Assembly: GCA_947626655.1 (NCBI GenBank)
Contig: CANQTA010000001.1
Span: forward strand, 22,750-86,749
Source of the DNA: an uncultured Bacilli bacterium
GTDB taxonomy: Bacteria; Bacillota_I; Bacilli_A; RF39; UBA660
Reading direction: 5' to 3'
Length of the DNA stretch: 64,000 nucleotides
A model generated the notes under the pieces. That model made no database searches. It was not told the origin of the DNA and worked only from the letters and a program-made list of their open reading frames with translations. Positions within the stretch are counted from its first letter, which is position 1, and each line of letters begins with the position of its first letter. Positions 1 through 64,000 of this stretch are shown here, piece after piece. Position numbers and translations under genes: made by a program.

Positions 1-16
1 AGTTTTAAAACTTTTA

Positions 17-235
17 TTGTTTGTTGTTGTATTTTTTATCATTTTAATAATTATTTCTTTAATTTTAGCATTGATTTTTAGTTTATTTGTTTATTTTTTG
101 CAAGTGTTTGGTGTTAATCTTAAATTTATAAGTTTTAGAAGTGCTGAAAAAAATAATTTTAGTGATTTAGATCATGTTAAAATAAATGATGTTATTGATA
201 AAGCTCCTGATCATACTATTGATATTTTAAAGTAA
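17..235 (+). CDS. hypothetical small hydrophobic protein (72 aa), inside the integrated element at the window start
   Basis: ORF with a very hydrophobic N-terminus (FVVVFFIILIIISLILALIF). No recognisable domain. Confidence 0.25.
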   Translation: MFVVVFFIILIIISLILALIFSLFVYFLQVFGVNLKFISFRSAEKNNFSDLDHVKINDVIDKAPDHTIDILK

Positions 236-269
236 TTTTTTATGTGATATAATATCTTTAGGTGATTTC

Positions 270-458
270 ATGGAAAAGAAATTTAATAAGGTTAAGTATG
301 ATATTGAATATAGAAAAAAACATAAAAAATCTATTTTAATAGATTTAAATATTGATGAATATGAAGAATTACAAAAATTACTTCATATTGCTAATATAAG
401 TAAAACTCAATTGTTCCGTAATGCTATTGCCGATTTAAGAAAATCTCTTGAGAAATAG
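270..458 (+). CDS. small ribbon-helix-helix/CopG-like DNA-binding protein (62 aa), mobile-element accessory
   Basis: RBS taggtga 6 nt upstream of ATG. Short basic protein ending in KTQLFRNAIADLRKSLEK, typical of RHH regulators found near integrases. Confidence 0.35.
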   Translation: MEKKFNKVKYDIEYRKKHKKSILIDLNIDEYEELQKLLHIANISKTQLFRNAIADLRKSLEK

Positions 459-475
459 AGATTTTTAAATTCCTA

Positions 476-504
476 TTGACACTACCTATGTAGTTTGATA
501 TAAT
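476..504 (+). promoter_or_regulatory. consensus sigma70-type promoter (TTGACA, 17-nt spacer, TATAAT)
   Basis: ttgaca at 476-481, a 17-nt spacer, then tataat at 499-504. It drives the 54-aa ORF at 528 and possibly int. Confidence 0.5.
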
Positions 505-527
505 ACTTAGTGAAATGAGGTGAATTT

Positions 528-692
528 ATGAAAGTTGCATTTATAATGTCTTTTTATCTTTCTCATGATGATAATGTTGATGATTTAGTACCTAAACTTA
601 ATTTATGTTTAAAGAAAGGTTATCAAGCATTTATTAATTCACGTGATGTGGGTAATTATGTACTTCATTGCTTGTATATTACAAAAAAATAA
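528..692 (+). CDS. hypothetical 54-aa protein
   Basis: RBS gaaatgaggtga precedes the ATG at 528. Translates MKVAFIMSFYLSHDDNVDDLVPKLNLCLKKGYQAFINSRDVGNYVLHCLYITKK. It lies under the ORF-track size cutoff. Confidence 0.3.
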   Translation: MKVAFIMSFYLSHDDNVDDLVPKLNLCLKKGYQAFINSRDVGNYVLHCLYITKK

Positions 693-740
693 TTTATAAT
701 TATATTAGGTGATGTTATATGATTTAGGGGGAAATAATTG

Positions 741-1703
741 ATGAACTTCGAGGAAGTTTATAAAGAGTTTTTGATATATAGTAAGAATCGCTATAAAAAA
801 CAAGGGTTTTATAATTTGTCTCATGATTTTAATAATAAAGTTTTGCCATATTTTAGAGATCGAAATATTGAAGATATTACTAAGATTGATATTCTCAATT
901 GGCAAAATAAAATACTAGAGTTTAATTATAGGAATAGTTATAATTCTAGATTATATTTTTGTTTTAATACTTTTATGCAATTTTGTTGTGATTATCATGA
1001 TTTAGAACATAATTATGTAAAAGAAGTTGGTTGTTTTAGAAAGAAAATTGAAGAAAAGCATTTTGATTTTTATAATTTACGTGAATATCGAAGATTTATA
1101 AGACATCTACATAGTAGGATTTATAAATGTTATTTTGAATTTTTGTATTTTACTGGAGTTCGTCCAAGTGAAGCTATGGCATTAAAATTAAGTGATCGTA
1201 AAGGTTTTTATATTCGAATTAATAAGAATATTCAAAGAAAAGGCAATCGAGAATTAGATACACTTAAAAATTCTTCTAGTTATAGAACTATTAAAATTGA
1301 TTTAATTTTGAGATTTCATTTATGGCGTTTAAAAAGATATTACTTTAAAATCTATTATGACAAAAATTTTGATTATTTTATTTTTGGTGGGAAAAGACCG
1401 TTGGCACCGACTACAATTGATCGGTATAAATTTAAAGCTTGCAAGGAAGCACATATTAGACCAATTACTATGCACCAATTTAGGCATAGTCATGCAACTT
1501 TGTTGCTTCAGAGAGGCATTATGATTAATGAAGTTGCAAGAAGATTAGGGCATAGTGAGGTATCAACTACTTTAAATATTTATGCTCATACTGATTTATT
1601 GCAAGAAAAAAGAGTATTTAATACTCTTAATTCGATGAGATTCAATTTTTTTTATAATCTGTCTCAAGATTTTAAAAATTTTTTCTCTATATTAAAGCGT
1701 TAA
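741..1703 (+). CDS. int: tyrosine-type site-specific recombinase / phage-family integrase
   Basis: RBS gggggaaataattg then ATG at 741 (the track start at 738 is a TTG). C-terminal catalytic signature HQFRHSHATLLLQRGIMINEVARRLGHSEVSTTLNIYAHT, with R..H..R..Y residues. The tRNA-Glu 3' end lies 17 bp past the stop. Confidence 0.85.
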   Translation: MNFEEVYKEFLIYSKNRYKKQGFYNLSHDFNNKVLPYFRDRNIEDITKIDILNWQNKILEFNYRNSYNSRLYFCFNTFMQFCCDYHDLEHNYVKEVGCFRKKIEEKHFDFYNLREYRRFIRHLHSRIYKCYFEFLYFTGVRPSEAMALKLSDRKGFYIRINKNIQRKGNRELDTLKNSSSYRTIKIDLILRFHLWRLKRYYFKIYYDKNFDYFIFGGKRPLAPTTIDRYKFKACKEAHIRPITMHQFRHSHATLLLQRGIMINEVARRLGHSEVSTTLNIYAHTDLLQEKRVFNTLNSMRFNFFYNLSQDFKNFFSILKR

Positions 1704-1719
1704 AGCTTTAATAACTAAA

Positions 1720-1796
1720 TGGTGACCCGTACGGGATTTGAACCCATGAATGCATGCGTGAAAGGCATGTGTGTTCAACCACTTCACCAACGGGCC
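1720..1796 (-). tRNA. tRNA-Glu (anticodon UUC)
   Basis: Reverse complement reads GGCCCGTTGGTGAAGTGGTTGAACACACATGCCTTTCACGCATGCATTCATGGGTTCAAATCCCGTACGGGTCACCA. It folds as a cloverleaf with a 7-bp acceptor stem, anticodon stem CATGC/GCATG, loop CTTTCAC and an encoded CCA. Confidence 0.85.
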
Positions 1797-1807
1797 ATAA
1801 CATTAAA

Positions 1808-1884
<77 letters not shown>

Positions 1885-1998
1885 AATTTGTCACGTCTAG
1901 TAAATTGTATAATAAACTTATGAAAAAAGCAAGAGATTTTTGCTAAATTTTTGTAAAAAATTAAAATTTTATGATATAATTTTGTAGTAGGTGATATT

Positions 1999-2640
1999 AT
2001 GCGAAATTTAATGAAAAGTTTATTACTATTATTAGTAATCGGACTTATTGTTGCGGGGGTAATATTTTTTAAGGATTTTAAAGAAAAAAGACGAATTGCA
2101 GAAATAAAAAAAGGCTGGTATATTGAAGTAACTCATTATGAACCAATAAATATTAGAGAAAAAAATGATATTCATAGTAAACTTTTGGGAACGGCTGAAA
2201 TTGGGTCTGTTTATAAAGTTTTGGATGCTGATGCCACAAGTAGTAGTACTTTATACTGGTATAAAGTAGATTATGATGGTACTGAAGCTTGGATAGCCTC
2301 TAATAAAAGAAAACCTTGGGTTAAAGATGTCAACAATCCAATTGATATTGTAACACCAACAGTTAAATTTGAATCTAACATTTTATATGTTCCTACTATC
2401 GATGATATTAACTATAAACATTTAGAGGTAGTCGAAGATAGTGATGATTATGAAATAACTCATGTTGTTTATCATGAAGTAAAGGATAGTGAATTTACTG
2501 GCCGTGTTGATCAATATTGGATTTTATATACTATTACGGATGGTACTGGCAAGCATAGTTCTAAAATGCAACAAGTTATTTTTGATATTAACCCAGACGA
2601 ATCACGAGTTTTAGATTTTGAAGATTATCATGTCGAGTAA
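1999..2640 (+). CDS. membrane-anchored protein with SH3b-like domain (213 aa)
   Basis: Extended -10 tgatataat upstream. N-terminal TM helix LLLLLVIGLIVAGVIFF. The segment YKVLDADATSSSTLYWYKVDYDGTEAWIASN resembles a bacterial SH3 domain. Confidence 0.4.
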   Translation: MRNLMKSLLLLLVIGLIVAGVIFFKDFKEKRRIAEIKKGWYIEVTHYEPINIREKNDIHSKLLGTAEIGSVYKVLDADATSSSTLYWYKVDYDGTEAWIASNKRKPWVKDVNNPIDIVTPTVKFESNILYVPTIDDINYKHLEVVEDSDDYEITHVVYHEVKDSEFTGRVDQYWILYTITDGTGKHSSKMQQVIFDINPDESRVLDFEDYHVE

Positions 2641-2700
2641 AATGCAAACATCTTGCATTTTCTTTTTTTTTACGCTATAATTATTAAGCAAGTTATTTAT

Positions 2701-2776
2701 GTCTCCTTAGCTCAGCTGGTAGAGCAATCGACTCTTAATCGATGGGTCTAGGGTTCGAATCCCTAAGGGGACACCA
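2701..2776 (+). tRNA. tRNA-Lys (anticodon CUU)
   Basis: GTCTCCTTAGCTCAGCTGGTAGAGCAATCGACTCTTAATCGATGGGTCTAGGGTTCGAATCCCTAAGGGGACACCA. Anticodon stem ATCGA/TCGAT with loop CTCTTAA. Confidence 0.8.
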
Positions 2777-2785
2777 TATTGTTAA

Positions 2786-2812
2786 TTACTCCGTATTTGC
2801 GGAGTTTTTTTA
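2786..2812 (+). terminator. rho-independent terminator after tRNA-Lys
   Basis: actccgtatttgcggagt hairpin followed by ttttttt. Confidence 0.6.
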
Positions 2813-2820
2813 ATTTTCTT

Positions 2821-3330
2821 TTAATTTTCTTTTAATTTACTAACTGAAAGAATAGCGCCGGTTAATGCATTAGTTTTATAATCATATTTAATATTATTGT
2901 AATAGAATATCGTATTATAAATAGGAATTTGTTCTTGTAAACTAACATCATTTGATATTAAATTACAATCATATCTATTTAAAGAAGCGTGTTTGAAAAC
3001 TATATCTAAGATAGCATCACTGCTTAAATATTCTAAGCTAGAAGTTAGACTTTCTTTCACTCTTTGAATAATTTTTTTACTATGAGCATCAATTTTATAA
3101 GTATAAACATTTAAATTATCTTGAAATTCTAATGTATAGATATAATTTTTATTAGTATAAGTATATTCTATCTTATTAAAAGTAATTTTATTATTAGTTG
3201 CTAAATCTTTAAGAGCAATTTCTTTCGCAGTATCTTCATCAATATACTTGTGTTTTTCATAATACCTATAATACGTTATCCCTAATAGCAAACTTAAAAT
3301 TAATATAATTATTAAAACAATTCTTTTCAT
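2821..3330 (-). CDS. membrane-anchored PepSY-domain-like protein (169 aa)
   Basis: N-terminal TM helix. The segment EDTAKEIALKDLATNNKITFNKIEYTYTNKNYIYTLEFQDNLNVYTYKIDAHSKKII matches the PepSY pattern. Confidence 0.4.
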   Translation of the reverse strand: MKRIVLIIILILSLLLGITYYRYYEKHKYIDEDTAKEIALKDLATNNKITFNKIEYTYTNKNYIYTLEFQDNLNVYTYKIDAHSKKIIQRVKESLTSSLEYLSSDAILDIVFKHASLNRYDCNLISNDVSLQEQIPIYNTIFYYNNIKYDYKTNALTGAILSVSKLKEN

Positions 3331-3387
3331 AAGATAATCATATCATAAAATAGGAAATTATGGTATACTAGTTAGTAGGTGATTGAC

Positions 3388-4662
3388 ATGTTTGTTGATG
3401 AAATAACTTTAAAAGTAATAGCAGGAGCTGGTGGTGATGGCTGTACTTCATTTCGTCGAGAAAAATTTGTACCAATGGGTGGTCCTGATGGTGGTAATGG
3501 TGGTAAAGGCTCTAATATTATTTTTGCAGTTGATATGGGATTAAAAACATTAATCGACTTACGTTATCAAAAAATTATTAAAGGAGAAAAAGGTGTTAAT
3601 GGCAAAGGTTCTAATAAGTATGGTGCAAATGCTAATGATATAATTATAAATGTTCCAATCGGTACAACCATAACGGATTTAGATACAGGGCTTATTATTG
3701 CCGATTTAGTTAATGAAAATGATCAAGTTGTGGTTGCTCATGGTGGAAGAGGAGGCAAAGGTAATAAAGCTTTTGCTACTCATGATAATCCTGCTCCTAA
3801 GTTTAGTGAAAAGGGGGAACCAGGCGAAATTAGACTTATTAAATGTGAATTAAAAATGTTAGCGGATGTTGGTTTAGTTGGTCTTCCTTCTGTTGGGAAA
3901 AGTACCTTAATTAGTCAAATTAGTGCTTCTAAGCCTAAAATTGCAGCTTATCATTTTACTACACTTACTCCTAATCTAGGGGTAGTTAAATTAAAAGATC
4001 ATCGCTCATTTGTAATGGCTGATTTACCGGGTCTTATTGCTGGTGCTAGCGAAGGAGTGGGACTTGGTGATAAGTTTTTAAAACATATTGAAAGAACTAA
4101 AATAATTTGCCATGTTTTAGATATGAGTGGTAGTGATGGAAGAGATCCGCTAGATGATTATGAAGTAATTAGAAAAGAATTAACTAATTATAGTAATAAA
4201 CTAGCATTGAAATATGAAATAATTGTGGCAAACAAAATGGATTTAACTAGTGCGCAAGCTAATTTAGTTAAATTTAAGAAAAAATATCCAACTAAAATTA
4301 TTTATCCAATAAGTGCGATGCAAAATACAGGAATTGCCGATTTATTAAAGTTTCTTGCTGATACTTTAGAAGAAATACCTTTAACTGATGTTTATGAAGA
4401 TACAAAATTGGAAAGTCATATGATTTTTAAATTTAAATCAGAAAAACCTTATACAATTACTAAGGAAAATGACGTTTGGGTTATTAGAGGTAAAGAAATT
4501 GAAAAATTATTTAATATGACGAAATTTAATGAAGATGAAGCAGTTTTACGATTTGCAAGAAAATTAAAAGGAATGGGAGTAGAAGAAGAATTAGAAAATT
4601 TAGGAGCTCAAAGAGGCGATGAAGTGCAAATTTTAGATTATATTTTTGAATTTAAAGAATAG
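3388..4662 (+). CDS. obg: GTPase Obg/CgtA
   Basis: MFVDEITLKVIAGAGGDGCTSFRREKFVPMGGPDGGNGG glycine-rich Obg fold. G-domain motifs GLPSVGKST and DLPGLI. An OCT-like C-terminus is present. RBS aggtga precedes the ATG at 3388. Confidence 0.9.
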   Translation: MFVDEITLKVIAGAGGDGCTSFRREKFVPMGGPDGGNGGKGSNIIFAVDMGLKTLIDLRYQKIIKGEKGVNGKGSNKYGANANDIIINVPIGTTITDLDTGLIIADLVNENDQVVVAHGGRGGKGNKAFATHDNPAPKFSEKGEPGEIRLIKCELKMLADVGLVGLPSVGKSTLISQISASKPKIAAYHFTTLTPNLGVVKLKDHRSFVMADLPGLIAGASEGVGLGDKFLKHIERTKIICHVLDMSGSDGRDPLDDYEVIRKELTNYSNKLALKYEIIVANKMDLTSAQANLVKFKKKYPTKIIYPISAMQNTGIADLLKFLADTLEEIPLTDVYEDTKLESHMIFKFKSEKPYTITKENDVWVIRGKEIEKLFNMTKFNEDEAVLRFARKLKGMGVEEELENLGAQRGDEVQILDYIFEFKE

Positions 4663-4702
4663 TAAAATTGATGACTATTCTTTTTTATTGACTTTAAGTT
4701 AT

Positions 4703-4731
4703 TGATTATTTAATTTAAATAGTTTATAATT
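4703..4731 (+). promoter_or_regulatory. sigma70-like promoter for the intact surface-protein paralog
   Basis: ttgatt at 4703-4708, a 17-nt spacer, then tataat at 4726-4731. Confidence 0.4.
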
Positions 4732-4768
4732 ACTTATATAGTAGATAGAACAAAAGGGTGATAAGAAA

Positions 4769-6391
4769 ATGAATGATTATTCAGAAAATAATGAAGAAAA
4801 AATTAAGGAAGAAGAACATAAAGATGGAATGCGACATTTTTTGGTTTATGCAATTATTTTTGTAGCAATATTGATAATAGCTGCGATAACTGCTACCTTT
4901 GCTTATTTTACCGCTAATGTGGATATGACTAATAGTAGACCAACTAATATTGTTGGTACTACCGAATGCATTGATGTGCAATTTGAAGTTGAAAGTGATG
5001 CTGATGGTATTGAATTACCATTAAACTATCCGATTAGTGATGAATATGCCATGGAATATGGCCATGTAAAACCAGTTACTGTAAAAGTAATTAATAAATG
5101 TACTAATGAAAAACAAGAACCTATTGATTATACTTTGGCTATTACAACAGTTGGTAATAATCCTACTGAAACTGATAAGGGATCTATAACTGATAATAAA
5201 ATTAGATTTCTATTCGAAAAGGAAACAAAGAGTACTGGCGAACTAACTCAACCTGAAAATCCTGATTATTTGACCAGTTTAGATATTTTAGATTCAATGT
5301 CTACTAACTATACTTTAATTAAACAAAGTTTTTTAAATGAACATCGGATTAATTTAAGTGATTATAGTTGGTCAAATATATATAAGATAGATGCGGACAG
5401 TATTGCGACTAATTCAACTAATGTTTATAAAATCTATTTATGGATTGATTATTATGAAGGGGATGCTGATGCTTACACAAGTGGTACTCATACAAGCGAG
5501 GGGTATGATAATTCTACTAAGGGGCAAACATTTAAATCATTAATTAGCCTAGTAGTTAATAATAATGAAAATGCTACTGGTAATATAGATAATTATATTT
5601 GGACAAAGGCTATTACAGGTGGTGAACAAGTAATTGCTAAAAATCCTCAAGGTTTAGTTACTACCACAGATGAAAGTGATTTAGTACGAAGATTTGTGGG
5701 TACAGATGTTAATAATTATATTTGTATAAATAATGAAAAATGTGAAGAAAATGATGAATATATGTATCGAATTATTGGTTTGACTGAAGATGGCAAATTG
5801 AAATTAATCAAAGCAACTCCTTATAAAGAAAGTGCTTCTATTGCTTGGGATACTAGTTATACTACTGATAGACAATGGGGTGTAACTACATTAAATAGTG
5901 AATTAAATGCACCAAGCTTTTTAAGTAATCCTAGTTATATTCCAGAAATATTAAAATCAAAAATAATATTAAATAATTGGAAACAAGGTTTAGTTGTTAA
6001 TAACGAAGAAGAAGGGGCAGAAGAAATAACGGCAAGTGAAATAATTACAGGAGAAAATAGTGCCGTTGATACTATATCTCGTCATATTGGACTTATGTAT
6101 TTAAGCGATTATGCCTTAGCTACTTCTAGTAATGAAACTAGTTGTGTTAGTACTACTTGTGATAATTGGTTAAAAGATACAACAAATACATTATGGACAA
6201 TGACTCGTTATGGTAAAGAAAAAACTAATAATCGTTATAGTGCTTGGACAATAAAAACTGATGGAACTGTTACTCATACAAATGTTGATCAAACCAATGT
6301 AGTTTATCCAGTTTTCTATCTACAATCTAATGTAACTATAAGAGGTGGCGATGGTTCTATAACTGATCCAATGATTGTTATATTCCAATAA
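4769..6391 (+). CDS. surface/secreted protein, intact member of a paralogous family (540 aa); N-terminal signal anchor, Thr/Asn/Ser-rich
   Basis: RBS aagggtga. A cytoplasmic N-tail is followed by the TM helix FLVYAIIFVAILIIAAITATFAYF. The C-terminal half is clearly homologous to the 60086.. and 40841.. products (shared blocks YICI..C..NDEYMYRIIG, LKLIKAT, HIGLMYLSDY, CDNWLKD, VYPVFYL..GGDGS..P). Confidence 0.7.
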   Translation: MNDYSENNEEKIKEEEHKDGMRHFLVYAIIFVAILIIAAITATFAYFTANVDMTNSRPTNIVGTTECIDVQFEVESDADGIELPLNYPISDEYAMEYGHVKPVTVKVINKCTNEKQEPIDYTLAITTVGNNPTETDKGSITDNKIRFLFEKETKSTGELTQPENPDYLTSLDILDSMSTNYTLIKQSFLNEHRINLSDYSWSNIYKIDADSIATNSTNVYKIYLWIDYYEGDADAYTSGTHTSEGYDNSTKGQTFKSLISLVVNNNENATGNIDNYIWTKAITGGEQVIAKNPQGLVTTTDESDLVRRFVGTDVNNYICINNEKCEENDEYMYRIIGLTEDGKLKLIKATPYKESASIAWDTSYTTDRQWGVTTLNSELNAPSFLSNPSYIPEILKSKIILNNWKQGLVVNNEEEGAEEITASEIITGENSAVDTISRHIGLMYLSDYALATSSNETSCVSTTCDNWLKDTTNTLWTMTRYGKEKTNNRYSAWTIKTDGTVTHTNVDQTNVVYPVFYLQSNVTIRGGDGSITDPMIVIFQ

Positions 6392-6399
6392 AGTAAATT

Positions 6400-6438
6400 T
6401 AAGTAATGGACAATAAAGTTCTATTACTTTTTTTTAAT
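6400..6438 (+). terminator. possible weak intrinsic terminator
   Basis: agtaat..(15-nt loop)..attact followed by tttttttt. Confidence 0.3.
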
Positions 6439-6511
6439 AAAATAATTTTTTTCAATTATTTAAATGGACTTTAAAGAGTGTTTTTGATACAATAAAAATG
6501 GTGATAGAATT

Positions 6512-7069
6512 ATGTATAGTTATTTTAATGGACGAATAGATAATGTCAGTAGTGATAGTGTAGTTATTGATGTTAATAATATTGGTTATAAGATTTTTGT
6601 TCCCAATCCTTTTAGCTATGAAGTTGGCAGCGAATATAAAATTTATGTTTATAGTCATATTAGAGAAGATGAATATTCTTTGTATGGGTTTAAGAACCTT
6701 GAAGAAAAAGAATTATTCATGAAATTAATTAATGTTAAAGGGATGGGTCCTAAAGTAGCATCAGGGATTTTTGCAACTGGTTCAATTAATGGTATAATAG
6801 ATGCAATTAATAAAGAAAATATTTTATATTTAACTAAATTTCCCAAAATTGGCGAAAAATTGGCTCGCCAAATAATATTAGATTTGAAGGGAAAAGTTGT
6901 TGCTGATAGTGATAATTTATATGAAGACAAAAGCATGGATGAACTTATTAGCGTTTTAGAAAATTTAGGTTATAAAACGAGCGAAATTAAGAAAATTATT
7001 CCTAATATCGATGCTAGCAAAACTTTAGAGGAACAAGTTAAAGATGCTTTAAAATTGCTTTTAAAATAA
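6512..7069 (+). CDS. ruvA: Holliday junction DNA helicase RuvA
   Basis: Typical RuvA N-terminus (MYSYFNGRIDNV..DSVVIDVNNIGYKIFVP), HhH region (KGMGPKVASGI) and a C-terminal domain. Lies directly upstream of ruvB. Confidence 0.85.
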   Translation: MYSYFNGRIDNVSSDSVVIDVNNIGYKIFVPNPFSYEVGSEYKIYVYSHIREDEYSLYGFKNLEEKELFMKLINVKGMGPKVASGIFATGSINGIIDAINKENILYLTKFPKIGEKLARQIILDLKGKVVADSDNLYEDKSMDELISVLENLGYKTSEIKKIIPNIDASKTLEEQVKDALKLLLK

Positions 7070-7153
7070 TTAAACAAACGTTTGAAAAAAGTATTGCAAA
7101 TCTAAAATAAGTATGTTAATATTAATTTGCAATAATAAATGGGGAGGTTAATT

Positions 7154-8170
7154 ATGGACGATCGAATTGTTAGCAGCGAATTAAAAGAAGAAGATTTATT
7201 TGAAAAAAGTATTAGACCCGAAAAATTAGATGAATATGTCGGTCAAAATGAAATAAAAGAAAATTTAAGAGTATTTATTAAAGCAGCCAAAATGCGCAAT
7301 GAACCACTTGACCATGTCTTATTATATGGACCACCAGGGCTTGGTAAAACAACTCTTGCTCATATTATTGCGAATGAATTAGGAGTTAATTTACGAACAG
7401 CTAGTGGACCAGCAATTGAAAAAAGTGGCGATTTAGCAGCGATTTTATCAAATTTAGAGCCTGGTGATGTATTATTTATTGATGAAATTCACCGTATGCC
7501 ATCTTTTATTGAAGAAATATTATATCCTGCTATGGAAGATTTTGAGATTGATTTAATGATTGGTGGAGGCGATGGCAAAAGTAAAAGTATCAAAATAAAT
7601 TTACCGCCATTTACTTTAGTGGGTGCTACCACAAGAGCTGGAGATTTATCAAGTCCTTTAAGGGATCGGTTTGGTATCGTTTCTAAACTAGAATACTATA
7701 CTTATGAAGAATTAAAAAATATTGTTATCAGAAGTGGCCGAGTTTTTGATATCAAAGTTGAAGAGGATGCGGCGATGGAACTAGCCAAAAGAAGCCGGAA
7801 AACTCCAAGAGTAGCCAATAGATTATTTCGAAGAGTTCGTGATTTTGCTTTGGTTGAAGGAACTGGCGTTATTGATATGGAAATAACTAAAAAAGCTTTG
7901 AAACGATTAAAAGTTGATGATTCAGGTTTAGATAATATCGATAGAGAATATTTAACTAGTTTGATTGAAAAATTTAATGGAGGACCAGTTGGGGTTGAAA
8001 CAATTGCAACCAGTATTGGAGAAGAAGTAACTACCGTTGAAGATGTTGTTGAACCTTATCTTTTACAAGAAGGCTTTATTAAAAGAACTCGTAGTGGTCG
8101 AATTGCAACAGAAAAAGCTTATCGAAGTTTAGGAATAGTCTATAATATGGGCTTATTTGATGGTGATTAA
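7154..8170 (+). CDS. ruvB: Holliday junction branch-migration ATPase RuvB
   Basis: Walker [12 protein letters not shown] and the motif VLFIDEIHR. The gggagg RBS places the start at 7154; the track start at 7139 lies inside the RBS. Confidence 0.9.
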
Positions 8171-8995
8171 ATGGAAATATTAGATGGAAAAAAAGTAAGT
8201 AGCGAAATACTTGCAAATGTTAAAGAAGAATTAGATAAAATAAAGAAGAAAATTGGTTTTGCCATTATTTGGGTTGGCGATAATCCCGCTAGTGAAATAT
8301 ATGTCCGAAATAAATTAAAGAAATGTATGGAATTAGGTATTGATGGTAAACTTTATCATTTAGCTGAAAATACTAAAGAAGAAGATTTATTAAAATTGAT
8401 TGAAAAATTAAATAATAATAAAGAAATTAACGGGATACTTTTGCAAAGTCCAGTACCGGCAGGAATTAACATAAATAAATGTTTTAATAAAATAGATTGT
8501 CGTAAAGATATTGATGGTTTCTCAAATGTCTCAGTAGGGAATTTATGGTTAGGAGAAAAAGGTTTTAGTTCTTGTACTCCGAAAGGAATTATTAAATTAT
8601 TAGATTATTATAAAATTCCCATAGAAAGTAAAAATGTTTGTATTATTAATCGCAGTAATATTGTTGGTAAGCCTTTAGCAGCTTTGTTTTTAGAAAGAAA
8701 TGCTACTGTTACGATATGCCATTCAAAAACCAAAAATTTAAGTGATTATACTAAGATGGCTGATATTGTTATTAGTGCAGTAGGTAAACCTAATTTTATT
8801 ACTGAAGATATAATTAAAGAAGGAGCAATTGTAATTGATGTGGGGATAAGCAGAATAGATGGTCATGTAGTTGGTGATGTTGATTTTGCTAAAGTCTCTC
8901 CCAAAGCTTCTTATATTACTCCTGTTCCTGGGGGAGTTGGACCAATGACAGTAGCAATGATATTCGAAAATATTTTAGATGCAGTAAGGGAGTGA
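8171..8995 (+). CDS. folD: bifunctional methylenetetrahydrofolate dehydrogenase/cyclohydrolase FolD
   Basis: FolD length and motifs ([36 protein letters not shown]). Confidence 0.85.
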
Positions 8996-10221
8996 AAAAT
9001 GTGGATAAATATTTAAAAGATGCTTTGAAATTAGAAAGAAAAAGACAAGAGGAGAATATTGAGTTAATAGCTTCTGAAAATTACGTTTCTAAAGATGTTT
9101 TAACATTACAGGGAAGTATACTAACGAATAAATACGCAGAAGGGTATTCAGGAAAACGTTATTATGGTGGTTGTGAAAACATTGATATGTTTGAAAATCG
9201 TGCTATTGAACATTTAAAAAATTTATTTGGTTGTAAATTTGCTAATGTTCAACCTCATAGTGGTTCTAGTGCTAATATGGCTGTATATAAAGCTTTACTT
9301 AATGTTGGCGATAAAGTTATGGGGATGAATTTAAGTAATGGTGGGCATTTAACTCATGGTTATAAATTAAATTTTAGTGGAAAAGAATACGAAATAGTAA
9401 GTTATGATGTTGATGCAGAAACCGAAGTAATAGATTATGAAGCATTAAGAGAATTAGCTATCAAAGAAAAACCCAAAATGATTATTGCTGGTGCTTCTGC
9501 TTATTCAAGAATTATTGATTTTAAAAAATTTCGAGAAATATGTGATGAAGTTGGAGCTTATCTTTTTGTTGATATGGCTCATATAGCTGGTTTAGTTGCT
9601 GCTGGGCTTCATCCATCGCCAATACCTTACGCTGATGTTGTAACATCAACTACTCATAAAACATTAAGAGGACCAAGAGGAGGCATTATTTTAACTAATA
9701 ATGAAGAAATTGCTAAAAAGATAGATAAAACAATCTTCCCAGGTATTCAAGGTGGACCTCTTATGCATGTAATCGGTGCTAAAGCGGAGTGTTTTTATGA
9801 AGCATTACAACCCGAATTTAAAGAATATCAAAAACAAGTTATTAAAAATATTAAAGCCATGAGTGATGAATTTATTAAATTAGGATATCATGTCGTTAGC
9901 GGGGGAACTGATAATCATTTAATTTTATTAGATGTTAAAAGTGTTGGTTCAACTGGTAAGGAAGCAGAAACGTTACTAGATAAAATACATATTACTGTAA
10001 ATAAAAATACTATTCCTAAAGAAACTGAGAAGGCAACTATTGCTAGTGGAATTAGAATAGGTAGTCCAGCCATGACAACTAGAGGATTTAAGGAAGAAGA
10101 GTTTGTTAAAGTGGCGCATATTATTGATAAAGCAATTCGAAATAAAGATAATGAAGAAGTATTAAAGGAATTAACTAAAGAAGTTTTAGAACTTACTAGT
10201 AAGCATCCTTTAAATTATTGA
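8992..10221 (+). CDS. glyA: serine hydroxymethyltransferase
   Basis: LIASENYVS.., the PLP-lysine region [14 protein letters not shown], 409 aa. Confidence 0.9.
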
Positions 10222-10230
10222 GAGGTATAT

Positions 10231-11082
10231 ATGTCAAAGTGGGATAAAAAATATATTGAATTATGTGAAGAAATATTAGAAAAAGGAGTTAGAGTTCATA
10301 ATCGTACAGGTGTTGATACAATAAAAATTCCTTTTAAATCATTTGAATTTGATTTAGAAGAGGAATTTCCAATTTTAACAACTAAATTTGTGGCTTTTAA
10401 ATCAGCAGTTTTAGAATTATTATGGTTTTATCAAGCTAAATCAAATGATGTTAGATGGTTACAAGAAAGAGGAGTTAAAATATGGAATGAATGGGAGATA
10501 GATGAGGAGGGAATTTATCAAGATCGAAAGTTTCCTAAAGAGTGGGCTCATACAATTGGGACTGCTTATGGTTATATAGTAAATAAATTTAATTTAACTG
10601 ATAATTTAATTGATAAAATTAAAAATAATCCAACTGATAGAAGGATGATAATGAGTTTATGGCAAAATGATTATTTAGATACAGCAGTATTGCCATCTTG
10701 TGTTTGGAATTCAATGTGGGATGTTACTGATGGCAAATTAAATGCTATTGTGTCTTGCCGGAGTAATGATGTTCCTTTGGGAATGCCTTTTAATGTTACC
10801 CAATATGCAGTTTTAGTTCATCTTCTTGCCCATGTAACAGGCTTAAAGCCAGGAAAATTATATTATAATGCTAAAGATTTACATATTTATGTTAATCAAG
10901 TTGATGGAATTAAAGAACAAATTCAAAGATATCATGAATTAGGAGATTTTCCGGCTCCTAAATTATGGCTTAATCCTGAAGTTACGGACTTCTTTAAATT
11001 TGATAATTCAAAAGATTTAAAAGATATTAAATTAGAAAACTATCAACACCATGGTAAAATCAAAATGCCGGTGGCAGTATGA
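10231..11082 (+). CDS. thyA: thymidylate synthase ThyA
   Basis: Active-site Cys region LPSCVWNSMW and the conserved R..D..H motifs, 283 aa. Confidence 0.85.
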   Translation: MSKWDKKYIELCEEILEKGVRVHNRTGVDTIKIPFKSFEFDLEEEFPILTTKFVAFKSAVLELLWFYQAKSNDVRWLQERGVKIWNEWEIDEEGIYQDRKFPKEWAHTIGTAYGYIVNKFNLTDNLIDKIKNNPTDRRMIMSLWQNDYLDTAVLPSCVWNSMWDVTDGKLNAIVSCRSNDVPLGMPFNVTQYAVLVHLLAHVTGLKPGKLYYNAKDLHIYVNQVDGIKEQIQRYHELGDFPAPKLWLNPEVTDFFKFDNSKDLKDIKLENYQHHGKIKMPVAV

Positions 11083-11561
11083 TTTCTTTAATCGCTGCCA
11101 TTGGGAAAAATGGAGAATTAGGTAAGGATAATGATTTAGTTTGGCATCTTAAAGATGATATGGTATATTTTAGAAAAACTACTTTAAATCATAAAGTTAT
11201 ACTTGGTTATAATACTTATAAATCTATAGGTAAAGCTTTACCGCAAAGAAAAAATATTGTTTTGAGTCATCATAAAATAAATGATGAAAATATTACAGTT
11301 TACAATGATATAAAAGAATTAGAAGCTAAAGAATTAAATACCGAAGAGGAGTGTTTTATAATTGGTGGTGCTTCTTTGTATAATTATTTTATTAATAAAG
11401 CTGATAAATTATATTTAACTTTAATTGAAGATAGTTGTCCTTTGGCAACAGTATATTTTCCAAAGATTTTAAATGAGGATTATAATAAGGAAATTATTGA
11501 AAACAAAGAAGAAAACGGAATAAAATATGATTTTGTTATATTTGAAAGGATTAAAAAATGA
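11079..11561 (+). CDS. folA: dihydrofolate reductase
   Basis: MISLIAAIGKNGELGKDNDLVWHLKDDMVYFRKTT..IGGASLY is the DHFR signature, 160 aa. Its start is translationally coupled to thyA. Confidence 0.85.
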   Translation: MISLIAAIGKNGELGKDNDLVWHLKDDMVYFRKTTLNHKVILGYNTYKSIGKALPQRKNIVLSHHKINDENITVYNDIKELEAKELNTEEECFIIGGASLYNYFINKADKLYLTLIEDSCPLATVYFPKILNEDYNKEIIENKEENGIKYDFVIFERIKK

Positions 11562-12247
11562 GTAGAATTATTTTAAAAATAAGTGGAGAGGCTTTAAAAG
11601 GAACTGATGATGTAGTTGATAAGAAAAAATTAGATATAGTTTTAAAAACTATTACTATGTTACAAAAAAACCATGAAATAGGTATTGTTATTGGTGGAGG
11701 TAATATCTTTAGAGGTAGAGAACATAGTGATATGGATAAAGTAACTGGTGACACTATTGGGATGCTAGGAACGGTTATGAATGCTTTATATTTAAAAGAT
11801 TATTTAGAAAAAAATAATATAGAATGCCTAGTCTCAACACCTTTTTCTTTTCCTAATTTAATACCTAATTATGAGGATACAGAATTAAAAGAAAGTTATG
11901 ATAAAAAAAAGATTATATTATTTGGTGGTGGCATTGGAAAAAGCGGTTATTCTACTGATTCAGGTACTGTTTTAGCGGCTTCTAAAGTTGATGCTAATTT
12001 AATAATCAAAATGACTAATGTGGATGGAGTTTATAATGATGATCCTAAAATTAATAAAAATGCTACTAAATTTGATTATTTAAGTTATGAAGATGTTATT
12101 AAAAATGAATATAAAGTAATGGATTCTTATGCTTTTAAAGAATGTATGAAAAGAAAAATTAAAATATTAGTTTTAAATTTTAATGATTATGAAAAAATTA
12201 ATGATTATTTTAAAGGTATTAGAGTAGGTACTATAGTAGGTGATTAG
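11558..12247 (+). CDS. pyrH: UMP kinase family (amino-acid-kinase fold) protein, PyrH-like
   Basis: ILKISGEALKG..GIVIGGGNIFRG and the C-terminal VDGVYNDDPKINKNA match UMP kinase motifs. Its location is unusual: it sits between folA and tmk rather than after tsf. Confidence 0.65.
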   Translation: MSRIILKISGEALKGTDDVVDKKKLDIVLKTITMLQKNHEIGIVIGGGNIFRGREHSDMDKVTGDTIGMLGTVMNALYLKDYLEKNNIECLVSTPFSFPNLIPNYEDTELKESYDKKKIILFGGGIGKSGYSTDSGTVLAASKVDANLIIKMTNVDGVYNDDPKINKNATKFDYLSYEDVIKNEYKVMDSYAFKECMKRKIKILVLNFNDYEKINDYFKGIRVGTIVGD

Positions 12248-12917
12248 AATGGGAAAAATAATTGTAATTGAAGGTACTGATTGTTCTGGTAAAGCCACTC
12301 AAAGTGAATTATTAAAACAACAATTAGAAAGTATGGATAAAAAAGTTATAAAATTATCTTTTCCAATGTATGAAACACCAACAGGCAAAATAATTGGTGG
12401 ACCGTATTTAGGAAAAGCTCATATTTGCGAGGGTTGGTTTAAAGAAGGTGCCAATAATGTTCCAGCTAAAGTAGCTAGTTTATATTATGCCGCTGATAGA
12501 TTATATAACATTGATAAAGTAAAAGATTATCTAAAACAAGATTATATCGTTATTTTAGATAGGTATGTAACTTCTAATATGGGTCATCAAGCCGGAAAAA
12601 TTAAAGATAAAGAAGAAAGACTAAAAATGTTTAAGTGGCTTGAAACTCTAGAATATGATTTATTAGATTTACCACGTCCTGATATTAAAATTTTTTTACA
12701 CATGCCTTATGTTTTTTCTAAGGCACTTCAAAAAAATAGAGAAGAATTAGATCAACATGAATTATCGGAAGATAATTTAAAAAATGCCGAAAATGCTTAT
12801 TTAGAAATGGCTGATTTATATAATTTTATTACTATAAAATGCGTTAATAACGATAATATTAAAAGTATCGAAGACATAAGTGAAGAATTATGGAATAGAG
12901 TGAAAAATTTAATTTAA
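12240..12917 (+). CDS. tmk: thymidylate kinase
   Basis: P-loop IVIEGTDCSGKATQ and the DRY motif (LDRYVTS), 225 aa. Confidence 0.85.
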   Translation: MIRMGKIIVIEGTDCSGKATQSELLKQQLESMDKKVIKLSFPMYETPTGKIIGGPYLGKAHICEGWFKEGANNVPAKVASLYYAADRLYNIDKVKDYLKQDYIVILDRYVTSNMGHQAGKIKDKEERLKMFKWLETLEYDLLDLPRPDIKIFLHMPYVFSKALQKNREELDQHELSEDNLKNAENAYLEMADLYNFITIKCVNNDNIKSIEDISEELWNRVKNLI

Positions 12918-12956
12918 TTAAGATGGACTTTTAGCCCATTTTTTTTTATAATACTT

Positions 12957-13994
12957 ATGGATGTGATTATTATGAATATCGAAGATTATAATTATGAATT
13001 ACCGCAAAATTTTATTGCCCAAAGTCCTTTAAAAAATCGCAGTGATTCTAAATTAATGATTTTAAATAAAATTACTGGTGAAATAGAACATACCCAATTT
13101 TGGAATATTAAAAATTATTTAAAAAAAGGCGATGTGTTAGTTTTAAATGACACCAAAGTTTTACCAGCTAGATTAATGGGCGAAAAATTAGATACCCAAG
13201 CTAAAATTGAGATTCTTTTATTAAAAAATATTGAAGATGATATCTGGGAATGCTTAGGAAAACCAGGGAAAAGATTACATTTAGGTACTAAAATTAAATT
13301 TAATGATGAGCTTATAGGAGAAGTAATAGAAAAATTAGCTGATGGCATTATTAAAGTGCAATTTCATTATCATGGTATTTTTTTAGAAATTATAGAAAGA
13401 ATTGGTTTAATGCCTCTTCCTCCTTATATTCATGAATCTTTAAAAGATAATAATCGTTATCAAACAGTATATGCTAAATATTTAGGAAGTGCTGCTGCTC
13501 CAACGGCTGGTTTACACTTTACTAAAGAATTACTAGAAGAATTAAAAGATATGGGAGTAATAATCTGTTATGTCACTTTACATGTTGGTTTAGGAACTTT
13601 TAGACCTGTTGAAGTAGAAAATATTAAAGAACATCATATGCATACAGAATATTATGAAATGAAACAAGAGGTTGCGGATATTTTAAATAAAGCTAAAAAT
13701 GAAAATAGAAATATATATGCGGTAGGAACTACTAGTACTAGAGTTTTGGAAACTGTTATGAATAAATATCATGAATTTAGATCTTGTTCTGGCAATACAG
13801 ATATTTTTATCTATCCTGGTTATCAATTTTTAGCCATTGATGGTTTAATTACTAATTTTCATTTACCAAAAAGTACACTTTTAATGTTAGTTAGTGCTTT
13901 ATCTAAAAGAGAATATATTTTAAATGCTTATGAAATAGCTAAACAAAATAATTATCGTTTCTTTTCTTTTGGTGATGCAATGTTTATTAAATAA
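12957..13994 (+). CDS. queA: S-adenosylmethionine:tRNA ribosyltransferase-isomerase QueA
   Basis: EDYNYELPQNFIAQSP.., LPPYI and TAGLHFT are the QueA signature motifs, 345 aa. Confidence 0.85.
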   Translation: MDVIIMNIEDYNYELPQNFIAQSPLKNRSDSKLMILNKITGEIEHTQFWNIKNYLKKGDVLVLNDTKVLPARLMGEKLDTQAKIEILLLKNIEDDIWECLGKPGKRLHLGTKIKFNDELIGEVIEKLADGIIKVQFHYHGIFLEIIERIGLMPLPPYIHESLKDNNRYQTVYAKYLGSAAAPTAGLHFTKELLEELKDMGVIICYVTLHVGLGTFRPVEVENIKEHHMHTEYYEMKQEVADILNKAKNENRNIYAVGTTSTRVLETVMNKYHEFRSCSGNTDIFIYPGYQFLAIDGLITNFHLPKSTLLMLVSALSKREYILNAYEIAKQNNYRFFSFGDAMFIK

Positions 13995-14188
13995 ATCTTG
14001 TAAATTAAATTTTTATATGTTTCCCTAACGGACCACAACATTAAAAATTTTGTCTGACGATTTTTGCTTTAAATTATAATAATTTATGATTAAATAAAGT
14101 CTTGAAGCGCGAGGTTAACGCCACCTACCCAAATTCAGTGGGGTTTTGGTTGAAATACTAAAAACTTAATGAAGGGGTGATGGTAAAA

Positions 14189-14395
14189 TGAGTGCTAAGA
14201 CAATGAATTTTGTATTATCATTTATTATTTTGTTATTAATATTTCTTATATTTATACTAATAATAAAAGACGTTCACGGTCAACCATGATTACTTGTATA
14301 ATGCGTATGCGGTACGCCCAGTCTTCTATCTTCAATCTACAGCAACAATAACGGGAGGAGAAGGGAAATTAGGAAATCCATATATCATAAATTAG
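14189..14395 (+). pseudogene. decayed remnant of the surface-protein family: N-terminal signal anchor joined out of frame to a C-terminal ~45-aa module
   Basis: RBS gaaggggtgatgg then an ATG giving MSAKTMNFVLSFIILLLIFLIFILIIKDVHGQP*. One nucleotide out of frame, the read continues as KTFTVNHDYLYNAYAVRPVFYLQSTATITGGEGKLGNPYIIN*. This matches the family C-terminus VYPVFYLQSNVTIRGGDGSITDPMIV. The segment is richer in GC than its surroundings. Confidence 0.55.
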
Positions 14396-14686
14396 TAGAT
14401 ATAAATCGCCCAGGGCAGCAATAAAATAAGTTCGGTTCGAAGAGCACTAACCATTACCTTTGATGGTGTGGTGGGATGGGCCACAGAAAAATATTTGATA
14501 AAGTACAATCCCCAATATAAATATTATTTAGTATATACAATCATCAACGAAGACGTTAAAATAGCCATTCATTTCACGGAAATAGATAATTATTCATTTA
14601 TTTCTTTTTACTTGCAAACAAAAGTTTAAAAAACAAGTTGCATAAAAAAGTATTGTATGATAATATATACGTTAGGTGGTATTTCT

Positions 14687-17600
14687 ATGAAGCATTTATT
14701 AAATAATCCAACAATAACATCAATTATAAACCCTAGAGATATTATAAAAGGAAATCTATATAATCCGCAATTTATTTCATATTTAGAAACAGAAGATTAT
14801 GGCTTTCAAGAAAGTTCTTTTTTAGTTAAAAGTGAACATTCCAATACTAGATATAAAGTAGAGATTGATGTAGATGAAAATAATAATGAACTTGTTGCTT
14901 GCTTTTGTACTTGTCCGATATTTAGAGAAACAAATAGTTGTAAACATATTGGAGCAGTTTTAGCAAATTATTATGATATCTTATTTAACATTACAAACGT
15001 TAATGAAATATCCGAAACTTTATTAAATAAATTTTATAGTGAGAGTATAAATAAAGTTCGTAAAGAAGTTAATATCCTTTTTGAAATAACTACATATGAT
15101 AATTATAGATATTATTATCAAGATACGTTTGATGTTAGAATTTCTATAGGGTTAGATAAAATGTATAATTTAAATAATAAATTAAACCGTTTTTTAGAAT
15201 ATTATGAAGGTGAAAATGGTACTTTTAAATTTGGAAAAAATTTTGAATATGATTCCAGTATCCATTATATAGCGAAAGAAAACATTAAAGCCTTAGAAGC
15301 ATATCATCAAATGTCAGATACTTATCATTATGATAGATTTAAAAGAGTTAAAGAGTTTTTAAAAACATTAAAAAATATAAAATTTATTATAAATAATTAT
15401 GTTTGTAATGGTATAAAAGAAGGATTTCCTCTTAATTCCTTTTTAACTAAAAACGAAAATGAATATCAAGTTAAATTTGATTTAGATAATTTAAAAATGT
15501 TAATTAATGATGATTATGAATATGTATTATATCAAAATTCTTTATATCATTTGAATAAACAAGAGCGAGTCTTATTAAAAGATATTGTTGATAATAATTT
15601 AGAAGAATTAAAAATTAAAAAAGATAATTTTAATAAATTTACAAAAGGATTATTTAATATTTTAAAAAATAATATTGAGATAGATGGTAATATTGATAAT
15701 ATAGTAATTCCCAAAAGTATTGCGACAGAAATCTATTTTGATTTAAGAGAAAATATGATTAAAGCACAACCAAAGTTTAAATATGATGAAGAAGAAGTAG
15801 AATATTTTGATAATAATTCACTAGTTTTAAGAGATATGTCTTATGAAAATGAAGTAATAAATGATTTATTAAAGTATGGTTTTATTTTAGAAAATAAAGA
15901 AATTACTTTAAGTGATTTAGAAAAACAAGTAGAATTTATTGAAGATGGTTTAGAAGAATTAGCCAGTAAGTATGTTATTTTTACGACGGAAAAATTTAAA
16001 AATACCAATATTCGTAAGAAAACCAATATTAGTTCAATGTTTGGAATTGGTCAAGATAATATCTTAAGTTATAATTTTGATTTAGGGGATATTAATAGTG
16101 AAGAATTAGTTAATATTTTTAAAGAAATTAAAAATAAAAAGAAATATTATCGTTTAAAAAATGGGGATATATTAAATTTAGAAGATGAATCTTTACAAGA
16201 GTTAGAAAATTTAGTGGAAGATTTAGAATTTAGTGACGAAGATATTATTAATGGTAAAGGAAATATTTTAAAATATCGAGCAATATATTTAGATAGTTTA
16301 AAATCTAGTAAATATAATATTATTAAAACTGATAATTTATTTGATAATTTTATTAGTAATTTTTATGCTTATAAGAATAGTGAACTTACTTTAACTAAGA
16401 AAGATTTAAGTAAATTGAGAGATTATCAAATAACAGGAGTAAAATGGTTATATAATTTAGCGAAAACTGGTTTTGGGGGTATTTTAGCTGACGAAATGGG
16501 TTTAGGAAAAACTATTCAAGTAATTTTTTATCTGAAACAGATATTAAAAGAAAATAAGGATGCCAAATTTTTAGTAGTTGTTCCTACTAGTTTAGCTTAT
16601 AATTGGGAACATGAATTTGAATTACATAGTAATGATATTAAAAGAGTAATTTGTACAGGAATAAAAAGTAAAAGAGAAGAAATATTAAGTAATTTAGATA
16701 ATGTTAATGTAATAGTTACAACCTATGGTTTATTAAGAGAAGATGAAGATTTATATTTAGATAAACATTTTCATACGATAATTATTGACGAAGCCCAAAA
16801 TATTAAGAATAATTTAGCGGGAATAACCAAAGTAGTAAAGAAAATAAATGCTGATACTAAATTTGCTTTAACAGGAACTCCTTTAGAAAATTCGATTTTG
16901 GAATTATGGAGTATTTTTGATTTCATTATGCCGGGATATTTAGCAAAATTAACAAAATTTCAAAGTAAATATCGGATAAAAGATTTTGATGAAGATAGTG
17001 AAAAATTAATTAAAGGTTTAAATAGACAAATAAATCCATTTATATTAAGAAGAAAAAAGACAGATGTTACTAAAGAATTACCAGATAAATTAATAAATGA
17101 TATTTATATAGAATTAGCTCCAGAACAAAAGAAATTATACGTTGCGGAGTTAGAAAAGGTTAAAGAAGAAATTGATAATCTTATGCAAACTGAGGGGATG
17201 ACTAAGGTAAGATTTTTAATTCTAACCCTTCTTACTAAATTAAGACAATTATGTATTGACCCAAGTATTCTTTATGAAGATTATAATGGTGGTTCTAATA
17301 AAATAGATACTCTTGTTAATATAGTAAATGAATATACGAAAAATAATCATAAAATATTAATATTTTCTTCTTTTAAAACCGCTCTAAATATTGTTAAAAA
17401 GACTTTAATGGATAATAAAATAAATAGTTATATGATTGATGGTTCTGTTAGTTCCCTAAAGAGAATGGAAATGGTTGATGATTTTAATAATAAAGAAGAT
17501 GTTAAAGTATTTCTTATTATGTTAAAATCTGGAGGTACTGGTTTAAATTTAACTAGTGCCGATGTTGTAATTCACCTAGATTTATGGTGGAATCCTCAAG

Positions 17601-17830
17601 CAGAAAATCAAGCAACAGATAGAGCGCATCGTATTGGTCAAACTAAAAATGTTGAGGTAATTCATTTAGTTACTAAAGGAACTATTGAAGAAAAAATATT
17701 AGATTTGCAAAATAAAAAAAGAATATTAAGTGATAAGATAATTGATGGCGAAGTTAGAGATAAAAATATTATTAGTGATTTAACTAAAGAAGATATTAAA
17801 AACCTTTTAGCTTTTGAAAATAAAAACTAA
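14687..17830 (+). CDS. SNF2-family helicase with N-terminal SWIM zinc finger (YwqA-like)
   Basis: SWIM motif CFCTCPIFRETNSCKHIGAV. SNF2_N motifs ILADEMGLGKT and DEAQNIKN, helicase-C motifs and QATDRAHRIGQ. The RBS taggtgg places the start at 14687. Confidence 0.85.
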   Translation: MKHLLNNPTITSIINPRDIIKGNLYNPQFISYLETEDYGFQESSFLVKSEHSNTRYKVEIDVDENNNELVACFCTCPIFRETNSCKHIGAVLANYYDILFNITNVNEISETLLNKFYSESINKVRKEVNILFEITTYDNYRYYYQDTFDVRISIGLDKMYNLNNKLNRFLEYYEGENGTFKFGKNFEYDSSIHYIAKENIKALEAYHQMSDTYHYDRFKRVKEFLKTLKNIKFIINNYVCNGIKEGFPLNSFLTKNENEYQVKFDLDNLKMLINDDYEYVLYQNSLYHLNKQERVLLKDIVDNNLEELKIKKDNFNKFTKGLFNILKNNIEIDGNIDNIVIPKSIATEIYFDLRENMIKAQPKFKYDEEEVEYFDNNSLVLRDMSYENEVINDLLKYGFILENKEITLSDLEKQVEFIEDGLEELASKYVIFTTEKFKNTNIRKKTNISSMFGIGQDNILSYNFDLGDINSEELVNIFKEIKNKKKYYRLKNGDILNLEDESLQELENLVEDLEFSDEDIINGKGNILKYRAIYLDSLKSSKYNIIKTDNLFDNFISNFYAYKNSELTLTKKDLSKLRDYQITGVKWLYNLAKTGFGGILADEMGLGKTIQVIFYLKQILKENKDAKFLVVVPTSLAYNWEHEFELHSNDIKRVICTGIKSKREEILSNLDNVNVIVTTYGLLREDEDLYLDKHFHTIIIDEAQNIKNNLAGITKVVKKINADTKFALTGTPLENSILELWSIFDFIMPGYLAKLTKFQSKYRIKDFDEDSEKLIKGLNRQINPFILRRKKTDVTKELPDKLINDIYIELAPEQKKLYVAELEKVKEEIDNLMQTEGMTKVRFLILTLLTKLRQLCIDPSILYEDYNGGSNKIDTLVNIVNEYTKNNHKILIFSSFKTALNIVKKTLMDNKINSYMIDGSVSSLKRMEMVDDFNNKEDVKVFLIMLKSGGTGLNLTSADVVIHLDLWWNPQAENQATDRAHRIGQTKNVEVIHLVTKGTIEEKILDLQNKKRILSDKIIDGEVRDKNIISDLTKEDIKNLLAFENKN

Positions 17831-17877
17831 TAAAATATCATGAATTATGGTATAATTAGAAGGAATGGAAGATTTTT

Positions 17878-19008
17878 ATGAAATTAGAATATACTTTAAA
17901 ACAAAAATCAACGAAAAATATGGCTCGTTTAGGAGAATTTACTTATAATGGTAAAGTTTATGAAACCCCTATGTTTATGCCCGTAGGAACTAATGCCACA
18001 GTTAAAACTCTTTCCCCTGAGGAATTAAAAGAAATCGGTTGTGGTATTATTTTAGCCAATACTTATCATTTATGGTTAAGACCCGGAGAAGATATTGTCC
18101 AAAAAGCTGGTGGTCTTCATAAATTTATGAATTACGATGGACCAATTTTAACTGATAGTGGTGGTTATCAAGTTTTTAGTTTAGCTAAACCAAAAGATAT
18201 AACCGAAGAAGGGGTTCACTTTAAAAATTATGAAAATGGCGATAAATTATTTTTAACACCAGAAAAATCTATTCAAATTCAAATGGCTTTAGGTAGCGAT
18301 TTAGTAATGAGTTTTGATGAGTGTGTAAAATGGCCAGCTGAAAGAAAATATGTTGAAGAAAGTGTTGAAAGAACTTTGCGATGGGCAAAAAGAGGTAAAG
18401 ATGTTTTTAATAATCGTGATGAGCAAATGCTTTTTGGAATAGTCCAAGGGGGCGAATATGAAGATTTAAGAAAGCATTGTGCAGAAGAATTAGTCAAAAT
18501 GGATTTTGATGGCTATTCAGTAGGAGGAACATCAGTTGGTGAAGACAAAAAAACGATGTATAAAATGGTTAGTTATGCCACTAAATATTTACCGGAAAAT
18601 AAATTACGTTATTTAATGGGAGTTGGCGATCCGATTGATTTAATTGAAAATGTAATGCGAGGTATCGATTTATTCGATTGTGTTTCACCTACTAGATTAG
18701 CTAGACATGGTCATGCCTATACCAAACATGGTAAAATTAATTTAAAAAATAGTAAATATAAAGAAGATTTTAGTAAAATAGATGAAAATTGTCATTGTTA
18801 TGCTTGTCAAAATTATACTAAAGCTTATATTAAACACCTTCTTAGTTGTGAAGAAACTTTTGGAGCAAGGCTTTTATCAATTCATAATATTAGTTTTTTA
18901 GTTAATCTAATGGCTGAAATTAGAAAAAATATTAAAACTGATACTTTAGAAGAATTTCGTGATCAATTTATTTTAGATTATTATGGAGAAGGTTATGAAT
19001 ACAAATAA
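17878..19008 (+). CDS. tgt: queuine tRNA-ribosyltransferase
   Basis: FMPVGT, ILANTYHL, LTDSGGYQV, zinc-site CxCxxC (CHCYAC) and .H, 376 aa. Confidence 0.9.
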   Translation: MKLEYTLKQKSTKNMARLGEFTYNGKVYETPMFMPVGTNATVKTLSPEELKEIGCGIILANTYHLWLRPGEDIVQKAGGLHKFMNYDGPILTDSGGYQVFSLAKPKDITEEGVHFKNYENGDKLFLTPEKSIQIQMALGSDLVMSFDECVKWPAERKYVEESVERTLRWAKRGKDVFNNRDEQMLFGIVQGGEYEDLRKHCAEELVKMDFDGYSVGGTSVGEDKKTMYKMVSYATKYLPENKLRYLMGVGDPIDLIENVMRGIDLFDCVSPTRLARHGHAYTKHGKINLKNSKYKEDFSKIDENCHCYACQNYTKAYIKHLLSCEETFGARLLSIHNISFLVNLMAEIRKNIKTDTLEEFRDQFILDYYGEGYEYK

Positions 19009-19306
19009 AGTAGTTATTTTGGGTAGTATTATAACCATTATCTTACTTATTAGTATTCCAACCGTATATAAAGTTATTAAAAATCATAATGACCATTTAT
19101 ATAAAGCCACTTATGATAAAATTTTAAATAGTGCTAAAAATTGTTTTTATGATCAAAATTGTCCTGAAGAAATTATAACTTTAAAAACTCTTTATGAAAA
19201 AAATTATTTAAAACCGGTAAGTAATCCGATTACTAAAGAATACTATAATGAAAATTCTTATGTTAAAAGAGTAAATACTACTTTTCAATTTTATGAAGTA
19301 GAGTAG
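18983..19306 (+). CDS. hypothetical small membrane-anchored protein (107 aa)
   Basis: N-terminal TM helix VVILGSIITIILLISIP. Its start overlaps the end of tgt. No recognisable domain. Confidence 0.35.
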   Translation: MEKVMNTNKVVILGSIITIILLISIPTVYKVIKNHNDHLYKATYDKILNSAKNCFYDQNCPEEIITLKTLYEKNYLKPVSNPITKEYYNENSYVKRVNTTFQFYEVE

Positions 19307-19678
19307 TTATTTACTTTTTTTGTTAACTCCAACCATTCCACCCAAAATACTAGCAATAACTAAAATAATATAATAAATAAAAGTAGAAATATGAATTCCG
19401 TTATTAAAAAGAGCAACTTTAATCAAAATCATAAGAACAATAAAAATAAGCCCTAAAGTTAAACCTTCAATTAACCCTTTTTTATGCATTTTAAAAGCAT
19501 TAATATAACTAAGAGTAAAGAATAAAGCCAAATTAATTATCAATAGAATAATAGTCGTTATACCACTATTTAAACCGAGTAAATTTAAAAGAGAAGTTAT
19601 AAAAGTTACTAAAAGTTCAATAATTAGAAAAACTCCCACATACTTAAAATAATATATTAATTTATTCAAAAAAATCAC
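19307..19678 (-). CDS. hypothetical polytopic membrane protein (123 aa)
   Basis: Four predicted TM segments. No recognisable domain. Confidence 0.4.
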   Translation of the reverse strand: MIFLNKLIYYFKYVGVFLIIELLVTFITSLLNLLGLNSGITTIILLIINLALFFTLSYINAFKMHKKGLIEGLTLGLIFIVLMILIKVALFNNGIHISTFIYYIILVIASILGGMVGVNKKSK

Positions 19679-19743
19679 CTAGTAAATTATAATATTGTGT
19701 TTAAAAAATTATGAATATAACCATAATATATTTAGGTGATTAT

Positions 19744-20391
19744 ATGGAATTAATGCATGTTATTTTTAGAACTACTTTTTTTTATTTTTTTGTGATGATA
19801 TGCTTTCGGTTAATGGGAAAAAGAGAAATTGGTCAACTAGGAGTTATTGATTTAATTGTTTCAATATTAATTGCTGAATTAATTGCTATTTCGATTGAAA
19901 ATATTGAAGATAGTATTTTCTTAACTATTATGCCAATTGCCCTTTTAGTAGTTTTAGAAATAGGGTTAGCATATTTTTCTATTAAATCGCGTAAATTTCG
20001 AACTTTTATTGATGGTAAACCATCTTTAATTATTTGTAATGGGAAAATAAATTATAACGAAATGGTCAAACAAAGATATAGTATGGATAACTTACTTTTA
20101 AGTTTAAGACAAAAAGAAATTAAAAATATTGATGATATTGAATATGCTTTTTTAGAACCTAATGGTAAATTATCAATCTTCAAATATAATTTTTTAAAGA
20201 TACCATCTGCCTATCCAATGCCACTTATTTTAGATGGAAGCGTTCAAAAAAAGGCTTTAAAATATGTGAAGAAAAATGAAACTTGGTTAAAAAATATCTT
20301 GAATAAAGAGGAATTAGAAATTAAAGATATCTTTTATTGTTTTTATAAAAAGAAAAAGCTCTATATCATAAAAAGAAATGATTTGAAATAA
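19744..20391 (+). CDS. DUF421/YetF-family membrane protein
   Basis: RLMGKREIGQLGVIDLIVSILIAELIA is the YetF N-terminal signature. The aggtga RBS supports a start at 19744. Confidence 0.55.
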   Translation: MELMHVIFRTTFFYFFVMICFRLMGKREIGQLGVIDLIVSILIAELIAISIENIEDSIFLTIMPIALLVVLEIGLAYFSIKSRKFRTFIDGKPSLIICNGKINYNEMVKQRYSMDNLLLSLRQKEIKNIDDIEYAFLEPNGKLSIFKYNFLKIPSAYPMPLILDGSVQKKALKYVKKNETWLKNILNKEELEIKDIFYCFYKKKKLYIIKRNDLK

Positions 20392-20467
20392 AAATCATTT
20401 TTTTGTTGACATTTTAGTGTTAAGTTAAGTATAATTATATTGTAAATAGTAGAAGGTAGGATTTGTC

Positions 20468-21238
20468 ATGGATAAGTTAAATGATTTATTACAAGAATTA
20501 GGGGTTTCAAAAGTAAGACTTTCAAAGTACTTAGGGGTGTCTAGGCAAATGGTCTATAATTATTTAGTATTAGATTCATTAGACAAGTGGCCAAAAGAAA
20601 AAAAGATATTACTTCTGCAACTTTTAGACTTAAAAGAAGGTACTAATGAAGAGATTGCGAATGTTAAAGTGGATACTGAATACTTAATGAATGTTGAAAA
20701 AAGATTAAATATTGGGGTTAAAAATGGAAATGAATTTGATAGTTTTTTAGATTTAAAAGGCCTTGATAAAGAAAGTCGCATTTTATTAAATGATATTGTC
20801 TTTTTAATTAAAGAAAAGCTCGAAGAAAACAAAAATAATGATTTATATGCCATGAAATATTTGTATAATTTATTACAAGCAATGGATAATGTTCCTGAAA
20901 TTAAATATATGTTAGCTTATATGGCTAAAACAAATGGCTTTATTGGTTCGGAAGAATTTGCTTTTAATGAAGATAAACAATTTATTTTTGAAGCTATTTT
21001 ATATGCTGCCTTAAATTTATATAATAATGGTGGGGCATCGAAGAGCAAAGTGGCTGAAAATAGAAGAAAATTTGTTCAAGAAATTGAAGCTAAAAAAGAA
21101 GAAAAACTAAGTCGGACTCAACAACTTAATACAACTAGAATCCAAGCACTAAAAGAATTAGGATATACTGAAATAAATGAAGGAAATGCTGCTGAAGTTT
21201 TTGAAAAAATTGCGGAGATTCAATCAAGAAAAGTATAA
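20468..21238 (+). CDS. HTH (XRE-like) domain protein, hypothetical regulator
   Basis: N-terminal LLQELGVSKVRLSKYLGVSRQMVYNYL helix-turn-helix. The remainder has no recognisable domain. Confidence 0.45.
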   Translation: MDKLNDLLQELGVSKVRLSKYLGVSRQMVYNYLVLDSLDKWPKEKKILLLQLLDLKEGTNEEIANVKVDTEYLMNVEKRLNIGVKNGNEFDSFLDLKGLDKESRILLNDIVFLIKEKLEENKNNDLYAMKYLYNLLQAMDNVPEIKYMLAYMAKTNGFIGSEEFAFNEDKQFIFEAILYAALNLYNNGGASKSKVAENRRKFVQEIEAKKEEKLSRTQQLNTTRIQALKELGYTEINEGNAAEVFEKIAEIQSRKV

Positions 21239-21259
21239 ATGAATTTGGGGTAGAAGATA

Positions 21260-22156
21260 ATGAAAAAAGATACTAAAAATAAGAACAAGAATAATAGTAG
21301 AGAAAAGGATAAAAAAACTATTAAAAATAATCCAAAAATAAATGGCGAAAAAAAGACTAAAGAAGAAAAAGAAAAGGAAAAAGTATTGGCTATTTTAATA
21401 ATAATTTTTATTGTTATTGTTATTTTATTAATAATTTCAAGGTTTATTAATGGTAATAATTTAAATACGGGTAGTAAGTTGGTTAAAGAATTACATAATA
21501 CTTTAAATACTGATGATTTAACAAATTGTGAAGGTTTATTTGCATATAGTGATAAAGAATTAAGTTATAAAGATATTAAATCTGAAACAAGATTATGTTT
21601 AGCTTATCAAAAAGCAGATATTAAAAATGCGGAAATAGAGAAGTTAGAGGGAAATGATAAAAATCTTTGTGAAAAAGATGGGATGATTTTTAAAACTGAT
21701 GAAAACAGTAAAGAATGTAGTATTAGTAAAATAAAAAAAGATGTAATTGATCAAAAATATCAAGAAATATTTGGTAAAGAAATTGAAAATAATGAAAATT
21801 TTAGAGTAGATAGTTTTCATATTTGTTATTTAAAAGATAATAATTATTATTGTGGCCTTTCAGAAGAGTTTTCTTATACAATTGGTAGCGATTCGTATAT
21901 ATATCGTATTATAGAAAGAGCAGAGAAGAAGAGTGATACCATTAAAATTTATGATTATTTCTTAAAGATTAATGGAAATAAATGCTATGTCAACTACACT
22001 ACTCAAAATAGAAATGAAAATTGTACTAAGGCTTATACTAGTGAAAAAGATGTAAATTATGATTTTTTGGAAAAGTATGGGACTAAATATGAACATACAT
22101 TTAAAAAAGGCGAAAATAATACTTATTACTGGGTAAGTTCTAAGCCAGTCAAATAA
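21260..22156 (+). CDS. hypothetical type-II membrane protein with Cys-containing extracellular domain (298 aa)
   Basis: Lys-rich N-tail, TM helix LAILIIIFIVIVILLIIS, then about 230 aa with 8 Cys. Confidence 0.45.
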   Translation: MKKDTKNKNKNNSREKDKKTIKNNPKINGEKKTKEEKEKEKVLAILIIIFIVIVILLIISRFINGNNLNTGSKLVKELHNTLNTDDLTNCEGLFAYSDKELSYKDIKSETRLCLAYQKADIKNAEIEKLEGNDKNLCEKDGMIFKTDENSKECSISKIKKDVIDQKYQEIFGKEIENNENFRVDSFHICYLKDNNYYCGLSEEFSYTIGSDSYIYRIIERAEKKSDTIKIYDYFLKINGNKCYVNYTTQNRNENCTKAYTSEKDVNYDFLEKYGTKYEHTFKKGENNTYYWVSSKPVK

Positions 22157-22157
22157 A

Positions 22158-22190
22158 AGAGTGTATCACTACTCTTTTTATTTGTAATTA
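22158..22190 (+). terminator. rho-independent terminator
   Basis: aagagtgtatcactactctt hairpin followed by tttatttg. Confidence 0.55.
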
Positions 22191-22763
22191 TTTTAAATGT
22201 ATAATATATATATAATAACCTTATTAAATATATTAAATATATTAAATAGGATATATACGCGTATAATCCTTATATTAATATAAATAATAAGGATATTTTA
22301 TTTATTTTTTAAATTTATATAAAATAATGAATTATGTAAAATTTAAAAAAATATTTTTGAATTTTGTTTAATTATGATTCTAAGAGTGCTATAATTTGTT
22401 TGTTTGATTGATTTATTATATTTTTGGCTTATTTAAAAGCTTTATATAAATTTTGCATAATATATATTATGTTAACCATAACATGAGAAATAAAATTGGA
22501 TAGTTAAATATAAGGTAGTACTCTCCTTTTTTTATTAGTTATTTATTTATGATTACTTATTATTCAAGCAAAAAACAATTAAGTAAATTTATTATATTCC
22601 ATAATACGAACATTTTTTTAGTAAATAATGATTAGTATTTTTTATTATCTTTTACAATTTGTAAAAACTTAACACTACTCTTCTTCTTTAAATATATGGC
22701 AATAAAAATAATGAAATTATTAATACTTTTTATTTTTTTACGTAAAATTTATTGGTGAAGATT

Positions 22764-23510
22764 ATGTCAACATTAAATGCCTTTATTATTTCTAGTTTAG
22801 CTGGGATGTCTACTTTAATTGGTGGAATAATTATTTTTTTAAATATTAAAGAAAAAAACATTAAACGTTTTATAACTTTTTGTTTAGCATTTTCTATTGC
22901 CATTATGATTGGTATTTCCGTAACTGATTTAATTCCTTCATCGCTTTTCGATATTCTTGCAAGTTTTACCCGTTTAAAAGCAATTGTTGTTGTTTTATTT
23001 ACTTTTGGAATAGGTGTCCTTGCCGTTTTAATCATTAATAAATTAATGCAAAAATATGATGATTCTTTATATAAATTAGGGATTATGAGTATGTTGGCTT
23101 TAATGCTTCACAATTTTCCAGAAGGTATCGCCACTTTCATTGGGGGAATTCACGATACATCGTTAGGTTTAAAATTAGCGATAGCTATTGCTTTTCATAA
23201 TATCCCCGAAGGCATTGCCATTGCTGTTCCAATATACTATGCTACTAAATCTAAAACCAAAGCCTTAAAGGCCACTCTTCTCTCTGGCTTAGCAGAACCT
23301 TTAGGAGCTCTTTTAGCCTTTTTGTTTTTAAAAAATTATATTACTAATCTTCTAATTAGCTTTACTTTACTTTTTGTTGCTGGTATTATGATTACTTTAG
23401 CCATTGAAGAGATGTTTCCAAAAGCTTTTCAATACCAAGAAAATAAATATTTAACTATTGGTTTATTAAGTGGAATCTTTATTATTATTCTTAATCATTT
23501 TCTTTTTTAA
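22764..23510 (+). CDS. zupT: ZIP-family zinc transporter ZupT
   Basis: HNFPEGIATF and HNIPEGIAIAVP ZIP signature motifs across 8 TM segments. RBS ggtgaag precedes the ATG at 22764. Confidence 0.8.
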   Translation: MSTLNAFIISSLAGMSTLIGGIIIFLNIKEKNIKRFITFCLAFSIAIMIGISVTDLIPSSLFDILASFTRLKAIVVVLFTFGIGVLAVLIINKLMQKYDDSLYKLGIMSMLALMLHNFPEGIATFIGGIHDTSLGLKLAIAIAFHNIPEGIAIAVPIYYATKSKTKALKATLLSGLAEPLGALLAFLFLKNYITNLLISFTLLFVAGIMITLAIEEMFPKAFQYQENKYLTIGLLSGIFIIILNHFLF

Positions 23511-23593
23511 GCCAATTATTACCATAAATTTTCTTCTTTTCAAAGTATTATTAAAATAATTTAAACCATAATAATATTGGGAGGGAAGAAAAA

Positions 23594-23752
23594 ATGAGTA
23601 GAAATAGTAATAATAGTAGTTGCAATAGTTCTAACAGTTCAAGAAGTAATAATAGTTCTCGTAACAGTAATAGAAGTAATAGCAACAATAGTCAAAATAG
23701 TAGTAACAACAGTAGAAGCAACAACAAATCTCGTAATAGTCAAAGTAGATAG
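23594..23752 (+). CDS. 52-aa low-complexity Ser/Asn/Arg-only peptide
   Basis: Strong RBS gggagggaag 8 nt upstream of the ATG. Translates MSRNSNNSSCNSSNSSRSNNSSRNSNRSNSNNSQNSSNNSRSNNKSRNSQSR*. Too short for the ORF track. Confidence 0.35.
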   Translation: MSRNSNNSSCNSSNSSRSNNSSRNSNRSNSNNSQNSSNNSRSNNKSRNSQSR

Positions 23753-23793
23753 TAAATTACTTAAAAAAGAAGATGGTTCAATATCTTCTTTTT

Positions 23794-24675
23794 TTAATTA
23801 TAATGAGGATGGTTTTTATAATCATCTTTTATTTTTTCGTTAGAAATATGGGAATATATTTCCGTAGTTGATAAATTTTCATGGCCTAATAATTCTTGAA
23901 TAATTCTTAAATTAGCCCCATTATTTAATAAATGAGTGGCAAAAGAGTGTCTTATAATGTGTGGCGATATTTCTTTGTTGATATGACTTTCTTCACAGCG
24001 TTTAACTAAAATTTTAAAAAAACCTTGTCTAGTCATTTTTTGCCCATTGTAATTTAAAAATAAATAATCGGTATCATTTTTAACTAGAAAATTGCGATAT
24101 TCATTAATATATAAATCTAAATATTTAATAGCAATCGCTGAGATTGGAATAATTCTTTCTTTACTTCCCTTCCCCATTACTTTAATAATTTCATCCTCTT
24201 TATTATAACTAGCTAATCTAAGATTTAATAATTCAGATATTCGCATCCCAGTAGCATACAATAATTCAAGCATTGCTTTATTACGATATTCTAAAGGTTT
24301 TTTAGGATCAAAATCTAATAACTTAATTATTTCATCTTCTGTTAAAAATTTTGGTAGGCGTTTACCAATCTTTGGCATTTTTATATTTAAACAAGGATTT
24401 ATCTCAATTCTTTTTTTATCGACTAAAAAGTCATAAAACGATTTCAAAACGGTTAAATAATGTGCTTTGGTTTTACTACTATCTTGAAAACTATATAAGT
24501 AAGTTTGAATTTCATCTTCAGTCAAATCAGCAATATTTTGATCTGGAAAATATTTACATACTTCTATTAAATTATAGCGATAAGAAAGGTATGTATTATT
24601 AGCTAATTTTCGTTCATATTTTAAATAATCGAGATAATCGACAATTTCTTGACATAATGTTATTTCATTTTTCAT
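23794..24675 (-). CDS. tyrosine recombinase XerC/XerD family
   Basis: HIIRHSFATHLLNNGANLRIIQELLGHENLSTTEIYSHI catalytic box with an N-terminal SAM-like domain, 293 aa. It is chromosomal (between zupT and rarA) and not flanked by mobile-element genes. Confidence 0.8.
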   Translation of the reverse strand: MKNEITLCQEIVDYLDYLKYERKLANNTYLSYRYNLIEVCKYFPDQNIADLTEDEIQTYLYSFQDSSKTKAHYLTVLKSFYDFLVDKKRIEINPCLNIKMPKIGKRLPKFLTEDEIIKLLDFDPKKPLEYRNKAMLELLYATGMRISELLNLRLASYNKEDEIIKVMGKGSKERIIPISAIAIKYLDLYINEYRNFLVKNDTDYLFLNYNGQKMTRQGFFKILVKRCEESHINKEISPHIIRHSFATHLLNNGANLRIIQELLGHENLSTTEIYSHISNEKIKDDYKNHPHYN

Positions 24676-24763
24676 AAAATTCCTCTATCCTAAGTAAATT
24701 ATACCATAAATTATTTAAAAGATAAGCTTATTTTGATATAATTATTTACATGGATGTGATAAT

Positions 24764-25960
24764 GTGGAAGTTTTAGCAGATATTTTAAGACCCCAAAAAC
24801 TAACTGATGTGATTGGTCAAAATCATTTAATTGGTGAGGGAAAAATATTAACTAATCTCGTTTTAAATAAAAAATTATTTTCAATGATATTTTATGGTAA
24901 ACCAGGAATTGGTAAAACTAGTATTGCTTATGCTTTAAGCAAAGAATTTAATATGCGTACTAAGTTTTTAAATGCTACTACTTCTAAAAAGGAAGATTTT
25001 GACAATGCGATTGAAGAAGCTAAATTTTATGGTGATACCATTTTAGTAGTTGATGAAATTCACCGAATGAATAAAGATAAACAAGATATTTTACTTCCCC
25101 ATTTAGAAAAAGGAACCATTATTTTAATTGGCCTTACTACTAGTAATCCCTATCATAAAATTAATCCCGCGATTCGAAGTCGTTGTCAAATTTTTGAATT
25201 GCATGATTTAAGTGAAGATGATATTATTACAGCTTTAAAAAGGGCTAAGCAAATTTTAACAGATATTAAAATTAATGAAGAAGCTTATGCTTATATTGCG
25301 AAATTAGCTAGTGGTGATGTTCGTAGTGCTTTAAATCTTTTAGAAATTGCTTACTACTCTAGTACCAATCATGAAATAACTATTGATATTTTAAAAAATA
25401 TTAATTCTAAACCAGTATTATTTCATGACAAAAATGAAGATGGTCATTATGATGTTTTGAGTGCCTTACAAAAATCAATCCGTGGTAGTGATGTTGATGC
25501 TACTCTACATTATATGGCCAGATTAATTGAGGTCGAAGATTTAGATAGTATTTATCGGCGCCTTTCAGTTATTGCCTATGAAGATATTGGTCTTGCTAAT
25601 CCTGGAATTGGTCCTCGTCTAGATGCTGCTATTAATGCTGCCGAAAGAGTTGGTTTACCAGAGGCCCGAATTCCTTTAGGAGAAATTGCTATCGAAATGG
25701 CTTTATCTCCCAAAAGTAATAGTGCAATTATGGCAATTGATGCGGCTTTAAGTGATATTCATAAAGGAACAGTTGGAAATATCCCAGACCATATTAAAAA
25801 TGGTAATCCTAATTATAAATATCCTCATAATTTTAAAAATGATTGGGTATATCAAGAATATTTGCCTAAAGAATTACAAGGTGTTAAATATTATCAAGCT
25901 AAAAATAATTTAGTAGAAAAAAATCTTAATAAAGTTTACGAGGAGATGAAAAAGGGTTAA
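24764..25960 (+). CDS. rarA: replication-associated recombination protein A (RarA/MgsA)
   Basis: GQNHLIGEGKIL, Walker A GKPGIGKTSIA, VDEIHR and a MgsA_C domain. Confidence 0.85.
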   Translation: MEVLADILRPQKLTDVIGQNHLIGEGKILTNLVLNKKLFSMIFYGKPGIGKTSIAYALSKEFNMRTKFLNATTSKKEDFDNAIEEAKFYGDTILVVDEIHRMNKDKQDILLPHLEKGTIILIGLTTSNPYHKINPAIRSRCQIFELHDLSEDDIITALKRAKQILTDIKINEEAYAYIAKLASGDVRSALNLLEIAYYSSTNHEITIDILKNINSKPVLFHDKNEDGHYDVLSALQKSIRGSDVDATLHYMARLIEVEDLDSIYRRLSVIAYEDIGLANPGIGPRLDAAINAAERVGLPEARIPLGEIAIEMALSPKSNSAIMAIDAALSDIHKGTVGNIPDHIKNGNPNYKYPHNFKNDWVYQEYLPKELQGVKYYQAKNNLVEKNLNKVYEEMKKG

Positions 25961-26937
25961 TGAAAATAACAATTATTGGTACTGGGGCATATGGAATAGG
26001 CATTGCCATGATGCTAGCTAAAAAGAATAATAACAATATTGTAATGTGGACAGAAAGTAATGAAAAATATCAAGAATTTCAAAAAACTCATAAAATTAAT
26101 TCTATTTTTCCTGATTTAGAATTTCCAACCAATATTACGCTTACTACCGATTTAGAAATAGCTTTAGAAGATACTAATTTAATCTTTTTAATTACTAAAG
26201 CTGAATATGTTGCTCTGGTTTGTGATAATATCCGTCCTTTTTATAAAAATACCCCTATTTGCATAGCTTCCAAAGGGATTGATAGTACTACCTTAAATAC
26301 ATTATCTACCTTAGTCAGAACTAAACTCCAAACTAAAAATATTGCCGTTATTTCTGGGCCAACTTTTGCCATTGATTTAATTCATAATGAACCAACCGCT
26401 TTAGCTATAGCCGGTTTAAATAAAAAAACTATTCAATTAGTTAAAGATAATTTAGCTAATGCTACTTTAAAATTGCGAACTTCTAGTGATTTGATTGGTA
26501 TCGAACTTTGTGGTAGTTTAAAAAACATTATTGCTATTGCAGCTGGTATTTTAAAAGGCTTAGGTTACTCAGAATCCACAGAAGCCTTCTTAATCAATGA
26601 ATCATTACATGATATTAAAAATATTATACATATCTTAGGGGGAAAACGAAAAACAATTCTTTCATTTGCGGGAATTGGTGATTTATTATTAACTTGTTCT
26701 TCCCCTAAAAGTCGTAATTATTCTTTTGGCTATTTAATTGGACAAACTAAAGATCAAATCAAAATTCAAAAATACTTAAAAGAAAATACTGTTGAAGGTT
26801 ATTATACTCTTAATTCAGTTCATCAAATGCTAGAAAAAAAAGGAATTGATATTCCCCTTATTACTATTATTAATAATATTGTATGCCATGGTACAGATCC
26901 TGAAGAATTAGTTACCTTTTTAATTAACAAACCTTAA
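25960..26937 (+). CDS. gpsA: NAD(P)H-dependent glycerol-3-phosphate dehydrogenase
   Basis: MKITIIGTGAYGIGIAMML Rossmann start, GpsA length and motifs. Confidence 0.75.
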   Translation: MKITIIGTGAYGIGIAMMLAKKNNNNIVMWTESNEKYQEFQKTHKINSIFPDLEFPTNITLTTDLEIALEDTNLIFLITKAEYVALVCDNIRPFYKNTPICIASKGIDSTTLNTLSTLVRTKLQTKNIAVISGPTFAIDLIHNEPTALAIAGLNKKTIQLVKDNLANATLKLRTSSDLIGIELCGSLKNIIAIAAGILKGLGYSESTEAFLINESLHDIKNIIHILGGKRKTILSFAGIGDLLLTCSSPKSRNYSFGYLIGQTKDQIKIQKYLKENTVEGYYTLNSVHQMLEKKGIDIPLITIINNIVCHGTDPEELVTFLINKP

Positions 26938-27595
26938 TTAAATCATTAATTATATAATTAACAATTAACAATCCAGCAATACTAGGAGAAGTAATTAAAG
27001 AATTGACTTTTCCTTTTTTTAAAGGTAATTCTTGACTAGAGACTACTACTACCTTACTATTTAAATGATTTTCTTTTATTAATTTTCGTAAATTTCTAGC
27101 TAAAGGATCATTAAAAGTTTTATCTAAAGTTGTAATAATAATTTTACTAGCATCTACTCGATTACCCATCCCCATTGCTGAAATAATTTTAATATGATTA
27201 TTTTGGGCAAATCTAATCAATTCTAATTTCGTATTTAAAGTATCACAAGCATCAATAATGTAATCATAGTCATTTGCTAAAGTATTAATATTATCAGCAT
27301 TTAAAAACATATCTAAAGCCTTTATTTGAATATCTTTATTAATTTCTTGGCTATGCTCATAACATACTGCTACCTTCCTCCAGCCAATGGTTTTTTGGGT
27401 TGCTACTAACTGTCTATTTAAATTGGTAATCTCGACTTTATCCTTATCAATTATAGTAATATCTTGAAAGCCACTACGAATTAAAGCTTCAAAAGCAAAA
27501 CCACCAACGCCACCAACTCCTACTAAAAGAATTTTACTATTTTTTATTTGCTTAAAATTATTTTCTCCTATTAATTCAATTATGCGTTCATACAT
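26924..27595 (-). CDS. tcdA: ThiF/MoeB-family tRNA threonylcarbamoyladenosine dehydratase (TcdA/CsdL-like)
   Basis: ILLVGVGGVGGFAFEALIRSGFQDITIIDKDKVEITNLNRQ dinucleotide-binding motif, 223 aa. Confidence 0.7.
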   Translation of the reverse strand: MYERIIELIGENNFKQIKNSKILLVGVGGVGGFAFEALIRSGFQDITIIDKDKVEITNLNRQLVATQKTIGWRKVAVCYEHSQEINKDIQIKALDMFLNADNINTLANDYDYIIDACDTLNTKLELIRFAQNNHIKIISAMGMGNRVDASKIIITTLDKTFNDPLARNLRKLIKENHLNSKVVVVSSQELPLKKGKVNSLITSPSIAGLLIVNYIINDLIKVC

Positions 27596-27599
27596 ATTT

Positions 27600-27735
27600 T
27601 TACTCCCATTTAAAAACCTAGGGGAAAGTTACTGGATAAAATCCCGCTCTCTCGCAGGTGGTAGAACACATCTAAAGCATTAGGATTCTAACTTATAAAG
27701 TTAGCATTCAACACAACTAAAGAATTAGTTCCCCA
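27600..27735 (-). ncRNA. candidate structured 5' leader / unclassified small RNA immediately upstream of tcdA
   Basis: Minus-strand GGGGAAC...(about 105 nt)...AGTAACTTTCCCC long-range stem, with an internal GC-rich core CTACCACCTGCGAGAGAGCGGGA. It sits in an otherwise AT-rich spacer and ends 15 nt before the tcdA RBS. No match to a known riboswitch could be established by eye. Confidence 0.2.
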
Positions 27736-27828
27736 ATTTATCTATATAGTCGGTTTTATATGAATAACTTACCTTACTAGGTATTTATATTATAACATAG
27801 AATTATTTAATTATACACCTATTTTTTA

Positions 27829-29631
27829 CTATTTGACACTCTTAGTTCTTTTTAAAGTTAAATTAACTTGTTCGTAAGGTTGGCGACAATATACTTGGCC
27901 ACCAATTTGTAATTTAGATAATACTTCATCCGTTGGCAAATAATTACAAATTAAATCACCTTGAATAACAATTTGTTCTAAATTTTCAGTATTGGTGATA
28001 CTTTGCATAATTAAATTACCCCCAATAAATTTCAGACTTTTTAAATCTTCTAAACTAGTTAGATTATTAAAATCAGCATCGTTTCCTATGTATTTTAAAT
28101 TACCTAAACCACGGGCATCTTCTAAATTAGCAAAAGCTGCCATGCCGCCAATTATTTCTAAATTCTCTAAACCTTGGGAACTTTTTAAATTGTAAAAATG
28201 AGCTGCGCTACCAATATATTTTAAATTAGGAATACTTAAAGCATTATCTTTTAATGAATTACCATTAAGATAATTAGTAACTCTTATTAAATGAGGGTAA
28301 TTAGCATTTGCTTCTAAATATAAAGAACCGACTACAAACATCAAACTAGTAATTTCTTTTTTTAAAAGGCCATAATAACACAAAGTATCTGCATTTATAT
28401 TATTTAAATTGGTAGCTACATTTAGAGGACTTAAACTAAATATTTTAGCTAAATCAATAGTTATATTACGTTTTTTAATCATCAAAGATAAGCGAGGGTC
28501 AATTCCATAACCAAAATATTTTATTTGGTAATCAATTTCATATAAACAACTTAATTCTTGATCATTTAACTCTTTACCACTTAAAAATTTTTCATAAATA
28601 GTTGTAATTATAATGTTATCATTTAATTTTGATAAATAAACAGCAGCATTTGAAAAATCTTTAATTTTAGTAGCTAAAACTTCTTGAAGACAAGGCTCAA
28701 CATTTTGATTGCTATCTTGGATTCCTCTTATCTCTTGAATTTTATTATTTTGTACTCTAATGGCAATTCGAGGAATAGTATAATTATTTTCTTCATCTAA
28801 AGTATAGTAGATGTAAAACTCACTAACTTCTAATTGTTTTTTAGCCGTTTCTAGATTAGTTGTACACCAACAAGTATTATATCCTTTTAGAGAATTAGCT
28901 AACAATTGATAATCTCCATGTTGCGGATAATAAAACCACTTCCCTTTTTGATTAATATTTTGATTAGCTAGATATTCTTTTTCACAATAGAAATAAGTAA
29001 ATATTTTCGGAAAGTTATAACTAGCAAATAAAGAGGTTAAAGATCCTAAATTATTTCCATTTAAGTATTTTACTAGTAAATCAAATATCTTTTCTATTAA
29101 ATCTGGTTGAATTTCAATAAATGGAGCGATTGTAGATAAGGTGCGCCTTCGAAAACTTTTTGTATCTTTATTATATGTTCCTAGTTTAATAAGACCTTGA
29201 AAAGCCCAAAATTTAAAAAAATATGGATAGTCTTTTTGATTAAAATATGCTAACCATTGCTCTAAAGAATTTTGAGCGTTTTTAATTACCTTTATAGTTT
29301 CTGTTTCTAATTCTTGGTTTGTCAATTTAGTAGCCATACTATTCATTAAAGTAAAAGAATTTTCATAATAATTACTGGGGATATTGGTTGACTTAATTAC
29401 ATATCTTTTTTGATAATACATGGTTAAAATTGGTCTATCTTTATAATAGTCTGACAATTTTTGCAATTTATTCAAGTAGACCCTTATTTCGTTAATTTTT
29501 TCTTCGCGAGAATTAAATTCTCTCTCTTTTAATAAATTATTTCGTACGGCTAAATCATATAAATAATTATAAAATTTTTTTGTTAATTCATTCATGGTAA
29601 TAAAATTAGCTTCTCTTTCTGATAAGTTCAT
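27829..29631 (-). CDS. large hypothetical protein (600 aa) with C-terminal BspA-type leucine-rich repeats
   Basis: The C-terminal ~130 aa carry repeating NLKYIG..AF.NL..L..LE.IGG units, typical of the LRR5/BspA class. The N-terminal 450 aa are uncharacterised. Last gene of a four-gene operon; its start overlaps the upstream gene by 26 nt. Confidence 0.6.
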   Translation of the reverse strand: MNLSEREANFITMNELTKKFYNYLYDLAVRNNLLKEREFNSREEKINEIRVYLNKLQKLSDYYKDRPILTMYYQKRYVIKSTNIPSNYYENSFTLMNSMATKLTNQELETETIKVIKNAQNSLEQWLAYFNQKDYPYFFKFWAFQGLIKLGTYNKDTKSFRRRTLSTIAPFIEIQPDLIEKIFDLLVKYLNGNNLGSLTSLFASYNFPKIFTYFYCEKEYLANQNINQKGKWFYYPQHGDYQLLANSLKGYNTCWCTTNLETAKKQLEVSEFYIYYTLDEENNYTIPRIAIRVQNNKIQEIRGIQDSNQNVEPCLQEVLATKIKDFSNAAVYLSKLNDNIIITTIYEKFLSGKELNDQELSCLYEIDYQIKYFGYGIDPRLSLMIKKRNITIDLAKIFSLSPLNVATNLNNINADTLCYYGLLKKEITSLMFVVGSLYLEANANYPHLIRVTNYLNGNSLKDNALSIPNLKYIGSAAHFYNLKSSQGLENLEIIGGMAAFANLEDARGLGNLKYIGNDADFNNLTSLEDLKSLKFIGGNLIMQSITNTENLEQIVIQGDLICNYLPTDEVLSKLQIGGQVYCRQPYEQVNLTLKRTKSVK

Positions 29632-30112
29632 TTTTTAACTTTACTGTTTCATTTTCTAATGCAGCAATAATTTCTTCTTGGCTATAAGATTCATTTAATA
29701 AATCTTTGACTGTTTTAGCAATAACTTCTAAAGGACGATTAGTAATTGCTGGTAAAATTTCATTAATATTAAGCCAAGTAATAAAACTATATTCTGGTAA
29801 TTGTAAAACTTTAGGATCAATTCCATAAAGTCTATAAGTATGCGGTTTATTCAAATTAATTATTTCAAACACAGAAAAATAATTTTCGCCATTGGTAAAA
29901 TAATAAGTATGGACACTAGGATTAATAGTAGTTTGAAAAATTTTAAAATAATCTTTCAAAGTATTAAAAAGCAATTGCATATTTTCATAATCTGTTTCAC
30001 CAACATAATAATCTCTTTTACCAGAACTATTAAAATTTTTGTAATCTAAACTAAGAATACTAGTAATCCATTCATTAAAGCCCATCTTATTTTGATATTG
30101 CTCATTATTCAT
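29606..30112 (-). CDS. hypothetical protein (168 aa), third gene of the operon
   Basis: No recognisable motif. Tightly packed between the ATPase and LRR genes. Confidence 0.5.
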   Translation of the reverse strand: MNNEQYQNKMGFNEWITSILSLDYKNFNSSGKRDYYVGETDYENMQLLFNTLKDYFKIFQTTINPSVHTYYFTNGENYFSVFEIINLNKPHTYRLYGIDPKVLQLPEYSFITWLNINEILPAITNRPLEVIAKTVKDLLNESYSQEEIIAALENETVKLKNELIRKRS

Positions 30113-30183
30113 TATCTATACCTCATTTCTAATAATAATTATTATATATTAAATCAAGAAAAAAAGCACTAATTTTTGTGCAT

Positions 30184-31932
30184 TTATTTCCAACAACCTG
30201 AAACATCACAGTTAGTACTATATGGCATTGGATTAGGCATTTCTAATTTTACTATCATTGGTATTTTAAAAGCACCTCCAAAACCAACACAAGTACCAGG
30301 TTGCAATATTTTTTGTTTCTCCACTATATCACTAGAAATATTAGGTAACATTTCTTCAATATATTTAATATCTAGTGGGTGGGTCATTTTGAATATTAAG
30401 AAATTTGAACATTGAGCAATAACTGTATCACTTATTTCGACAGGTCTTTGACTAATTATATCTAAAATTACTCCATATTTCCGACCTTCTTTAGCTATTC
30501 TATCAAAAATATTATAGCCGATTAAGAAAGTATCGTTATCTTTTTGAATATAACGGTGAGCTTCTTCTAAAAATAAATGGAACGGAATACTAGCTCTTTT
30601 TTCTAAACTCTTAGAATATTCAAACATTAGGCGACAAAATATTTTAACTATAACTTTAGCATATACATCATCAATATCTTCTAAATTAATATTAATTATT
30701 TGGGCTTTATTTTGATATTTAAACATCAAACTTTGAATATATTTTTCCACTGGAACATATTCTTTGCCAGAAAAATAATTACCTATTTTACTCGTCATAA
30801 TTGTATTAAGGCGGACCTTTAAAATAATAGCATCACTATATAAATTATCATTATTTTGAAATCCTTCACTAATTAAAGTAAATTCCATAGCTTTAGCAAA
30901 ATCTTGCAAAGTATAATAAGCTCCCTCTGGTTCTGAGAAAACGACACTGTCATCTAAAATATGTTTTAAAATATAATCGGTAATTAAAACACTTTCACCA
31001 AAATTACCGTGACTATCAATTTCAAAACACTCACTAAATATTCTTGTATAACCAACTCCTGGAATAATACTATTAAAGTTAAATTCGGGGGTATTACAAA
31101 CTTCAATTATCGTAAATATTTCATTCTTTTTATTTGCAGTTGTTTCGCTACTAAATAAGATAGCTAATAAAGCTTTGGCTATTAAATGATTTTTTAAACG
31201 TCTACTTTCTTCATTTTCTTGACTGAAAATTTTAGCTAACTTAATAGTATTTTCAATAATTGGTAATTGGGAGTGATTAGAGGCTTGTAACAAAAGAGCC
31301 CAGTCATCTAAATTTAATAAATGAAGAGGTATATCAAGTAAAAAATCATCATCTAAAGTAGGATTAGTAGTTATAAATTTATAATTAAATCTGGGATTAA
31401 TTTCATTTAATTTACAAAAAGCATTTTTATATTCACCATAAGCATCAAAAATAAATAAATTAGCATTAAAAGGACTCATAGCTGGATTATTAAAGATATT
31501 TTGAACTATTCTTGATACTCCACAAGATTTACCGGAACCAGAGTTACCAAAAATAGCTAAATGGTTAGAAAATAAATCATTGATATTAGGACAAACTTTA
31601 AAATTTCGATAAATAGCTGAATCTCCTAAAACAAAAGACTTATCTGATTGAACTCCTACTAATTCCATAAGTTCTTCACCATTAATCACTCGAATAGTTG
31701 AACTAAGTAAAGGCTTTCTCAAAACACCATTTAAATATCTCGTTCCTTGATATTCTCCTAAAAATCTAATTTTTATTATTTCATCATTTAATTCTATAAC
31801 TTCTCCTAAAATCCGTTGATTAGGAGCCTCAAAAATAACATGGACATTCATTAAATCTGAAACCATATCACGATTCATTTTACTTTCAACATGAGCTATA
31901 TTATCACTTATATAAAGTATTTTTCCAAACAT
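30184..31932 (-). CDS. HerA/FtsK-superfamily ATPase (DUF87-type) with N-terminal HAS-barrel-like domain
   Basis: Walker A HLAIFGNSGSGKSCGVSRIV, Walker B FHLFLEEAHRY and the downstream arginine-finger/sensor region GRKYGVILDIISQRP, 582 aa. Lies 12 bp after the upstream surface-protein gene. Confidence 0.75.
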   Translation of the reverse strand: MFGKILYISDNIAHVESKMNRDMVSDLMNVHVIFEAPNQRILGEVIELNDEIIKIRFLGEYQGTRYLNGVLRKPLLSSTIRVINGEELMELVGVQSDKSFVLGDSAIYRNFKVCPNINDLFSNHLAIFGNSGSGKSCGVSRIVQNIFNNPAMSPFNANLFIFDAYGEYKNAFCKLNEINPRFNYKFITTNPTLDDDFLLDIPLHLLNLDDWALLLQASNHSQLPIIENTIKLAKIFSQENEESRRLKNHLIAKALLAILFSSETTANKKNEIFTIIEVCNTPEFNFNSIIPGVGYTRIFSECFEIDSHGNFGESVLITDYILKHILDDSVVFSEPEGAYYTLQDFAKAMEFTLISEGFQNNDNLYSDAIILKVRLNTIMTSKIGNYFSGKEYVPVEKYIQSLMFKYQNKAQIININLEDIDDVYAKVIVKIFCRLMFEYSKSLEKRASIPFHLFLEEAHRYIQKDNDTFLIGYNIFDRIAKEGRKYGVILDIISQRPVEISDTVIAQCSNFLIFKMTHPLDIKYIEEMLPNISSDIVEKQKILQPGTCVGFGGAFKIPMIVKLEMPNPMPYSTNCDVSGCWK

Positions 31933-31943
31933 TTTATCACCTA

Positions 31944-33239
31944 CTATTTTCTTTTCTTTGGCTTAATATTTTTTAATTTTAATTTATATTTTCTTTTATA
32001 ATTCCTTTTAATAAATATCAATATTACCGTAATCATAATAACAATGCTTATGACAAATAATACTAATAATCCCTTTAATAAATTATCGTTTTTAGTAAAA
32101 ATTATCTTTTGATCACTACTTAATTTTTTAACTAATATTTTATAAACCGTACTACTTTTATCTTCGCTAGTAACTTTTATTAAAACTTCATTGTCGCCTT
32201 CTTTAAAGTTCTCATTACCGGTAATTTCTACTTGTTCACTACTACTAACTTTTGTTTTTATATCTAATTCTTGAACATCACTTTTAACTGTTAAATAATA
32301 ATTAAAAATATCACTAGAAAATTTGGGCTCTAAATCATAACCTTTAATATCTAAACCACTTAATTTACTACTACCATTATCTTTATTAACTATTAATTCA
32401 TAATTAGCACTACTACCATCTTCAGCAGTTACCTTAATCGTATATTTATTTTCCCCACTTGCTAAAGTATATTTACCTAATCCTGTTACTGTGGCTAAAT
32501 TATCGGTTGTTTCGCCCTCAATATTAATTTCTGTAACATCTTCTTTAACTGTTAAATTATATTTTTTAATGCTACTATTAAATTCTGGGGTAATATTATA
32601 TCCTTTAACCTGCAAGCTCTTAAGAGTGGTATCACTATTTGCTTCCCCTCTTGAAATATAGATATGATATGTAGCAGTCGTTCCATCACTGGCTGTTACA
32701 TTAATTTCATATTCATTTAAACCAACATTTAAATAACGACTACCATCACCAGTAACTTTAGCACTATCGCTATTAGGAGTAGCTATAATAGTAACTTCTT
32801 CAAAACGATAAGGTAAATTTAAATCATAGTCATATTTATCTTTTTTAAATAAAGGGGTTATATCAAATTCTTTTAAAGTTAAATTTTTTAATGTAGCATC
32901 ACTATCTACTACTTCTAAAGGCATATTGACAGTACATGTATTATCAGAATCAAATTTAACAGCGATATTTATTCTAACTAATCCTTCTTTTAAGGGCTTT
33001 ATAATGCCGGCATCACTAATACTGATAATACCATCTTCCAAAGGTTCATAAGATACTTCATAATTCTCAGAAATACTATTAATAGCGATAAATGCTTCAT
33101 TACCTAAACCAACTTTATCTTTATCAATTTCAATATCAGCACTATAATCACCTTTACTACAGGTAACTTTTTTGGCTAATGTCATATTTGGTATCATTAA
33201 AATTAAACACATTATTAAAATATTGATATATCTTTTCAT
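31944..33239 (-). CDS. membrane-anchored surface protein: signal peptide, Big_2-like domain, 3 x cadherin-like beta-sandwich repeats, C-terminal TM + Lys/Arg tail
   Basis: Signal peptide MMKRYINILIMCLILMIPNMTLA. Three ~85-aa repeats of the form TLK.L.vKgy.itPeF....y.Y.L.V...v....I...t.d..A.vTG.G...L..GeN...I.VTaeDGs...Y. The C-terminal LLVLFVISIVIMITVILIFI + KRNYKRKYKLKLK anchor. ATG at 33239 (the track start at 33242 is GTG), RBS agggag. Confidence 0.7.
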   Translation of the reverse strand: MKRYINILIMCLILMIPNMTLAKKVTCSKGDYSADIEIDKDKVGLGNEAFIAINSISENYEVSYEPLEDGIISISDAGIIKPLKEGLVRINIAVKFDSDNTCTVNMPLEVVDSDATLKNLTLKEFDITPLFKKDKYDYDLNLPYRFEEVTIIATPNSDSAKVTGDGSRYLNVGLNEYEINVTASDGTTATYHIYISRGEANSDTTLKSLQVKGYNITPEFNSSIKKYNLTVKEDVTEINIEGETTDNLATVTGLGKYTLASGENKYTIKVTAEDGSSANYELIVNKDNGSSKLSGLDIKGYDLEPKFSSDIFNYYLTVKSDVQELDIKTKVSSSEQVEITGNENFKEGDNEVLIKVTSEDKSSTVYKILVKKLSSDQKIIFTKNDNLLKGLLVLFVISIVIMITVILIFIKRNYKRKYKLKLKNIKPKKRK

Positions 33240-33261
33240 CACACTTACTCCCTTGTATTTT

Positions 33262-33300
33262 CTTTTTAAATTATATCATAGACTTTTTAATTAATAAATA
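33262..33300 (-). promoter_or_regulatory. probable promoter (extended -10 tatgatataat) for the four-gene operon
   Basis: The minus strand reads ttaattaaaaagtctatgatataatttaaaaagaaaatacaagggagtaagtgtgATG, located downstream of the tsf terminator. Confidence 0.35.
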
Positions 33301-33309
33301 TTAATTAGT

Positions 33310-33346
33310 ATTATTTTAAAATAAAAAAGAGTTTTTTAGACTCTTA
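33310..33346 (-). terminator. rho-independent terminator of tsf
   Basis: Minus strand AAGAGTCTAAAAAACTCTT hairpin followed by TTTTATTTT, overlapping the tsf stop codon. Confidence 0.6.
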
Positions 33347-34222
33347 ATTACCTTTAACTTGGTTCATTACTTCTTCAGCAAAATTATCACATCTTTTTTC
33401 CATACCTTCGCCTACTTCATAACGAATCATTTTAAGTACCTCTCCACCATTGTTAGCTACATATTTAGAAATTGAAATATCGTTGTCTTTTATAAAAGGT
33501 TGTTCAACTAAACAAATTTCTTTATAGAATTTTTTGATTCTACCTTCAACCATTTTTTCAGCAATATCACTTGGTTTACCTTCGTTCATAGCTAATTCTT
33601 TTTGAACATTGCGTTCTTGTTCTACTACTTCACTTGGGACACTGGCAATATCTAAATATAATGGTTTCATTGCGGCAGCTTGCATAGCAACATCTTTAGC
33701 TACTTCTTCATTAGCACCTTTTAATACAGTTAAGGCTGCGATACGACCACCCATATGTAAGTAACTTCCAAATACTTCATCAGCATTTTTAGTGACAATT
33801 TCAAATCTTCTTAATGATAATTTTTCACCAATTTTAGCTACCATAGCAATTATATAATCACTAACTTTGCCATTTGGTGTTTCTACTTCATTAGCTTCTT
33901 CAAGTGTTTTAGCATCACTTTTAAGTAAAGCATGACCAATAACATCAATCATATTAACAAATTCACTATTTTTAGATACGAAATCGGTTTCAGAATTAAC
34001 TTCTAAGATAATTGCTTTATTATCATCAACAAAAATATTAGCTAATCCTTCTGCAGCAATTCTTGATTCTTTTTTAGCAGATTTAGCAATACCTTTTTCT
34101 CTTAAATAGTTCATGGCTTCATCCATATCACCATGACATTCTGCTAAAGCTTTTTTACAGTCCATCATTCCTGCTCCAGAAATTTCTCGTAATTCTTTAA
34201 CCATACTTGCAGTAACTTCCAT
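33344..34222 (-). CDS. tsf: elongation factor Ts
   Basis: MEVTASMVKELREISGAGMMDCKKALAE is the canonical EF-Ts UBA-like N-terminus, 292 aa. Follows rpsB. Confidence 0.9.
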   Translation of the reverse strand: MEVTASMVKELREISGAGMMDCKKALAECHGDMDEAMNYLREKGIAKSAKKESRIAAEGLANIFVDDNKAIILEVNSETDFVSKNSEFVNMIDVIGHALLKSDAKTLEEANEVETPNGKVSDYIIAMVAKIGEKLSLRRFEIVTKNADEVFGSYLHMGGRIAALTVLKGANEEVAKDVAMQAAAMKPLYLDIASVPSEVVEQERNVQKELAMNEGKPSDIAEKMVEGRIKKFYKEICLVEQPFIKDNDISISKYVANNGGEVLKMIRYEVGEGMEKRCDNFAEEVMNQVKGN

Positions 34223-34233
34223 ATAATCACCCC

Positions 34234-35232
34234 TTATTTTAAACTTTCTAATAATTCTTCTTTTTTCATGGTACTATAACCTTTAACACCAGCTTCTTTG
34301 GCTAGAGTTTTTAATTCTGCTAAAGTTTTAGTACTTAAATCTTCCTCATTTTTAGCTGCAACAGCATTTTCTTTTTCTTCTTTATTGTATTCTTTTTTAT
34401 GATTTTTCTTAAATTCTTTTTGTGGTTGTTCTTCCATTATATCTTCTTTTTTGGCTTTATCAAAATTTTCTGATTTAATCAATTCTTCCATGCGGACTTC
34501 TTCTTTAGATTCGCCTTTTTTATCTTCTTCAGAGATATAATCTACTAATTCTAAACCATTGGCTTCACAAATAGCATTATTTAAAACACCAAGCATTACT
34601 TTAATACTACGAACAGCATCATCATTACCAGGAATTACGAAATCAACGTCATCTGGATCGCCATTAGTATCAACAATACCAAAGACAGGGATTTTTAATT
34701 TACGAGCTTCTTTAACAGCATTATATTCCTTTTTAGGATCAACAACAATTAAAGCTTGAGGAAGTTTATCCATTTCTCTGATACCACTTAAAATTTTATT
34801 AAGTTTATCATATTCTTTTTTAAGTACAATAACTTCTTTTTTAGGAAGTAAATCAAACTTACCAGAGGTTTCCATTTCTTCAATTTCTTCTAAACGTTTA
34901 ACTCTTTTTCTAATTGTTCTAAAATTAGTTAAAGTACCTCCTAACCATCTTTCAGTAACATAGAAAGATTTGCTTCTTAATGCTTCTTCAACGCATACTT
35001 CACTTGCTTGTTTTTTAGTACCGACAAACAAGAATTTACCACCATTTTCGGCAATTGTCTTAATTTCGTTATAAGCAACTTCCAACAATTCTTGGGTTTT
35101 TTGCAAGTCAATAATATATATATCTTCTCTTGCTGTAAAGATATATTCTTTCATTTTGGGATTCCATCTCTTAGTTTGATGTCCAAAATGAACTCCAGCT
35201 TCTAATAAATAACTCATAGAAACTACGGCCAT
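34234..35232 (-). CDS. rpsB: 30S ribosomal protein S2 with a long acidic/Lys-rich C-terminal extension ending in a Rho_N-like helix-hairpin
   Basis: [27 protein letters not shown] is the canonical S2 start (the track ORF begins 18 codons upstream, likely in the leader). About 230 aa of S2 core is followed by ~100 aa [11 protein letters not shown]...[30 protein letters not shown]. Confidence 0.85.
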
Positions 35233-35409
35233 AAAATAATCACTCTTCCTTTCGTTTAACTTCTTAATATTTAATACCCTTACCACTTAACTTTCAAATT
35301 AAGCACTCGGCGCAGGCTAAATATTAATGTCTATTTGACTTTTAAAGCCAAAAATATTGTATCAAAAAAACATACTCATTACAAGTATATTTTAAAGTTT
35401 CTAAATTAT

Positions 35410-36489
35410 TTATTTTTTTCTTTGTAGAACTTTATCTGCTTCCTCTTTTAATTTATAAGCATCTTTTATTTTACCTTTAATAAACCATTTAAGTGATTTC
35501 GTTAAATAACTTATCATGGCGCCATCTTGATTACTATTCATTTTTTCAATTAATTCACTGGTAAAAATCATGGCTTCTTCTAAAATTAGCTCAGTATCAA
35601 TATCGGTGTGATAACTACTATTTATATAATATTCATAATAATGTAATAATTTTAGATAAATTAAATAACGTGTATCATAAATTTGACTTTTATATAAGCC
35701 GATTAAAAAAGGAATACTTAATTTATTTAAATCGATGTCTTCATGATTAACTAATTTTTTGATAGTCCAACTGATAGTTAGATATTTTGCTTGGGAAACT
35801 TTAAGCTTACCATCTTGATTATCATGAAAATACCAAATAAAAGTGATAGCTTTATAAAAACTGCCTAAAAAATTAGCATAAAGATAAAAATTATTAACAT
35901 CTATATTAAGATAATTAATTATTTCTTTTAATTCACTTTCAGTGAAGTCACTTTTCAGTTTTGTAAAACACCAAGCTATTTTATTATCTTGATTTTTTCT
36001 TTCATAATATTGAATAGCATTTTTTAAAGCTTCTTCAGATTTCTCTCCTTTATTTTGTAAATGATGCCATCTTTCTTTAACATAACGAATATTTAAGTTA
36101 TGACTTTGACAATATTCTTCTAATAAAATGCCTTCATACATAACTGGGGCTTTACTATTATTCTTTTGTAAAAGCATTGTAATAATTTCTTCATTAGCTA
36201 ATTCTGGCTTTTTTTCTCTTAAACGATAAAAATTAATCATAAAATTATTATAATTTATTTGATGAAGACGACAATATTCATGTAAAGTCATCCCTTCATA
36301 ATAATATAAAACTTCTTTAGTTCCACATTTAGACATTACTAATTTAACTAAATCATCACTATTTAAATTAGGATATAAGCGATGATATTTGCTAATTTGT
36401 GTTAATTGAGTTCGATAATTTAAATCATTATTAGCACAAAAATCTTTTAAAGTCATTCCTTCATAAAAATATTTAGTTGGTGTTGGCAT
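35410..36489 (-). CDS. hypothetical protein with three tandem ~55-aa YEGMTL.EYC..H.LNY repeats (359 aa)
   Basis: Repeats at about aa 8-62, 63-118 and 119-170: YFYEGMTLKDFCANNDLNY.., YYYEGMTLHEYCRLHQINY.., YEGILLEEYCQSHNLNIRY... RBS aagggggaa lies 20 bp after the queH stop, so it is co-transcribed with queH. Confidence 0.5.
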   Translation of the reverse strand: MPTPTKYFYEGMTLKDFCANNDLNYRTQLTQISKYHRLYPNLNSDDLVKLVMSKCGTKEVLYYYEGMTLHEYCRLHQINYNNFMINFYRLREKKPELANEEIITMLLQKNNSKAPVMYEGILLEEYCQSHNLNIRYVKERWHHLQNKGEKSEEALKNAIQYYERKNQDNKIAWCFTKLKSDFTESELKEIINYLNIDVNNFYLYANFLGSFYKAITFIWYFHDNQDGKLKVSQAKYLTISWTIKKLVNHEDIDLNKLSIPFLIGLYKSQIYDTRYLIYLKLLHYYEYYINSSYHTDIDTELILEEAMIFTSELIEKMNSNQDGAMISYLTKSLKWFIKGKIKDAYKLKEEADKVLQRKK

Positions 36490-36509
36490 AGCAATTCCCC
36501 CTTAATTAC

Positions 36510-37127
36510 TTATTTTAAATCTGTTTTGCTAAATAAGCAACCACAATAATTTTGGCGATATAAATTATATTGATGAGATAATTCAATCGATTTTTTATAA
36601 CCATCTTTCTTTTTAAAGTCACTATATAGCCATTGTAAATTGTATGTACTAGCTAATTTTTCCCCAATTTTATTTAAAACTTCAGCATTTTTATAAGGAC
36701 TAACGGTTAAAGTAGTGCCAAAATAGGCAAAATTATGCTCTTTGGCTAATTGAGCTGTTTTTTCTAATCTTAAATAATAACATAAATGGCATCTGTTACC
36801 ACCCTCTTTATCTTGTTCATGACCTTTAATATATTCATGATATTGGCTATTTTCATAAGGACTATCTAAATATTTTATTCCCATAATATCTAAGAGGCGT
36901 AATTGTTCTTGTTTTCTTTTTAAATATTCAGTTTCTGGTTCTATATTGGGATTGTAATATAAAACAGTGATATCAAAATAATCTTTTAAATAACTAATTA
37001 CATAAGATGAACAAGGACCACAACAACTATGTAAAAGTAATTTTGGTTTATTATCTAAACTCTTAATTAATTCTTCTAATTTTTTATCATAATTTATTTT
37101 ATCAACCATTATTATCCCCATCTCCAT
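36510..37127 (-). CDS. queH: epoxyqueuosine reductase QueH (DUF208)
   Basis: LLLHSCCGPCSSYV and the later CHLCYYLRLEKTA..YCGC cysteine clusters are characteristic of QueH, 205 aa. Confidence 0.75.
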   Translation of the reverse strand: MEMGIIMVDKINYDKKLEELIKSLDNKPKLLLHSCCGPCSSYVISYLKDYFDITVLYYNPNIEPETEYLKRKQEQLRLLDIMGIKYLDSPYENSQYHEYIKGHEQDKEGGNRCHLCYYLRLEKTAQLAKEHNFAYFGTTLTVSPYKNAEVLNKIGEKLASTYNLQWLYSDFKKKDGYKKSIELSHQYNLYRQNYCGCLFSKTDLK

Positions 37128-37854
37128 TATTAACTATTGGACTTTCACAATTATTAAAATGATTATTAGTACTATTACTATCTAAATAAAGACAACCTTT
37201 AATATCTCCATTTTTATTAACAATAGCTTCATAAATATCAATATAATCATTTAATTTTTCAATATTTGTAGTATTGATATAAACGGTATTGCCATCATTC
37301 ATACGAAATAAAAATCTTTTGGCATCAACAACTTTGTCTTGAACAATTGATGGACTATATTCCATTTCACTAACTAAATTTAAAATATCGCGATCAATTT
37401 TATTTAATTTTTCTTTTAATTCTTGATAAACATCATCTTCGACATAATTAATTAAAATTGGTAATCCTAAATAATCACCACTATTGGCAATTTCTCGGCC
37501 ATTAGCTAAAACAATTTTTTGACTACTTAAATTATAAAATAAAGGACTCGATTCTTTAATACTTATTTTAATAGTACCTAAATAATTCTTACTAACCATG
37601 GCATCATCAACTAATTCTAAACTGAGTAAAGATTTTTTAATTTTATTTTTAGATACTTCAAAAATAGACTTATTATCTAATTTTAAATAATTAATAATAT
37701 AATTATCTTTTAAATATTTATTACCACTTATTTCAATTTTTTTAATTGGCATTTTATAAAAGTAATAACCAATATTACCAATTAAATAAAGAAATAGAAG
37801 AATAACTAATAAACCTTTAAATCTAATTTTTTTCCTTTTGACCTTTTTATTCAT
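37102..37854 (-). CDS. divIB: cell division protein DivIB/FtsQ
   Basis: N-terminal TM helix, POTRA-like region and FtsQ-type C-domain. Positioned after murB as in dcw clusters. Confidence 0.65.
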   Translation of the reverse strand: MNKKVKRKKIRFKGLLVILLFLYLIGNIGYYFYKMPIKKIEISGNKYLKDNYIINYLKLDNKSIFEVSKNKIKKSLLSLELVDDAMVSKNYLGTIKISIKESSPLFYNLSSQKIVLANGREIANSGDYLGLPILINYVEDDVYQELKEKLNKIDRDILNLVSEMEYSPSIVQDKVVDAKRFLFRMNDGNTVYINTTNIEKLNDYIDIYEAIVNKNGDIKGCLYLDSNSTNNHFNNCESPIVNNGDGDNNG

Positions 37855-37855
37855 G

Positions 37856-38734
37856 TTAATCCCATTCTATAATTTTTTGTTCTAATTCTAATGTCACTCC
37901 ATAGGTATTATACACTTTTTCTTGAATTATCTCAATTAGTTTTTTAATATCTTTGCTAGTTGATGATCCTAAATTAACAATAAAATTAGCATGAACTAAT
38001 GATATTGCAGCATCCCCTATTTGCAAACCTTTTAAACCTAAATCATCAATTAATTTACCAGCAGCATAGCCATCAGGATTTTTAAAAACACTACCGGCAC
38101 TTTTAACCCCCTTTGGTTGGGTTTGCAAACGTTTTTCTTTGATAGTAGTTACTTCTTTTAATAATTTTTCTTGCTCACCTTTTTTTAATTTAAAGGTAGC
38201 CTTAACCAAAATATCTTTAGTATTTTTAAAACTACTATCACGATAACTATACTTAATATCGTCTTTAGTTAAAGTTACTAAATTATTATCTTTTATTACT
38301 ACTAATTTTTCTAAATAATGATATAAAGAGGCATCTTTATTTAAAGAAGCATTACCTACTAGGGCTCCTCCTAGAGTACCAGGGATAGTAGCAAAATTTG
38401 CAAAGCCAGCTAAATTATTAGCAATAGTTTTTGTAACTAATTCACTTAATAATACGCCACACTCAACTTCTACTTCTTCATTATTTATGACTATTTTATG
38501 TAATTTTTCTAAAGAAATAATACAACCATTATAAGGAGTATCAGGTAATATAACATTAGAACCTTTACCTAAAACTAAATAAGATATTTGGGATTTAGCT
38601 AAATAATTAATTAATTCTAATAAATGATCGATACTATCTACTTTGACTAAATATTTACTATAAGTTTTAATACCATAAGTATTATAATGTTCTAAACTAG
38701 CATTTTCCATTACTTCTCCATAATTACTTAACAT
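37856..38734 (-). CDS. murB: UDP-N-acetylenolpyruvoylglucosamine reductase
   Basis: FAD-binding domain GKGSNVIL, GTLGGALVGNAS, SAGSVFKNP motifs, 292 aa. Confidence 0.85.
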   Translation of the reverse strand: MLSNYGEVMENASLEHYNTYGIKTYSKYLVKVDSIDHLLELINYLAKSQISYLVLGKGSNVILPDTPYNGCIISLEKLHKIVINNEEVEVECGVLLSELVTKTIANNLAGFANFATIPGTLGGALVGNASLNKDASLYHYLEKLVVIKDNNLVTLTKDDIKYSYRDSSFKNTKDILVKATFKLKKGEQEKLLKEVTTIKEKRLQTQPKGVKSAGSVFKNPDGYAAGKLIDDLGLKGLQIGDAAISLVHANFIVNLGSSTSKDIKKLIEIIQEKVYNTYGVTLELEQKIIEWD

Positions 38735-39824
38735 TACTTATTATCTCCTTAATATTAGTGTAAATTGCATCACCAGCTTTTACGGGTTGATATTTAGCTA
38801 AATTTTTTTGCATTTCTAAATATTCTTTACTATTATTTAATAATTCTTTAACTTTAGCATATAATGCTTTACTATCTAAATCTTTTTCTTCTATTAATAA
38901 AGCTAAATTCTTATCTTTTAAATCTTTAGCATTATAATATTGATGATTATTAGCAACATTAGGACTAGGTATTAAAATACTAGGAGTATGACTAGTTAAA
39001 AGTTCAATAATAGTTCCAGCACCACTCCGGGCAATTACTAAATCACAATTTTTAAAAAAGGAAGCCATATTATCTAAATAAGGTATTATTTTTATATTAG
39101 AACTAAAATGTTTATCTTTAATAAATTCTTCATAATTGTTTTTACCAGTAACAAATAAAACTTCATAGGTTTCTTTATTAGAATAATTTAAAAATTCTAA
39201 TAGTTTTTGATTTAAACCAGTACTACCTAGACTACCGGAAGTTACTAAAACTAATTTTTTATTTTTATTTAAACCTAAAGCTTCTTTAGAGGCACTTTTT
39301 AAATTTAAAACATTATCAGCACAAGGATGGCCTGTATAGATACATTTTACTTCTTGAGGAAAATATTTGGCACTATCTTTAAATGTTGTAAAAACAGCAT
39401 TAACACCACGACTTAAAAATTTATTAGTTTTACCTGGGTACATATTTTGTTCATGAATAACACTTTTAATTCCTAATTTTTTGGCTGCCATAACTACAGG
39501 CATGGTGACATATCCACCTACTCCAACAACAATATCTGGTTTAAATTCTTGCATAATCTTTAGACATTTACGATAAGCCGCTACTATTAAACCAAGATTT
39601 TGAATATCTCGACCAATTTTCTTTTTGCTAAAGCCATAAATTTTAATAGCTTCATAAGGGATGCCATTTTTGGGAACTATTTCATTTTCCATCCGATCAT
39701 GAGTACCAATATATAATACTTCAAAGTTCGGATCTTTTTCTTGAAACTTTTCGATAATAGCCAAAGCAGGATATATATGACCACCTGTTCCCCCAGCTGA
39801 AATAATCATTTTCAAACTAATCAC
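38724..39824 (-). CDS. murG: UDP-N-acetylglucosamine--N-acetylmuramyl-(pentapeptide) pyrophosphoryl-undecaprenol GlcNAc transferase
   Basis: MIISAGGTGGHIYPALAI.. G-loop and C-terminal GAGT motif (ARSGAGTIIEL). The true start is probably the second Met, 5 codons into the track ORF. Confidence 0.85.
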   Translation of the reverse strand: MISLKMIISAGGTGGHIYPALAIIEKFQEKDPNFEVLYIGTHDRMENEIVPKNGIPYEAIKIYGFSKKKIGRDIQNLGLIVAAYRKCLKIMQEFKPDIVVGVGGYVTMPVVMAAKKLGIKSVIHEQNMYPGKTNKFLSRGVNAVFTTFKDSAKYFPQEVKCIYTGHPCADNVLNLKSASKEALGLNKNKKLVLVTSGSLGSTGLNQKLLEFLNYSNKETYEVLFVTGKNNYEEFIKDKHFSSNIKIIPYLDNMASFFKNCDLVIARSGAGTIIELLTSHTPSILIPSPNVANNHQYYNAKDLKDKNLALLIEEKDLDSKALYAKVKELLNNSKEYLEMQKNLAKYQPVKAGDAIYTNIKEIISNVK

Positions 39825-39996
39825 CTACTTAAATTATACACTAAAATATTAAAAAAAGCATTATTTACTAAGATATTTCCGCAAGTTAGACAAATTAACA
39901 TAAAATTGAAATATTACTTTAATTAGTAGGCAAATTAATTAAGAAATATTATAATATATAAAAGAATAGCTCAGATATTGAAAGGGTGTTATTTAT

Positions 39997-40733
39997 ATGG
40001 AATTGAGTTTAGTTAAAAAGGCGTTAATTACCCCAAAAAAGATGAATTTATCAGGAAATTTATATCATAAAACTCAAATAGATTTTGCTTATAATAATAA
40101 TTATATTGAAGGCTCAACTATAACACCAGATGAAACAGCTAGTATTTATGATACAGGGACAATTTTAACAAGTCAGGATAAAGTAATTGTTTTAAAAGAT
40201 GCAACCGAAATCAAAAATCATTTTACTTTATTCAAATATATGTTAGATACAATTGATGATAAACTTTCTGAAAGCATGATTAAAAAATTTCATTTTATCT
40301 TAAAAGATGGTACTTTAAGTGATAGTGAAAAAGAATGGTTTAATGTGGGCGAATATAAAAGTAAGAAAAATTTTGTTGGTAATATTACTACTTCTTCATC
40401 CAAAAATGTTGCCAAAGATATGCAAAAACTTCTTAATTGATATGATAAGATTGCTAAAAAAGCATAGAAGATATTATAGAATTTCATGTTCGCTTTGAAA
40501 GTATTCATCCTTTTCAAGATGGAAATGGGAGAGTTGGCAGAATGATTATGTTTAGAGAATGCTTATATAATGACATAATGCCTTTTTATATTGAAGATAG
40601 AAATAAAGACTTCTATATTAGAGGCATTAAAGAATATCAAACTAATCACGAAAAAGGTTATTTAATCGATACATGTTTAAATAGTCAAGATAATTATGAA
40701 AAGCTAGCTAAATATTTTTTAGAAGATGATTAA
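39997..40733 (+). pseudogene. fic: Fic/Doc-family (AMPylase/toxin) gene disrupted by frameshift and stop codons
   Basis: The N-terminal ORF 39997..40440 ends at TGA. The Fic active-site motif HPFQDGNGRVGR (HPFx[DE]GNGRxxR) is read in a different frame (40458..40733), with in-frame stops at 40438 and 40455. Confidence 0.65.
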
Positions 40734-40840
40734 TATTTAAATTTTAAAAAACAGACTTAATTTCCGAATATGAATTTTAATATTCATTTTGTTGAAAACC
40801 CCATTTTCGGAGCTTGCCTCGCACAAACCGCGAGACAAGC

Positions 40841-42196
40841 TTAACTGCTTTGCAAATTTATTCTCCATGGACTTTCTTTACTTCCATCTCCACTTTTGAT
40901 TGTCGCTTCTGATTTGAGTACAAGGACCGGACGCACGCCATAGCTGTAGTAGTTCACGCTGACGCAGCTCACATAACCACTACTGCCGACAGTCAACGCA
41001 TAGTACGTAGCGTCGGCTTGGCGAGAAAGCGTCCATTCATTTACTCCATTATACAACCAATTCTCACTTCGATTTTCTTTTGTATTATAATAAAATAATT
41101 GAGTACTCCAATTACTTGGGGCTGATGCATAACCATACTCTGTAACATACATCAATCCTACTTTACTTGTTTGATATAATAAGGCATCTGTACATTGTAC
41201 ATAACTTTGTGAGTTATCTGTACATTGGCTTGATGAACTTGTTAATTTATTTGCTCCTAATTCATTATCATATGCTGCTTTCATACTACTTTGTCTTGTT
41301 ATATTATTATACGTATTTCCTCCAATATACCACTTTGTATTTTCTATTAAACTCGTATATGAGCTTAAACTTGTTAAATAATTTCCACTTTCATTGTTTA
41401 ATGTCTTATTCAATGTACTTGATATCCAGTTATTCCATGTAATAGAACTATTTCCACTCCAATAAAAACCTACTGCATTTGTTACATCTGCTCTTGGAGT
41501 ATAATCTGTTGCTGTTGTATATTGTGATAATATTTTTGATGTTAATCCTCCTCCTAATTCAGCTTCTGTTATATACTCACTTTTTATTATCTTCATTTCA
41601 TATTTTGTTGGCTCTCCTTCTTTTGGAAACCATCCTATTACTCGATATAATTTAGTTGTATCACATACTCCATCACCATTATTATTACCATCTAAACATA
41701 CATAATTATTTGGATTATTGCCTGCAAATCGATAACTATTATCTCCAGCTTCATTAGCACCATATGTTCCTTTTCCATCATGATATACTAAATATCCATC
41801 ACCAGTTGATAATTTAGTAGTATCATCTACATATTCTGGTAATACTTTTGATACTTTTAAATCAAAATACAAATAACAATAAGCTGTTATTCCTGTATCT
41901 ACAGTTGCTATATGATTTTCTTCATCATATGTTAAGATTTCTTCTTCTATTTTATTACCATCACCATCTATACATCCTGACATTGTTTTATTAAATGTAT
42001 ATCCTTCTTCTGGCCAAGTATTTCTTTCATCGGCTACATAGGTACTTGTTCCATCTTCTTGTTTTTGCTCTAAATACATAGCAAACATATTCTTATCTAC
42101 TATATTATTTAATTTTACATCATATAACTTATTATCTTTTTTAGCAAAAGACATATAGTTTATAATTATAATTGTTAATACCACTGGTATTAACAA
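40841..42196 (-). CDS. surface-protein family paralog 2 (451 aa from an internal TTG); native ATG at 42264 is out of frame because of a 41-bp tandem duplication, putative phase-OFF allele
   Basis: Homologous blocks with 4769.. and 60086.. (YVCLDG..C.TTKLYRVIG, GLMYVTEYGYA, YGVRPVLVLKSEATIKSGDGSKESPW). The track ORF starts at a TTG with no SD. An SD-preceded ATG at 42262-42264 reads MKFNKRYLLLLIPVVLTIKDIFYC* and then terminates. Confidence 0.6.
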   Translation of the reverse strand: MLIPVVLTIIIINYMSFAKKDNKLYDVKLNNIVDKNMFAMYLEQKQEDGTSTYVADERNTWPEEGYTFNKTMSGCIDGDGNKIEEEILTYDEENHIATVDTGITAYCYLYFDLKVSKVLPEYVDDTTKLSTGDGYLVYHDGKGTYGANEAGDNSYRFAGNNPNNYVCLDGNNNGDGVCDTTKLYRVIGWFPKEGEPTKYEMKIIKSEYITEAELGGGLTSKILSQYTTATDYTPRADVTNAVGFYWSGNSSITWNNWISSTLNKTLNNESGNYLTSLSSYTSLIENTKWYIGGNTYNNITRQSSMKAAYDNELGANKLTSSSSQCTDNSQSYVQCTDALLYQTSKVGLMYVTEYGYASAPSNWSTQLFYYNTKENRSENWLYNGVNEWTLSRQADATYYALTVGSSGYVSCVSVNYYSYGVRPVLVLKSEATIKSGDGSKESPWRINLQSS

Positions 42197-42256
42197 TAAA
42201 AGATATCTTTTATTGTTAATACCACTGGTATTAACAATAAAAGATATCTTTTATTG
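42171..42256. repeat. perfect 41-bp tandem duplication (2 copies + 4 bp) containing palindrome TTGTTAATACCACTGGTATTAACAA
   Basis: Unit attgttaataccactggtattaacaataaaagatatctttt occurs at 42171-42211 and again at 42212-42252. 41 is not divisible by 3. The unit encodes the LLLLIPVVLTI signal-anchor segment. Confidence 0.9.
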
Positions 42257-42344
42257 AATTTCATAAACTCTTCTCCTTTTTATTTTTCTATTTCAACTAA
42301 ATTATAATACATTATTATTCTAAAAATCAATAGATTTTAAGCAA

Positions 42345-42932
42345 TTAGTCAACAATATAGTAAACTTGGGGATATTTTAACTTTTCTCTTAAACCATAAG
42401 AAAATATTTCTTTATCTTTAAAAGTATTGATAATATTTTCGTTTAATAGACTATTTAAAATACAAATAAAATCTAAGTTATTGATATCTTTAGTAGTGTT
42501 TAATATATAATTTAAAATACCTATTTTATAAGTTCTATTAGGGACGGAAACTTTTTTGATTAAATTGTTAGAAAAGCTCATTACATAAAGATTTTTAGAA
42601 GAATATTTATTCAATAAATTAATTAACTTATTAAAACTAGTGATGTTTTTTAATTCAATTAAAAAGATTTTAGAACTTTTAATTTTTAAAATACTTTTTA
42701 GAGTAGGAACATATTTAGGCAATTCATAAAGACAAGTAGAACTTATTAATTTACCATTAAATAAATTATTATGAAAAATAACAAATTCATTATCTAAAGT
42801 TTCTCTGACATCAAATTCGACGCCAACATATTTAGAGTCATTAAAAGCATTGAAGATAGCTTCATAAGTATTCTCTTTAATACTTTCGGTATGTAAACCT
42901 CGATGTTTTATTAATTTATACAAAAAAATCAC
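42345..42932 (-). CDS. glycerophosphodiester phosphodiesterase family protein (short, 195 aa)
   Basis: IKHRGLHTES..ENTYEAI......VEFDVRETLDNEFVIFHNN matches the GDPD catalytic HR..E.D..DG..V..HD pattern. Confidence 0.5.
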   Translation of the reverse strand: MIFLYKLIKHRGLHTESIKENTYEAIFNAFNDSKYVGVEFDVRETLDNEFVIFHNNLFNGKLISSTCLYELPKYVPTLKSILKIKSSKIFLIELKNITSFNKLINLLNKYSSKNLYVMSFSNNLIKKVSVPNRTYKIGILNYILNTTKDINNLDFICILNSLLNENIINTFKDKEIFSYGLREKLKYPQVYYIVD

Positions 42933-42965
42933 CTAGTAAAATATACTATGTGACTTAATATTTTA

Positions 42966-43367
42966 TTATTTACTTTTTTGCTTTTTAAACATTAAAGTAA
43001 AAATAATTATGATTAGAAAAAATAAACTAATAGATAAAATTTGAACTTTGTAAAGAGCTAATTCTTCAGGTTTATTTAATTCTAAGCTTTCTTTATAATT
43101 ATTAATACCACTTACTACTTCAGCATTTTTGGTAACATAAAAAGTATAAATGGTTTCTTCTAAATCTTTATTAGTAACTTTTAAATAAACTATATTATCT
43201 TTAGCTAATAATTCATTATCTATTATTTCTAGAGTAGCATCGCTATCTAATTTATAAGTAAATTCTAAAGAATTAATAGTACTATCGACAGTAACGGTAT
43301 AAATATAATTATATTTATCAAATTTTAATTCTAAATTGCCATTTAAGATTTTTAAATCACTGAGCAT
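42966..43367 (-). CDS. small TM-anchored protein with a single cadherin-like beta-sandwich domain (133 aa)
   Basis: LSDLKILNGNLELKFDKYNYIYTVTVDSTINSLEFTYKLDSDATLEII...YTFYVTK follows the same repeat pattern as the 31944.. protein. C-terminal TM LSISLFFLIIIIFTLMF + KKQKSK. Confidence 0.5.
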   Translation of the reverse strand: MLSDLKILNGNLELKFDKYNYIYTVTVDSTINSLEFTYKLDSDATLEIIDNELLAKDNIVYLKVTNKDLEETIYTFYVTKNAEVVSGINNYKESLELNKPEELALYKVQILSISLFFLIIIIFTLMFKKQKSK

Positions 43368-43413
43368 AATATTCCCTTATTCCTAGAGATATTATGCTCA
43401 AATAATAAATTAC

Positions 43414-44517
43414 TTATACTAGTTTTAAGAGAATTTCATTCATTACATAAATTTTATCAGGAGAAATTTTTAAATTACCATCTTGAATGATTAATTCACC
43501 ACTTTTTAAAAGAGGTTTGATTGGAAAAACATTTTGCATATTAACATGATATTTTTGAAAAAAATCTTGAAGATTTATGCCAGCCATTTTTCTTAGACCT
43601 AAGATTAGTTCGTATTCCATCATCCGTTCTTTAGAAACTAATTCATCACTACTTTTAAATTCACCTTTTAAATAATTAGAAAGACTTCTAGTATTATCAT
43701 ATCGCACCCCAGCAATATAACCGGAGGCACCACAGCCAAAGCCATAATACTCTAAATTATGCCAATAAACTAAATTATGTTTTGATTCAAAACCTTTTTT
43801 AGCAAAATTGCTAACTTCATAATGAATAAAGCCAGCTTTTTTTAATTTTTTACAAATATAATCATACATTTTAGCATCAATATCTTCAGGACTACTTTCA
43901 ATTCTTTTATAGCCTAGAAAAGTATTATCTAAAATCATTAAACTATAAGTACTGATATGGTCAATAGGTAACTTTAGAAATAGTTTTAAATCTTGTTTTA
44001 ATATTTTTAAAGTTTCACCTGGTAAAGCATAAATTAAGTCTAAATTAATATTATTAATGCCTTTACTTCTAATTAAATTTAATTTTTCTAAAGTATCTTT
44101 ATAAGAACAGTTTCTTTTCATAAGAATTAAATTTTCTTCATTAAAAGATTCAATGCCAATACTTAAACGATTAACCCCATATTTAACTAAAATATCTAAC
44201 ATTTCGGTATTTATATCTTCAATATTACACTCAAAAGTAAATTCTTGTAAGTTTTCTTTATGAAACATATTAGTTAAATTTAAAAGATATTCTAATTCTT
44301 TTAAAGATAAACTACTAGGGGTACCACCACCAATATAAATGGTTTTTATATTTTCACCCATATAGCGATCAGTAATTTCATCTTTTAATTTTTTTAAATA
44401 AGCTACTACCCATTCTTTGTTATATAAAACTTTACAAAAATCACAATAGGTGCATATACTTTTACAGAAAGGAATATGAATATAAACACTCATTTCATTA
44501 ACGGTGGCGATGGCCAT
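43414..44517 (-). CDS. hemW: radical SAM heme chaperone HemW / oxygen-independent coproporphyrinogen-III oxidase-like
   Basis: HIPFCKSICTYCDFCK CxxxCxxC radical-SAM motif and HemN_C-like C-terminus, 367 aa. Lies downstream of lepA, as in many Firmicutes. Confidence 0.8.
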   Translation of the reverse strand: MAIATVNEMSVYIHIPFCKSICTYCDFCKVLYNKEWVVAYLKKLKDEITDRYMGENIKTIYIGGGTPSSLSLKELEYLLNLTNMFHKENLQEFTFECNIEDINTEMLDILVKYGVNRLSIGIESFNEENLILMKRNCSYKDTLEKLNLIRSKGINNINLDLIYALPGETLKILKQDLKLFLKLPIDHISTYSLMILDNTFLGYKRIESSPEDIDAKMYDYICKKLKKAGFIHYEVSNFAKKGFESKHNLVYWHNLEYYGFGCGASGYIAGVRYDNTRSLSNYLKGEFKSSDELVSKERMMEYELILGLRKMAGINLQDFFQKYHVNMQNVFPIKPLLKSGELIIQDGNLKISPDKIYVMNEILLKLV

Positions 44518-45427
44518 TTCTATACCTCTCTATAAAGTATTCATCGGCATTGTTGGCTTGATTGACATTTATTTTCGCTATATAAGAATTATAATCGCAT
44601 AAATCTTCATAACGCTTTTTTAATTCTGGTTTATCTTTTATATATTCTAATATTCGGTAATTTATATTAGCTCGGTTAATATTAAAAGTCATAGCTAAAG
44701 CATTACCAGATAAAGCATATTTCAATTGATAATTTAAAAGGTCAGCTACTTCTTCTTCACTAATACGATCTGTTGGTTTTCGAGGTTTATTTTTAAATTC
44801 TTTTGCTTTAATATCGGTTATTTTACTAATTACATTTTTAGCAGCAACACGATCATTTAATCTAATTGCTTCTAAATACTCACGATAAAAAGCTAATAAA
44901 TTATGAATTGCTTCTTCTTCATCAGTATAATCATTATTACATAAATAATAGAAAGCTTTAGCTAGACCAGTTTTTTCTTTAACATAATTTGTTAAATCAT
45001 TAAATAATTCATCTTCATCTAAATTGAAAAGATTAGCTAAAATACCTATTTTTACTCGAAAAGTTAAAGCCATATGAAAAAGGGCTTGTACTTGTTTTTC
45101 ACGTTCTTTATAAAAGAATTCAATATTTAATTTCGGATAATTAGTACCTTGATAATTATGAATTTGCGATACTGCTGCGCCTAATTTACGTCCCCAAATC
45201 AAGTTGTCTTTTCTTTGTCTTTGGACTTTTTTATATATTTCTTCCCCATTTTCTGGAAAAGCCTGCATAATAAAATGCTTATTAGTCAATCTTCTTCCAA
45301 CTGTGGCAGCCGAAAGACCTATTCTTTTGGCTAATTCCAAATCAGATAAATTAGTTTCTAAAAATAAATTTACTAACCCTTCTGTTTCTCTTACTGATTT
45401 ATTTATATCATTATATCCATTAAACAT
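44498..45427 (-). CDS. hypothetical HTH-containing protein (309 aa) inserted between lepA and hemW
   Basis: LSDLELAKRIGLSAATVGRRL helix-turn-helix. Its start overlaps the lepA stop and its stop overlaps the hemW start. No other recognisable domain. Confidence 0.45.
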   Translation of the reverse strand: MFNGYNDINKSVRETEGLVNLFLETNLSDLELAKRIGLSAATVGRRLTNKHFIMQAFPENGEEIYKKVQRQRKDNLIWGRKLGAAVSQIHNYQGTNYPKLNIEFFYKEREKQVQALFHMALTFRVKIGILANLFNLDEDELFNDLTNYVKEKTGLAKAFYYLCNNDYTDEEEAIHNLLAFYREYLEAIRLNDRVAAKNVISKITDIKAKEFKNKPRKPTDRISEEEVADLLNYQLKYALSGNALAMTFNINRANINYRILEYIKDKPELKKRYEDLCDYNSYIAKINVNQANNADEYFIERYRNGHRHR

Positions 45428-47232
45428 TATTCATCACTTCCTAATATACTTAAAAATGCTTCGGCTGGTACTTCAACTCTTCCGACCATTTTCATTCGTT
45501 TTTTACCTTCTTTTTGGGCTTCTAATAATTTTCTTTTGCGGGTTATGTCACCACCATAACACTTAGCTAACACATTTTTTCGCATAGCACTAATATTTTC
45601 TCTAGCAATAATTTTAGAACCAATTGCGGCTTGAATACTAACTTGAAACATTTGTCTTGGAATCACTTTCTTCAACTTTTCAGTAATATATTTACCTTTA
45701 TTATAAGCAAAATCTTTATGAATAATTAAAGATAAGGCATCGACTTTTTCCCCATTAAGGAGAATATCCATTTTGACTAAATCACTTTCTTTATAACCAA
45801 TTAATTCATAATCAAATGAGGCATAACCGTTAGTTCGACTTTTTAATTTATCATAAAAATCATAAACAACTTCAGATAGAGGAATTTCATAATGAATATT
45901 AACTCTTGTATCGTTAATATAATCAATGGTTTTATAAAGGCCTCTTTTATTTTGACAAAGTTCCATAATACTGCCAACATAAGATGCAGGAGCAATAATA
46001 TTCGTATAAATAAAAGGTTCTTCAATTTTTAAAATCTTTTCTCTATCAGGCATTTTACTAGGATTATCTACTACTACCATACTGCCATCAGTTAGATAGG
46101 CATTATAGACAACGGTGGGACTAGTTACTACAATATCTAAATTAAATTCTCTTTCTAAGCGGGTGGTAATAATTTCGGAATGTAATAAGCCTAAAAAACC
46201 AGTGTGGAAGCCAAAACCTAAAGCTTCACTTGTTACACTTTCAAAAGTTAAAGAAGCATCATTTAGTTTTAATTTATTTAAAGCTTCTTTTAAAAGATCA
46301 TATTTTGAGGCTTCAACGGGATATATACCAGAATAAACCATTGGTTTCATTTTCGCATAGCCAGCTAAAGGTTCAGTGGCAGGATTATCTAAAACTGTAA
46401 TAGTATCACCGACATGAACACTAGAAATATCTTTAATAGCACCAGCTAAAAAACCTACTTCACCACTCTCTAAAGTATTAAGTAATTCTTCTTTGGGTGT
46501 TTTAACACCTAATTCGGTTACCTCAAAAACTTTATTAGTAGCTAACATTTTAATTTTATCTTTAATTTTAATTTTGCCATCCACAACTTTAATTAATAAA
46601 ACGACACCTTTATAACTATCAAAATATGAATCGTAGATTAAGGCTCTAGTTGGTTTATCTAAATTAACTTGGGGAGCAGGAATTCTTTCGACAATAGCAT
46701 CTAAAAGTTCTTTAACACCTTCGCCAGTTTTACCACTACATAAAATTATTTCTTCTTCTTTAAAACCTAAAATATCATGTAATTCTTTGGTTACTTTAGG
46801 AATATCAGCATTGGGTAAATCTATTTTATTAATAACAGGAATAATCTTTAAATCTTGGGCCATCGCTAAATAAAGATTAGCTAAAGTTTGAGCTTCAATT
46901 CCTTGGGCAGCATCAACAATTAAAATAGCCCCTTCACAGGCTGCAAGACTACGGGATACTTCATAAGAAAAATCGACATGTCCTGGAGTATCAATTAAAT
47001 TTAAAATATATTCTTTATTTTGATATTGATATTTTAATTTAACGGTATTAAGTTTAATTGTTATTCCGCGTTCTCTTTCAATATCCATACTGTCTAAAAG
47101 TTGTTCTTTCATCTCTCTTTTAGATACAGCACCGGTTAATTCTAAAATACGATCAGCTAAAGTGCTTTTCCCATGATCAATATGGGCAATAATTGAAAAA
47201 TTTCGGATATTTTTTTCTTGCATAGCAAACAC
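45427..47232 (-). CDS. lepA: elongation factor 4 (LepA)
   Basis: [21 protein letters not shown]1 motif and DTPGHVDF. The LepA-specific C-terminal domain is present (..GKKRMK..G.V..P), 601 aa. Confidence 0.9.
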
Positions 47233-47352
47233 CTTTTATAATCATACCATAAAATAAAGAATTTTAAAAGTAAATTTAACCGACAACTAATTTGACATAT
47301 TTTGACACATGCTGGAAAATGTGATATAATTAAAAAGATTAAGGGGATTAAT

Positions 47353-48141
47353 ATGCGATATTGTTTGGTAATTTTAAAAAATAATCATATATATGAAATA
47401 CATAATTATTCGCAATTTTGGCATTCAAATAATTTAAACGAAAAAAATTTAAAGGACATTGTTAACTTTACCCATGAATTTGTCAGTGAAGAAGAGCTAT
47501 TAAATTATTTAATTTACTTAAACTTAATACCTAAATCTTATCAAAATGGTACTTTGGGAATTTGTTATTACAAAAATAAGACTGCTCAGCCTAAATTATT
47601 GCCATATGGTCTTTCTTATTCGTTAGATAAAGAATTTTATAATCCCCAAACTCTTCTCTATTATTATATTTTCCATCTTACTAATGAGGAATTTATGACA
47701 GAATTTTTGGAAAAATATTATTTATATTTAAAAAATGTGCCGATTTTTCAAAATTCTTTAGATTTCTTATATTATAACTATCAAAATTTTAAAAGTAATT
47801 ATTTACTAAGAAATGAAGGCGCTATCGAAATGGAATATTTTATTGCTAACTATTCTCGTAAAAAATCTAATCCTTTGGAACAGGATTTTACTCGCCTTCG
47901 TGATTTAGCGATGTTTGCTATTAATTTCCAAAGAAATTTTAAACAAAATAAAGAGATAACCAGAAAAGAAGATAGTTCTTTATTACAATTAGAATTACAA
48001 CATTATGAAACTTTATTAAATAATCCGGATCGTTCTTGGGAAGAATATCAAATATATCAAAAGAAAATTGCCGAACTGCAAACTTTAATAGCAGAAGAAG
48101 AAAAAGAAAATTTGAAAATTTCAAGGAGGTTAAAAAAATGA
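47353..48141 (+). CDS. hypothetical protein (262 aa) with C-terminal coiled coil
   Basis: Promoter ttgaca, 17-nt spacer, tataat at about 47302-47333. RBS aaggggatt, ATG at 47353 (the track ORF begins inside the promoter). The stop overlaps the def start. Confidence 0.45.
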   Translation: MRYCLVILKNNHIYEIHNYSQFWHSNNLNEKNLKDIVNFTHEFVSEEELLNYLIYLNLIPKSYQNGTLGICYYKNKTAQPKLLPYGLSYSLDKEFYNPQTLLYYYIFHLTNEEFMTEFLEKYYLYLKNVPIFQNSLDFLYYNYQNFKSNYLLRNEGAIEMEYFIANYSRKKSNPLEQDFTRLRDLAMFAINFQRNFKQNKEITRKEDSSLLQLELQHYETLLNNPDRSWEEYQIYQKKIAELQTLIAEEEKENLKISRRLKK

Positions 48142-48689
48142 TTTTACCAAAAATTAAAATATTAGATGAAAAAGATAAAACTTTAAGAAAAATAAGTAAA
48201 GAAGTAACTTTTCCTCTAACTGAAGAAGATCAAAAAATAATTGATGATATTATTACTTATTTAACGATGAGTCAAATTGAGAAATATTATACTAAGTATA
48301 ATTTAAGACCGGGGATGGGACTTGCCTTTATTCAATTAGGTATTCCTAAAAATATTTTTGTCATCGTTGAAGAAGTTGATGATGAGAAATTTGAAAATTA
48401 TGTTATTATCAATCCTAAGATGCTTAGCCATAGTGAAGAGTTAATTTATGTCGGTGAGGGTGAAGGCTGTTTATCTGTTAACAGAGAGGTAACTGGAATT
48501 GTACCAAGGTATGCTCGAATGCGCATATCATATCAAGACCGAGATGGTCAAAGACAAGAACTACGGGTGCGGGAAGATTTATCGGTAGCCTTTCAACATG
48601 AAATGGACCATCTAAACGGAATTTTATTTGTTGACAAAATTGATGCCAAAAATCCTTTTAAAGATAAAGAAAAAATGCGCGAAATTTAA
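48138..48689 (+). CDS. def: peptide deformylase
   Basis: GLAFIQLGIPKNIFVI (motif 1), EGCLSV (motif 2) and HEMDHLNG (motif 3). Start at the ATG at 48138 (MILPKIKIL); the track ORF extends upstream into the preceding gene. Confidence 0.85.
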   Translation: MILPKIKILDEKDKTLRKISKEVTFPLTEEDQKIIDDIITYLTMSQIEKYYTKYNLRPGMGLAFIQLGIPKNIFVIVEEVDDEKFENYVIINPKMLSHSEELIYVGEGEGCLSVNREVTGIVPRYARMRISYQDRDGQRQELRVREDLSVAFQHEMDHLNGILFVDKIDAKNPFKDKEKMREI

Positions 48690-48702
48690 CGCATTTTTTA
48701 TT

Positions 48703-49038
48703 TTAACGTATGATTTCTGATTCAAAAAATCTTTCTTGAAATTCAGTTAGAGCTCTAATGGCATCGTCACTATAATTTTTGCTATTTGGTACGACGACTA
48801 GTTTATCATCATTATCATTTAAGCGATGAATTATGGCAATTACTTTTCCCCTGAATTCTGTAACTGGCTCAAATACACCTAAAACATAAACATCTAACTC
48901 TTCTCCATCACCACTTATGGTATTAGGAATATAGCCGTAATTCACTAAATAAATAAAACCATGTTTGGGATGTTTGGAAGCAAGAGGACGATCTATTTTA
49001 ACTAAAACCTCTTGATTTAAATATTTTTTACTATCCAT
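48703..49038 (-). CDS. short inorganic-pyrophosphatase-like protein (111 aa)
   Basis: YLVNYGYIPNTISGDGEELDVYVLG ... GKVIAIIHRLNDNDDKLVVVP resembles the family-I PPase core (YP.NYGFIP.T...DGDPLDVLV...G.V.AV..M.D...D.K...VP). It is only about two-thirds the usual length. Confidence 0.4.
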   Translation of the reverse strand: MDSKKYLNQEVLVKIDRPLASKHPKHGFIYLVNYGYIPNTISGDGEELDVYVLGVFEPVTEFRGKVIAIIHRLNDNDDKLVVVPNSKNYSDDAIRALTEFQERFFESEIIR

Positions 49039-49047
49039 TATAACCTC

Positions 49048-51981
49048 CTAAATATTTTGTAATTCGACTCCTACTACTTTAGAAACTCCCGCATTTTGCA
49101 TCGTAATACCATATAAAACATCAGCATATTCCATCATTCTTTTTTTATGAGTAATTAATATATATTGACTATCTAATTTCTTTTTATTTAAATATTCTCC
49201 AAATAAATCGACATTTACTTCATCTAAAGCGGCTTCAACTTCATCTAAAACAATAAATGGAACGGGAGCAACATTTAAAATGGCAAACAATAGACAAATA
49301 GCAGTTAAACTTTTTTCACCGCCTGATAAACTTTGGGTATTATGTAATTTTTTACCAGGAGGAATAACTATCATTTCGATACCAGTATTTAAATAATCAT
49401 TAGGATCGGTTAATTCTAACTTACCAACTCCACCTTGGAACATTATTTTAAATACTTTACTAAATTCTTGGGCTATAGCTGCAAAAGTAGTTTTAAATCT
49501 TTCAGTCATAATATTATCCATATCACTAATTATTGTTTTTAAACCAGTAATTGAAGTTTCCAAATCATTTTTTTGATTAGTTAAAAATTCATATCTTTCA
49601 TTAATTCTTTTGTATTCTTCTATACTACCTGTATTAACTTCCCCTAAAGATTTTATATCTTGTTTAATTTTTTGAACATTAGCTCTAGCTAAGTTTTCTT
49701 CAATATCTAATATAAAATGATTTTGAGCATATTCATAAGTCATATTATACTCTTCATTTAAAGTAAGTAATAAATTATCTAATTTAACATTTAATTTACC
49801 AACATTTACAGAAGCATTATTAAGTTCATTAGCTACTATTTTATATTCAGCATTAATTTTATTACTAATATTTTCTAATTCACTTAAATGATTATTTAAA
49901 TCATCTTTAGTATCTTTCAAACTTTGTAAATTTTGTTCTAACTTTTCTTTTTCAATATTTAAATCATTTAACTTAGTCATAATATTTGTCAATGTTTGAT
50001 CTAAGCTGTTAGTTTGCAGAGCATTAATACCTTGAATATCATTTTTTATTACTTTTAATTGTTCTTCTTTAGTAGCTAATAAATTCATTTTATTAACACG
50101 TAACATTTCTTTACTAACAATAACTTCTTTTAATTCTAAAATTTTCTTATTTATGATTTCTTTATCATTATTTAATTCTTTTAAATTATTTTCTAAGTTA
50201 GTAATCCTATCTTGAATATTATTATAACTATTTTTTAATTTTTCTAATTCTCCTCTTAAATTATTAAAATTATTCTTCTTATTATTACCACCACTTATTG
50301 AACCACCAGCATAAATAATACTACCATCTAAAGCAACAACTCGGTATTTATACTCCATAATTCTAGCTATTACATTCATACTATCAATATCTTTAGCTAC
50401 AATAACGTTGCCTAGTTGATTCTCTATAATATTTTGATATTTTTTATCATATTCTATTAAATCTGATAGTAAGCCAACATAACCATTAATGTTAATTAAT
50501 CTTTCTTTAGTAAAAGTATCGATATAACGTGATTTAATAATATTTAAAGGTAAGAATGTAGCCCGGCCAATTTGTTTTTCTTTTAAATAGTTAATGGCCA
50601 TTTTAGCAGCTTCTTCGTTATCAACTATTAAGAAATTTTTGGCATTTCCTAAAACAACATCTAAACAAAGATTGTATTCATCAGGAACTTTAATTAAATT
50701 ACCTATGGTATTATGAATACCGGTTAGACGAGTATTATTTAAAATGTTTTTAACACTTAAAGGTAAGCCTTCATTATTTAAAATATTAGCTTCTGTAATA
50801 TTTATTTGGTTTTCTTTAACTAGCTTTTCTTTAACTAAATCATTTAATTCTTCTTCATAACTAGTTATTTTTAAATTATTACTATTGTTTTCGAAAACAT
50901 AATTATTATTTAATTCATTTTTTTCTTTAATCTCTTTATTTAATATATCTATTTCATTATTAACTATTTCTATTTCTTTAATAATATTTAATTCATTTTC
51001 TTTTAAATTAATTAAATTATTTTTAATTTTATCATCGCTATATTCATATTTACATCTTTCAACGGTAATTCTTTTTTCACTATCTAAACGGGCTATTTCT
51101 TCTGTTAAACTAATTAATTTTTTATTTAAAATATTAATTTCATCATCGACTTTATAAATATCTAATTTTATTTTTTCTAATTCTTCAGTATTACTACTAG
51201 TATTCATTCCTTCTAATTTTAAAGTTAATTCTTTTTCTTTAGCTAAAAAAGTATTATATTCTTTATTAAGTTCCGTAATATCTTTCGTAATTAGGGCACA
51301 TTCTATATTTTTTAAATTATCTTTTAATTCTAAATACTGCGTAGCTATACTAGCTTGTTTTTTTAAAGGTTCTAAGGAAGTCTGTAATTCTTCAATAACT
51401 AAATTAACACTAGCTAAATTGTCGCTAGCTTTGGCCATTTTTTTTAAAGATTCTTCTTTTCGTTTTTTATATTTTAAAACTCCTGCAGCATTTTCAAAAA
51501 TAAGCCGACGTTCAATTGGCTTGGAATTAACAATATCGGTAACTGTTCCTTGAGAAATAATATTAAAAGCATCACTGCTAGAACCAGAATCAATAAATAA
51601 ATCAGTAATGTCTTTTAATCTAACTTTACTATTATTAATATAATATTCATTCTCACCATTTTTATAGACTATTCTTTTAACTTCGATTTCTTTAAACTCA
51701 CTATGTAAATAATTATCACTATTATCAAAAGTTAAAGTTACCGCAGCTTTATTTAATGCCTCTTTATATAAAGAACCAGCAAATATAACATCACTCATTG
51801 AAGAAGATCCACGTAATGATTTAACTGATTGTTCACCTAAAACCCAACGAATGGCATCAACAATATTACTTTTACCAGAACCATTAGGTCCTACTATAGC
51901 GGTTATTCCCTTCTTAAATTCAAATACAGTCTTTTCCGCAAAAGATTTAAAACCATCTATTTTAATACTTTTTAAATACAT
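49048..51981 (-). CDS. smc: chromosome segregation protein SMC
   Basis: N-terminal Walker A ITAIVGPNGSGKSNIVDAIRWVLGEQS, long coiled coils, a hinge and a C-terminal LSGGEKSLTAICLLFAI..PFIVLDEVEAALD. 977 aa, downstream of rnc. Confidence 0.9.
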   Translation of the reverse strand: MYLKSIKIDGFKSFAEKTVFEFKKGITAIVGPNGSGKSNIVDAIRWVLGEQSVKSLRGSSSMSDVIFAGSLYKEALNKAAVTLTFDNSDNYLHSEFKEIEVKRIVYKNGENEYYINNSKVRLKDITDLFIDSGSSSDAFNIISQGTVTDIVNSKPIERRLIFENAAGVLKYKKRKEESLKKMAKASDNLASVNLVIEELQTSLEPLKKQASIATQYLELKDNLKNIECALITKDITELNKEYNTFLAKEKELTLKLEGMNTSSNTEELEKIKLDIYKVDDEINILNKKLISLTEEIARLDSEKRITVERCKYEYSDDKIKNNLINLKENELNIIKEIEIVNNEIDILNKEIKEKNELNNNYVFENNSNNLKITSYEEELNDLVKEKLVKENQINITEANILNNEGLPLSVKNILNNTRLTGIHNTIGNLIKVPDEYNLCLDVVLGNAKNFLIVDNEEAAKMAINYLKEKQIGRATFLPLNIIKSRYIDTFTKERLININGYVGLLSDLIEYDKKYQNIIENQLGNVIVAKDIDSMNVIARIMEYKYRVVALDGSIIYAGGSISGGNNKKNNFNNLRGELEKLKNSYNNIQDRITNLENNLKELNNDKEIINKKILELKEVIVSKEMLRVNKMNLLATKEEQLKVIKNDIQGINALQTNSLDQTLTNIMTKLNDLNIEKEKLEQNLQSLKDTKDDLNNHLSELENISNKINAEYKIVANELNNASVNVGKLNVKLDNLLLTLNEEYNMTYEYAQNHFILDIEENLARANVQKIKQDIKSLGEVNTGSIEEYKRINERYEFLTNQKNDLETSITGLKTIISDMDNIMTERFKTTFAAIAQEFSKVFKIMFQGGVGKLELTDPNDYLNTGIEMIVIPPGKKLHNTQSLSGGEKSLTAICLLFAILNVAPVPFIVLDEVEAALDEVNVDLFGEYLNKKKLDSQYILITHKKRMMEYADVLYGITMQNAGVSKVVGVELQNI

Positions 51982-51993
51982 ACCTCTAACAAC

Positions 51994-52650
51994 TCACTTT
52001 GCACTTTTCCGATAAGCATCATAGGCGGCTTTTTGCTCGGCTTCTTTTTTACTTTTACCTATCCCACGACCATAGATAATATTATCTATTTTGACAACAT
52101 ATTCAAATGTTTTATCATGAGCTTCGCCATATTCATTAACTAACACATATTCTAAAGATTTTTTATCAGTTTGGACATATTCTTGTAACTTGGTTTTATA
52201 ATCGCCAAAAAATTCAAAATCTTTTTTTATATAGGGAATCATAATCCTAGTTAAATATTCTTGGGCTTTTTGAAAGCCAAAACTTAAATAAATAGCTCCT
52301 AAAACACTTTCGAAAACATCAGCGATGATTGTATCATTTACATTATTACTTTGTCCATGGCCAACTTTAATATATTTATCTAAACCAATATCTTTTGAGT
52401 ATTGAGCTAAGGCTTGTTCACAAACAAAACCAGCTCTTTTTTTAGTCATTACTCCTTCAGGATAATCAGTATTTAAATAAAAATATTCACTAGTAAAAAG
52501 TTCTAAAACGGCATCGCCTAAATATTCTAATCTTTCATAATTTATAGTATTTCTATGTTCATTGGAATAACTACTATGAGTAAGAGCCTCATCTAATAAT
52601 TCTTGATTAATTCCTTCTAAATTGTATGTTTTTATGAATTTCATTTCCAA
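51994..52650 (-). CDS. rnc: ribonuclease III
   Basis: RNase III signature ERLEYLGDAVLEL plus a C-terminal dsRBD (GIGKSKKEAEQKAA). Confidence 0.85.
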   Translation of the reverse strand: MEMKFIKTYNLEGINQELLDEALTHSSYSNEHRNTINYERLEYLGDAVLELFTSEYFYLNTDYPEGVMTKKRAGFVCEQALAQYSKDIGLDKYIKVGHGQSNNVNDTIIADVFESVLGAIYLSFGFQKAQEYLTRIMIPYIKKDFEFFGDYKTKLQEYVQTDKKSLEYVLVNEYGEAHDKTFEYVVKIDNIIYGRGIGKSKKEAEQKAAYDAYRKSAK

Positions 52651-52720
52651 CCACCATCTTAAACATTATATCATAATAGTTTTTAAAAAAGAAGTGATTT
52701 AATCTGGGAAATTGGGAGAA

Positions 52721-53548
52721 TTAATCTTTATTTTTTTGAACATTAATGCTACTTTCTAATTTTTGGATTTCTTCCTCCTTTAAACCAGTAATTTCTTCTA
52801 TATCTTTGATTGTCATGCCTTTCTTTAACATATTTTTAGCTATTTCTAAAGAATTATCATGTCTAGCATAACGTTCTCTGGCTTCTTGAATCATTTTGGC
52901 TTCTTCTTCATAAGATACTAATCTTGTTATACTATCATCATCATTGATTACAAACATTTTTTCCTCGACCTCCCTTACTAATTTATCTTGCTTACTTAAT
53001 TTTTCTATTTCTTCTTTACTAGCACTTAACATTACTAAATAGATATGTTCTAAATCCCCTTGGATATTTTTATCATACCACATTCTTTTATATTCTACAA
53101 GATTGACATTGATTATCCGAATGTCTTCACTATATACCCCACCATTTATTCTATCTATTAACATATAATCTTCTTTTAAATGACCAATATCATTATAATT
53201 TAAATTGATTTGGATTATTTTATTATCTTCTAATAATTTACCTTTCTTTGCTATTTGACTACACAAAGTAGCTAAATAGATAATATTTCTTTTCTTTATT
53301 ATTTCATCAAAACAAGGATTTACTTCCACATTTATTGTTTCATGATTTTCCGTTTCTACTACAACATCTAAGACATTTAATTTCATCCCCATATTTAGAA
53401 TTGGTAATTCAGTTGGTTTTACTATTTTAATAGTTATTTTTTCTTCTAAAATATCACTAATTATTTTTTCTAATAATTCATTATTATCATTTAACATAAT
53501 TGTCTTAAACATTCGATCATTATTCAAAGTATAAAATTTTTTACGCAT
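52721..53548 (-). CDS. Rpn-family PD-(D/E)XK recombination-promoting nuclease / putative transposase
   Basis: N-terminal NDRMFKTIMLNDNNELLEKIISDIL, a central D...(V)E.Q PD-(D/E)XK-like core (LDVVVETENHETINVEV) and a C-terminal KGMTIKDIEEITGLKEEEIQKL tail typical of this family. Confidence 0.5.
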   Translation of the reverse strand: MRKKFYTLNNDRMFKTIMLNDNNELLEKIISDILEEKITIKIVKPTELPILNMGMKLNVLDVVVETENHETINVEVNPCFDEIIKKRNIIYLATLCSQIAKKGKLLEDNKIIQINLNYNDIGHLKEDYMLIDRINGGVYSEDIRIINVNLVEYKRMWYDKNIQGDLEHIYLVMLSASKEEIEKLSKQDKLVREVEEKMFVINDDDSITRLVSYEEEAKMIQEARERYARHDNSLEIAKNMLKKGMTIKDIEEITGLKEEEIQKLESSINVQKNKD

Positions 53549-53685
53549 TATCTTCTTCTCTCTTTCTCGAGTTACTTATTTTAGCTTTTATTTTACTACT
53601 TGCAATACTTTCGACAAATGATGTCAAAACTTCTTATTTTTCGACATTTAAAAAGACAATATTTCTATTATCTCATTAAAATATA

Positions 53686-54129
53686 TTATTTATTTTTACT
53701 ATCAATTATAATAGTTATAGGTCCATCATTAGTTATATTAACAATCATTTCAGCTCCAAAAATGCCAGTTACAGTGGGAACTAGAGCATTTAATTTTTGA
53801 TTAAATAAATCATATAATTTACTAGCTTCTTGACCATTTAAAGCTTTAATATAACTAGGGCGATTACCTTTTTTAGTATCAGCATATAAGGTAAATTGAC
53901 TAATAGATAAAATACGACCTTTAGTATCTAAAATACTTTTATTCATAATTCCATTTTCATCATCAAAAATTCGTAAATTAACAATTTTTTTTACAATATA
54001 ATCGATATCAGTTTCATCATCACCTTCTGTAAAACAAGATAATATGACGAGTCCAGCATCAATACTATTATATATTTTATTATCAATAACTACATTACTG
54101 TTTTTACTCCTTTGAATTACTACTTTCAT
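53686..54129 (-). CDS. dtd: D-aminoacyl-tRNA deacylase
   Basis: MKVVIQRS.., SQFTLYAD and NDGPITIII are Dtd motifs. Overlaps the relA stop as in relA-dtd operons. Confidence 0.85.
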   Translation of the reverse strand: MKVVIQRSKNSNVVIDNKIYNSIDAGLVILSCFTEGDDETDIDYIVKKIVNLRIFDDENGIMNKSILDTKGRILSISQFTLYADTKKGNRPSYIKALNGQEASKLYDLFNQKLNALVPTVTGIFGAEMIVNITNDGPITIIIDSKNK

Positions 54130-56267
54130 ATATCCATCACTTCAATTCCTTTAAATTTAGCAATTTGTTTTTTAAATTTATCTAACTCATCTTTATCTTT
54201 AACCCGTACCATAACCGTACATATTACTCCTTCATCAGTATCATGGTTTTTAATCTCAGCTATAGCTATTTTCATTCTAGTAGATTCACTAATTAAATCC
54301 ATTAAAAAGTTTGAATTATTAGTACTAATAATTTTAACAATACTGTAATAAGTATTATTACAATTAGGATTCCATTCTACTTTAATTAATTTATCTTCTT
54401 TATGTATAACATTATTACAAGTACTTTTATGAACAGAAACACCTTCTCCTTTTGTAATAAAACCTACTATGGCATCACCTTTAACTGGCATACAACATTT
54501 AGCTAAAGAATAAAGAATATTAGTATTACCATCGACAATAATATCATCTTTAGTATTAGCTAAATTCTTTTTACTAACTCTTTCCATTAAGACATCTTCA
54601 ACATTATTTTTATCTTCTTTAGTTAAATTAATAATGTAACCAGCAGTAAAACGTAAAGAACCAATTGATAAATACAATTCATCTAAATCATTCATTTTTA
54701 AATCAGCAAAAATTTTCTTTAAATTATTATCATTAATAATATCATTAAAAGATAATTTTCTTTTTCGAATTTCTTTTTCTAAAATATTTTTACCTTTCGC
54801 GATATAATTTTCACGATCTTTTTTACTAAAATAAGATTTAATCTTGGATTTTGCTTGTTGTGTTTTAACAAAATTTAACCAATCTTCATTAGGAGTAGCA
54901 TTTTTATTAGTAATAACCTTTACTATATCATTATTTTGTAAATTATAAGATAAAGGGACAATATTATCATTGACAATCGCTCCGACGGTTGTATCACCAA
55001 TCCCACTATGAATACGATAAGCAAAATCGACTGGAGTAGCATCTTTAGGAAGTTCTATAACATCACCCTTAGGGGTAAAAACATAAATTAATTCTCCTAA
55101 AAGATTAGCTTCCATGGATGAAGCAAAAGATGTGTCAGATTCATCACTATTTGTTTCAATAATATTACGAAACATTTCTAATTTTTGTTCCATAATTGCC
55201 TGAACTTTTTTCGTTCCTTTTTCTTTATATGACCAATGGGACGCGATACCTTTTTCTGCTATTTCATCCATTTCATAAGTTCGCACTTGAACTTCATAAA
55301 CTTCGCCATCAGAACCAAACACAGTAGTATGTAAACTTTGATACATATTTTCTTTAGGATTAGCTATATAATCTTTAAATCTTTTAGGAACGGGACGATA
55401 TTTAGAATGGATTAGTCCAATAACCCGATAACAATCAGTTTCTTTTTCTACGAATATTCTTAAAGCTAAAATATCATAAATTTGATCCCATCTTTTTCCG
55501 TTATTTAATTTATTATAGATACTATAAACACTTTTAACCCGACCCTTTATTTCATAAGGAATATCATTTTCTTGTAATAAATGTGATAAACTTTCTTTCA
55601 TTTCTTCTAAGTTATCATTAAGTTCTAAGGTTGTTTTATTAAGTCTTTCTAAGATATCTTCATAAACACCTGGTTTTAAAATTTTTAAGCATATATTCTC
55701 TAATTCACTTTTAATAGAATTAATACCTAAACGATGTGCAATTGGAACTAAAACAGCCATAGTTTCCCTAGCTTTATCTTTTTGTTTTTCTTCTTTGACA
55801 GCCCAATTAGTTCGCATATTATGTAAACGGTCAGCTAATTTTAAATATAAGACCCGTGGATCTTCAGCTAAACCTACTAATACTTTTCTTAAATATACAG
55901 CTGATACTTCTGAATCATCCATTAATTCTAATTTATTAATTTTAGATACACTATCGACAATTAAAGCTACTTCACTTCCAAATTCTTTTTCAATATCTTC
56001 TTTCGTAATATCATCACTACTATTTAAAACTTCATGTAATAAAGCAGCAATAATAGTTATATCATCGACATTTAAATCGATTAAAATATTAGCAACATGT
56101 AATGGATGTGTAATAAAAGGATCTCCGGATAAACGATAGGTACCTTCATGGACTTTTGAAGCATAAAGATAAGCTTTCTCAATTTTATCTAAAGAATCTT
56201 TATATTTATCTATTAATCTTTTTTTAACTATTTCATATGATATAAATTCATCATGCATTATCATCAT
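54126..56267 (-). CDS. relA: bifunctional (p)ppGpp synthetase/hydrolase Rel (RelA/SpoT family)
   Basis: HD hydrolase domain (HPLHVANIL...DRLHNMRT), synthetase domain (ALRIFV.., YQSLHTTV), TGS and ACT domains, 713 aa. Confidence 0.9.
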   Translation of the reverse strand: MMIMHDEFISYEIVKKRLIDKYKDSLDKIEKAYLYASKVHEGTYRLSGDPFITHPLHVANILIDLNVDDITIIAALLHEVLNSSDDITKEDIEKEFGSEVALIVDSVSKINKLELMDDSEVSAVYLRKVLVGLAEDPRVLYLKLADRLHNMRTNWAVKEEKQKDKARETMAVLVPIAHRLGINSIKSELENICLKILKPGVYEDILERLNKTTLELNDNLEEMKESLSHLLQENDIPYEIKGRVKSVYSIYNKLNNGKRWDQIYDILALRIFVEKETDCYRVIGLIHSKYRPVPKRFKDYIANPKENMYQSLHTTVFGSDGEVYEVQVRTYEMDEIAEKGIASHWSYKEKGTKKVQAIMEQKLEMFRNIIETNSDESDTSFASSMEANLLGELIYVFTPKGDVIELPKDATPVDFAYRIHSGIGDTTVGAIVNDNIVPLSYNLQNNDIVKVITNKNATPNEDWLNFVKTQQAKSKIKSYFSKKDRENYIAKGKNILEKEIRKRKLSFNDIINDNNLKKIFADLKMNDLDELYLSIGSLRFTAGYIINLTKEDKNNVEDVLMERVSKKNLANTKDDIIVDGNTNILYSLAKCCMPVKGDAIVGFITKGEGVSVHKSTCNNVIHKEDKLIKVEWNPNCNNTYYSIVKIISTNNSNFLMDLISESTRMKIAIAEIKNHDTDEGVICTVMVRVKDKDELDKFKKQIAKFKGIEVMDI

Positions 56268-56273
56268 TCCTTA

Positions 56274-56531
56274 TTAATTTTTATTTTTTAGATATTCTTT
56301 TATCTCTAAAATATCAATATTTAGAATATCATCTACTAAATCATGGATTCCTAAATCTTTTTTATTAACCCATTTTTTATCTAAACAATAATTCCATAGA
56401 TTAACCGGTGTCAAATCCGTTATTTTCAATCTTTTAAATTCGCTTAGTTTAGCATTTAAAGCTGGTAATAATCTAGTATATAATTCTGTTACAGAAGTAA
56501 ATTTTTCTGGATTATCTGCCATAAATACCAC
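56274..56531 (-). CDS. small ComN/YrzD-like post-transcriptional regulator family protein (85 aa)
   Basis: Size, position and W..C...K.......H.L.DDILN pattern resemble ComN. Weak call. Confidence 0.3.
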   Translation of the reverse strand: MVFMADNPEKFTSVTELYTRLLPALNAKLSEFKRLKITDLTPVNLWNYCLDKKWVNKKDLGIHDLVDDILNIDILEIKEYLKNKN

Positions 56532-56585
56532 CTTGCTTTCATATATTTATTATATATTATTTTTTTAAACTTTTAAAGGAGTTTT

Positions 56586-57887
56586 ATGAAGAAGAAAAAT
56601 ATATTTTTAAAATCAACTATTATTTTAATTATTGGGGGTATAATTACTAAAATATTAGGCTTTATTATCCGAATTATTTATACCAGAATTGTGGGAGCTG
56701 AAGTTTTAGGACTTTATTCATTAGTAACTCCCACTTATTCACTTTTAATTACTATTGCCACAATGGCTTTACCAATTACGATTTCCAAGTTGGTTGCGGA
56801 AAGTAAAGAAAGTAATTTAAAAATAATTTCTACTTCCACTATTTTAATTATGAGTATTAATTTCTTTGTAGTGATAGTCATGCTCTTTTGTGCAAAATTT
56901 ATTGCTATTAATCTATTACACGAAGAAAGATGTTATTTACTGATTATTGCCATGAGTTTAACTTTTCCTATTATCTCTTTATCTAGTATTATTAAAGGAT
57001 ATTATTATGGAAAACAAAATATGATACCTAATGTTGTCTCAAATATTATCGAACAATTAGTAAGAGGCGTACTTATTTATTTATTTGTACCACCTTTAAT
57101 GGCAAAAAGTGAAATTTTAGCTGCCTCATCTCTCTTTGTATTTTCTTTTATCGAAGAAATAGTATCAATATTTGTCAATCTATTGTTTTTGCCGAAAAAT
57201 ATTAAAATAAAGAAACAAAATTTAATTCCTAGTAAAAGTACTTTTAAAAGTATTTTAAGTATCTCTCTTCCTACAGTATCTTCCCGAATTATCGGTAATA
57301 TTGGCTATTTCTTTGAACCAATTATCTTAACTAATCTCTTATTATTTTCCGGCTATTCTAATGAATATATACTGATTCAGTACGGAGCTTATAATGCTTA
57401 TACTATTACAATATTAACTGTACCATCTTTCTTTATTACTGCCATTTCTTCAGCTTTAGTTCCAGAAATAAGCAAACATTTACAAGATCGTGACAATTCT
57501 TCAATGTTAAAAAGATTAAAAGAAGCTTTAGCATTTGCTTTATTTATTGGGATAGGCTATTCAATTATTTTATATTTCTTTGATGATGTTATTTTAAAAT
57601 CTTTATATAATACTAGTTTAGGACTTAATTATATTAAAATATTAACCCCAATATTTCCTCTTTTTTATTTAGAAGCTATATTAATGAGTTTTTTACAAGC
57701 TATTAATAAAGCCCATATTACGATGAAAATAACGATTATTGGCGTAATTGTCAAGTTAGGCGTTTTAGCACTCACTTCTTTAATGCATATTGGCATGTAT
57801 TCTTTAATTGCTTCTGAAATTGCAAATATTGTTTTAGTAGTCTTTTTAAACTTCTATTATGTTCATAAATTTACGAAAAATTTATAA
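56586..57887 (+). CDS. MOP-superfamily polysaccharide/lipid-II flippase (MurJ/SpoVB-like)
   Basis: About 12 predicted TM helices. The N-terminal IIGGIITKILGFIIRIIYTRIVGAEVLGLYSL is typical of SpoVB/MurJ-type exporters. Confidence 0.6.
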   Translation: MKKKNIFLKSTIILIIGGIITKILGFIIRIIYTRIVGAEVLGLYSLVTPTYSLLITIATMALPITISKLVAESKESNLKIISTSTILIMSINFFVVIVMLFCAKFIAINLLHEERCYLLIIAMSLTFPIISLSSIIKGYYYGKQNMIPNVVSNIIEQLVRGVLIYLFVPPLMAKSEILAASSLFVFSFIEEIVSIFVNLLFLPKNIKIKKQNLIPSKSTFKSILSISLPTVSSRIIGNIGYFFEPIILTNLLLFSGYSNEYILIQYGAYNAYTITILTVPSFFITAISSALVPEISKHLQDRDNSSMLKRLKEALAFALFIGIGYSIILYFFDDVILKSLYNTSLGLNYIKILTPIFPLFYLEAILMSFLQAINKAHITMKITIIGVIVKLGVLALTSLMHIGMYSLIASEIANIVLVVFLNFYYVHKFTKNL

Positions 57888-58976
57888 ATACCATAACTTT
57901 TCGGCATTTTTATAAACGGTTTTAATAAAGCCACAACCTAAGCATTCTTCCCCAAGATACAAAACACAAGCTTGACCAGGAGTAACTGCTTTAGCCTTGC
58001 TTGGATATTTTACTAAAATCTCATTATTTTCTAAATACTCTAAAGTTACGGGAATATCTTCACCGCGATAACGGAATTTAGCGGTACAAAAAGTGGGATG
58101 CGTACTACTTATAAAATTAACATTATCAATTAAACAAGCATCACTATATAAATATTCTTCATCGCCAATAGTAACATATAAAATATTTTTCTCTAAATCT
58201 TTCCCACACACAAAATGTCTTTCAGTATTACCAGAAATGCCAACATTTTTACGTTGACCGATAGTATAATTCATAAGGCCATGATGTTCACCAATCACTT
58301 CTTTAGTTTTTATATCAATTATTGGTCCTTTATTTTCTTTTAAATAATTTTGAATAAATTTTTGGAAATTACGTTCGCCAATAAAGCAAATACCAGTGGA
58401 ATCTTTTTTAGTAGCAACGGCTAAATGTTGTTCTTCGGCTATTTTTCTAACTTCCGGTTTTGTTAAATTGCCAATTGGAAACATGACATCTTTTAATTCA
58501 TCAACTGTTACATCAGCTAAAAAGTAAGTTTGATCTTTATTCAAATCAACTGCCCTTAAAAGACGATTCTTCACAATTCTTGCATAATGACCTGTAGCAA
58601 TATAATCTGCTCCTAATTTTTTAGCTTCTTTTTTAAATAAATCAAATTTAATATATTTATTACATAACATATCCGGATTAGGAGTACGACCTTTTTTTAA
58701 TTCTTCTAAAAAATATTTAAAAACATAATCCCAATATTCTTTAATGAAATCGACACGATGTAAAGGTATAGCCAAGGTTTCACAAACTTTTTTGGCATCA
58801 TTATAATCTTTTTCTTGCGGACAAATATTATCGGGATTTTCAAAATCTTCCCCATTAACTGTACTATCCCAATTCCGCATAAAAAGGCCAATAACATTGT
58901 AACCTTCTTTTTTTAAAAGATAAGCTGCAACGGCACTATCAACTCCCCCACTCATACCAACAACAACAGTTTCCAT
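57882..58976 (-). CDS. mnmA: tRNA-specific 2-thiouridylase MnmA
   Basis: PP-loop VVGMSGGVDSAVAAYLL, a catalytic Cys region and tRNA-binding C-domains, 364 aa. Confidence 0.85.
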   Translation of the reverse strand: METVVVGMSGGVDSAVAAYLLKKEGYNVIGLFMRNWDSTVNGEDFENPDNICPQEKDYNDAKKVCETLAIPLHRVDFIKEYWDYVFKYFLEELKKGRTPNPDMLCNKYIKFDLFKKEAKKLGADYIATGHYARIVKNRLLRAVDLNKDQTYFLADVTVDELKDVMFPIGNLTKPEVRKIAEEQHLAVATKKDSTGICFIGERNFQKFIQNYLKENKGPIIDIKTKEVIGEHHGLMNYTIGQRKNVGISGNTERHFVCGKDLEKNILYVTIGDEEYLYSDACLIDNVNFISSTHPTFCTAKFRYRGEDIPVTLEYLENNEILVKYPSKAKAVTPGQACVLYLGEECLGCGFIKTVYKNAEKLWYL

Positions 58977-58986
58977 TAAATCACCT

Positions 58987-59940
58987 CTAACACAACCAAA
59001 ATATATATTCTATTAAAACAACATCTTTATTAATTAAACCACTTTTACATTTATAATCTAATTCAGCTAATTTGACAATATTATCCATAATCTCTTCTTT
59101 ATTATACATTCTTAAATTATTATCTACTTTGTTAAATTGCCATTCAGCTAATTTCAAATTAATTAAAATTTCTTTAATATTATACCGATTTTCACGATAA
59201 AGTAAAGTACTAAGCATTAATTTAAATTCTCGATATAATAAACTTAAAATAACTGTTGGTTCCACTTTAAAAAGTTTTATTTCTTCTAAATTTATTAAAG
59301 ATTCTTCTAAATTTTTTGAAATAATGCTATCTACTAATTTAAAATTATTTTCAGTTACACTTTTACAAACTAAATTTAAAACATCTTCATAAGCAATATG
59401 ACATGGTTTATCATAATAATTAAATATTTTATTTAATTCAGCAATAGCTAAATCTAAATTACTTAAAGAATTATTTAAAATATACCATAAACTCTTATCA
59501 TCAACAGTAAATTTATGATCAGTAACAATTTGACTTAAAATATTTTTCATCTCTGTTTTAGTCATTTTGGTATTTTCATAAACATGATTATGTTCTTTAA
59601 TTGTATTATAAATACTTTTTTTAGTATCTACTTTACCATCAACAATAAATATTAATTTAGTTAATTCATTTTCTTTAGCTAAATATTTTTTTAATTTATC
59701 ACTATCTTCTTTATTCTTTTTAGTTTCATCTTTTTTACTAGCTAGAAAAAAGTTAGCATTCTTAATAATAATACATTTTTCTTCAGCAAACATGGAAAAA
59801 TATGAAGCTTCTTCTAAAACTTCATCTAAAGTATTTTCAGCTAAATTAAAAGTGATTATGTTATCTATATCTTTTTTTAATTCTTTTAAAATACTATCAC
59901 GAAAATAAATTGTATCACTAATAATTAAATATGTATTCAT
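58987..59940 (-). CDS. holA: DNA polymerase III delta subunit (HolA-like)
   Basis: Length and motif pattern (YLIISDT.YF....LKEL.., the FSMFAEEKCIIIKNANF region) fit the HolA family. Identity is low. Confidence 0.45.
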   Translation of the reverse strand: MNTYLIISDTIYFRDSILKELKKDIDNIITFNLAENTLDEVLEEASYFSMFAEEKCIIIKNANFFLASKKDETKKNKEDSDKLKKYLAKENELTKLIFIVDGKVDTKKSIYNTIKEHNHVYENTKMTKTEMKNILSQIVTDHKFTVDDKSLWYILNNSLSNLDLAIAELNKIFNYYDKPCHIAYEDVLNLVCKSVTENNFKLVDSIISKNLEESLINLEEIKLFKVEPTVILSLLYREFKLMLSTLLYRENRYNIKEILINLKLAEWQFNKVDNNLRMYNKEEIMDNIVKLAELDYKCKSGLINKDVVLIEYIFWLC

Positions 59941-60085
59941 ATTATTATTATCTCATAAATTATAAAAAGTAGAAAGAGTATTTTTAATTTTTCATAATAA
60001 AAGAGGAAAGTATGTTTTTATACCTTCCTAGGATTAAGTTAATTAGTTTTAACGTGTTTTCTTTCACGATTGTTATTTTTCTTAT

Positions 60086-61162
60086 CTATAATGCTATTTT
60101 AAATGGATTACTTGTTGTTCCTTCTCCAGACACCTTTATATCGGCTGAAAGATAGAAGACTGGATAAGCTGCATTAGAATTATTTGTATCCCAGTGATCA
60201 AGACTGCCAGATGAAATTATTAACCATGCACCATATCCGTCATCACCACGAAACCGTGTTATTGTCCATTGATTATTAGATGAATCTTTTAACCAGTTAT
60301 TACATGATGATGTAGATTGACAATTTGTTGTTCCTGCATTATTTTCGGCATAATAATAATCACTTAAATACATTAAACCTATTTGCGTACTTGTATTATC
60401 TTGTGTAGTATTTTCTGCATCATATACTTCTTGCCCGGTATTTGTTTCGGTTGATACTGAACCTTGGTTCCAGCTCATATTTATTATCTTTGTTTTTAAT
60501 GTTTGAGGAATATATGATGCATTATTTAAAAATGATTCACTATTTAATTCTGTTCCTAAATCACCTTGACTCCATTGATAATCTAAGTAATAACTTGAAT
60601 TCCACATTGTTGATGTATTATAAGCAGTTGCCTTAATTAATTTTAAATTTCCTTCACTTGTTGTACCAATTATTCTATACAGATAATTTTCATTACATGT
60701 TCCTTCTCCTACATTGGGATCTATACATATATAATTATCTACTTCTGTTCCAACATAACGATATTGTAAACTTCCTGTATTTGTTTCTTGTAAGCCTTTT
60801 GATTTCTTATTGGCAACATAATTTCCACCTAATAATGTTTTTTCATCGAAATATAAATAGCAATATACCGTTTGACTACTTGTTACTGTTACTTTATTAT
60901 TATCATTTGATAATATTCCCTCTATTTTTTTGCCATTACTATCCATACAACCACTTTCATCTAAGTTTAATGTATATAGATTACTATCTGGAAACATGTC
61001 ACTTCCTGTGTATGGTTCATATTTATCTTCTTTTTTTACATACATAGCAAATGTATTATCTTTTCTTACTTGATTTTTAATCTTTACTTCATCTACTGCC
61101 ATTTTATTATTGCTCTTATCTGGTATAAGTATTATTATTGTTGATACTAATAGTATCAACAA
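60086..61162 (-). CDS. surface-protein family paralog 3 (358 aa from an internal TTG); native ATG at 61230 is out of frame because of a 41-bp tandem duplication, putative phase-OFF allele
   Basis: Strong homology to 4769.. (YICIDP..C.ENYLYRIIG, NLKLIKATAY, QIGLMYLSDY, CNNWLKDS, AYPVFYL..GEGTTSNPFKI). An SD-preceded ATG at 61228-61230 reads MKKQLKYFSLLILLVSTN* and then terminates. Confidence 0.6.
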   Translation of the reverse strand: MLILLVSTIIILIPDKSNNKMAVDEVKIKNQVRKDNTFAMYVKKEDKYEPYTGSDMFPDSNLYTLNLDESGCMDSNGKKIEGILSNDNNKVTVTSSQTVYCYLYFDEKTLLGGNYVANKKSKGLQETNTGSLQYRYVGTEVDNYICIDPNVGEGTCNENYLYRIIGTTSEGNLKLIKATAYNTSTMWNSSYYLDYQWSQGDLGTELNSESFLNNASYIPQTLKTKIINMSWNQGSVSTETNTGQEVYDAENTTQDNTSTQIGLMYLSDYYYAENNAGTTNCQSTSSCNNWLKDSSNNQWTITRFRGDDGYGAWLIISSGSLDHWDTNNSNAAYPVFYLSADIKVSGEGTTSNPFKIAL

Positions 61163-61220
61163 ACTAAAATATTTTAGTTTGTTGATACTAATAGTATCAA
61201 CAAACTAAAATATTTTAGTT
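61138..61220. repeat. perfect 41-bp tandem duplication (2 copies + 1 bp) containing palindrome TTGATACTAATAGTATCAA
   Basis: Unit ttgttgatactaatagtatcaacaaactaaaatattttag occurs at 61138-61178 and again at 61179-61219. It encodes the LLILLVSTI signal-anchor segment. The unit length (41 bp) matches the 42171 locus. Confidence 0.9.
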
Positions 61221-61362
61221 GTTTTTTCATTATTAACCTCTTTCTTTATTCTCATTATATACTGCATATCTTGTTTAAATTATATCTATTATTTTTTAAT
61301 AAGTCAATTTGTTTGTTATATGTTTTTATTCACTTTACAACAAAAAACTGCTCATCACAGTT

Positions 61363-62199
61363 TTAAAATAGTATTTGTAAAGTTCCTAAACCATTAATAA
61401 ATTGGTAAAGAGCTATATCTCGATTATCTTTTTGAAATAAAATATAACCATCTAAATTTAATATTAGTTTATTTCCATTAATTACTTTTTTTTCTAAAGT
61501 TTTATCTAACTTTTTAATTTGCACATCTAAAATATCTTCTAATTTTAATTTTTTATAATTACCATTTTTAATATCTTCTAATTTAAAAGCATCTTTTATT
61601 TTAAATTTACCTACTCTAGTTCTTTCTAAACTATTCATACAACCTAAAACATTTAATTCGGTACATATCGTTTGAATTAAGCTTCTAATATAAGTACCTT
61701 TGCTGACTACACATTTAATAGTTATAATATTATCATTATAACTAATTAATTCTAAATTTTTAATTTCTACAATATTTTGGGGGAGTTTAACTTCTTGATT
61801 ACATCTCGCATATTCGTATAATCTTTTACCATTAACATGTTTAGCAGAATAAAGTGGTATTGTTTGCTTATATTTACCTTTTAATTTATTTAAAACTAAT
61901 TTAATCTCATCTTCATTTAACTTTCGAGGTACTTCTTCTTCTAAAATATTACCAGTTATATCTAAAGTATCAGTTTTCTTACCGATTAAAATACTAGCTA
62001 TATACTCTTTATCAGCCATTTCTAACATATTTACTAATTTTGTATATTTACCAACTAGGCATACTAAAACTCCTGTTGCCATTGGATCTAAAGTACCTGT
62101 ATGACCAATTTTCTTAGTATTTAATAATTTATTTAACTTGTTAACTACATCTCTGCTAGTATAATCTTTTTCTTTATTAACAATTATTCCAATATTCAT
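61363..62199 (-). CDS. truB: tRNA pseudouridine(55) synthase TruB
   Basis: IGHTGTLDPMATGVLVCLVG (GH.GTLDP catalytic-Asp motif), 278 aa. Lies in an infB-rbfA-x-truB arrangement. Confidence 0.85.
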   Translation of the reverse strand: MNIGIIVNKEKDYTSRDVVNKLNKLLNTKKIGHTGTLDPMATGVLVCLVGKYTKLVNMLEMADKEYIASILIGKKTDTLDITGNILEEEVPRKLNEDEIKLVLNKLKGKYKQTIPLYSAKHVNGKRLYEYARCNQEVKLPQNIVEIKNLELISYNDNIITIKCVVSKGTYIRSLIQTICTELNVLGCMNSLERTRVGKFKIKDAFKLEDIKNGNYKKLKLEDILDVQIKKLDKTLEKKVINGNKLILNLDGYILFQKDNRDIALYQFINGLGTLQILF

Positions 62200-62203
62200 A
62201 TTA

Positions 62204-62734
62204 TCACTCGATATCTTTTGTTAAATAATAGGTGTAATTTTTATTAGTTATTTCAATATCTTCAGGATTTTCAGAGAAGCCCCATTTCGTTTGCATGCGA
62301 GCTAATATTCTGACTTTATCTTTAGGGACTTCAATAGCTAACTTTTTAATACCTATTAATTTTCCATAAGCAATGATTTGTTCAATAATCATTTCATAAA
62401 TAGAGGCTTCTTCTTCTTTAGTAAAATTATTTAAAACAATTTCCGGAACAGCCATTTTATTTATATCAATAACTATTCGGCCAAAACCAATTAATTTTTC
62501 AGCCATCGTTATTTTTAGAAGCCTGATATTATTATTTTCTTGAATAGACTCTAAAACATTTAAACTACGCCGATATAACTTTGAACCATGTAAAGCTAAA
62601 TGAAGATAAGTATTATAATCATCACCATATAATTCTATAAAGAATTTTTCATATATGTTTTTTAAAAATAATTCTTCTTCTTTAGTAATTTTACTATCAT
62701 TTAAAACACTTACTGCAATTTCTTCATACTTCAT
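62204..62734 (-). CDS. hypothetical protein (176 aa), possibly GNAT-like, inserted between rbfA and truB
   Basis: LIGFGRIVIDINKMAV resembles the GNAT motif A region. Weak. Confidence 0.3.
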   Translation of the reverse strand: MKYEEIAVSVLNDSKITKEEELFLKNIYEKFFIELYGDDYNTYLHLALHGSKLYRRSLNVLESIQENNNIRLLKITMAEKLIGFGRIVIDINKMAVPEIVLNNFTKEEEASIYEMIIEQIIAYGKLIGIKKLAIEVPKDKVRILARMQTKWGFSENPEDIEITNKNYTYYLTKDIE

Positions 62735-62741
62735 AAAAATC

Positions 62742-63137
62742 CTAACTACTATGAATATCTTTAATTATTTTTTCGATTTTAGTAGCATATTCAATAGTTT
62801 CGTCATAAATAAATTTTAATTCAGGAATATTTCTTACTTCTAAAACTTTAGCTAATTTGCCTCTTAAGAAAGGGGAAGCTTCATTCATTTCTTTGGTAAT
62901 TTGTTCATGAGGCATATCTAAAATAGTTGTAAAATAAACTTTAGCATAACTTAAATCTTTACTAACTTCGATATCAGTTAAAGTTATTGATTTTAGAAGC
63001 TCATCATCGGTTTCAGTTAATAAGATATTACTTAAATATTTAATAATATCACTGGCAATTCTTTCTATTTTATGACTAGGCATGTTTAACCTCAACCATT
63101 TCATAAGCTTCGATGACATCGCCTTCTTTAATATCAT
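62742..63137 (-). CDS. rbfA: ribosome-binding factor A
   Basis: IERIASDIIKYLSNIL...ITLTDIEVSKDLSYAKVYFT KH-like fold signature. Lies downstream of infB. Confidence 0.75.
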   Translation of the reverse strand: MILKKAMSSKLMKWLRLNMPSHKIERIASDIIKYLSNILLTETDDELLKSITLTDIEVSKDLSYAKVYFTTILDMPHEQITKEMNEASPFLRGKLAKVLEVRNIPELKFIYDETIEYATKIEKIIKDIHSS

Positions 63138-64000
63138 TAAATGTTTCTAAAGTAACACCGCATTCAAAACCTTTTTTCATTTCTTTGACAGCTTCTTTAC
63201 CACGTTGCAAAGAAGATATTTTATCTGTGGCTATTACAATACCATCCCGAATAACTCTTACACTAACATTATTTTTAATCATACCATCAGTTACATAACA
63301 ACCAGCTATATTACCAATTTTTGAAAATTTAAATATTTTTCTTATTTCTAGTGTTCCTAAGATTTTTTCTTCATATTCTGGATCGAGCATTCCATTCATA
63401 GCTTGTTCCATGTCTTCAACTAATTTATAAATAATTGTATAAAGTCTGATATCAACATTATATTCTTTAGCTATTTCTTTAGTAATATTACTTGGTACAA
63501 CATTAAAACCAATAATAAGAGCATTAGAAGCATTAGCTAAAACAACATCACTTTCAGTTATGGTACCGATGCCACTACGAATAACATTGACGACTACATC
63601 ACCAACTTGAATTTTTTGTAAAGCATTTTTAACAGCTTCTTCACTACCTCTGACATCACATTTTAAAACAACATTTACTTCTCTTTGACCAGATTCAATT
63701 TTCTTAAATAAATCGTCTAAAGAAACAACATCGTTATTATATTTGCTTCTTGCTAAATTTTTTCTTTTATCTGCTATTTCTTTAGCTTTAGCTTCGGTTT
63801 CAAAGGCCATAAATTTATCACCAGCAGATGGATTATCAGAAATACCAGTAACTTCAACAGGAGTTGATGGCCCGGCTTCAACAATCGATTCACCTAAATC
63901 ATTTTTCATTGTTCTAATTTTGCCGAAATATTCACCAACAACTACTGGATCACCAATCCGCAAAGTACCATTTTGAATAATAAAGGAAGCAATACCACCA
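63076..64000 (-). CDS. infB: translation initiation factor IF-2, C-terminal part (gene continues beyond the window end)
   Basis: IF-2 domain II/C1/C2 signatures (VVGEYFGKIRTM, GECGV-like FECGVTLE, IEAYEMVEVK). The reading frame is open to position 64000. Confidence 0.85.
   Translation of the reverse strand, partial: GGIASFIIQNGTLRIGDPVVVGEYFGKIRTMKNDLGESIVEAGPSTPVEVTGISDNPSAGDKFMAFETEAKAKEIADKRKNLARSKYNNDVVSLDDLFKKIESGQREVNVVLKCDVRGSEEAVKNALQKIQVGDVVVNVIRSGIGTITESDVVLANASNALIIGFNVVPSNITKEIAKEYNVDIRLYTIIYKLVEDMEQAMNGMLDPEYEEKILGTLEIRKIFKFSKIGNIAGCYVTDGMIKNNVSVRVIRDGIVIATDKISSLQRGKEAVKEMKKGFECGVTLETFNDIKEGDVIEAYEMVEVKHA

Follow-up and report, generated by a model that had tools for sequence, protein, structure and literature searches.

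Individual members of variable surface-protein families of bacteria can be switched on and off, or tuned in volume, by homopolymer tracts in the promoter spacer, as is the case for poly-A in the Vlp genes of Mycoplasma hyorhinis and for poly-C/G in opc and porA of Neisseria. At simple-sequence-repeat contingency loci a change of repeat number in the first codons shifts the reading frame. Longer units are found in Mycobacterium tuberculosis, where the copy number of 50-60-bp tandem repeats in promoters varies at 1e-2 to 1e-3 per chromosome and is phase-variable (PMC12817950). For the pneumococcal capsule genes cap3A, cap8E and tts, PMC4243769 gives reversible tandem duplications, citing Waite et al. 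2001 and 2003; by that account the open reading frame is turned OFF by an internal tandem duplication that arises spontaneously, and ON by precise loss of one copy.

The genes described here belong to a family of gut Bacilli which encodes N-terminally anchored, lectin-like surface proteins and which, at a probability of roughly 80%, is phase-variable through the number of 41-bp double-palindrome units. As in the pneumococcal genes, the duplication is a tandem one within the open reading frame and its precise loss restores the gene. The pneumococcal duplications are reportedly not constant in size or place and are not tied to any special sequence, whereas the switch in the window (the whole stretch of 64,000 nucleotides which was analysed) is a cassette with constant boundaries that always lies in the anchor codons and consists of two perfect palindromes throughout. 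The architecture of this cassette is moreover conserved among paralogues and between lineages, and it is a multigene family that makes use of it. With the mycobacterial repeats it shares units of tens of base pairs that change in copy number, but those repeats lie in promoters, tune transcription, are non-palindromic and cause no frameshift. From simple-sequence-repeat loci it differs in having units of 41-44 bp instead of 1-7 bp, in one or two copies instead of many; as the one-copy state holds no repeat, expansion needs a mechanism other than the slipped-strand mispairing of such loci. Individual control of each family member is common to Vlp, opc/porA and the genes treated here, the switch of the window being, in contrast to those promoter spacers, a 41-bp unit of the coding region present once or twice. 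The double-palindrome copy-number switch is a variant form of duplication-based phase variation, and no earlier description of a palindromic duplication switch was found in the literature.

The following family loci lie in the window:

4769..6391, plus strand: copy A, intact gene of 540 amino acids
14188..14395, plus strand: remnant, an internally deleted pseudogene
40841..42264, minus strand: copy B, full gene from the SD-ATG start at 42264 to the stop at 40841, frameshifted (OFF) as sequenced
60086..61230, minus strand: copy C, full gene from the SD-ATG start at 61230 to the stop at 60086, frameshifted (OFF) as sequenced

An initial annotation had proposed a paralogous family with one intact copy, two OFF copies and one remnant. 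This was borne out by significant tblastn matches within the window, which gave 43% identity over 264 amino acids for A and C (E=2e-56), 29% over 466 amino acids for B and C (E=2e-22) and 26% over 332 amino acids for A and B (E=2e-11). The remnant is included, positions 14276-14389 matching A with E=2e-5; it comprises an SD-ATG start with a 33-codon hydrophobic anchor reading frame (14188-14289) and, out of frame, the end of the lectin-like domain, ~30 codons long (AYAVRPVFYLQSTATITGGEGKLGNPYIIN, 14294-14395). All the conserved blocks which had been listed were present, LKLIKAT and the full C.NWLKD, however, in A and C only; B carries ENWLYN, a weaker form of the latter. The first block reads YICINNEKCEENDEYMYRIIG, YICIDPNVGEGTCNENYLYRIIG and YVCLDG..KLYRVIG in the three genes, a further one varies across the paralogues as HIGLMYLSDY, QIGLMYLSDY and KVGLMYVTEY, and the C-terminal block occurs as VYPVFYL..GGDGS, AYPVFYL..GEGT and VRPVLVL..GDGS. 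The proteins are indeed rich in Thr, Asn and Ser (28-31% in sum, the figure for nine of the window's housekeeping proteins being 17.7%), and the worry that the similarity might be a low-complexity artefact could be dismissed, as the family profile matches thousands of cluster representatives (8723 with E<=1e-3 and 5274 with E<=1e-10). In some MAGs the family numbers more than 20 copies. The N-terminal halves had been called highly divergent. Copy A does differ from B and C in this part, but by a swap of modules and not by divergence: B and C share one small N-domain in a full-length alignment, and A has another N-terminal module of ~270 amino acids. Between B and the paralogue P0060 identity amounts to ~80% in the N-domain, with 20-35% in the remainder, and judged by such alignments the family is a mosaic between paralogues.

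As sequenced only copy A has an uninterrupted frame, B and C both being frameshifted, and it was also correctly described as lacking palindrome and duplication, none of which was found at its 5' end, nor any long homopolymer. Copy A is without a switch and presumably constitutive. The statement that it alone has a clean SD-ATG start had to be abandoned, as strong SD-ATG starts are also found on the minus strand in B (42264) and C (61230); these had been missed because internal TTG codons were taken as starts. A Fic pseudogene was considered for the split reading frames adjoining B (39997-40733) and was dropped, as Pfam gave no support.

The palindrome and duplication reported for the OFF copies are present and could be refined to an exact 41-bp tandem duplication in both B and C:

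42175..42256, minus strand: switch of B, 41-bp unit present twice in exact tandem (42256-42216 and 42215-42175)
61139..61220, minus strand: switch of C, 41-bp unit present twice in exact tandem (61220-61180 and 61179-61139)

The units occupy codons 4-31 of B and C, inside the membrane-anchor codons, and in the whole window exact tandem duplications of such size were found only at these two 5' ends. The switch of B has five equivalent phases; in the palindrome phase its unit consists of ATAAAAGATATCTTTTAT (18) and TGTTAATACCAGTGGTATTAACA (23), and that of C of AACTAAAATATTTTAGTT (18) and TGTTGATACTATTAGTATCAACA (23). Each unit folds wholly into two hairpins with zero unpaired flank (z = -5.7 to -6.5). 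Two units together form a 63-nt near-perfect palindrome in B (arms 31, loop 1) and a 59-nt palindrome in C (arms 29, loop 1), the two-unit state folding with a dG of -33.5 kcal/mol and the array of C scoring terminator-like. Of the 13 perfect palindromes in the window whose arms measure at least 9, eight fall inside the two switches, the Markov expectation being 3.3. The units of B and C differ at 13 of 41 positions, which correspond to six compensatory symmetric pairs plus the centre base and leave not one change uncompensated; from this comparison the palindromic symmetry is shown to be conserved through compensatory change. The upstream frame of B runs into a stop at 42192-42190 after 24 codons, and that of C into a stop at 61176-61174 after 18 codons. 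Removal of one 41-bp unit yields open reading frames of 460 amino acids (B) and 367 amino acids (C). Cassette, boundaries and position are constant in at least seven loci.

Unit number could be compared across samples for P0011, a sister paralogue of C, which has two units in ERZ27248994 (L003) and one in ERZ27249265 (L087). The two contigs (10153 in L003, 10112 in L087) are identical at every other base, with 100% identity over 7.6 kb save exactly one unit, and represent alleles of the same strain from two samples. In a second lineage the unit has 44 bp (22+22), with two units in L004/L005 and L093. One unit was found in L101, which stems from the same metagenome as L004, so that one gene is ON and another OFF. 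Two one-unit alleles were thus seen as compared to at least seven two-unit observations. As the number of units varies at one locus among otherwise identical sequences, the switch can be regarded as live. We infer that it is also reversible, because the two copies are 100% identical as opposed to the 13/41 divergence between paralogous units. For B and C themselves no ON allele was found directly, and the repaired proteins of B, C, P0060, P0020 and P0023 had no exact match in a collection of 15 billion proteins. Logan contigs (k=31) thread a single unit at C, and at B the contig ends exactly 30 nt into the unit; they are not counted as proof of an ON state of C because k is smaller than the unit and the cassette is common to paralogues.

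At 80 GTDB loci the family genes showed neither 5' palindromes (arms of at least 8) nor tandem duplications of 30-70 bp; the switch is lineage-restricted. A scan of JGI metagenomes with the P2 consensus TGTTRATACYANTRGTATYAACA gave five matches, all by chance, in unrelated genes without duplication. The Rfam search yielded three tRNAs and nothing else. Palindromes elsewhere in the window are unrelated to the switch, an example being 54314-54333 inside a gene for a 713-amino-acid protein whose translation resembles a (p)ppGpp synthetase of the RelA/SpoT type.

To judge from their 5' regions, the relatives found in MAGs of other gut Bacilli use classical poly-G switches in the signal-peptide codons or, in most cases, in the promoter. 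In 37 of 58 genes of relatives a tract of G6-G10, reminiscent of Vlp and opc/porA, is found between TTGAC(A/T) and TATAAT, G10 leading to the perfect TTGACA-17-TATAAT spacing. One relative (L095) has a G9 tract within its signal-peptide codons by which the frame is broken, just as at simple-sequence-repeat loci. The family genes of the window have no G tract. A promoter-like site precedes copy C:

61279..61307, minus strand: promoter-like site of C, TTGACT-17-TATAAT, 11 of 12 matches

The context of its -35 box, aaaTTGACTt, is that of the poly-G promoters in the relatives, with a spacer of A/T and no G tract. Like phase-variable contingency loci in general, the family thus contains mutable repeats, namely the units which shift the frame in B and C and the G tracts in the relatives. 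The initial annotation's reading as a repertoire of variable surface adhesins, some copies of which are ON and others OFF, gains support from the restorable exact duplications, the ON/OFF alleles and the poly-G switches in relatives.

In the mechanism proposed here one unit keeps the frame (ON), and two tandem units shift it, because 41 is not divisible by 3, so that translation stops after 18-24 codons (OFF). A further effect may be termination of transcription at the palindrome of 59-63 nt into which two units combine. The 41-bp repeats could lose a unit through slippage or through annealing of single strands, and this would be favoured because any two adjacent hairpins may loop out exactly one unit and the long palindrome is probably fragile. 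Gain of a unit may result from hairpin-stabilised misalignment of the nascent strand or, alternatively, from gene conversion by a two-unit paralogue, there being three paralogues with a shared C-type cassette and flanks. Going further, and at somewhat less than even odds, the cassette might represent a new class of contingency element in which two abutting perfect hairpins programme gain and loss of one unit, alone in replication or via a structure-specific nuclease. It would then be a reversible 1-to-2 frameshift switch with an OFF-state terminator, and in a single gut Bacilli lineage it would have taken the place of the poly-G switch in the promoter, the ancestral form.

At least six genes from two lineages bear this type of lesion at the same codons, the unit sequences being different, which makes it very improbable that B and C are ordinary decaying pseudogenes whose duplications are one-off events with no role in switching. 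Such decay would fit with the frameshifts of B and C, present in all assemblies observed for the two loci, and with the existence of a true family remnant at 14188-14395. It is, however, hard to reconcile with the full identity of the duplicated copies in the face of fully compensated differences between paralogous units, with the downstream reading frames of OFF genes, which are all intact over 350-735 codons, and with one-unit alleles at otherwise identical loci. Assemblies do break at the palindromes and at the 5' ends which paralogues have in common. As Logan k=31 contigs end in or just past units and many MAG contigs terminate at the 5' ends of family genes, palindromes and repeats might be suspected of having caused assembly artefacts, either as the duplications or as their absence in L087 and L101. 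Yet the two-unit state is found in the window, in two assemblies each from JGI and from ENA, the latter SPAdes-style (NODE_), and in a further study of ENA, the family proteins of the window are also recorded in NCBI on a 113.5-kb contig, and L003 and L087 differ by nothing but one unit. A largest k-mer above 41, such as the k=55 of metaSPAdes suggested by the NODE_ naming, would tell one unit from two at each locus because paralogue-specific upstream bases and the whole unit are spanned. Artefacts of this kind are hardly credible here.

Ribosomes bypass part of the phage T4 gene 60 message between matched codons, and two-unit genes would not be OFF if one unit were bypassed in a similar way or if translation reinitiated at an in-frame TTG in the second unit. 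The tandem duplication does provide identical take-off and landing codons 41 nt apart, together with strong hairpins and a nearby stop codon, and the in-frame TTG lies 12 nt past the upstream stop in C and overlaps that stop in B. The stop is, however, located 2, 8 or 9 codons past the junction in the three unit types with no adjacent conserved take-off codon, the nascent peptide has just 17-25 amino acids, the TTG has no preceding SD, and a product started there would lack the basic n-region of the anchor. As one-unit alleles exist at the DNA level recoding is also unnecessary, and we give it next to no weight. Another question is whether gain and loss of units are driven by a dedicated structure-specific enzyme and not by passive replication slippage. 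Candidates would be a nuclease with nicks staggered by one unit at the outer hairpin feet, an HUH/RAYT-like enzyme that binds hairpins or a recombinase with the 23-bp palindrome as its core site. In three unrelated units (18+23, 18+23, 22+22) the duplication has, to the base, the extent of the two palindromes, the microhomology flanking the units is only 1-4 bp, too short for efficient simple slippage, the conserved palindromic symmetry is as expected of a dimeric protein site, and a gene for a PD-(D/E)XK nuclease-family transposase is present in the window (52721-53548). An enzyme is nevertheless unlikely: the switch genes have no candidate linked to them, housekeeping genes surrounding both B and C, template-switch correction is another way in which perfect palindromes are preserved, and 41 bp is to our knowledge too short for intramolecular synapsis by known recombinases. 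The preferred reading remains a family of surface proteins switched by unit number.

What is switched carries, by prediction, an enlarged C-type-lectin-like domain of the DUF6273 type in the shared C-terminal ~250 amino acids. A, B and C had no Pfam match at E<=1 and nothing significant in NCBIfam. DUF6273 (PF19789) matches 5 of 32 aligned family members (best E=1.8e-7), and several homologues carry a precomputed DUF6273 match. A structural model of C (pLDDT 85.7, pTM 0.80) had as its top Foldseek match in the PDB the N-terminal domain of the Thomasclavelia ramosa IgA protease (IgAse), 9qa6 (E=3e-4, probability 1.0, 294 columns), with a modest TM-score of 0.39 on the query. The next match, to the C-terminal domain of Legionella Lcl (8q4e), was weak (E=0.24), and classical C-type-lectin-like domains (MBP, CD23, CD94) gave E>1. 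A PDB profile search with the whole type-2 family returned zero matches. Profile search and structure prediction, both of which had been suggested for this region, thus brought a fold match and DUF6273 in some members but no sequence-profile relative in the PDB. The T. ramosa domain has been described as an enlarged C-type-lectin-like domain without assigned function (PMC12237041) and as DUF6273 (PMC12402451). With 9QA6 and 8Q4E the window proteins have in common the fold of the C-terminal ~250 amino acids and the extracellular context; unlike there, the domain is fused to an anchor and a small Cys-containing beta domain (B, C) or to the ~270-amino-acid module (A). Lcl and phage receptor-binding proteins point to a ligand-binding role for such domains, and the 'tentaclin' targets of phage DGRs are DUF6273/C-type-lectin-like domains as well (PMC10743442), variation in the family treated here arising by phase switching and mosaicism and not by a retroelement. 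In place of the conserved scaffold which this part had been thought to be, the fold makes it most likely a ligand- or glycan-binding head.

In copy A the domain starts at ~nt 5615 and is preceded by an anchor or signal at residues ~21-50 (nt 4829-4918) and a beta-rich N-module at residues ~50-280. The anchor motif ATFAYFTAN resembles the SipW-dependent, TasA/camelysin-class signals, scoring 14.7 bits over residues 30-55 (E=0.025), under the TIGR04088 cutoff of 19. Weak jelly-roll-like matches (E>1e-3) were all that Pfam searches of members, a profile search of the PDB and Foldseek with the model of A gave for the N-module. Type IV pilins or pseudopilins were considered as well, and no match to N_methyl (PF07963) or the G|F-x-x-x-E motif was obtained for A, B and C; a pilin N-terminus fused to the lectin-like domain is seen in some distant homologues only (P0034 and similar). 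From the anchor and the fold a location at the cell surface is predicted.

The proteins would accordingly constitute a very large (thousands of clusters), previously unannotated lectin-like surface family in uncultured gut Bacilli of goats, rabbits and further hosts. Phase-variable repertoires are a hallmark of host- or phage-facing antigens, and those of such kind are known chiefly from pathogens and mycoplasmas. Should the hairpins make gain and loss precise, the cassette would be a compact portable ON/OFF element and a natural test case for how not only deletions but also duplications are directed by DNA secondary structure. Genes of the family (P0008, P0011, P0060 and P0175) are given wrong starts or are cut short by gene callers, and as assemblies also break at these sites, such repertoires are systematically under-annotated in MAGs.

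Paralogy of the intact copy, the two frameshifted copies and the remnant, as proposed in the initial annotation, was borne out by tblastn within the window. The four members are:

4769-6391, plus strand: copy A, intact, 540 amino acids
40841-42264, minus strand: copy B, frameshifted (OFF)
60086-61230, minus strand: copy C, frameshifted (OFF)
14188-14395, plus strand: remnant

A and C are 43% identical over 264 amino acids (E=2e-56), B and C 29% over 466 amino acids (E=2e-22), and A and B 26% over 332 amino acids (E=2e-11), while the remnant was matched as a 38-amino acid C-terminal fragment at 14276-14389 (E=2e-5). All motif blocks quoted for the family were present, but LKLIKAT and the full C.NWLKD are limited to A and C, with a weaker ENWLYN in B. 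Threonine, asparagine and serine make up 28-31% of the family proteins versus 17.7% of housekeeping proteins. The remnant begins with a Shine-Dalgarno (SD) sequence, an ATG and a 33-codon hydrophobic ORF, after which the final 30 codons of the conserved domain come in another reading frame. On both of its sides lie G+C-rich stretches (14090-14150 and 14400-14480), unusual for a genome of 26% G+C, for which Rfam at the gathering threshold gave no match. Directly downstream (14657-17830, plus strand) a 1057-amino acid SNF2-family helicase with an N-terminal SWIM zinc finger and a bacterial SNF2-associated domain is encoded.

A clean SD-ATG start had been attributed to A only. This did not hold, as B and C also have canonical starts:

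42264, minus strand: ATG of B, SD AAAGGAGAAGAGTTT
61230, minus strand: ATG of C, SD AAGAAAGAGGTTAATA

Both genes carry an exact 41-bp tandem duplication 10-11 nt past the ATG, and no other exact tandem duplication of such size occurs within the 64 kb. Since 41 is no multiple of 3, the frame shifts and a stop is reached after 24 codons in B and 18 codons in C. Removal of one unit in silico yielded uninterrupted ORFs of 460 (B) and 367 (C) amino acids, which begin, once repaired, with normal signal anchors (MKFNKRYLLLLIPVVLTIIIINY... and MKKQLKYFSLLILLVSTIIILIP...). The unit consists of two perfect palindromes of 18 bp (P1) and 23 bp (P2), which abut with no base left over. As single-stranded DNA it forms two hairpins over all 41 nt with dG values of -9.7 and -10.9 kcal/mol, and none of 200 shuffles folded as well; the two-unit state contains perfect palindromes of 59-63 nt (dG -33.5 kcal/mol). 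Perfect palindromes with arms of 9 or more number 13 in the whole window, versus 3.3 in total expected from a first-order Markov model, and eight of the 13 fall inside the two 82-bp stretches. The units of B and C differ at 13 of the 41 positions, twelve of which form six symmetric, fully compensatory pairs, the thirteenth being the unpaired centre base, so that palindromic symmetry is maintained despite altered amino acids. In two-unit C the palindrome and the T-run after it (TTTAGTTTG; site at 61168-61214) were scored as intrinsic-terminator-like on both strands by a consensus scanner, with 6 overlapping calls versus 0 in shuffles, which suggests that OFF may also include termination of transcription in this gene.

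Four lines of evidence support the view that the duplication acts as a switch. Two sister paralogues on a contig apparently of the same strain (P0011 and P0060, L003) contain two copies of a 41-bp C-type unit, and in a different organism two genes (L004/L005 and L093) contain a duplicated 44-bp unit, unrelated in sequence and alike in design (22+22 bp). The protein collection includes P0176, a repaired 559-amino acid form of P0011. Its contig (ERZ27249265 NODE_3127, 10112 bp) and the two-unit counterpart (ERZ27248994 NODE_3204, 10153 bp) are identical save for exactly one unit, while the neighbouring P0060 has two units in both samples. In the 44-bp lineage one metagenome (JGI 3300029305) holds a gene with one unit (P0183, L101) and one with two (P0020, L004). 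Long intact ORFs are kept in all OFF genes, within each of which the two copies are 100% identical although the units have diverged between paralogues; this is hard to explain otherwise than by recurrent loss and regain, or conversion. For B and C themselves no one-unit allele was found, and their repaired proteins are absent from the protein collection. Logan contigs of ERR10663711 and ERR10663712 run from truB into a single C unit and end 17 nt past it, and at B the ERR10663711 contig ends exactly 30 nt into the unit, matching the two-unit cycle expected in a k=31 graph; both are suggestive only, as the unit exceeds k in length and the C-type cassette is common to three paralogues.

Two further genes differ at the 5' end. 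In the anchor codons of P0025 (L094 400-480, GCA_964634865.1) one 22-bp perfect palindrome (TTAATAATAGTACTATTATTAA) and a hairpin with 7-bp arms were seen, and the main ORF lies in another frame than its SD-ATG; P0025 may show a third state of such a switch, either degenerate or of another kind. P0306 (JGI) is more than 90% identical to P0020 and belongs to its 90% cluster. Its N-terminus is wholly different and non-palindromic (MKRKVIVNFFVVVLVLIIITSIF...), hence the 5' cassette seems to be exchangeable between alleles.

For loss of a unit, misalignment or single-strand annealing of the two perfect 41-bp repeats would suffice. It should be aided by an adjacent hairpin pair, P1-P2 or P2-P1, looping out exactly one unit, and by the 59-63-nt palindrome acting as a fork-stalling, nuclease-cut structure; long palindromes stall forks and are cut by SbcCD-type nucleases. 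The one-copy state offers no repeat for slippage, the flanking microhomology being 1-4 bp. For gain, it is proposed that the nascent strand forms both hairpins and then re-primes upstream, or that C, P0011 and P0060 regain theirs through gene conversion with a two-unit paralogue as the donor; over 140-274 nt at their 5' regions, P0011 and P0060 share 96-99% identity. A nuclease or recombinase specific to the hairpins and dedicated to the change is less likely but a serious alternative: in three different sequences the duplicated segment coincides base for base with the pair of palindromes.

It is unlikely that B and C are products of simple decay, as OFF genes keep intact ORFs and one-unit alleles of otherwise identical loci exist. 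Translational bypass or reinitiation of the two-unit genes is also unlikely, and so is an assembly artefact as the origin of the duplications.

As the fourth line of evidence, relatives devoid of the cassette also appear, from their promoters, to be phase-variable. Of 58 type-2 genes in other MAGs, 37 have a G6-G10 tract that separates a TTGAC(A/T) -35 from a TATAAT -10 element, 32-44 nt upstream of the ATG. Examples among L010-L080 are:

L052, 2847-2875: promoter G tract
L036, about 2930-2990: promoter G tract

Tract lengths (G6 in 2 genes, G7 in 4, G8 in 22, G9 in 8, G10 in 1) vary among near-identical paralogous promoters, and the lone G10 copy gives a perfect TTGACA-17-TATAAT, no other length yielding a 17-bp spacer. 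All 46 tracts of at least seven G in 587 kb of fetched loci are at family genes, 45 promoter-like and one within signal-peptide codons, and many MAG contigs terminate exactly at promoter G tracts. The poly-G promoter-spacer switch is a classical type, and those of the relatives resemble the Vlp, opc and porA systems. With the one- and two-unit alleles of P0011, the recurring lesion and these relatives, the initial reading as a phase-variable surface repertoire of ON and OFF copies is supported. In L095 (326-375; GCA_947631045.1, CANRJV010000019.1) the frame is broken by a G9 tract in the codons of a SipW-like 'SYAYYGG' signal peptide, and a 78-amino acid HTH_3/HTH_26 gene lies directly upstream. 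L066, L072, L074, L078 and L081 (about 2840-2900) have no G tract. The sequence before the family gene ends there in C-Y-A-Y-F-N-K-stop, with which another N-domain-type ORF closes; in some MAGs, therefore, family modules may be arranged in tandem or in operon-like arrays.

Duplications in pneumococcal capsule genes are reportedly variable in size and position and without a dedicated sequence. Their reversible tandem duplication (Waite et al. 2001, 2003, as cited in PMC4243769) is the closest described mechanism to the 41-bp switch. In M. tuberculosis 50-60-bp promoter repeats are phase-variable through copy-number change (PMC12817950). In the literature searched, neither a palindromic cassette alternating between one and two copies in the codons of a signal anchor nor phase variation of this protein family was described. 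Sequence comparison supports the switch as a new form of duplication-based phase variation, with a proposed hairpin mechanism.

Pfam and NCBIfam searches of A, B and C gave no named family. Word-indexed searches yielded 57 and 157 homologue matches, an exhaustive profile search of cluster representatives 8723 at E<=1e-3, 5274 at E<=1e-10 and 1207 at E<=1e-30, and a GTDB scan 355 relatives, one rabbit-gut MAG having more than 20 copies. Some homologues match DUF6273; in others the fusion partners of the conserved domain are a type IV pilin N-terminus carrying PARCEL/DUF285 repeats, laminin-G domains or glycine-rich domains. AlphaFold modelled the conserved domain with confidence (C: pLDDT 85.7, pTM 0.80; C-terminal half of A: pLDDT 85-94). 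Foldseek matched C most closely to the IgA protease of Thomasclavelia ramosa, at its N-terminal domain (9qa6, E=3e-4, probability 1.0); lower down came the C-terminal domain of Legionella Lcl (E=0.24) and classical C-type lectins (E>1). The protease domain has been reported as a double-sized C-type-lectin-like domain (PMC12237041) and as DUF6273 (PMC12402451), to which the variable heads of phage receptor-binding proteins also belong (PMC10743442). The C-terminal part, previously taken as a scaffold, is therefore reread on its predicted fold as a DUF6273-type lectin-like domain and more probably a binding head, and a DUF6273-type lectin-like surface-protein repertoire is supported.

The N-terminal halves do differ, as had been noted, but A has an upstream module of another kind than B and C, which share a common design: a short basic N-terminus, a single hydrophobic helix and a beta domain of about 90 amino acids with two invariant cysteines. 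In A the anchor/signal is long and bears the motif ATFAYFTAN, scoring 14.7 bits with the SipW-type signal model (below the cutoff of 19), and between this and the lectin-like domain lies a beta-rich module of about 270 amino acids with no detectable relatives. The N-domains of B and P0060 are about 80% identical versus 20-35% for their lectin-like domains; the family is a mosaic.

The window (26.5% G+C) is filled with housekeeping genes, named from their translations (obg, ruvAB, murG, hemN, truB, rbfA, infB, holA). Contigs 100% identical in sequence are present in Logan assemblies (ERR10663710-13) and in two ENA assemblies (ERZ27248994 and ERZ27249265), and the family proteins of the window are also recorded in NCBI on a 113.5-kb contig. 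Related Bacilli MAGs come from goat, rabbit and other guts, and a CotE gene on a contig apparently of the same strain suggests a spore-forming Firmicute. Beside copy B, adjacent ORFs of 147 and 63 amino acids (39997-40733, plus strand) without a Pfam match resemble a single gene split by a frameshift. The repeat scan (family D1) gave two 84-nt direct repeats at 28019-28228, spaced 126 nt apart and 70% identical, which probably reflect repetition within a coding sequence. The model of the PD-(D/E)XK nuclease family transposase (PDDEXK_2) matches a 275-amino acid ORF (52721-53548, minus strand) at E=1e-14. Among the few window ORFs scanned no other gene resembled a nuclease or recombinase, and this one is at most a candidate for a role in switching.

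Follow-up and report, generated by a model that had tools for sequence, protein, structure and literature searches.

Why should a short stretch at the 3' end of a gene for a surface protein be so rich in G and C within an otherwise very AT-rich genome? The question arises from a stretch of 64 kb of an uncultured Bacilli bacterium, the whole of which we call the window and which has a mean GC content of 26.5%. The original prediction had read the stretch as a C-terminal cassette recently imported or gene-converted from a donor of higher GC content, or else as a sequence under selection for nucleic-acid structure. According to our analysis, the GC-rich coding block is very probably the variable repeat (VR) of a diversity-generating retroelement (DGR), and the gene that carries it one of at least three dispersed chromosomal targets. 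DGRs of this kind are already known, and the present one is a further example.

GC content and codon usage of the island

Sliding-window analysis confirmed the GC-rich island as real. Positions 40790-41040 reach 48.2% GC, the highest 250-nt value of all 64 kb and about 4.9 standard deviations above the mean (SD over 250-nt windows, 4.5 points). The value of about 54% that had been claimed for this interval was too high, and only the core at 40915-41035 has such a composition (55.4%). At the scale of 120-150 nt, a tRNA cluster (1720-1884) is the sole equal of the island.

The island is made up of two GC-rich pieces with about 85 nt at about 35% GC between them. The first is a 101-nt block late in the gene (40927-41027, minus strand, 56.4% GC), and the second is an inverted repeat directly past the stop codon, with its arms at 40811-40822 and 40830-40841 (Table 1). 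GC at third codon positions (GC3) is 65% in 34 island codons versus 14% in the 15,817 codons of the other window genes. The codons that had been called essentially absent elsewhere in the window are rare there but present, with GTG making up 5.9% and GTC 10.3% of Val codons, CCG 7.1% of Pro, CGC 6.4% of Arg and GGC 14.9% of Gly codons. The matching C-terminal modules of the copies at 4769 and 60086 are indeed AT-rich, as had been noted, with 28-35% and 27-42% GC per 60-nt bin, respectively.

Table 1. Positions of the target gene, its very probable VR and the associated elements within the window (TR, template repeat).
Feature	Position	Strand	Description
DGR target gene (very probable)	40841..42196	-	ORF; Ig-like N-terminal part and DUF6273-like domain; predicted membrane-anchored
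Perfect 41-nt tandem duplication	42171..42256	-	2.1 copies; TRF score 172, 100% matches
VR of DGR (very probable)	40927..41027	-	101 nt; gapless alignment to TR L005:9972-10072
Constant GC-rich 5' flank of VR (TTCTCGCC)	41020..41027	-	8 nt; TR/VR homology begins exactly here
Constant GC-rich 3' end of VR (T GGCGTGCGTCCGG), IMH-like	40927..40940	-	TR/VR identity stops here
Last 27 codons of target gene (...VLVLKSEATIKSGDGSKESPWRINLQSS)	40844..40926	-	untemplated by TR; ~35% GC
GC-rich inverted repeat	40811..40841	-	overlaps stop codon; 12-bp arms, 7-nt loop; 85 nt downstream of VR

The very probable variable repeat and its template repeat

The block codes for the residues ...LSRQADATYYALTVGSSGYVSCVSVNYYSYGVRP of the target protein and has a counterpart in locus L005, a non-coding template repeat (TR) of 101 nt with 38 adenines and 44.6% GC, located behind a paralogous target gene at a distance of about 115 nt. 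The TR is bounded by stop codons, and the homology ends exactly at the GC-rich flanks. All 20 mismatches between the window VR and the TR fall on TR adenines (hypergeometric P = 5e-11), as do 21 of 21 mismatches in the L005 VR and 19 of 21 in the VR of a third target, L007 (P about 1e-11 each). The two non-adenine mismatches of the L007 VR are the only ones among 189 non-adenine positions (63 in each of the three VRs). When the three VRs are compared with each other, 27 of 27, 24 of 26 and 23 of 25 differences lie at TR-adenine sites. The substitutions at these sites go to G, T and C and are therefore not the result of deamination, and the mutated positions span TR positions 9 to 87 of 101.

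The layout of the TR adenines follows the codons, with 34 of the 38 at codon positions 1 or 2, mostly in AAC/AAT codons. Read in frame, the TR holds 14 Asn codons, and AGA is the sole codon that could be mutated to a stop. On the protein level, only four close homologs of the target protein were found in the collection searched; their flanks are identical, and hypervariable residues are confined to WTLSR...GVRP. Every block residue of P0001, P0002 and P0003 can be reached from the TR codons by A-to-N changes, with one exception in P0004. A 418-aa homolog series was considered as a second hypervariable target and rejected, as its members are strains of 98-99% identity. It served as a negative control instead, and its twelve variants of a non-DGR homolog showed no hypervariability in the matching region.

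Both edges of the VR are sharp. Upstream of the 5' flank, the TR side consists of in-frame stop codons and unrelated sequence, and the first mutation is seen at TR position 9. The constant flank at the 3' end comprises 14 nt, with no mutation beyond TR position 87; past ...CGTCCGG, the similarity between VR and TR is only imperfect (TCCTTGTACTCAAATCAG vs AGACCTTTATATAGTTCCAG). Judged by its sequence, this 3' end matches the published IMH/IMH* description, and GC-rich constant flanks, IMH/IMH* and remote targets are standard features of DGRs (PMC5758913). The 27 codons between the VR end and the stop codon are of normal composition and 95% identical between the window gene and the L005 paralog.

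Outside the VR, identity between the paralogous genes ranges from 55 to 97% per 60-nt bin. Set against this divergence, the scarcity of non-adenine changes within the VRs indicates that these were refreshed from the TR after the paralogs had diverged. The GC-rich stretch has no match outside the lineage and lies at the same place in all relatives, which the original prediction had counted against itself if joined to normal divergence; the divergence is abnormal, the stretch being hypervariable at template-adenine sites and invariant elsewhere.

Target proteins and the 41-nt duplication

The AlphaFold model of the target protein (pLDDT 85) matched DUF6273 phage proteins in Foldseek (probability 1.0) as well as the T. 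ramosa IgA peptidase 9qa6, and there was a weak match to the Lcl C-terminal domain. Several homologs at 30-40% identity have precomputed PF19789 hits. An hmmscan of the window protein found no Pfam family at E <= 0.1, and a profile search against PDB sequences gave no match. Since it stays below the PF19789 gathering threshold, we treat the target protein as a divergent DUF6273 relative and, by the curated threshold, as a non-member. DUF6273 domains have been ascribed a C-type-lectin fold and are described DGR targets whose VR forms a beta-hairpin (PMC10743442). The target genes are chromosomal and lie beside housekeeping genes (GDPD/MurG, RNase Y/RNase J and GatB/MreC), and no phage homolog of the target protein was found by tblastn.

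The perfect tandem duplication lies inside the signal-anchor coding region and breaks up the window gene, leaving a main ORF preceded by a leader ORF of 24 codons (42190-42264). The independent assembly L001 shows the same duplication. Three of the paralogs carry a frameshifting duplication, with further 41-nt repeats at 61138-61220 and at about 10000-10085 of L007, and the L005 paralog beside the TR has a single copy of the 41-nt unit and an intact N-terminus. The Fic gene neighbouring the window target is a pseudogene.

Genomic placement of the TR and search for a reverse transcriptase

On the contig of the window itself, no TR was seen; neither a search for repeats within the window nor a word-7 blastn with the island as query against the masked window returned anything but chance hits. 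We place the TR in the same genome as the window because of contig co-occurrence in two assemblies, equal coverage and equal GC. Assembly ERZ27248994 contains both L001 and L006, which match the window and L005, respectively, at 100% identity, while in ERZ27249265 a contig 100% identical to the window (L017) occurs together with L005 and L007. The coverages of these contigs are similar (7.4-9.0).

A second target-TR pair came from a profile search in which the C-terminal 77 aa were used together with an Asn-rich pseudo-TR row. Of the only 3 proteins returned, P0123 led to L046, an unrelated contig with the same order of target, hairpin and TR. No reverse transcriptase (RT) gene is found within the 195 nt that follow the TR in L046. 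The sole gene next to the TR in L005 is a 73-aa ORF with a weak match to a PHROG of unknown function and no significant Pfam hit.

With Pfam lists and a six-frame Y/F-x-DD scan, neither an RT nor an Avd-like accessory gene was found in the 64-kb window, in the 19.9 kb around the TR (L005, about 10 kb on each side), in the 20.5 kb around the third target (L007) or in about 14 kb of sequence past the edges of the window (L045 and L017), and L013 likewise had no RT. Altogether, the search reached roughly 130 kb of the organism's sequence, which is a minority of the genome. To the left of the window (L045) lie an integrase and a filamentous-phage-like element, and to the right (L017) the housekeeping genes NusA and IF2. 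TRs usually adjoin the RT gene directly, and the distance between a DGR target and the RT may range from a few kb to millions of bp (PMC5758913).

We tentatively posit a chromosomal DGR whose TR lies behind one target and whose RT is unlinked, at more than 10 kb and maybe on a mobile element. At least three dispersed genes for lectin-like surface proteins would be its targets, most of them gated in addition by a reversible 41-nt duplication, so that on/off switching and hypermutation would act as two layers. We regard this fuller picture as possible rather than probable. Somewhat less likely still is a fossil DGR, in which the VRs were diversified formerly, the RT has since been lost and the island is a frozen relic. 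The lack of an RT in the sequence reached would fit such a history, as would the two non-adenine mismatches of the L007 VR, a P0003 VR that is identical in two assemblies, and a window target that is split by the duplication and neighboured by the Fic pseudogene. However, non-adenine positions have hardly changed despite the divergence of the paralogs, the TR is intact and its GC-rich flanks have been kept. Moreover, the RT may be far from its targets (PMC5758913), and the sequence inspected covers the lesser part of the genome.

Origin of the GC content

The DGR reading accounts for the composition of the block in two ways. The island is GC-rich because the constant positions, which are coded without adenine and include the GC-rich flanks, form a scaffold of 71% G+C shared by TR and VR, and because A-to-N mutagenesis lifts the GC content further (TR, 44.6%; VRs, 53-57%). 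In each VR, roughly half of the 38 adenines of the template have given way to another base, for the most part G or C (12 of the 20 changes in the window VR).

According to established DGR biology, the TR would be transcribed, and an error-prone reverse transcriptase would turn its RNA into cDNA, with misincorporation opposite adenines. This cDNA would then replace the VR, with the start of homing presumably marked by the GC-rich 3' end GGCGTGCGTCCGG. In this manner, about 20 surface residues of the beta-hairpin region in the lectin-like domain could be rewritten, allowing for some 10^20 possible proteins, and ligand binding would be free to change on a fixed scaffold.

The original idea of a cassette overwritten from a donor holds in so far as a donor copy exists, and the proposed search for further silent donor copies did lead to one, downstream of a paralogous gene. 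This donor is the organism's own non-coding TR and not a foreign high-GC genome, and the transfer is very probably by adenine-specific mutagenic retrohoming instead of ordinary gene conversion or horizontal import. Import from a higher-GC organism could explain the foreign GC3 and codon usage and the sharp edges of the GC-rich block, but we consider it highly improbable: no similar DNA was found in phage and plasmid records, the encoded segment is homologous to AT-rich paralogs, and the TR within the lineage accounts for every base. The 20-nt core of the island matched only chance sites in genomes and metagenome contigs of about 60% GC, without extended similarity, and had no match in IMG/VR. 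Exact scans of GTDB genomes, IMG/VR and JGI metagenomes for the VR 3' core GGCGTGCGTCCGGTCCTTGT gave only chance matches at about 60% GC, the last 7 nt of this core being VR-specific and such exact-pattern scans thus blind to any TR. A TR-compatible pattern gave 25 chance hits in IMG/VR, on contigs of 52-70% GC and without extended similarity, and the suggested comparison with higher-GC taxa yielded nothing beyond chance matches in sequences of that GC range.

Equally hard to credit is selection for RNA or DNA secondary structure in the coding block, for example as a regulatory or antisense RNA: GC-rich segments of AT-rich genomes are often structured RNAs, and tRNAs form the only other comparable peak here, but the three VRs and the TR are no more stably folded than dinucleotide shuffles (z = -0.40, -0.14, +0.97 and +1.73), the island has no Rfam family at the gathering threshold, and 32 positions vary freely among the copies without a compensatory pattern. 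The part of the original prediction that concerned structure finds support in the downstream hairpin only.

The hairpin past the stop codon

A GC-rich inverted repeat downstream of the VR is found in about a third of DGRs. The hairpin of the window gene has a DNA folding energy of -12.8 kcal/mol (z = -4.7 vs shuffled sequence) and is likewise more stable than shuffled sequence in RNA context (z = -5.2). In L005, the hairpin and the next ~30 nt of flank are 100% conserved and are placed between VR and TR. The unrelated target-TR pair of L046 has a different GC-rich hairpin at a comparable location, which we read from the sequence as about 86 nt past the VR core. The third target (L007) lacks the GC hairpin and has an AT-rich, terminator-like hairpin there instead. 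In characterised phage DGRs, the hairpins lie 4-34 bp from the VR (PMC3240598). Many DGR targets come with a GC-rich inverted repeat, and the hairpin described here is probably such an element.

Comparison with known DGRs

TvpA is a target of the Treponema denticola DGR. This DGR has seven remote targets (PMC5758913), and the system described here resembles it and other non-phage remote-target DGRs (Wu et al., 2018, PMC5758913) in having several dispersed chromosomal targets. Common to both are also C-terminal VRs that match one TR with only A-to-N differences, and surface-protein targets on a C-type-lectin-like scaffold. They differ in that the TR of the known cases lies beside the RT gene, whereas here it directly follows a target, and the roughly 10 kb to each side of it yielded no RT. 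Furthermore, the target domain there is of FGE-sulfatase/DUF1566 type, while the targets found here are DUF6273-like and belong to a host of 26.5% GC.

With the prototypic DGR of Bordetella phage BPP-1 (mtd-avd-TR-brt), our system shares the adenine-specific TR-to-VR pattern, the position of the VR at the 3' end of the target, a GC-rich VR end followed by imperfect TR/VR similarity (IMH/IMH*), and a GC-rich inverted repeat downstream of the target. BPP-1, however, carries a compact phage cassette with one target and with Avd and Brt adjacent, while neither Avd nor RT was found here. The hairpins differ as well: that of BPP-1 has an 8-bp stem and a 4-nt GRNA loop, follows immediately after the VR and lies within the +24 bp needed for target recognition, and the hairpin here has a 12-bp stem and a 7-nt loop at a distance of 85 nt from the VR.

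The scaffold family is the same as in the DUF6273 targets of gut phages ("tentaclins", tgt2; PMC10743442) and in the DGRs of Faecalibacterium prophages (PMC11792537). In these, too, the VR codes for a beta-hairpin region within a C-type-lectin-like domain, and several targets can share one TR. The phage DUF6273 targets are receptor-binding proteins in phage cassettes, some with VRs near the 5' end; unlike these, the targets described here are chromosomal genes with an N-terminal membrane anchor.

Implications

Where a gene of a very AT-rich genome has a sharp GC island at its 3' end, this island can mark the variable repeat of a DGR. As such an island can be the footprint of a VR, DGR targets may be found from composition alone even where the RT is distant or unassembled, and the target described here could escape DGR finders that are anchored on the RT. 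The locus very probably represents a further chromosomal DGR with several targets, which encode membrane-anchored DUF6273-like proteins, in an uncultured bacterium of low GC content whose gene content suggests a probable member of the Bacillota. If the TR is truly unlinked from the RT, the accepted architecture of DGRs would widen, and RT-anchored surveys would probably undercount these elements.

The GC-rich island and its second copy

The GC content of the window is 26.5% and rises to 48.2% across the island at the 3' end of gene 40841..42196 and to 55.4% in its core. No other 250-nt window of the 64 kb reaches the island's value, which is about 4.9 SD over the mean. The originally predicted island is real, at 48% rather than the predicted 54% GC across these 250 nt. 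At a scale of 120-150 nt, a tRNA cluster is its sole equal in the window. The island consists of two GC-rich pieces, a block within the gene and an inverted repeat, with about 85 nt of ordinary composition between them. GC3 of the block's 34 codons is 65%, compared with 14% in 15,817 codons from other window genes. The GC-rich codons described in the original prediction as essentially absent elsewhere do occur in these genes, though rarely (5-15% of their families). In the paralogs at 4769 and 60086, the counterpart modules are AT-rich, as had been noted.

Coordinates of the features discussed (L005, L007, L045 and L046 are metagenome contigs fetched for comparison)
Feature	Location	Strand	Remarks
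GC-rich island	window 40790-41040		
Core of island	window 40915-41035		
101-nt GC-rich block (VR)	window 40927-41027	minus	within 3' end of gene 40841..42196
Inverted repeat, 12-bp stem	window 40811-40841		overlaps stop codon of gene 40841..42196
Second copy of block (TR)	L005 9972-10072		non-coding
73-aa ORF	L005 10216-10437		
Related target-TR pair	L046 1-681		ENA ERZ27247134
41-nt duplication	window 42171-42256		
41-nt duplication	window 61138-61220		
41-nt duplication	L007 ~10000-10085		
Single-copy counterpart of 41-nt unit	L005 8472-8540		TR-adjacent paralog
Paralog	window 4769-6391	plus	
Paralog	window 60086-61162	minus	
Fic-domain gene	window 39997-40733	plus	HPFQDGNGR motif ~40500-40530; in-frame stop 40438-40440
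Tyrosine integrase	window 741-1703		
tRNA cluster	window 1720-1884		tRNA-Glu/tRNA-Ile
Left-edge element	window 1-1703, L045		

Four close homologs of the target protein (P0001-P0004; 74-100% identity) were present in the protein collection. Their C-termini share the flanks NWLYNGV.EWTLSR and GVRPVLVLKSE.TIKSGDGSK, between which about 15 interspersed residues differ. DNA sequence was available for two of the homologs, P0003 on contigs L005 and L006 and P0004 on L007, and these represent paralogous loci, since their genomic contexts differ from that of the window gene. DNA alignment restricted the variation among target genes to about 80 nt. When the fetched loci were searched with the island by sensitive blastn, a second copy of the block was identified on L005; it lies about 115 nt past the P0003 stop codon and is rich in adenine, with 38 A among its 101 nt. 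Between this copy and the window block there are 20 mismatches, all 20 of them at adenines of the copy (hypergeometric P = 5e-11); the corresponding counts are 21/21 for the L005 target and 19/21 for that of L007. The adenines are replaced by G, T and C, and 34 of the 38 fall in codon positions 1 and 2. Translated in the frame of the target gene the copy reads LSRQADNTNNALNVNNSGYVNNNNVNNNRNGVRP, and A-to-N changes in it suffice for all residues of P0001-P0003 and, with one exception, of P0004. The mutated sites span positions 9-87, with unchanged GC-rich flanks of 8 nt (5') and 14 nt (3'), and past ...CGTCCGG the similarity is imperfect. Twelve variants of a more distant homolog that has no such template served as a negative control; they were 98-99% identical and displayed no hypervariability in the region.

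Judged from sequence, this pattern is the signature of a diversity-generating retroelement (DGR), with the copy on L005 as template repeat (TR) and the window block as variable repeat (VR). By the features described in PMC5758913, the GC-rich VR end is an IMH-like element, which marks the 3' end of the VR, and all features that define a DGR at the sequence level are present.

Origin of the high GC content

The TR has a GC content of 44.6%. Its non-adenine positions are 71% G+C, compared with about 42% expected from strand composition, and this scaffold includes the GC-rich flanks that are typical of TR/VR pairs (PMC5758913). In each VR, 19-21 of the 38 adenines are replaced, by G or C more often than by T (12/20 in the window VR), and the VR GC content is therefore raised above that of the TR, to 53-57%. 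Selection for a nucleic-acid structure, one of two explanations offered originally, does not account for the coding block, as VRs and TR fold no better than shuffled sequence (z = -0.4 to +1.7). The other, import from a foreign higher-GC donor, is rejected, since phage and plasmid records contained no DNA similar to the island, and scans with its exact core returned chance matches only from genomes, metagenomes and viral contigs. The idea of a donor cassette was nevertheless right "in spirit", with the TR on L005 as the non-coding copy.

Several targets in one genome

The TR is absent from the 64-kb window. Contig L001 matches 11,019 nt of the window with 100% identity, L006 matches 8,703 nt of L005 equally well (100%), and L001 and L006 share assembly ERZ27248994. 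L017, which reaches past the right edge of the window, matches it with 100% identity over 10,399 nt and shares assembly ERZ27249265 with L005 and L007. The contigs linking the TR to the window have coverages of 7.4-9.0 and a GC content of 26-28% throughout. From co-occurrence, coverage and GC content we infer a single organism with at least three targets, namely the window gene, P0003 beside the TR, and P0004. Of the 189 non-adenine positions in the VRs, only 2 deviate from the TR, though the surrounding paralogous genes have diverged; homing therefore postdates the separation of the paralogs.

Reverse transcriptase and architecture

TRs normally adjoin a reverse transcriptase (RT) gene (PMC5758913). 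No RT or Avd-like gene was found in the 64-kb window, in 9.9 kb upstream and 9.8 kb downstream of the TR, in 20.5 kb around P0004, or in the sequence reached past the window edges. The RT of this DGR is either unlinked or lost. Between the TR and a convergent RNase J gene, L005 has just one gene, a lysine/glutamate-rich ORF of 73 aa. It has no significant Pfam match and weakly resembles a PHROG without known function (E = 2.5e-4); it occupies the expected place of an RT or accessory gene.

L046, a short contig from another sample, contains an independent, related target-TR pair with an L005-like layout. Here, the 3' end of a gene with its VR is followed by the stop codon, a GC-rich hairpin, about 60 nt, an Asn-codon-rich TR copy, and an AT-rich terminator-like hairpin. 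About 16 of the 22 core mismatches lie at TR adenines, and no RT gene start was found within 195 nt after the TR.

The inverted repeat of the island forms a strong DNA structure (z = -4.7), and its arms, counting one G-U pair, match perfectly on the strand of the gene. On L005, this hairpin is placed between VR and TR, and it is 100% conserved there together with about 30 nt of the sequence that follows it. The L046 hairpin is of unrelated sequence and lies about 86 nt past the VR core, while the L007 target, the third of this genome, lacks the hairpin and has an AT-rich terminator-like one there instead. In published DGRs, hairpins with 4-nt loops are located 4-34 bp from the VR (PMC3240598), and GC-rich inverted repeats occur in just 34% of DGRs (PMC5758913). 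We posit that the hairpin is a likely candidate for a role in DGR target recognition; alternatively, it may serve in transcript end formation or processing.

Target protein

The target gene product has a membrane anchor at its N-terminus, a beta-rich N-terminal part and a large domain at its C-terminus. A Pfam search of the protein returned no family, and PF19789 (DUF6273) was found in several of its homologs. The AlphaFold model, built from 103 sequences (mean pLDDT 85; >90 over the VR), places VR residues 376-409 (P0001 numbering) in successive beta-strands and turns close to the C-terminus. Foldseek matched the model to phage DUF6273 proteins (probability 1.0), to the Thomasclavelia ramosa IgA peptidase 9qa6 (E = 1.5e-4) and, weakly, to the C-terminal domain of Legionella Lcl. 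In gut-phage DGR targets, a C-type-lectin fold with the VR as a surface beta-hairpin has been described for DUF6273 domains (PMC10743442). In theory, the TR could generate a repertoire of about 10^20 proteins.

The paralogs at 4769 and 60086 keep the target's domain without a VR and without similarity to the TR, and have V/AYPVFYL in place of GVRPVLVL. The 60086 paralog displays a mild GC rise at the VR-equivalent place (42% in one 60-nt bin).

Duplications and neighbouring loci

In three anchored paralogs (window 40841, window 60086 and P0004 on L007), a 41-nt stretch of the signal-anchor codons is tandemly duplicated, at the same position in each gene. The copies are perfect in both window genes, where they are by far the strongest tandem repeats of the window (TRF 172 and 166; next 103), and differ by one base in L007. 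The duplication disrupts the reading frame, leaving the leader ORFs MKFNKRYLLLLIPVVLTIKDIFYC* and MKKQLKYFSLLILLVSTN*. In all four paralogs the unit consists of two adjoining perfect palindromes, whose sequences differ from paralog to paralog by compensatory changes, and in the single-copy gene on L005 it is bracketed by a 5-nt direct repeat, CAATA, 41 nt apart. The duplication could reflect on/off phase variation through gain and loss of the unit, or hairpin-driven slippage. Short-read assemblies break at these duplications.

Convergent with the DGR target lies a Fic-domain gene, which has an in-frame stop with a frameshift soon after and is probably a pseudogene. At the left edge of the window, the integrase beside the tRNA genes marks where an integrated element ends, the rest of which lies further left. 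Other assemblies break at these tRNA genes. The gene content of the element, with Rep_trans, a Zot-like ATPase, SSB and numerous very small ORFs, suggests a prophage of the filamentous-phage (inovirus-like) type; no RT was found in this element.

Comparison with known systems

The closest parallels to this DGR are multi-target chromosomal DGRs, for example that of Treponema, and gut-phage DUF6273 DGR targets. Three points are unusual: the TR is positioned behind a target gene with no RT near, both in L005 and in L046, where far less sequence is covered; the hairpin is distant from the VR; and the host is extremely AT-rich. On the sequence evidence the island behaves like a VR in a remote DGR target, and the DGR described here belongs to an already known type of system.

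Follow-up and report, generated by a model that had tools for sequence, protein, structure and literature searches.

Two genes for predicted surface proteins in an uncultured Bacilli bacterium from the gut carry, immediately downstream of their start codons, an exact 41-nt tandem duplication that breaks the reading frame. We consider it probable (roughly 60%) that these duplications are one state of an off-switch that works by structure-directed duplication and deletion and acts on a contingency family of surface proteins. The two genes, referred to here as A and B, were found in a single 64-kb stretch of DNA, the whole of which was analysed and is called the window below.

At locus A, the first-pass annotation had described an exact 41-bp tandem repeat at 42171-42211 and 42212-42252, and this was confirmed. 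The two 41-mers are identical and lie on the minus strand (in gene orientation, units 42252-42212 and 42211-42171), and the repeat continues for a further 4 nt (CAAT, shared), giving a feature of 42171-42256. Tandem Repeats Finder (TRF) reported the same interval with a period of 41, 2.1 copies and 100% matches, and no such 41-mer repeat is expected by chance (100 shuffles). The ATG at 42264, with its Shine-Dalgarno (SD) core AGGAG at 42277-42273, yields only a 24-aa peptide, MKFNKRYLLLLIPVVLTIKDIFYC followed by a stop (42190-42264, minus strand), as had been stated. In-silico deletion of one unit restored the frame, also as stated, and gave a 460-aa product (MKFNKRYLLLLIPVVLTIIIINYMSFAKK...) predicted to be a signal-anchored protein. 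The remaining ORF begins, again in agreement with the earlier description, at a TTG (42196) that lacks an SD; this body (40841-42196, minus strand, 451 codons) contains no stops. The duplication thus splits the sole SD-preceded ATG from the gene body, and the positively charged n-region is split off with it. Upstream lies a promoter-like TTGATT-18-TATAAT (42301-42330, minus strand, 10/12 matches), a block whose conservation extends to the single-copy paralog in L001, where it likewise lies upstream.

Only this duplication had been noted before; a second, independent and equally exact 41-nt duplication at 61138-61220 had been missed. It lies in gene B, a paralog 19 kb from A (60086-61230, minus strand), at the same codon position and with a unit whose sequence differs from that of A (61219-61179 and 61178-61138, as read in the orientation of the gene). 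Both duplications begin 11-12 nt past the ATG, and the A and B units differ at 13 positions. The SD-preceded ATG of gene B (SD GAAAGAGG, 61244-61237) opens an ORF of only 18 codons (61174-61230), while the body (60086-61162, 358 codons from TTG 61162) is free of stops; removal of one unit gave a 367-aa paralog 29% identical to A. A promoter-like TTGACT-17-TATAAT with 11/12 matches is present at 61279-61307 on the same strand. Of the 43 TRF rows, only those at loci A and B combined a period of more than 11 nt with 100% identity. The window contains a third paralog on the plus strand (4769-6391, 540 aa). Its C-terminal 264 aa share 43% identity with B; the N-terminus is different and has no palindromes and no duplication, and the gene serves as an internal control. 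Pfam and NCBIfam assigned none of A, B and C to a family, and no match came from a sequence-profile search of the PDB.

Each 41-nt unit is composed of two abutting palindromes. A palindrome with 11-bp arms had been recognized previously; the palindrome is indeed present, but its arms are 13 nt long and enclose a single centre base. At locus A this palindrome, P2, reads ATTGTTAATACCA-G-TGGTATTAACAAT and occupies 42171-42197 in the second unit, where its 1-nt centre is the first base of codon 14, and 42212-42238 in the first (palindromes are given without strand). The remainder of the unit forms another perfect palindrome, P1 (AAAAGAT/ATCTTTT, the slash marking the centre), which is extendable to 22 nt. 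In the first unit P1 spans 42235-42256 (CAATAAAAGAT/ATCTTTTATTG, 11-nt arms, 14-nt core) with its centre in codon 7 (TAT), and its second copy lies at 42198-42211. A perfect 63-nt palindrome with 31-nt arms (42194-42256) exists in the two-copy state only. Each unit of locus B similarly consists of P1 (ACTAAAAT/ATTTTAGT) and P2 (TTGTTGATACTA-T-TAGTATCAACAA). Seven of the nine palindromes in the window with arms of at least 10 nt sit at loci A and B, and Markov shuffles produced 0-4 such palindromes per window.

P1 and P2 are centred on identical nucleotide positions in A, B and L001. When these three alleles were compared, 7 compensatory pairs and 0 uncompensated changes were found; all other differences were confined to the unpaired centre base, which in P2 is G, A and T across the three. 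This covariation could stem from template switching rather than from selection. Distant family members have ordinary MKKK-type anchors with neither palindromes nor duplications, which indicates that the palindromes are not dictated by the protein. Across 66 related loci, no exact tandem duplication with a period of 15-120 was found, and L001 was the only one with a palindrome (arms of at least 8 nt) within the signal-anchor codons. A few palindromes in these loci lie upstream of the start, and one AT-rich 8-nt pair is located just past the start of L016. In the sister species of P0212, the RNase Y locus lacks the gene, and the neighbour has no palindromes. Genes with this type of N-terminus number only about five so far, and every one of them comes from a single narrow, uncultured lineage. 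The P2 motif TTGTTRATACYANTRGTATYAACAA matches the window and was absent from GTDB species representatives, JGI metagenomes and IMG/VR, collections in which this lineage is absent.

In the two-copy allele, a +2 shift puts the body out of frame with the sole SD-preceded ATG, from which only 24 codons (A) and 18 codons (B) remain open; the structure is an exact intragenic tandem duplication (41 nt x 2) that breaks the reading frame. The two-copy gene is thereby predicted to lose the positively charged n-region required for the signal anchor. As a single strand, this allele forms a hairpin of 27 bp with a T-run behind it, resembling an intrinsic terminator; its folding energy is -32/-33 kcal/mol for DNA and -46.7 for RNA (z about -12), compared with about -10 in the one-copy state. 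A consensus scan gave 6 terminator-like matches per locus versus 0 in shuffles; the stem is AT-rich (3-4 GC pairs) and the U-run is interrupted. Located just inside the transcript, this hairpin with its U-run would be terminator-like and a plausible RNase III substrate. Taken together, the frameshift, the lost n-region and the terminator-like hairpin suggest that the gene is OFF at several levels. Both genes are otherwise intact, with near-consensus promoters and SDs, bodies without stops and 100% identical units.

The geometry of the units suggests how the two states might interconvert. Codons 4-17 of the signal anchor correspond to the abutting P1 (14-16 nt) and P2 (12-13-nt arms, one centre base). 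During replication, a nascent strand in which P2 has been copied could fold back on itself at P2, copy P1 from the nascent strand itself, re-anneal at the template P1 and resume synthesis; one such cycle would add exactly P1 + P2, that is, 41 nt. A string model of these steps (P2 fold-back, P1 copying and P1 re-alignment) reproduced the observed two-copy sequence exactly at both loci. In the opposite direction, one unit could be lost by slipped mispairing or single-strand annealing between the 41-nt direct repeats, which would bring back the ON allele. Palindromes stimulate deletion, and the long perfect palindrome of the two-copy state should promote this unit loss. Each paralog would switch independently; in the present strain, A and B would be OFF and the P0003 paralog ON.

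The earlier suggestion that the structure is prone to duplication gained support from a paralog in which a 41-nt duplication has struck identical codons, from the seven compensatory changes and from the exact fit of the fold-back model, which point to an event directed by structure and not to a random one. The arms can pair within a strand, and the product is explicable by two modelled polymerase jumps, as at other template-switch hotspots. Template switching at inverted repeats homogenizes arms and inverts spacers (PMC8604942), and perfect hairpins can be maintained by it (PMC8794818). We infer the template-switch path, its reversibility and any selective role. More tentatively, the loci may represent a new class of contingency switch, in which two conserved palindromes, abutting within the codons of the signal anchor, program a precise and reversible 41-nt duplication/deletion through strand switching templated by a hairpin. 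The duplicated state would frameshift the gene and also build a terminator or RNase III hairpin, the paralogs of a partly DGR-diversified family would be toggled independently, and this arrangement would have replaced the poly-G tracts of sister lineages.

These tracts were observed when the family was compared with sister genomes, as the first-pass annotation had recommended. In sister lineages, 28 of 45 family genes have a G7-G10 tract at the start, and the same family is visibly phase-variable through these poly-G tracts, which identifies it as a contingency family. In one example, a G9 tract lies in the promoter spacer; in other sister-lineage genes the tract is intragenic, at codons 7-10, where, among the paralogs of one MAG, genes with G9 are in frame and those with G10 are out of it. 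Runs of seven or more G or C are absent from the 64-kb window.

The copy state of each locus was constant. The strain was recovered with 100.000% identity over more than 30 kb in at least three samples, with A and B in the two-copy form and the P0003 paralog in one copy and intact. A unit-unit junction of the two-copy form reads, for example, GTGGTATTAACAATAAAAGATATC, and the junction that a second copy would create at the P0003 locus would read AACAATAACAGATATC. All SPAdes assemblies of this clonal strain agreed on the copy state of each locus, and no one-copy allele of A or B was present among 5.8 billion clustered proteins. Of the reversible ON/OFF switch that had been proposed, the OFF state and the hotspot are borne out; reversal was not seen, each locus having one state in every assembly.

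Such constancy across every assembly and sample, as well as the lack of one-copy alleles among the clustered proteins, would also be expected if the duplications reflected parallel, effectively fixed pseudogenization at a mutational hotspot. The 41-nt duplication would then be a frequent error, owed to the double palindrome, that is not used as a switch, and two (perhaps three or four) paralogs would have been inactivated, possibly through selection to shed surface proteins. Template switching alone, which can make and keep perfect palindromes without selection (PMC8794818, PMC8604942), is compatible with this explanation. We nevertheless regard it as unlikely, because the units are still 100% identical and the bodies, promoters and SDs intact, and because instability is expected of two tandem 41-nt repeats within a perfect palindrome of 59-63 nt. 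Moreover, relatives switch the same family by poly-G at the same N-terminal site, which provides a standing reason for on/off control.

An appreciably less probable explanation is that the two-copy allele is not OFF, with expression maintained by -1 frameshifting or by re-initiation at the TTG and tuned, not abolished, by the hairpin as an attenuator of transcription or translation. A -1 shift would restore the frame (41 mod 3 = 2), in the second unit of A an A_AAA_G precedes the 13-bp P2 stem by 9 nt, the stop at A shares bases with TTG 42196 (TTGTTAA), and the hairpin with its U-run resembles an attenuator. However, the A_AAA_G is a weak site present at A only; nothing similar is seen at B, where 17 nt separate the stop from the TTG that follows, and the pattern expected of programmed -1 frameshifting or bypass was not found. 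The frameshift product would contain two tandem hydrophobic segments, and the TTG product, which has no SD ahead of it, would lack the n-region present in the listed family members with complete N-termini. Membrane topology is governed by the positive-inside rule, under which both products are expected to have inverted or abolished topology.

A dimeric nuclease or recombinase that binds or cuts at P1/P2, making staggered cuts 41 nt apart that are duplicated by fill-in, seems more doubtful still. Perfect dyad symmetry is typical of dimer-bound sites, and here it is conserved with covariation. The genes near the two loci, though, are GDPD-like, cadherin-like, HemN-like, TruB and holA, with no recombinase or nuclease adjoining either locus, and the sole integrase-family gene in the window (23794-24675) is of the XerC/D type and 18 kb away. 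A centre of 1 or 0 nt is unfit for a tyrosine-recombinase core, and the template-switch model needs no added factor. A target-site-duplication footprint was also considered and set aside.

An assembly or library artefact at the palindrome is the least probable explanation: palindromes do disturb de Bruijn graphs, and Logan and SPAdes contigs differ at B, but two-copy-specific k-mers were present at every k of at least 15 and are therefore not composable from one-copy reads, three SPAdes-type assemblies agree on the two-copy form, the independent Logan contigs at A stop exactly at the k=31 branch node made only by the junction k-mers, and the intact one-copy paralog with the same palindromes was assembled as one copy in three samples, the same samples and at similar coverage. 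The two-copy form was also seen in ENA SPAdes contigs, three of which carry the truncated B product. Logan contigs L071/L072, candidates for proof of a one-copy B allele, were rejected for this purpose, as a one-copy allele possesses no 31-mers that a two-copy genome lacks, and tip clipping at a palindromic self-loop collapses a pure two-copy genome to an identical contig. At A, the Logan contig ends at unit+26 rather than +27, a 1-nt detail that weakly opposes the tip-clipping account.

The first-pass annotation had called gene A a surface-protein gene, and it is predicted from its sequence to be signal-anchored with a C-type-lectin/FGE-like variable C-terminal domain. A hypervariable block at its 3' end (40941-41030, minus strand) is GC-rich (~52%) and A-poor, like the variable region (VR) of a diversity-generating retroelement (DGR), and it lies in a C-terminal region on a CLec/FGE-like fold. 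Directly after the stop is a GC-rich hairpin (40812-40840, minus strand; 13 bp, -23 kcal/mol as RNA), which is identical in the L001 paralog and occupies the position where DGR targets carry a hairpin. Gene A looks like a DGR target, comparable to Treponema TvpA, Bordetella phage Mtd and Thermus TaqVP. DGR systems comprise a template repeat, which differs from its VR at adenines, and a reverse transcriptase, whereas no segment of the 64-kb window was at least 50% identical to the VR (ungapped, 161 nt, both strands) and no reverse transcriptase motif was found in it (regex, six frames). Both elements may lie elsewhere in the genome, which would make gene A a remote target. As paralog B has the duplication without a variable region, the switch is independent of the DGR.

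The closest precedent is found in pneumococcus. Its capsule phase variation is driven by reversible ORF duplications (Waite 2001, 2003, cited in PMC4243769, refs 29-30). In cap3A, cap8E and tts, spontaneous tandem duplications within the ORF are likewise exact and inactivating; there, the gene is restored by precise loss, and no dedicated recombinase is involved. Reversal is known there, whereas in our case it is a prediction. The pneumococcal duplications studied by Waite reportedly vary in length and position. Here, by contrast, a conserved double palindrome determines a unit of constant length, 41 nt, which recurs at the same codons in paralogs and creates a terminator-like hairpin.

In Haemophilus, Neisseria, Campylobacter and Mycoplasma, simple-sequence contingency loci have a homopolymer tract either in the spacer of the promoter or in the 5' part of the coding region. 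They share with the present loci the on/off frameshift near the N-terminus and the multigene family of surface proteins. The loci described here differ in having no 1-9-nt tract, a 41-nt unit in one or two copies, and hairpin-templated switching as the proposed process in place of homopolymer slippage; simple-sequence repeats of this kind were found in the sister-lineage genes of the family. Neither do A and B resemble invertible-DNA switches, as the promoter lies intact outside the repeats and no recombinase gene is adjacent. Quasipalindrome template switching (Ripley 1982 model; PMC8604942, PMC8794818) shares the intrastrand fold-back and the two polymerase jumps, and would also account for the arm homogenization (compensatory pairs) and for spacer inversion (the complementary P2 centres predicted for P0004). 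Its known outcomes are point-mutation clusters and spacer inversions, and the literature searched contained no description of the precise tandem duplication of two abutting palindromes as a gene switch. A preprint on Xanthomonas phase variation was set aside as a parallel, as it concerns IS elements and a G-hexamer rather than duplications.

Searches for phase variation usually look for homopolymer or short-repeat tracts and for invertible promoters, and a switch based on palindrome geometry would escape them; contingency genes may thus be under-counted in low-GC gut bacteria. If correct, the proposed switch would be a natural case in which template switching, usually a source of mutation clusters, makes a precise and reversible structural change. 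The family would also offer a natural comparison between poly-G switching, as in sister lineages, and the palindromic 41-nt unit of the present strain, and in gene A an on/off switch would be combined with a ligand-binding tip that is hypervariable in the manner of a DGR target, giving two layers of surface variation. For MAG annotation, it matters that k-mer assemblers can silently collapse such a duplication, as does the shortening of gene calls. Gene callers shortened both genes in the window, to 437 aa (A) and 338 aa (B).

Gene A lies on the minus strand (40841-42264) and reads AAGGAGAAGAGTTT-ATG-AAATTCAAT, followed by AAAAGATATCTTTTATTGTTAATACCAGTGGTATTAACAAT twice and then TATAATTATAAAC. 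The 41-mers at 42212-42252 and 42171-42211 are identical, where none would be expected by chance, and TRF reported 42171-42256 with a period of 41 and 100% matches. Translation from the SD-preceded ATG at 42264 stopped after 24 codons, out of frame with the body, the long reading frame 3' of the duplication. This frame (40841-42196, 451 aa) has as its sole possible start a TTG within the second unit. When one unit was removed in silico, a 460-aa protein (MKFNKRYLLLLIPVVLTIIIINYMSF...) was restored. The first-pass annotation, which had described an exact tandem duplication at 42171-42252, a displaced ATG, a frame restored by loss of one copy, and a residual TTG start, was therefore correct about this locus.

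Screening with TRF and a repeat finder detected one further 100%-identical 41-nt tandem duplication in the window, at 61138-61220. It lies in gene B (minus strand, 60086-61230), a paralog with 29% protein identity to A. As at A, the duplication begins 11-12 nt past the SD-preceded ATG; it cuts the ORF to 18 codons, and removal of one unit yields a 367-aa protein (MKKQLKYFSLLILLVSTIIILIPDK...). Of the 41 positions, 13 differ between the A and B units, indicating that the two events were independent, with no copying between the loci. The third paralog (4769-6391) has an N-terminus unlike that of A or B and carries no repeat. P0003, a close paralog in the ENA assemblies (79% identical, 461 aa), is intact, and its DNA (L001) contains a single unit.

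Each 41-nt unit at A and B consists of two abutting palindromes, P1 and P2, both of which are also present in L001. P1 is AAAAGAT/ATCTTTT at A and ACTAAAAT/ATTTTAGT at B (slashes mark the centre), and P2 is ATTGTTAATACCA-G-TGGTATTAACAAT at A and TTGTTGATACTA-T-TAGTATCAACAA at B. In both genes, P1 is centred at the same nucleotides within codon 7, and P2 on the first base of codon 14. Because both parts of the unit are palindromes, two units together form a perfect palindrome of 59-63 nt. Seven of the nine window palindromes with arms of at least 10 nt fall at these two loci, and shuffled sequences yielded 0-4. Any unit difference among A, B, and L001 has a mirrored counterpart in the other arm, the sole exception being the single unpaired P2 centre (G, A, and T across the three alleles). 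A and B differ by four mirrored pairs in P1 and two in P2, and A and L001 by one, giving seven compensatory pairs and no uncompensated change despite differing encoded peptides. Judging from these substitutions, the symmetry of the unit is upheld at the nucleic-acid level, through selection or through recurrent homogenisation by template switching of the kind described for palindrome arms (PMC8604942, PMC8794818). More distant family members, among them the 64 loci taken from 'uncultured Bacilli' MAGs of rabbit and Hadza origin, begin with MKKK-type signal anchors of the ordinary sort and show neither N-terminal palindromes nor tandem duplications.

This architecture suggests a fold-back model. 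After copying P2, the nascent strand would fold its 3' arm onto the 5' arm and copy P1 from itself; since P1 is a palindrome, the copy would again be P1. The strand would then re-anneal to P1 on the template and resume synthesis. Implemented as string operations, the model produced the exact two-copy sequences at A and B (+41 nt), so that in the model the palindromes alone suffice. It also explains the equal length at both loci, although the flanking microhomology at B is only 1 nt. Slippage and single-strand annealing at direct repeats are stimulated by long palindromes, and a unit would be expected to be lost through either route between the 41-nt repeats. The N-terminus of P0004, a related protein of 641 aa, is MFVNTNSINKQKYFCLLILLVLT, matching what a two-copy allele of the B type would encode in its body frame when started at a TTG (cf. 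FVDTISINKLKYFSLLILLVST at B). Such an allele would imply complementary P2 centres (A then T), a signature of spacer inversion by template switching (PMC8604942).

As 41 mod 3 is 2, neither two nor three copies keep the reading frame. A TTG-initiated body would be without the positively charged n-region found in those listed members of the family whose N-termini are complete. Membrane orientation is governed by the positive-inside rule, by which such a protein would not be inserted with its body outside the cell. The two-copy single strand forms a predicted perfect 27-bp hairpin (-32 to -33 kcal/mol as DNA, -46.7 kcal/mol as RNA; z about -12), compared with about -10 kcal/mol for the one-copy fold. 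The hairpin is followed 3' by TTTTATTG at A and TTTTAGTTTG at B, and a terminator scan predicted six sites per locus versus 0 in shuffles. Promoter-like sequences (TTGATT-18-TATAAT at A, TTGACT-17-TATAAT at B), SDs, and bodies are intact at both.

The 41-nt duplication is not an assembly artefact: SPAdes contigs carry two copies at A (L067) and at B (L070), the truncated B product was called on three contigs, and at every k from 15 upward the two-copy allele has k-mers specific to it, so that no assembler could build this allele from one-copy reads. Independent contigs from ENA ERZ27248994 and Logan ERR10663711, ERR10663712, and ERR10663713 were 100.000% identical to the window over >30 kb and thus represent one clonal strain. 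Logan contigs at A stop at ...TTGTTAATACC, precisely the k=31 node that is branched only when junction k-mers exist. At B, the L071 and L072 contigs from Logan run ATG...one unit...TAATAATACTTATACC and appear ON-like. We did not count them as evidence for a one-copy (ON) allele, as such an allele has no 31-mers of its own and the junction is a 40-nt perfect palindrome that folds on itself in a canonical de Bruijn graph. Simulated tip clipping of the junction stub converted a pure two-copy genome into precisely the observed B contig, while A still broke at unit+26/27. Separately, Logan ends from at least two runs coincide 16 nt beyond the B unit (L071 2313-2328, L072 2304-2319; window ~61122). 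No version of the graph simulations predicted this break, which might reflect a nearby variant or hairpin-related coverage loss.

Among the 45 family genes of sister lineages whose upstream sequence was long enough, 28 have a G7-G10 tract at their start, with examples at L003 3900-3930 and L080 ~940-990 and in many of L003-L066. Such tracts number 47 in 410 kb of DNA of roughly 25-30% GC, mostly at starts of family genes, and six contigs start within 4 nt of one. In a rabbit MAG, a G9 occupies a promoter spacer (TTGACT-ccgggggggggtatta-TATAAT), and in a sister species a related gene with a variable-region (VR)-like C-terminus has a G8 in its promoter spacer. In a Hadza MAG, poly-G falls at codons 7-10, directly before the membrane helix, and paralogs of one genome carry an in-frame G9 (L030 4005-4025) and an out-of-frame G10 (L032 3975-4000). 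On sequence grounds, these tracts represent slipped-strand phase variation of the classic type among uncultured Bacilli of the gut, and they mark the family as a contingency family. No run of at least 7 G or C occurs in the window; its lineage lacks the poly-G and has the double palindrome at this N-terminal position instead.

We thus observed a real, recurrent, structure-directed inactivating duplication within a contingency gene family. The proposal of a phase switch at A holds to that extent; both copy states at one locus were not seen in the assemblies of the available samples, each locus showing a fixed consensus state (one copy in three samples at the P0003 locus). The main rival, fixed parallel pseudogenisation at a mutational hotspot, we consider unlikely. 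The poly-G context raises the prior for a switch, and we estimate a probability of roughly 0.6 that the duplication is reversible and used as one. In function the locus resembles SSR contingency loci, and in mechanism quasipalindrome template switching. Among known systems, it comes nearest to the phase variation of the pneumococcal capsule, which arises through spontaneous duplications within ORFs (Waite 2001, 2003, as cited in PMC4243769). The literature searched contained no account of a duplication whose length is fixed by abutting palindromes and which recurs among paralogs.

The AlphaFold model of the gene A protein (mean pLDDT 80.8) predicts a helix at the N-terminus, a body rich in beta structure, and a domain at the C-terminus. 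Its matches include TvpA (6.6), the Lcl C-terminal domain (5.8), Mtd (4.3), and TaqVP (3.3), together with FGE/EgtB-type domains and numerous C-type lectin domains. At the 3' end of the gene, 90 nt (about 40941-41030) are A-poor with about 52% GC, versus ~25% for the genome. Proteins P0001-P0004 are hypervariable here, but only at positions inside an invariant scaffold, and gene A differs from L001 in a block of doublets between identical flanks, which include a GC hairpin directly 3' of the stop. The 3' end (40812-41030, minus strand) thus resembles the VR of a diversity-generating retroelement (DGR) target on a CLec/FGE-like fold, followed by the conserved hairpin. Gene A would fit a DGR target; the window contains no template repeat or RT. 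Gene B has no VR-like block, indicating that the proposed duplication switch is independent of the DGR.

Several further observations concern the family and its surroundings. P0002 (438 aa) starts MSFDKK, truncated in the manner of two-copy gene A, and is chimera-like, with an N-terminal part identical to P0003 and a C-terminal part nearer A. In ERZ27248994, the body of gene A is divided between contigs L067 (end ~41902) and L076 (end ~41667). Together, the split and the chimera point to extended stretches of near identity and to recombination between paralogs. At 14188-14395 (plus strand), a signal-anchor-like 33-aa ORF (MSAKTMNFVLSFIILLLIFLIFILII...) is directly followed by a second 33-aa ORF matching the family's extreme C-terminus (...AVRPVFYLQSTATITGGEGKLGNPYIIN); the pair resembles a relic of a family gene whose entire middle is gone. 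Finally, the two copies of a 58-nt direct repeat, 81% identical, overlap gene starts: that of the GDPD-like gene adjoining locus A (42909-42966) and that of ORF 19307-19678 (19655-19712). The repeat could be a regulatory or 5' segment common to both.

Follow-up and report, generated by a model that had tools for sequence, protein, structure and literature searches.

A 64,000-nucleotide stretch of DNA from an uncultured gut Bacilli bacterium, here called the window, contains a surface-protein gene with an exact 41-bp tandem duplication directly behind its start codon. The duplication shifts the reading frame into an early stop, although the remainder of the gene is open. This locus (L1) raises the question of whether the gene is dead or merely switched off, and by which route a unit of exactly 41 bp could be gained and lost.

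Array, reading frame and copy number

Tandem Repeats Finder describes the L1 region 61138-61220 with a period of 41, 2.0 copies, 100% matches and no indels, confirming the exact duplication reported in the initial annotation. The same annotation predicted that the ATG at 61230 leads to a short product and a stop, which is found, and that deletion of one copy restores the frame. With one unit removed, an open frame of 367 aa results, which begins with MKKQLKYFSLLILLVSTIIILIPDKSNNKMAVDE... and is signal-anchored. The elements of L1 are the following:

61279..61307, minus strand: promoter-like site, TTGACT, 17-nt spacer, TATAAT, 11/12 matches
61237..61247, minus strand: Shine-Dalgarno-like AAAGAAAGAGG 5' of the ATG, read from the sequence
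61174..61230, minus strand: truncated frame from the true ATG (61230-61228) in the 2-copy state, MKKQLKYFSLLILLVSTN, with TAA at 61176-61174
61139..61220, minus strand: array in the OFF state, two exact copies of the 41-bp unit U1 (AACTAAAATATTTTAGTTTGTTGATACTATTAGTATCAACA)
61220..61180, minus (gene) strand: copy 1 of the unit
61179..61139, minus (gene) strand: copy 2 of the unit
60086..61162, minus strand: gene body, 358 codons open, reached from the ATG only with a single unit
60004..60029, minus strand: 3' terminator-like hairpin and T-run

Duplicated arrays are also present at a second locus of the window (L2) and at two loci, L002a and L002b, on another contig (L002), where unit U1 occurs twice at each. 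These four sequenced loci contain exactly two units with 100% identity between copies, and the promoter-like site, the Shine-Dalgarno sequence and the ATG are conserved at all of them. All 2-copy members are annotated as N-terminally truncated or with a spurious N-terminus. The other family features in the window are:

42171..42256, minus strand: L2 array, two exact copies of the 41-bp unit U2 (2.1 copies, Tandem Repeats Finder), with the ATG at 42264-42262
40841..42196, minus strand: L2 gene body, 451 codons open, giving a 460-aa protein with one unit
40812..40840, minus strand: GC-rich hairpin directly 3' of the L2 stop codon, GCTTGTCTCGC-GGTTTGT-GCGAGGCAAGC
4769..6391, plus strand: third family member, with a different N-terminus and with neither palindromes nor repeat, so without a switch
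about 14190-14420: degraded family remnant

Reduced to one unit, the four OFF loci L1, L2, L002a and L002b give ORFs of 367, 460, 559 and 373 aa, respectively. With two units, the frame of the three U1 loci is closed by a stop after 18 codons and that of L2 by a stop after 24; zero, three and four units, modelled for L1 and L2, are all out of frame or contain stops. A single unit would allow reading from the ATG through the membrane anchor into the body (gene ON); two units would shift the frame to the early stop (gene OFF), and zero, three or four units would also leave the gene OFF. The OFF bodies are uninterrupted, with 358-549 codons open in the shifted frame in a genome of about 28% GC. 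Downstream decay of the 2-copy genes, named at the outset as the sign of dead rather than switchable genes, was looked for, and all sequenced OFF bodies proved to be open.

Both states are found in one strain background. Over 10,112 bases, contig L108 (from sample ERZ27249265) is identical to L002 (from sample ERZ27248994) except that one 41-bp unit is missing at L002a, and the intact 1-copy protein of 559 aa is present in a public collection as P0122. L002b, 2.2 kb away and with the identical unit, is still 2-copy on L108. The organism is represented by three ENA assemblies and one NCBI record; the comparison is at assembly level, and L002a is the one locus for which both states are known, each from a different sample. 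Contig L003 begins with a break that is accounted for by the final 55-mer common to L1 and L002a/b and is therefore uninformative on mixed alleles. In two samples, a further paralog, L5 (P0124), has a single unit and its full length, and its two palindromes are perfect. The 641-aa product P0125, starting with MFVNTNSINKQKYFCLLILLVLT, appears at the protein level to be the main-frame read-through of a third 2-copy array.

Most family loci are OFF and none carries three copies. The properties of a contingency locus are found as follows: copy number sets the frame of the body at the four sequenced loci, copy number differs in otherwise identical DNA at L002a, and the OFF alleles are otherwise intact. 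Together, the 1- and 2-copy alleles, the ON paralog L5 and the undecayed OFF genes support the original suggestion of a palindrome-driven 41-bp duplication leading to frameshift phase variation. A search for relatives with one, two or three copies, also suggested there, succeeded in part: 1- and 2-copy paralogs exist in the same genome, none is 3-copy, and the 78 family loci from other MAGs (rabbit, goat and human gut) show neither a 5'-end tandem duplication nor a palindrome with arms of at least 8 nt at the equivalent position. This indicates that the architecture is lineage-specific and not traceable further back.

Palindromes and unit geometry

Codons 4-18 of each switch gene consist of two adjacent perfect palindromes, P2 followed by P1. 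A palindrome at L1 was already recognized in the initial annotation, and its existence is verified; it is longer than described there (12-1-12), and the second palindrome, P2, had gone unmentioned. At L1, the palindromes are arranged as follows:

61203..61220: P2 of copy 1, AACTAAAAT and ATTTTAGTT on either side of the centre, which lies 19.5 nt after the A of the ATG
61179..61203: P1 of copy 1, TTGTTGATACTA-T-TAGTATCAACAA, 12-1-12, with the centre 40 nt after the A of the ATG
61151..61190: 20+20 palindrome enclosing the second P2, centred at 61170/61171
61138..61162: P1 of copy 2, 12-1-12

The palindromes of L2 (P2, AATAAAAGAT and ATCTTTTATT on either side of the centre; P1, ATTGTTAATACCA-G-TGGTATTAACAAT) have the same distances from the ATG as those of L1, so that U1 and U2 share centres at 19.5 and 40 nt. 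A spacing of 20.5 nt between mirror centres necessarily results in a period of 41. The shared unit length, which had been read as an argument for a programmed mechanism, is accordingly a geometric consequence of the conserved palindrome centres and no independent coincidence. The 2-copy state also forms one perfect palindrome as a whole, 29-1-29 in L1 and 31-1-31 in L2. Its region shows a DNA folding energy of -33.4 kcal/mol (z = -12.9), and the 2-copy mRNA would gain a hairpin of 27-31 bp followed by a U-run.

The palindromes at L1 and L2 are not due to chance. The four occurrences of the pattern GTTRATACYANTRGTATYAAC in the window are confined to these loci, compared to 0.07 occurrences expected, and none of 100 shuffles of the window reached four. 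Outside L1 and L2, the window contains five perfect palindromes with arms of at least 9 nt, which is the background level of Markov simulations. A scan for the P1 pattern in JGI metagenome contigs and IMG/VR gave 26 single matches, all of them in unrelated contexts and lacking both a second palindrome and a repeat. Rfam shows no RNA family at L1 or L2, its sole matches being three tRNAs elsewhere.

Contrary to the earlier statement that the L1 and L2 repeat units share no sequence identity, U1 and U2 are homologous and align without gaps in the same codon register, with 28 of 41 positions identical. Twelve of the 13 differing positions form six compensatory pairs, and none of 2,000,000 random substitution sets kept both palindromes. 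L5 contributes a seventh pair, with both palindromes remaining perfect, and the protein sequence of P0125 suggests two more. The palindrome architecture is present in at least five sequenced paralogs and probably in seven. Instead of serving a switch, the palindromes could be under selection for other roles, for instance as the site of a recombinase, as an operator or as a hairpin in the mRNA.

Proposed gain and loss of the unit

The arrangement is probably a cis-encoded ON/OFF contingency switch: 41 bp would be added by template switching at the palindromes (OFF) and removed by slippage or hairpin processing (ON). We infer the template-switch route, and likewise the reversibility, rates and phenotype of the switch. 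For the addition, a nascent strand that has passed P1 during replication would switch template via the P1 arms, by fold-back or strand switch, copy back through P2, and rejoin the original template via the P2 arms. The 20.5-nt segment that separates the centres would thereby be present three times, its middle copy in inverted orientation; as palindromes form both ends, the product would look like a perfect tandem duplication of 41 bp. The 2-copy array can be written as S, the reverse complement of S, and S (S = 20.5 nt), which by symmetry equals a tandem duplication. For the removal, slippage between the direct copies or processing of the long hairpin would delete exactly 41 bp. Repeated cycles of addition and removal would copy mutations from one palindrome arm to the other, which would explain the compensatory changes.

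Plain slippage appears poorly served at these loci, since the microhomology available as a direct repeat at the duplication ends is just 1-4 nt (array lengths of 83-86), compared to the 9-13 nt offered by the palindrome arms. Predominantly OFF loci without three copies are also not obviously predicted by a purely neutral slippage walk. The sole base that discriminates between the routes is the centre of P1. It is identical between copies at all four sequenced 2-copy loci, which, as far as these bases tell, fits plain duplication or intrastrand fold-back and not strand switch. The protein sequence of P0125 implies an A in copy 1 and a T or C in copy 2, a difference that an inverted middle segment would produce.

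As an alternative, the palindromes might act as a mutational hotspot without switch function, the duplication being a one-way loss by which genes become pseudogenes, with 1-copy L002a as the ancestral state. This is consistent with the OFF state of most loci, with the fact that no reversion event has been directly seen, and with the remnant at about 14190-14420, which indicates that members of this family can die. It is nevertheless unlikely, as all four sequenced OFF bodies are open at about 28% GC (367-559 aa after removal of one unit), as is the 641-aa frame of P0125, and promoter, Shine-Dalgarno sequence and ATG are all intact. Merely harmful palindromes should erode, yet they are perfect through at least seven compensatory pairs, and the 1- and 2-copy alleles show no other difference in 10 kb.

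A dedicated site-specific recombinase or structure-specific nuclease, for which the palindromes would be enzyme sites and not polymerase templates, is quite improbable. P1 can be read as inverted arms of 9-10 bp with a 7-bp spacer, like the core site of a tyrosine recombinase, and the window contains two genes of the integrase/Xer type, at 738-1703 (Phage_integrase, Pfam) and at 23794-24675 (Xer-like, by eye only). Against this, no recombinase gene adjoins any of the loci, which are surrounded by housekeeping genes, and no inversion is seen, so that they lack the marks of a recombinase or invertase switch. P1 and P2 are unrelated in sequence, recombination between like sites cannot make the first duplication, and two sites separated by 41 bp leave too little room for intramolecular synapsis.

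That the assembler or library chemistry adds or drops a 41-bp unit at the palindromes is very improbable, although all records are low-coverage (7-9x) SPAdes metagenome assemblies and palindromes are known trouble spots. The 2-copy path requires copy-junction k-mers that are absent from a 1-copy genome, and the 1-copy path at L002a requires unique 55-mers across flank, unit and flank. Owing to the odd centre base of P1, k-mers of at least 21 are never self-complementary, and P2 falls short of 21 nt. Two copies are seen at four loci and in three assemblies, and 1- and 2-copy arrays of the identical unit coexist on L108, 2.2 kb apart. On k-mer logic and reproducibility, a De Bruijn graph artefact was rejected.

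It is scarcely credible that the 2-copy state is the working form, through recoding (a 41-nt ribosome hop, a frameshift or reinitiation at the copy-2 TTG) or an attenuation leader peptide: the L1 stop does lie within a hairpin stem as in T4 gene 60, the L2 stop overlaps a TTG (TTGTTAA) and a T-run follows the 2-copy hairpin, but the pre-stop codons AAC (L1) and TGT (L2) are not matched by any landing codon in the required frame, the stop position differs between U1 and U2, no X XXY YYZ slippery site is present, the product of a TTG start has no charged N-region and a hydrophobic stretch of only 12-16 residues, and intact 1-copy alleles exist. Ribosome hopping, -1 frameshifting and reinitiation were rejected on the missing take-off/landing match, the missing slippery heptamer and the differing stop positions.

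Known switches and the surface family

The established routes to phase variation are short repeats, invertases, methylation and gene conversion. Neisseria opa genes carry many copies of the 5-nt unit CTCTT in the leader-peptide codons, which vary through slipped-strand mispairing. As in opa, a repeat in the signal sequence sets the reading frame of a surface family whose paralogs switch independently. In contrast to opa, the unit described here has 41 nt, occurs in one or two copies, shows dyad symmetry and is ON only as a single copy; a 41-nt array of one to two copies falls outside the simple sequence repeats, with their units of 1-9 nt in multi-copy tracts. The Mycoplasma families vsa, vsp and vpma use site-specific inversion and recombination between 5' ends. 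Like the present family, they are multigene surface families whose 5' cassettes are conserved and of which few members are ON simultaneously, but they depend on a recombinase and one or a few expression sites, whereas the genes described here possess individual promoters and switches and show no inversion. PARCEL elements are likewise dyad-symmetric tandem coding repeats of membrane-targeted proteins in low-GC monoderm bacteria; their units of 25 residues (75 nt, in frame) form long arrays and protein domains, not a frame switch in the signal anchor.

A close parallel in outcome is the spontaneous tandem-duplication phase variation of the pneumococcal capsule genes cap3A, cap8E and tts (Waite et al. 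2001 and 2003, cited in PMC4243769), in which a perfect tandem duplication within the ORF is OFF, precise loss of one copy is ON and no dedicated enzyme is needed. In the Bacilli family, unlike in pneumococcus, the duplication takes its position and length from two conserved palindromes and affects the signal-anchor region in a multigene family. Duplication lengths and positions reportedly vary between pneumococcal variants; here, the duplication covers the same codons and measures 41 bp at each of the four sequenced 2-copy loci and at one protein-inferred locus. Tandem-duplication switching is known from the capsule, where it is untargeted, and here the sequence appears to dictate the site and length of the duplication.

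Small inverted triplications arise from replication errors, and in Escherichia coli polymerase slippage across a hairpin excises them precisely, in a manner dependent on SbcCD and Rep (PMC13334657). The proposed route resembles these SIT/ODIRA events, in which the template is switched twice at inverted repeats and the resulting DUP-INV-DUP structure is precisely removed by hairpin slippage (PMC13334657, PMC10766183). SIT/ODIRA events are sporadic and involve segments of about 150 bp in yeast, cancer genomes and plasmids, in contrast to the 20.5 nt conserved here across a gene family (PMC13334657, PMC10766183). Another difference is that both junctions here are perfect palindromes, with a product indistinguishable from a tandem duplication. 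The promoter tandem repeats of Mycobacterium tuberculosis (54-57 bp) vary in copy number within isogenic populations at 1e-2 to 1e-3 per chromosome; they share units of tens of base pairs and an effect of copy number on expression, but act in the promoter as a graded dial, with neither frameshift nor palindromes (PMC12817950).

Part of the family carries a second source of variation. At the 3' end of L2, a variable region (40927..41025, minus strand) corresponds to the template repeat on contig L109 (5503-5601), and 20 of 20 mismatches over the 99 nt lie at template adenines. For L5, this holds for 21 of 21 mismatches over 99 nt; the hairpin sequence directly behind the L2 stop codon is also found 3' of the L5 variable region. 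L1, L002a, L002b and the gene at 4769 show no match to this template repeat. By their adenine-only mismatches, L2 and L5, and not L1, are classed as targets of a diversity-generating retroelement (DGR), and one subfamily, L2 included, is to judge from this pattern also diversified by such an element. No template repeat was found within the window, where a weak match at 14306-14393 was rejected as a remnant of a family gene, and no reverse-transcriptase-like [YF]xDD ORF was found in the window, L002 or L109.

The protein of locus L002b (P0006) matches Pfam PF19789 (DUF6273) with 31.6 bits against a gathering cutoff of 23.5, and L1, L2 and P0122 have no Pfam match. An AlphaFold2 model of L1 (pLDDT of 86) gives no significant Foldseek match in the PDB; the weak matches are mostly C-type lectins.

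A wider reading, put forward tentatively, combines these observations. Paired palindromes in the signal-anchor codons may form a self-templating, enzyme-free switch that programs a reversible 41-bp inverted triplication, maintains itself by concerted evolution and gates a lectin-like surface family, of which some members are DGR-hypermutated. Already now, the miscalled N-termini of 2-copy family members are a warning for annotation. If the switch is confirmed, paired palindromes would be usable as a compact, enzyme-free, site-specific frameshift switch, and genomes could be searched for its signature: two 5' palindrome centres a distance d apart, with an exact 2d duplication in some alleles. 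Confirmation would further establish, for uncultured gut Bacilli, a connection between ON/OFF control and hypervariation by a DGR, with relevance to the evasion of phages and of the immune system in the gut. If the self-templating reading is true, the cell would vary both the display of each receptor and its binding target.

Tandem arrays and paired palindromes at L1 and L2

The paralogous genes L1 (body 60086..61162) and L2 (body 40841..42196), both on the minus strand of the window, carry the following arrays:

Window 61138-61220, minus strand: L1 array, period 41 bp, 2.0 copies, 100% identity, 0 indels
Window 42171-42256, minus strand: L2 array, period 41 bp, 2.1 copies

Tandem Repeats Finder and reading of the frames confirm the initial annotation on three points: where the arrays lie, that the copies are exact, and that deletion of one unit restores the frame. 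An ATG lies just before each array, with a purine-rich ribosome-binding site upstream. In the two-copy state, the ATG frame of L1 reads MKKQLKYFSLLILLVSTN and then stops, and removal of one unit leaves an open frame of 367 amino acids; the L2 frame comprises 24 codons as sequenced and 460 amino acids with one unit deleted. One unit places the body in frame with the ATG (ON), and two units turn the gene OFF through a frameshift.

The palindrome first described in the unit is present and perfect but is not single, as each 41-bp unit is built from two perfect palindromes, P1 and P2. P2 is centered at nucleotide 19.5 from the A of the ATG in both genes (AACTAAAAT|ATTTTAGTT in L1 and AATAAAAGAT|ATCTTTTATT in L2), and P1 is centered at nucleotide 40 (TTGTTGATACTA-T-TAGTATCAACAA in L1 and ATTGTTAATACCA-G-TGGTATTAACAAT in L2). 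With mirror centers spaced by 20.5 nt, a repeat period of 41 nt is unavoidable. The equal unit length is therefore not a second coincidence but follows from palindromes at homologous positions. The same geometry turns the two-copy array into a single extended palindrome without mismatches, 31-1-31 for L2 and 29-1-29 for L1, which can also be written as S, the reverse complement of S, and S, where S is the 20.5 nt between the centers. The P1 consensus occurs four times in the window, only at L1 and L2, against 0.07 expected occurrences, and palindromes elsewhere in the window are present in background number. The palindrome sites at L1 and L2 are far from chance.

The alignment of L1 with L2 is gap-free from the promoter to the end of the unit. 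Their unit types, U1 and U2, are thus homologous, contrary to the earlier statement that they share no identity. They differ at 13 positions, 12 of which form six compensatory pairs keeping P1 and P2 perfect; the 13th is the unpaired central base of P1. When 13 substitutions were drawn at random 2,000,000 times, no set left both palindromes intact. The palindromes have been maintained through the divergence of U1 and U2.

Folded as DNA, the two-copy state reaches -33.4 kcal/mol (z = -12.9), compared to -10.8 kcal/mol for a single copy. The two-copy mRNA gains a 27-bp hairpin followed by a U-run flagged by the terminator scan (-44.8 versus -15 kcal/mol as RNA). At window positions 61168-61214, a stem of at least 20 bp with a T-run, flagged on both strands, occurs in the two-copy state only, so that the OFF state may also shorten transcription. 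An unrelated membrane-protein gene (19711-20391) shares an exact 19-nt stretch at its 3' end with P2 of the L2 unit (AAAGATATCTTTTATTGTT; window positions 20323-20341 versus the 42200-42218 / 42241-42256 region). Both genes read this stretch in one frame (IKDIFYC), and the estimated probability of such a match by chance is roughly 1e-3 to 1e-2.

Further family members and their allelic states

A search with the repaired L1 protein leads to a second contig of the same sample with equal coverage, L002. It holds two more paralogs, L002a and L002b, each with the L1-type unit exactly twice and yielding 559 and 373 amino acids, respectively, after deletion of one unit. The 82-bp array and the next 18 nt are 100% identical across the three U1 loci, with flanks only ∼80% identical. 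L002b is a mosaic of an L1-type cassette and an L2-type next segment. Contig L003, from a third sample, differs from L002 only at positions 74 and 2354 (L002 positions 5512 and 7792). Both differences replace T by C, at corresponding sites of the two neighboring paralogs, which indicates gene conversion between 5' cassettes.

The repaired L2 protein retrieves three more relatives. P0124 (locus L5, identical in two samples) is full length with 461 amino acids, and its gene contains a single unit in which P1 and P2 are both perfect, with one additional compensatory pair relative to the L2 unit. P0125 (641 amino acids, on four contigs) has the N-terminus MFVNTNSINKQKYFCLLILLVLT, which at the protein level would correspond to the body frame read back through a two-copy array of a third unit type. 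Relative to U1, the protein has Leu-to-Gln and Ser-to-Cys changes, which would represent the two halves of another compensatory pair. P0123 (438 amino acids, NCBI record only) starts at an internal Met and is probably another OFF member, of this genome or a close relative.

The hypothetical one-copy proteins of L1, L2, L002a, and L002b were looked up by exact sequence in the public protein collection, which holds that of L002a (P0122) and none for L1, L2, or L002b. The P0122 contig, L108 (sample ERZ27249265, 10,112 bp), matches L002 (sample ERZ27248994, 10,153 bp) at every base apart from one 41-bp unit missing at L002a; 2.2 kb away on L108, the array of L002b retains both copies. This indicates one strain background with L002a ON in one sample and OFF in the other.

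State of each family member
L1: OFF
L2: OFF
L002b: OFF
L5: ON
L002a: OFF or ON by sample, the only locus known in both states
P0125: OFF, as deduced from the protein
P0123: probably OFF, as deduced from the protein

One-way gene loss at a mutational hotspot is an unlikely explanation, given the intact gene bodies and signals, the conserved palindromes, and the clean ON/OFF allele pair. A dedicated recombinase or nuclease is considerably less probable, since there is no associated gene, the sites are merely 41 bp apart, and the first duplication cannot be made in this way. An assembly artefact, in which the graph adds or drops a unit, is very improbable. All records, from one organism in three assemblies plus one NCBI record, are low-coverage SPAdes assemblies, and the graph was tested for an invented or dropped unit. 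The last 55-mer common to L1 and L002a/b is where L003 starts; this accounts for the contig break and reveals an assembly k of 55. Owing to the odd central base, no k-mer of ≥21 in P1 equals its own reverse complement, and P2 is shorter than 21 nt. Two-copy junction k-mers are missing from a one-copy genome, the one-copy path requires its own 55-mers across flank, unit, and flank, and the two-copy state is repeated at four loci and in three assemblies. Recoding or attenuation with two copies as the working state is the least credible reading, as no recoding signals are common to both unit types and ON alleles exist.

The third family gene of the window, at 4769-6391, has a longer, charged N-terminus different from the others, with no palindromes, repeat, or switch, and would be constitutively in frame. 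An intergenic stretch at ∼14190-14420 (plus strand) consists of a short open reading frame whose N-terminus is hydrophobic (MSAKTMNFVLSFIILLLIFLIFILIIKDVHGQP*) and, after it, the C-terminal end of the family (YAVRPVFYLQSTATITGGEGKLGNPYIIN*); it has the appearance of a dead paralog that lost its internal part. Three tRNA genes (1723-1796, 1811-1884, and 2701-2773) lie next to a gene for a phage-type integrase (738-1703), and this region (738-2773) may mark the border of an integrated element.

Related genomes were scanned with one genome per species, giving 78 family loci, mostly from rabbit, goat, and human gut "Bacilli" metagenome-assembled genomes (MAGs). None of the 78 shows a 5'-end tandem duplication or a palindrome with arms of ≥8 nt at the equivalent position. 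Searches of JGI metagenomes and IMG/VR with the P1 pattern return chance hits only. So far, the device has been seen in this lineage only. Some scanned genomes contain dozens of paralogs with conserved 5' cassettes. In related MAGs of this kind from rabbit gut (L023, L029, L035, L036, L040, L042, L050, L055-L057, L065, and L068), many contigs stop 40 to 110 nt upstream of a family gene, at the highly conserved cassette (MRIINKKYLLIILLVG...), a repeat that breaks the assembly. These cassettes contain neither palindromes nor duplications.

Encoded proteins and variable regions

The AlphaFold2 model of repaired L1 (pLDDT 86) shows a globular body rich in beta structure, preceded by an N-terminal helix (residues 2 to 21) and a disordered linker. 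Foldseek against the PDB gives no significant match, the weak ones being mostly C-type lectins. L002b matches DUF6273, described as a C-type-lectin-like domain in targets of diversity-generating retroelements (DGRs) (PMC10743442). The L2 subfamily is a DGR target, with the following template repeat (TR) and variable regions (VRs):

L109 5503-5601: TR, 99 nt, downstream of L5
L109 5202-5300: VR of L5
Window 41025..40927, minus strand: VR of L2 at the 3' end of the gene, GC-rich and adenine-poor (∼53% GC versus ∼28% for the genome)
Window 40812-40840: hairpin near the L2 VR

All mismatches between VR and TR fall at template adenines (21/21 in L5 and 20/20 in L2). L1 and the other U1 genes contain no TR match, and no reverse transcriptase was found in the window, L002, or L109.

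Proposed duplication mechanism and known systems

In the most likely reading, the arms of the palindromes (9 to 13 nt) would direct two template switches that produce the duplication. Here, the nascent strand would copy P1, pair back via the P1 arms, and recopy P2, followed by re-pairing with the original template via P2 and synthesis of a second P1 copy, with a net gain of 41 nt. Slippage alone would explain this step poorly, as direct microhomology at the ends amounts to only 1 to 4 nt (array lengths of 83 to 86). Loss of a unit would be expected from slippage between the two adjacent 41-bp direct repeats, which also form a hairpin. In E. coli plasmids, inverted triplications are removed precisely by slippage, requiring SbcCD and Rep (PMC13334657). 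Cycles of gain and loss by this route would transfer a mutation from arm to arm; no selection on the individual steps would then be needed to explain the compensatory pattern. The central bases of P1 are identical between copies in four sequenced arrays, which fits an intrastrand fold-back or slippage; the differing centers of P0125, as deduced from its protein, would fit a strand switch.

Repeats of the Opa type also lie in signal-peptide codons, but they are slipped-strand tracts with a 5-nt unit. Pneumococcal capsule duplications are reportedly untargeted in position and length, whereas here both appear to be set by the paired palindromes. These tandem duplications, which arise spontaneously in cap3A, cap8E, and tts and underlie capsule phase variation (Waite 2001, 2003, via PMC4243769), are the closest described case and follow the same logic. 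Promoter repeats of M. tuberculosis have units of similar size (54 to 57 bp) and variable copy number, changing at 1e-2 to 1e-3 per chromosome (PMC12817950). The dyad-symmetric repeats known as PARCELs have 75-nt units that stay in frame, and they are not switches (PMC2996958). The literature search returned no account of a paired-palindrome unit that fixes both position and length of a frameshifting duplication in a whole gene family. Switching by tandem duplication is itself known; what appears new relative to the literature found, judging from the sequences, is that paired palindromes would dictate where a frameshifting duplication arises and how long it is, throughout a family.
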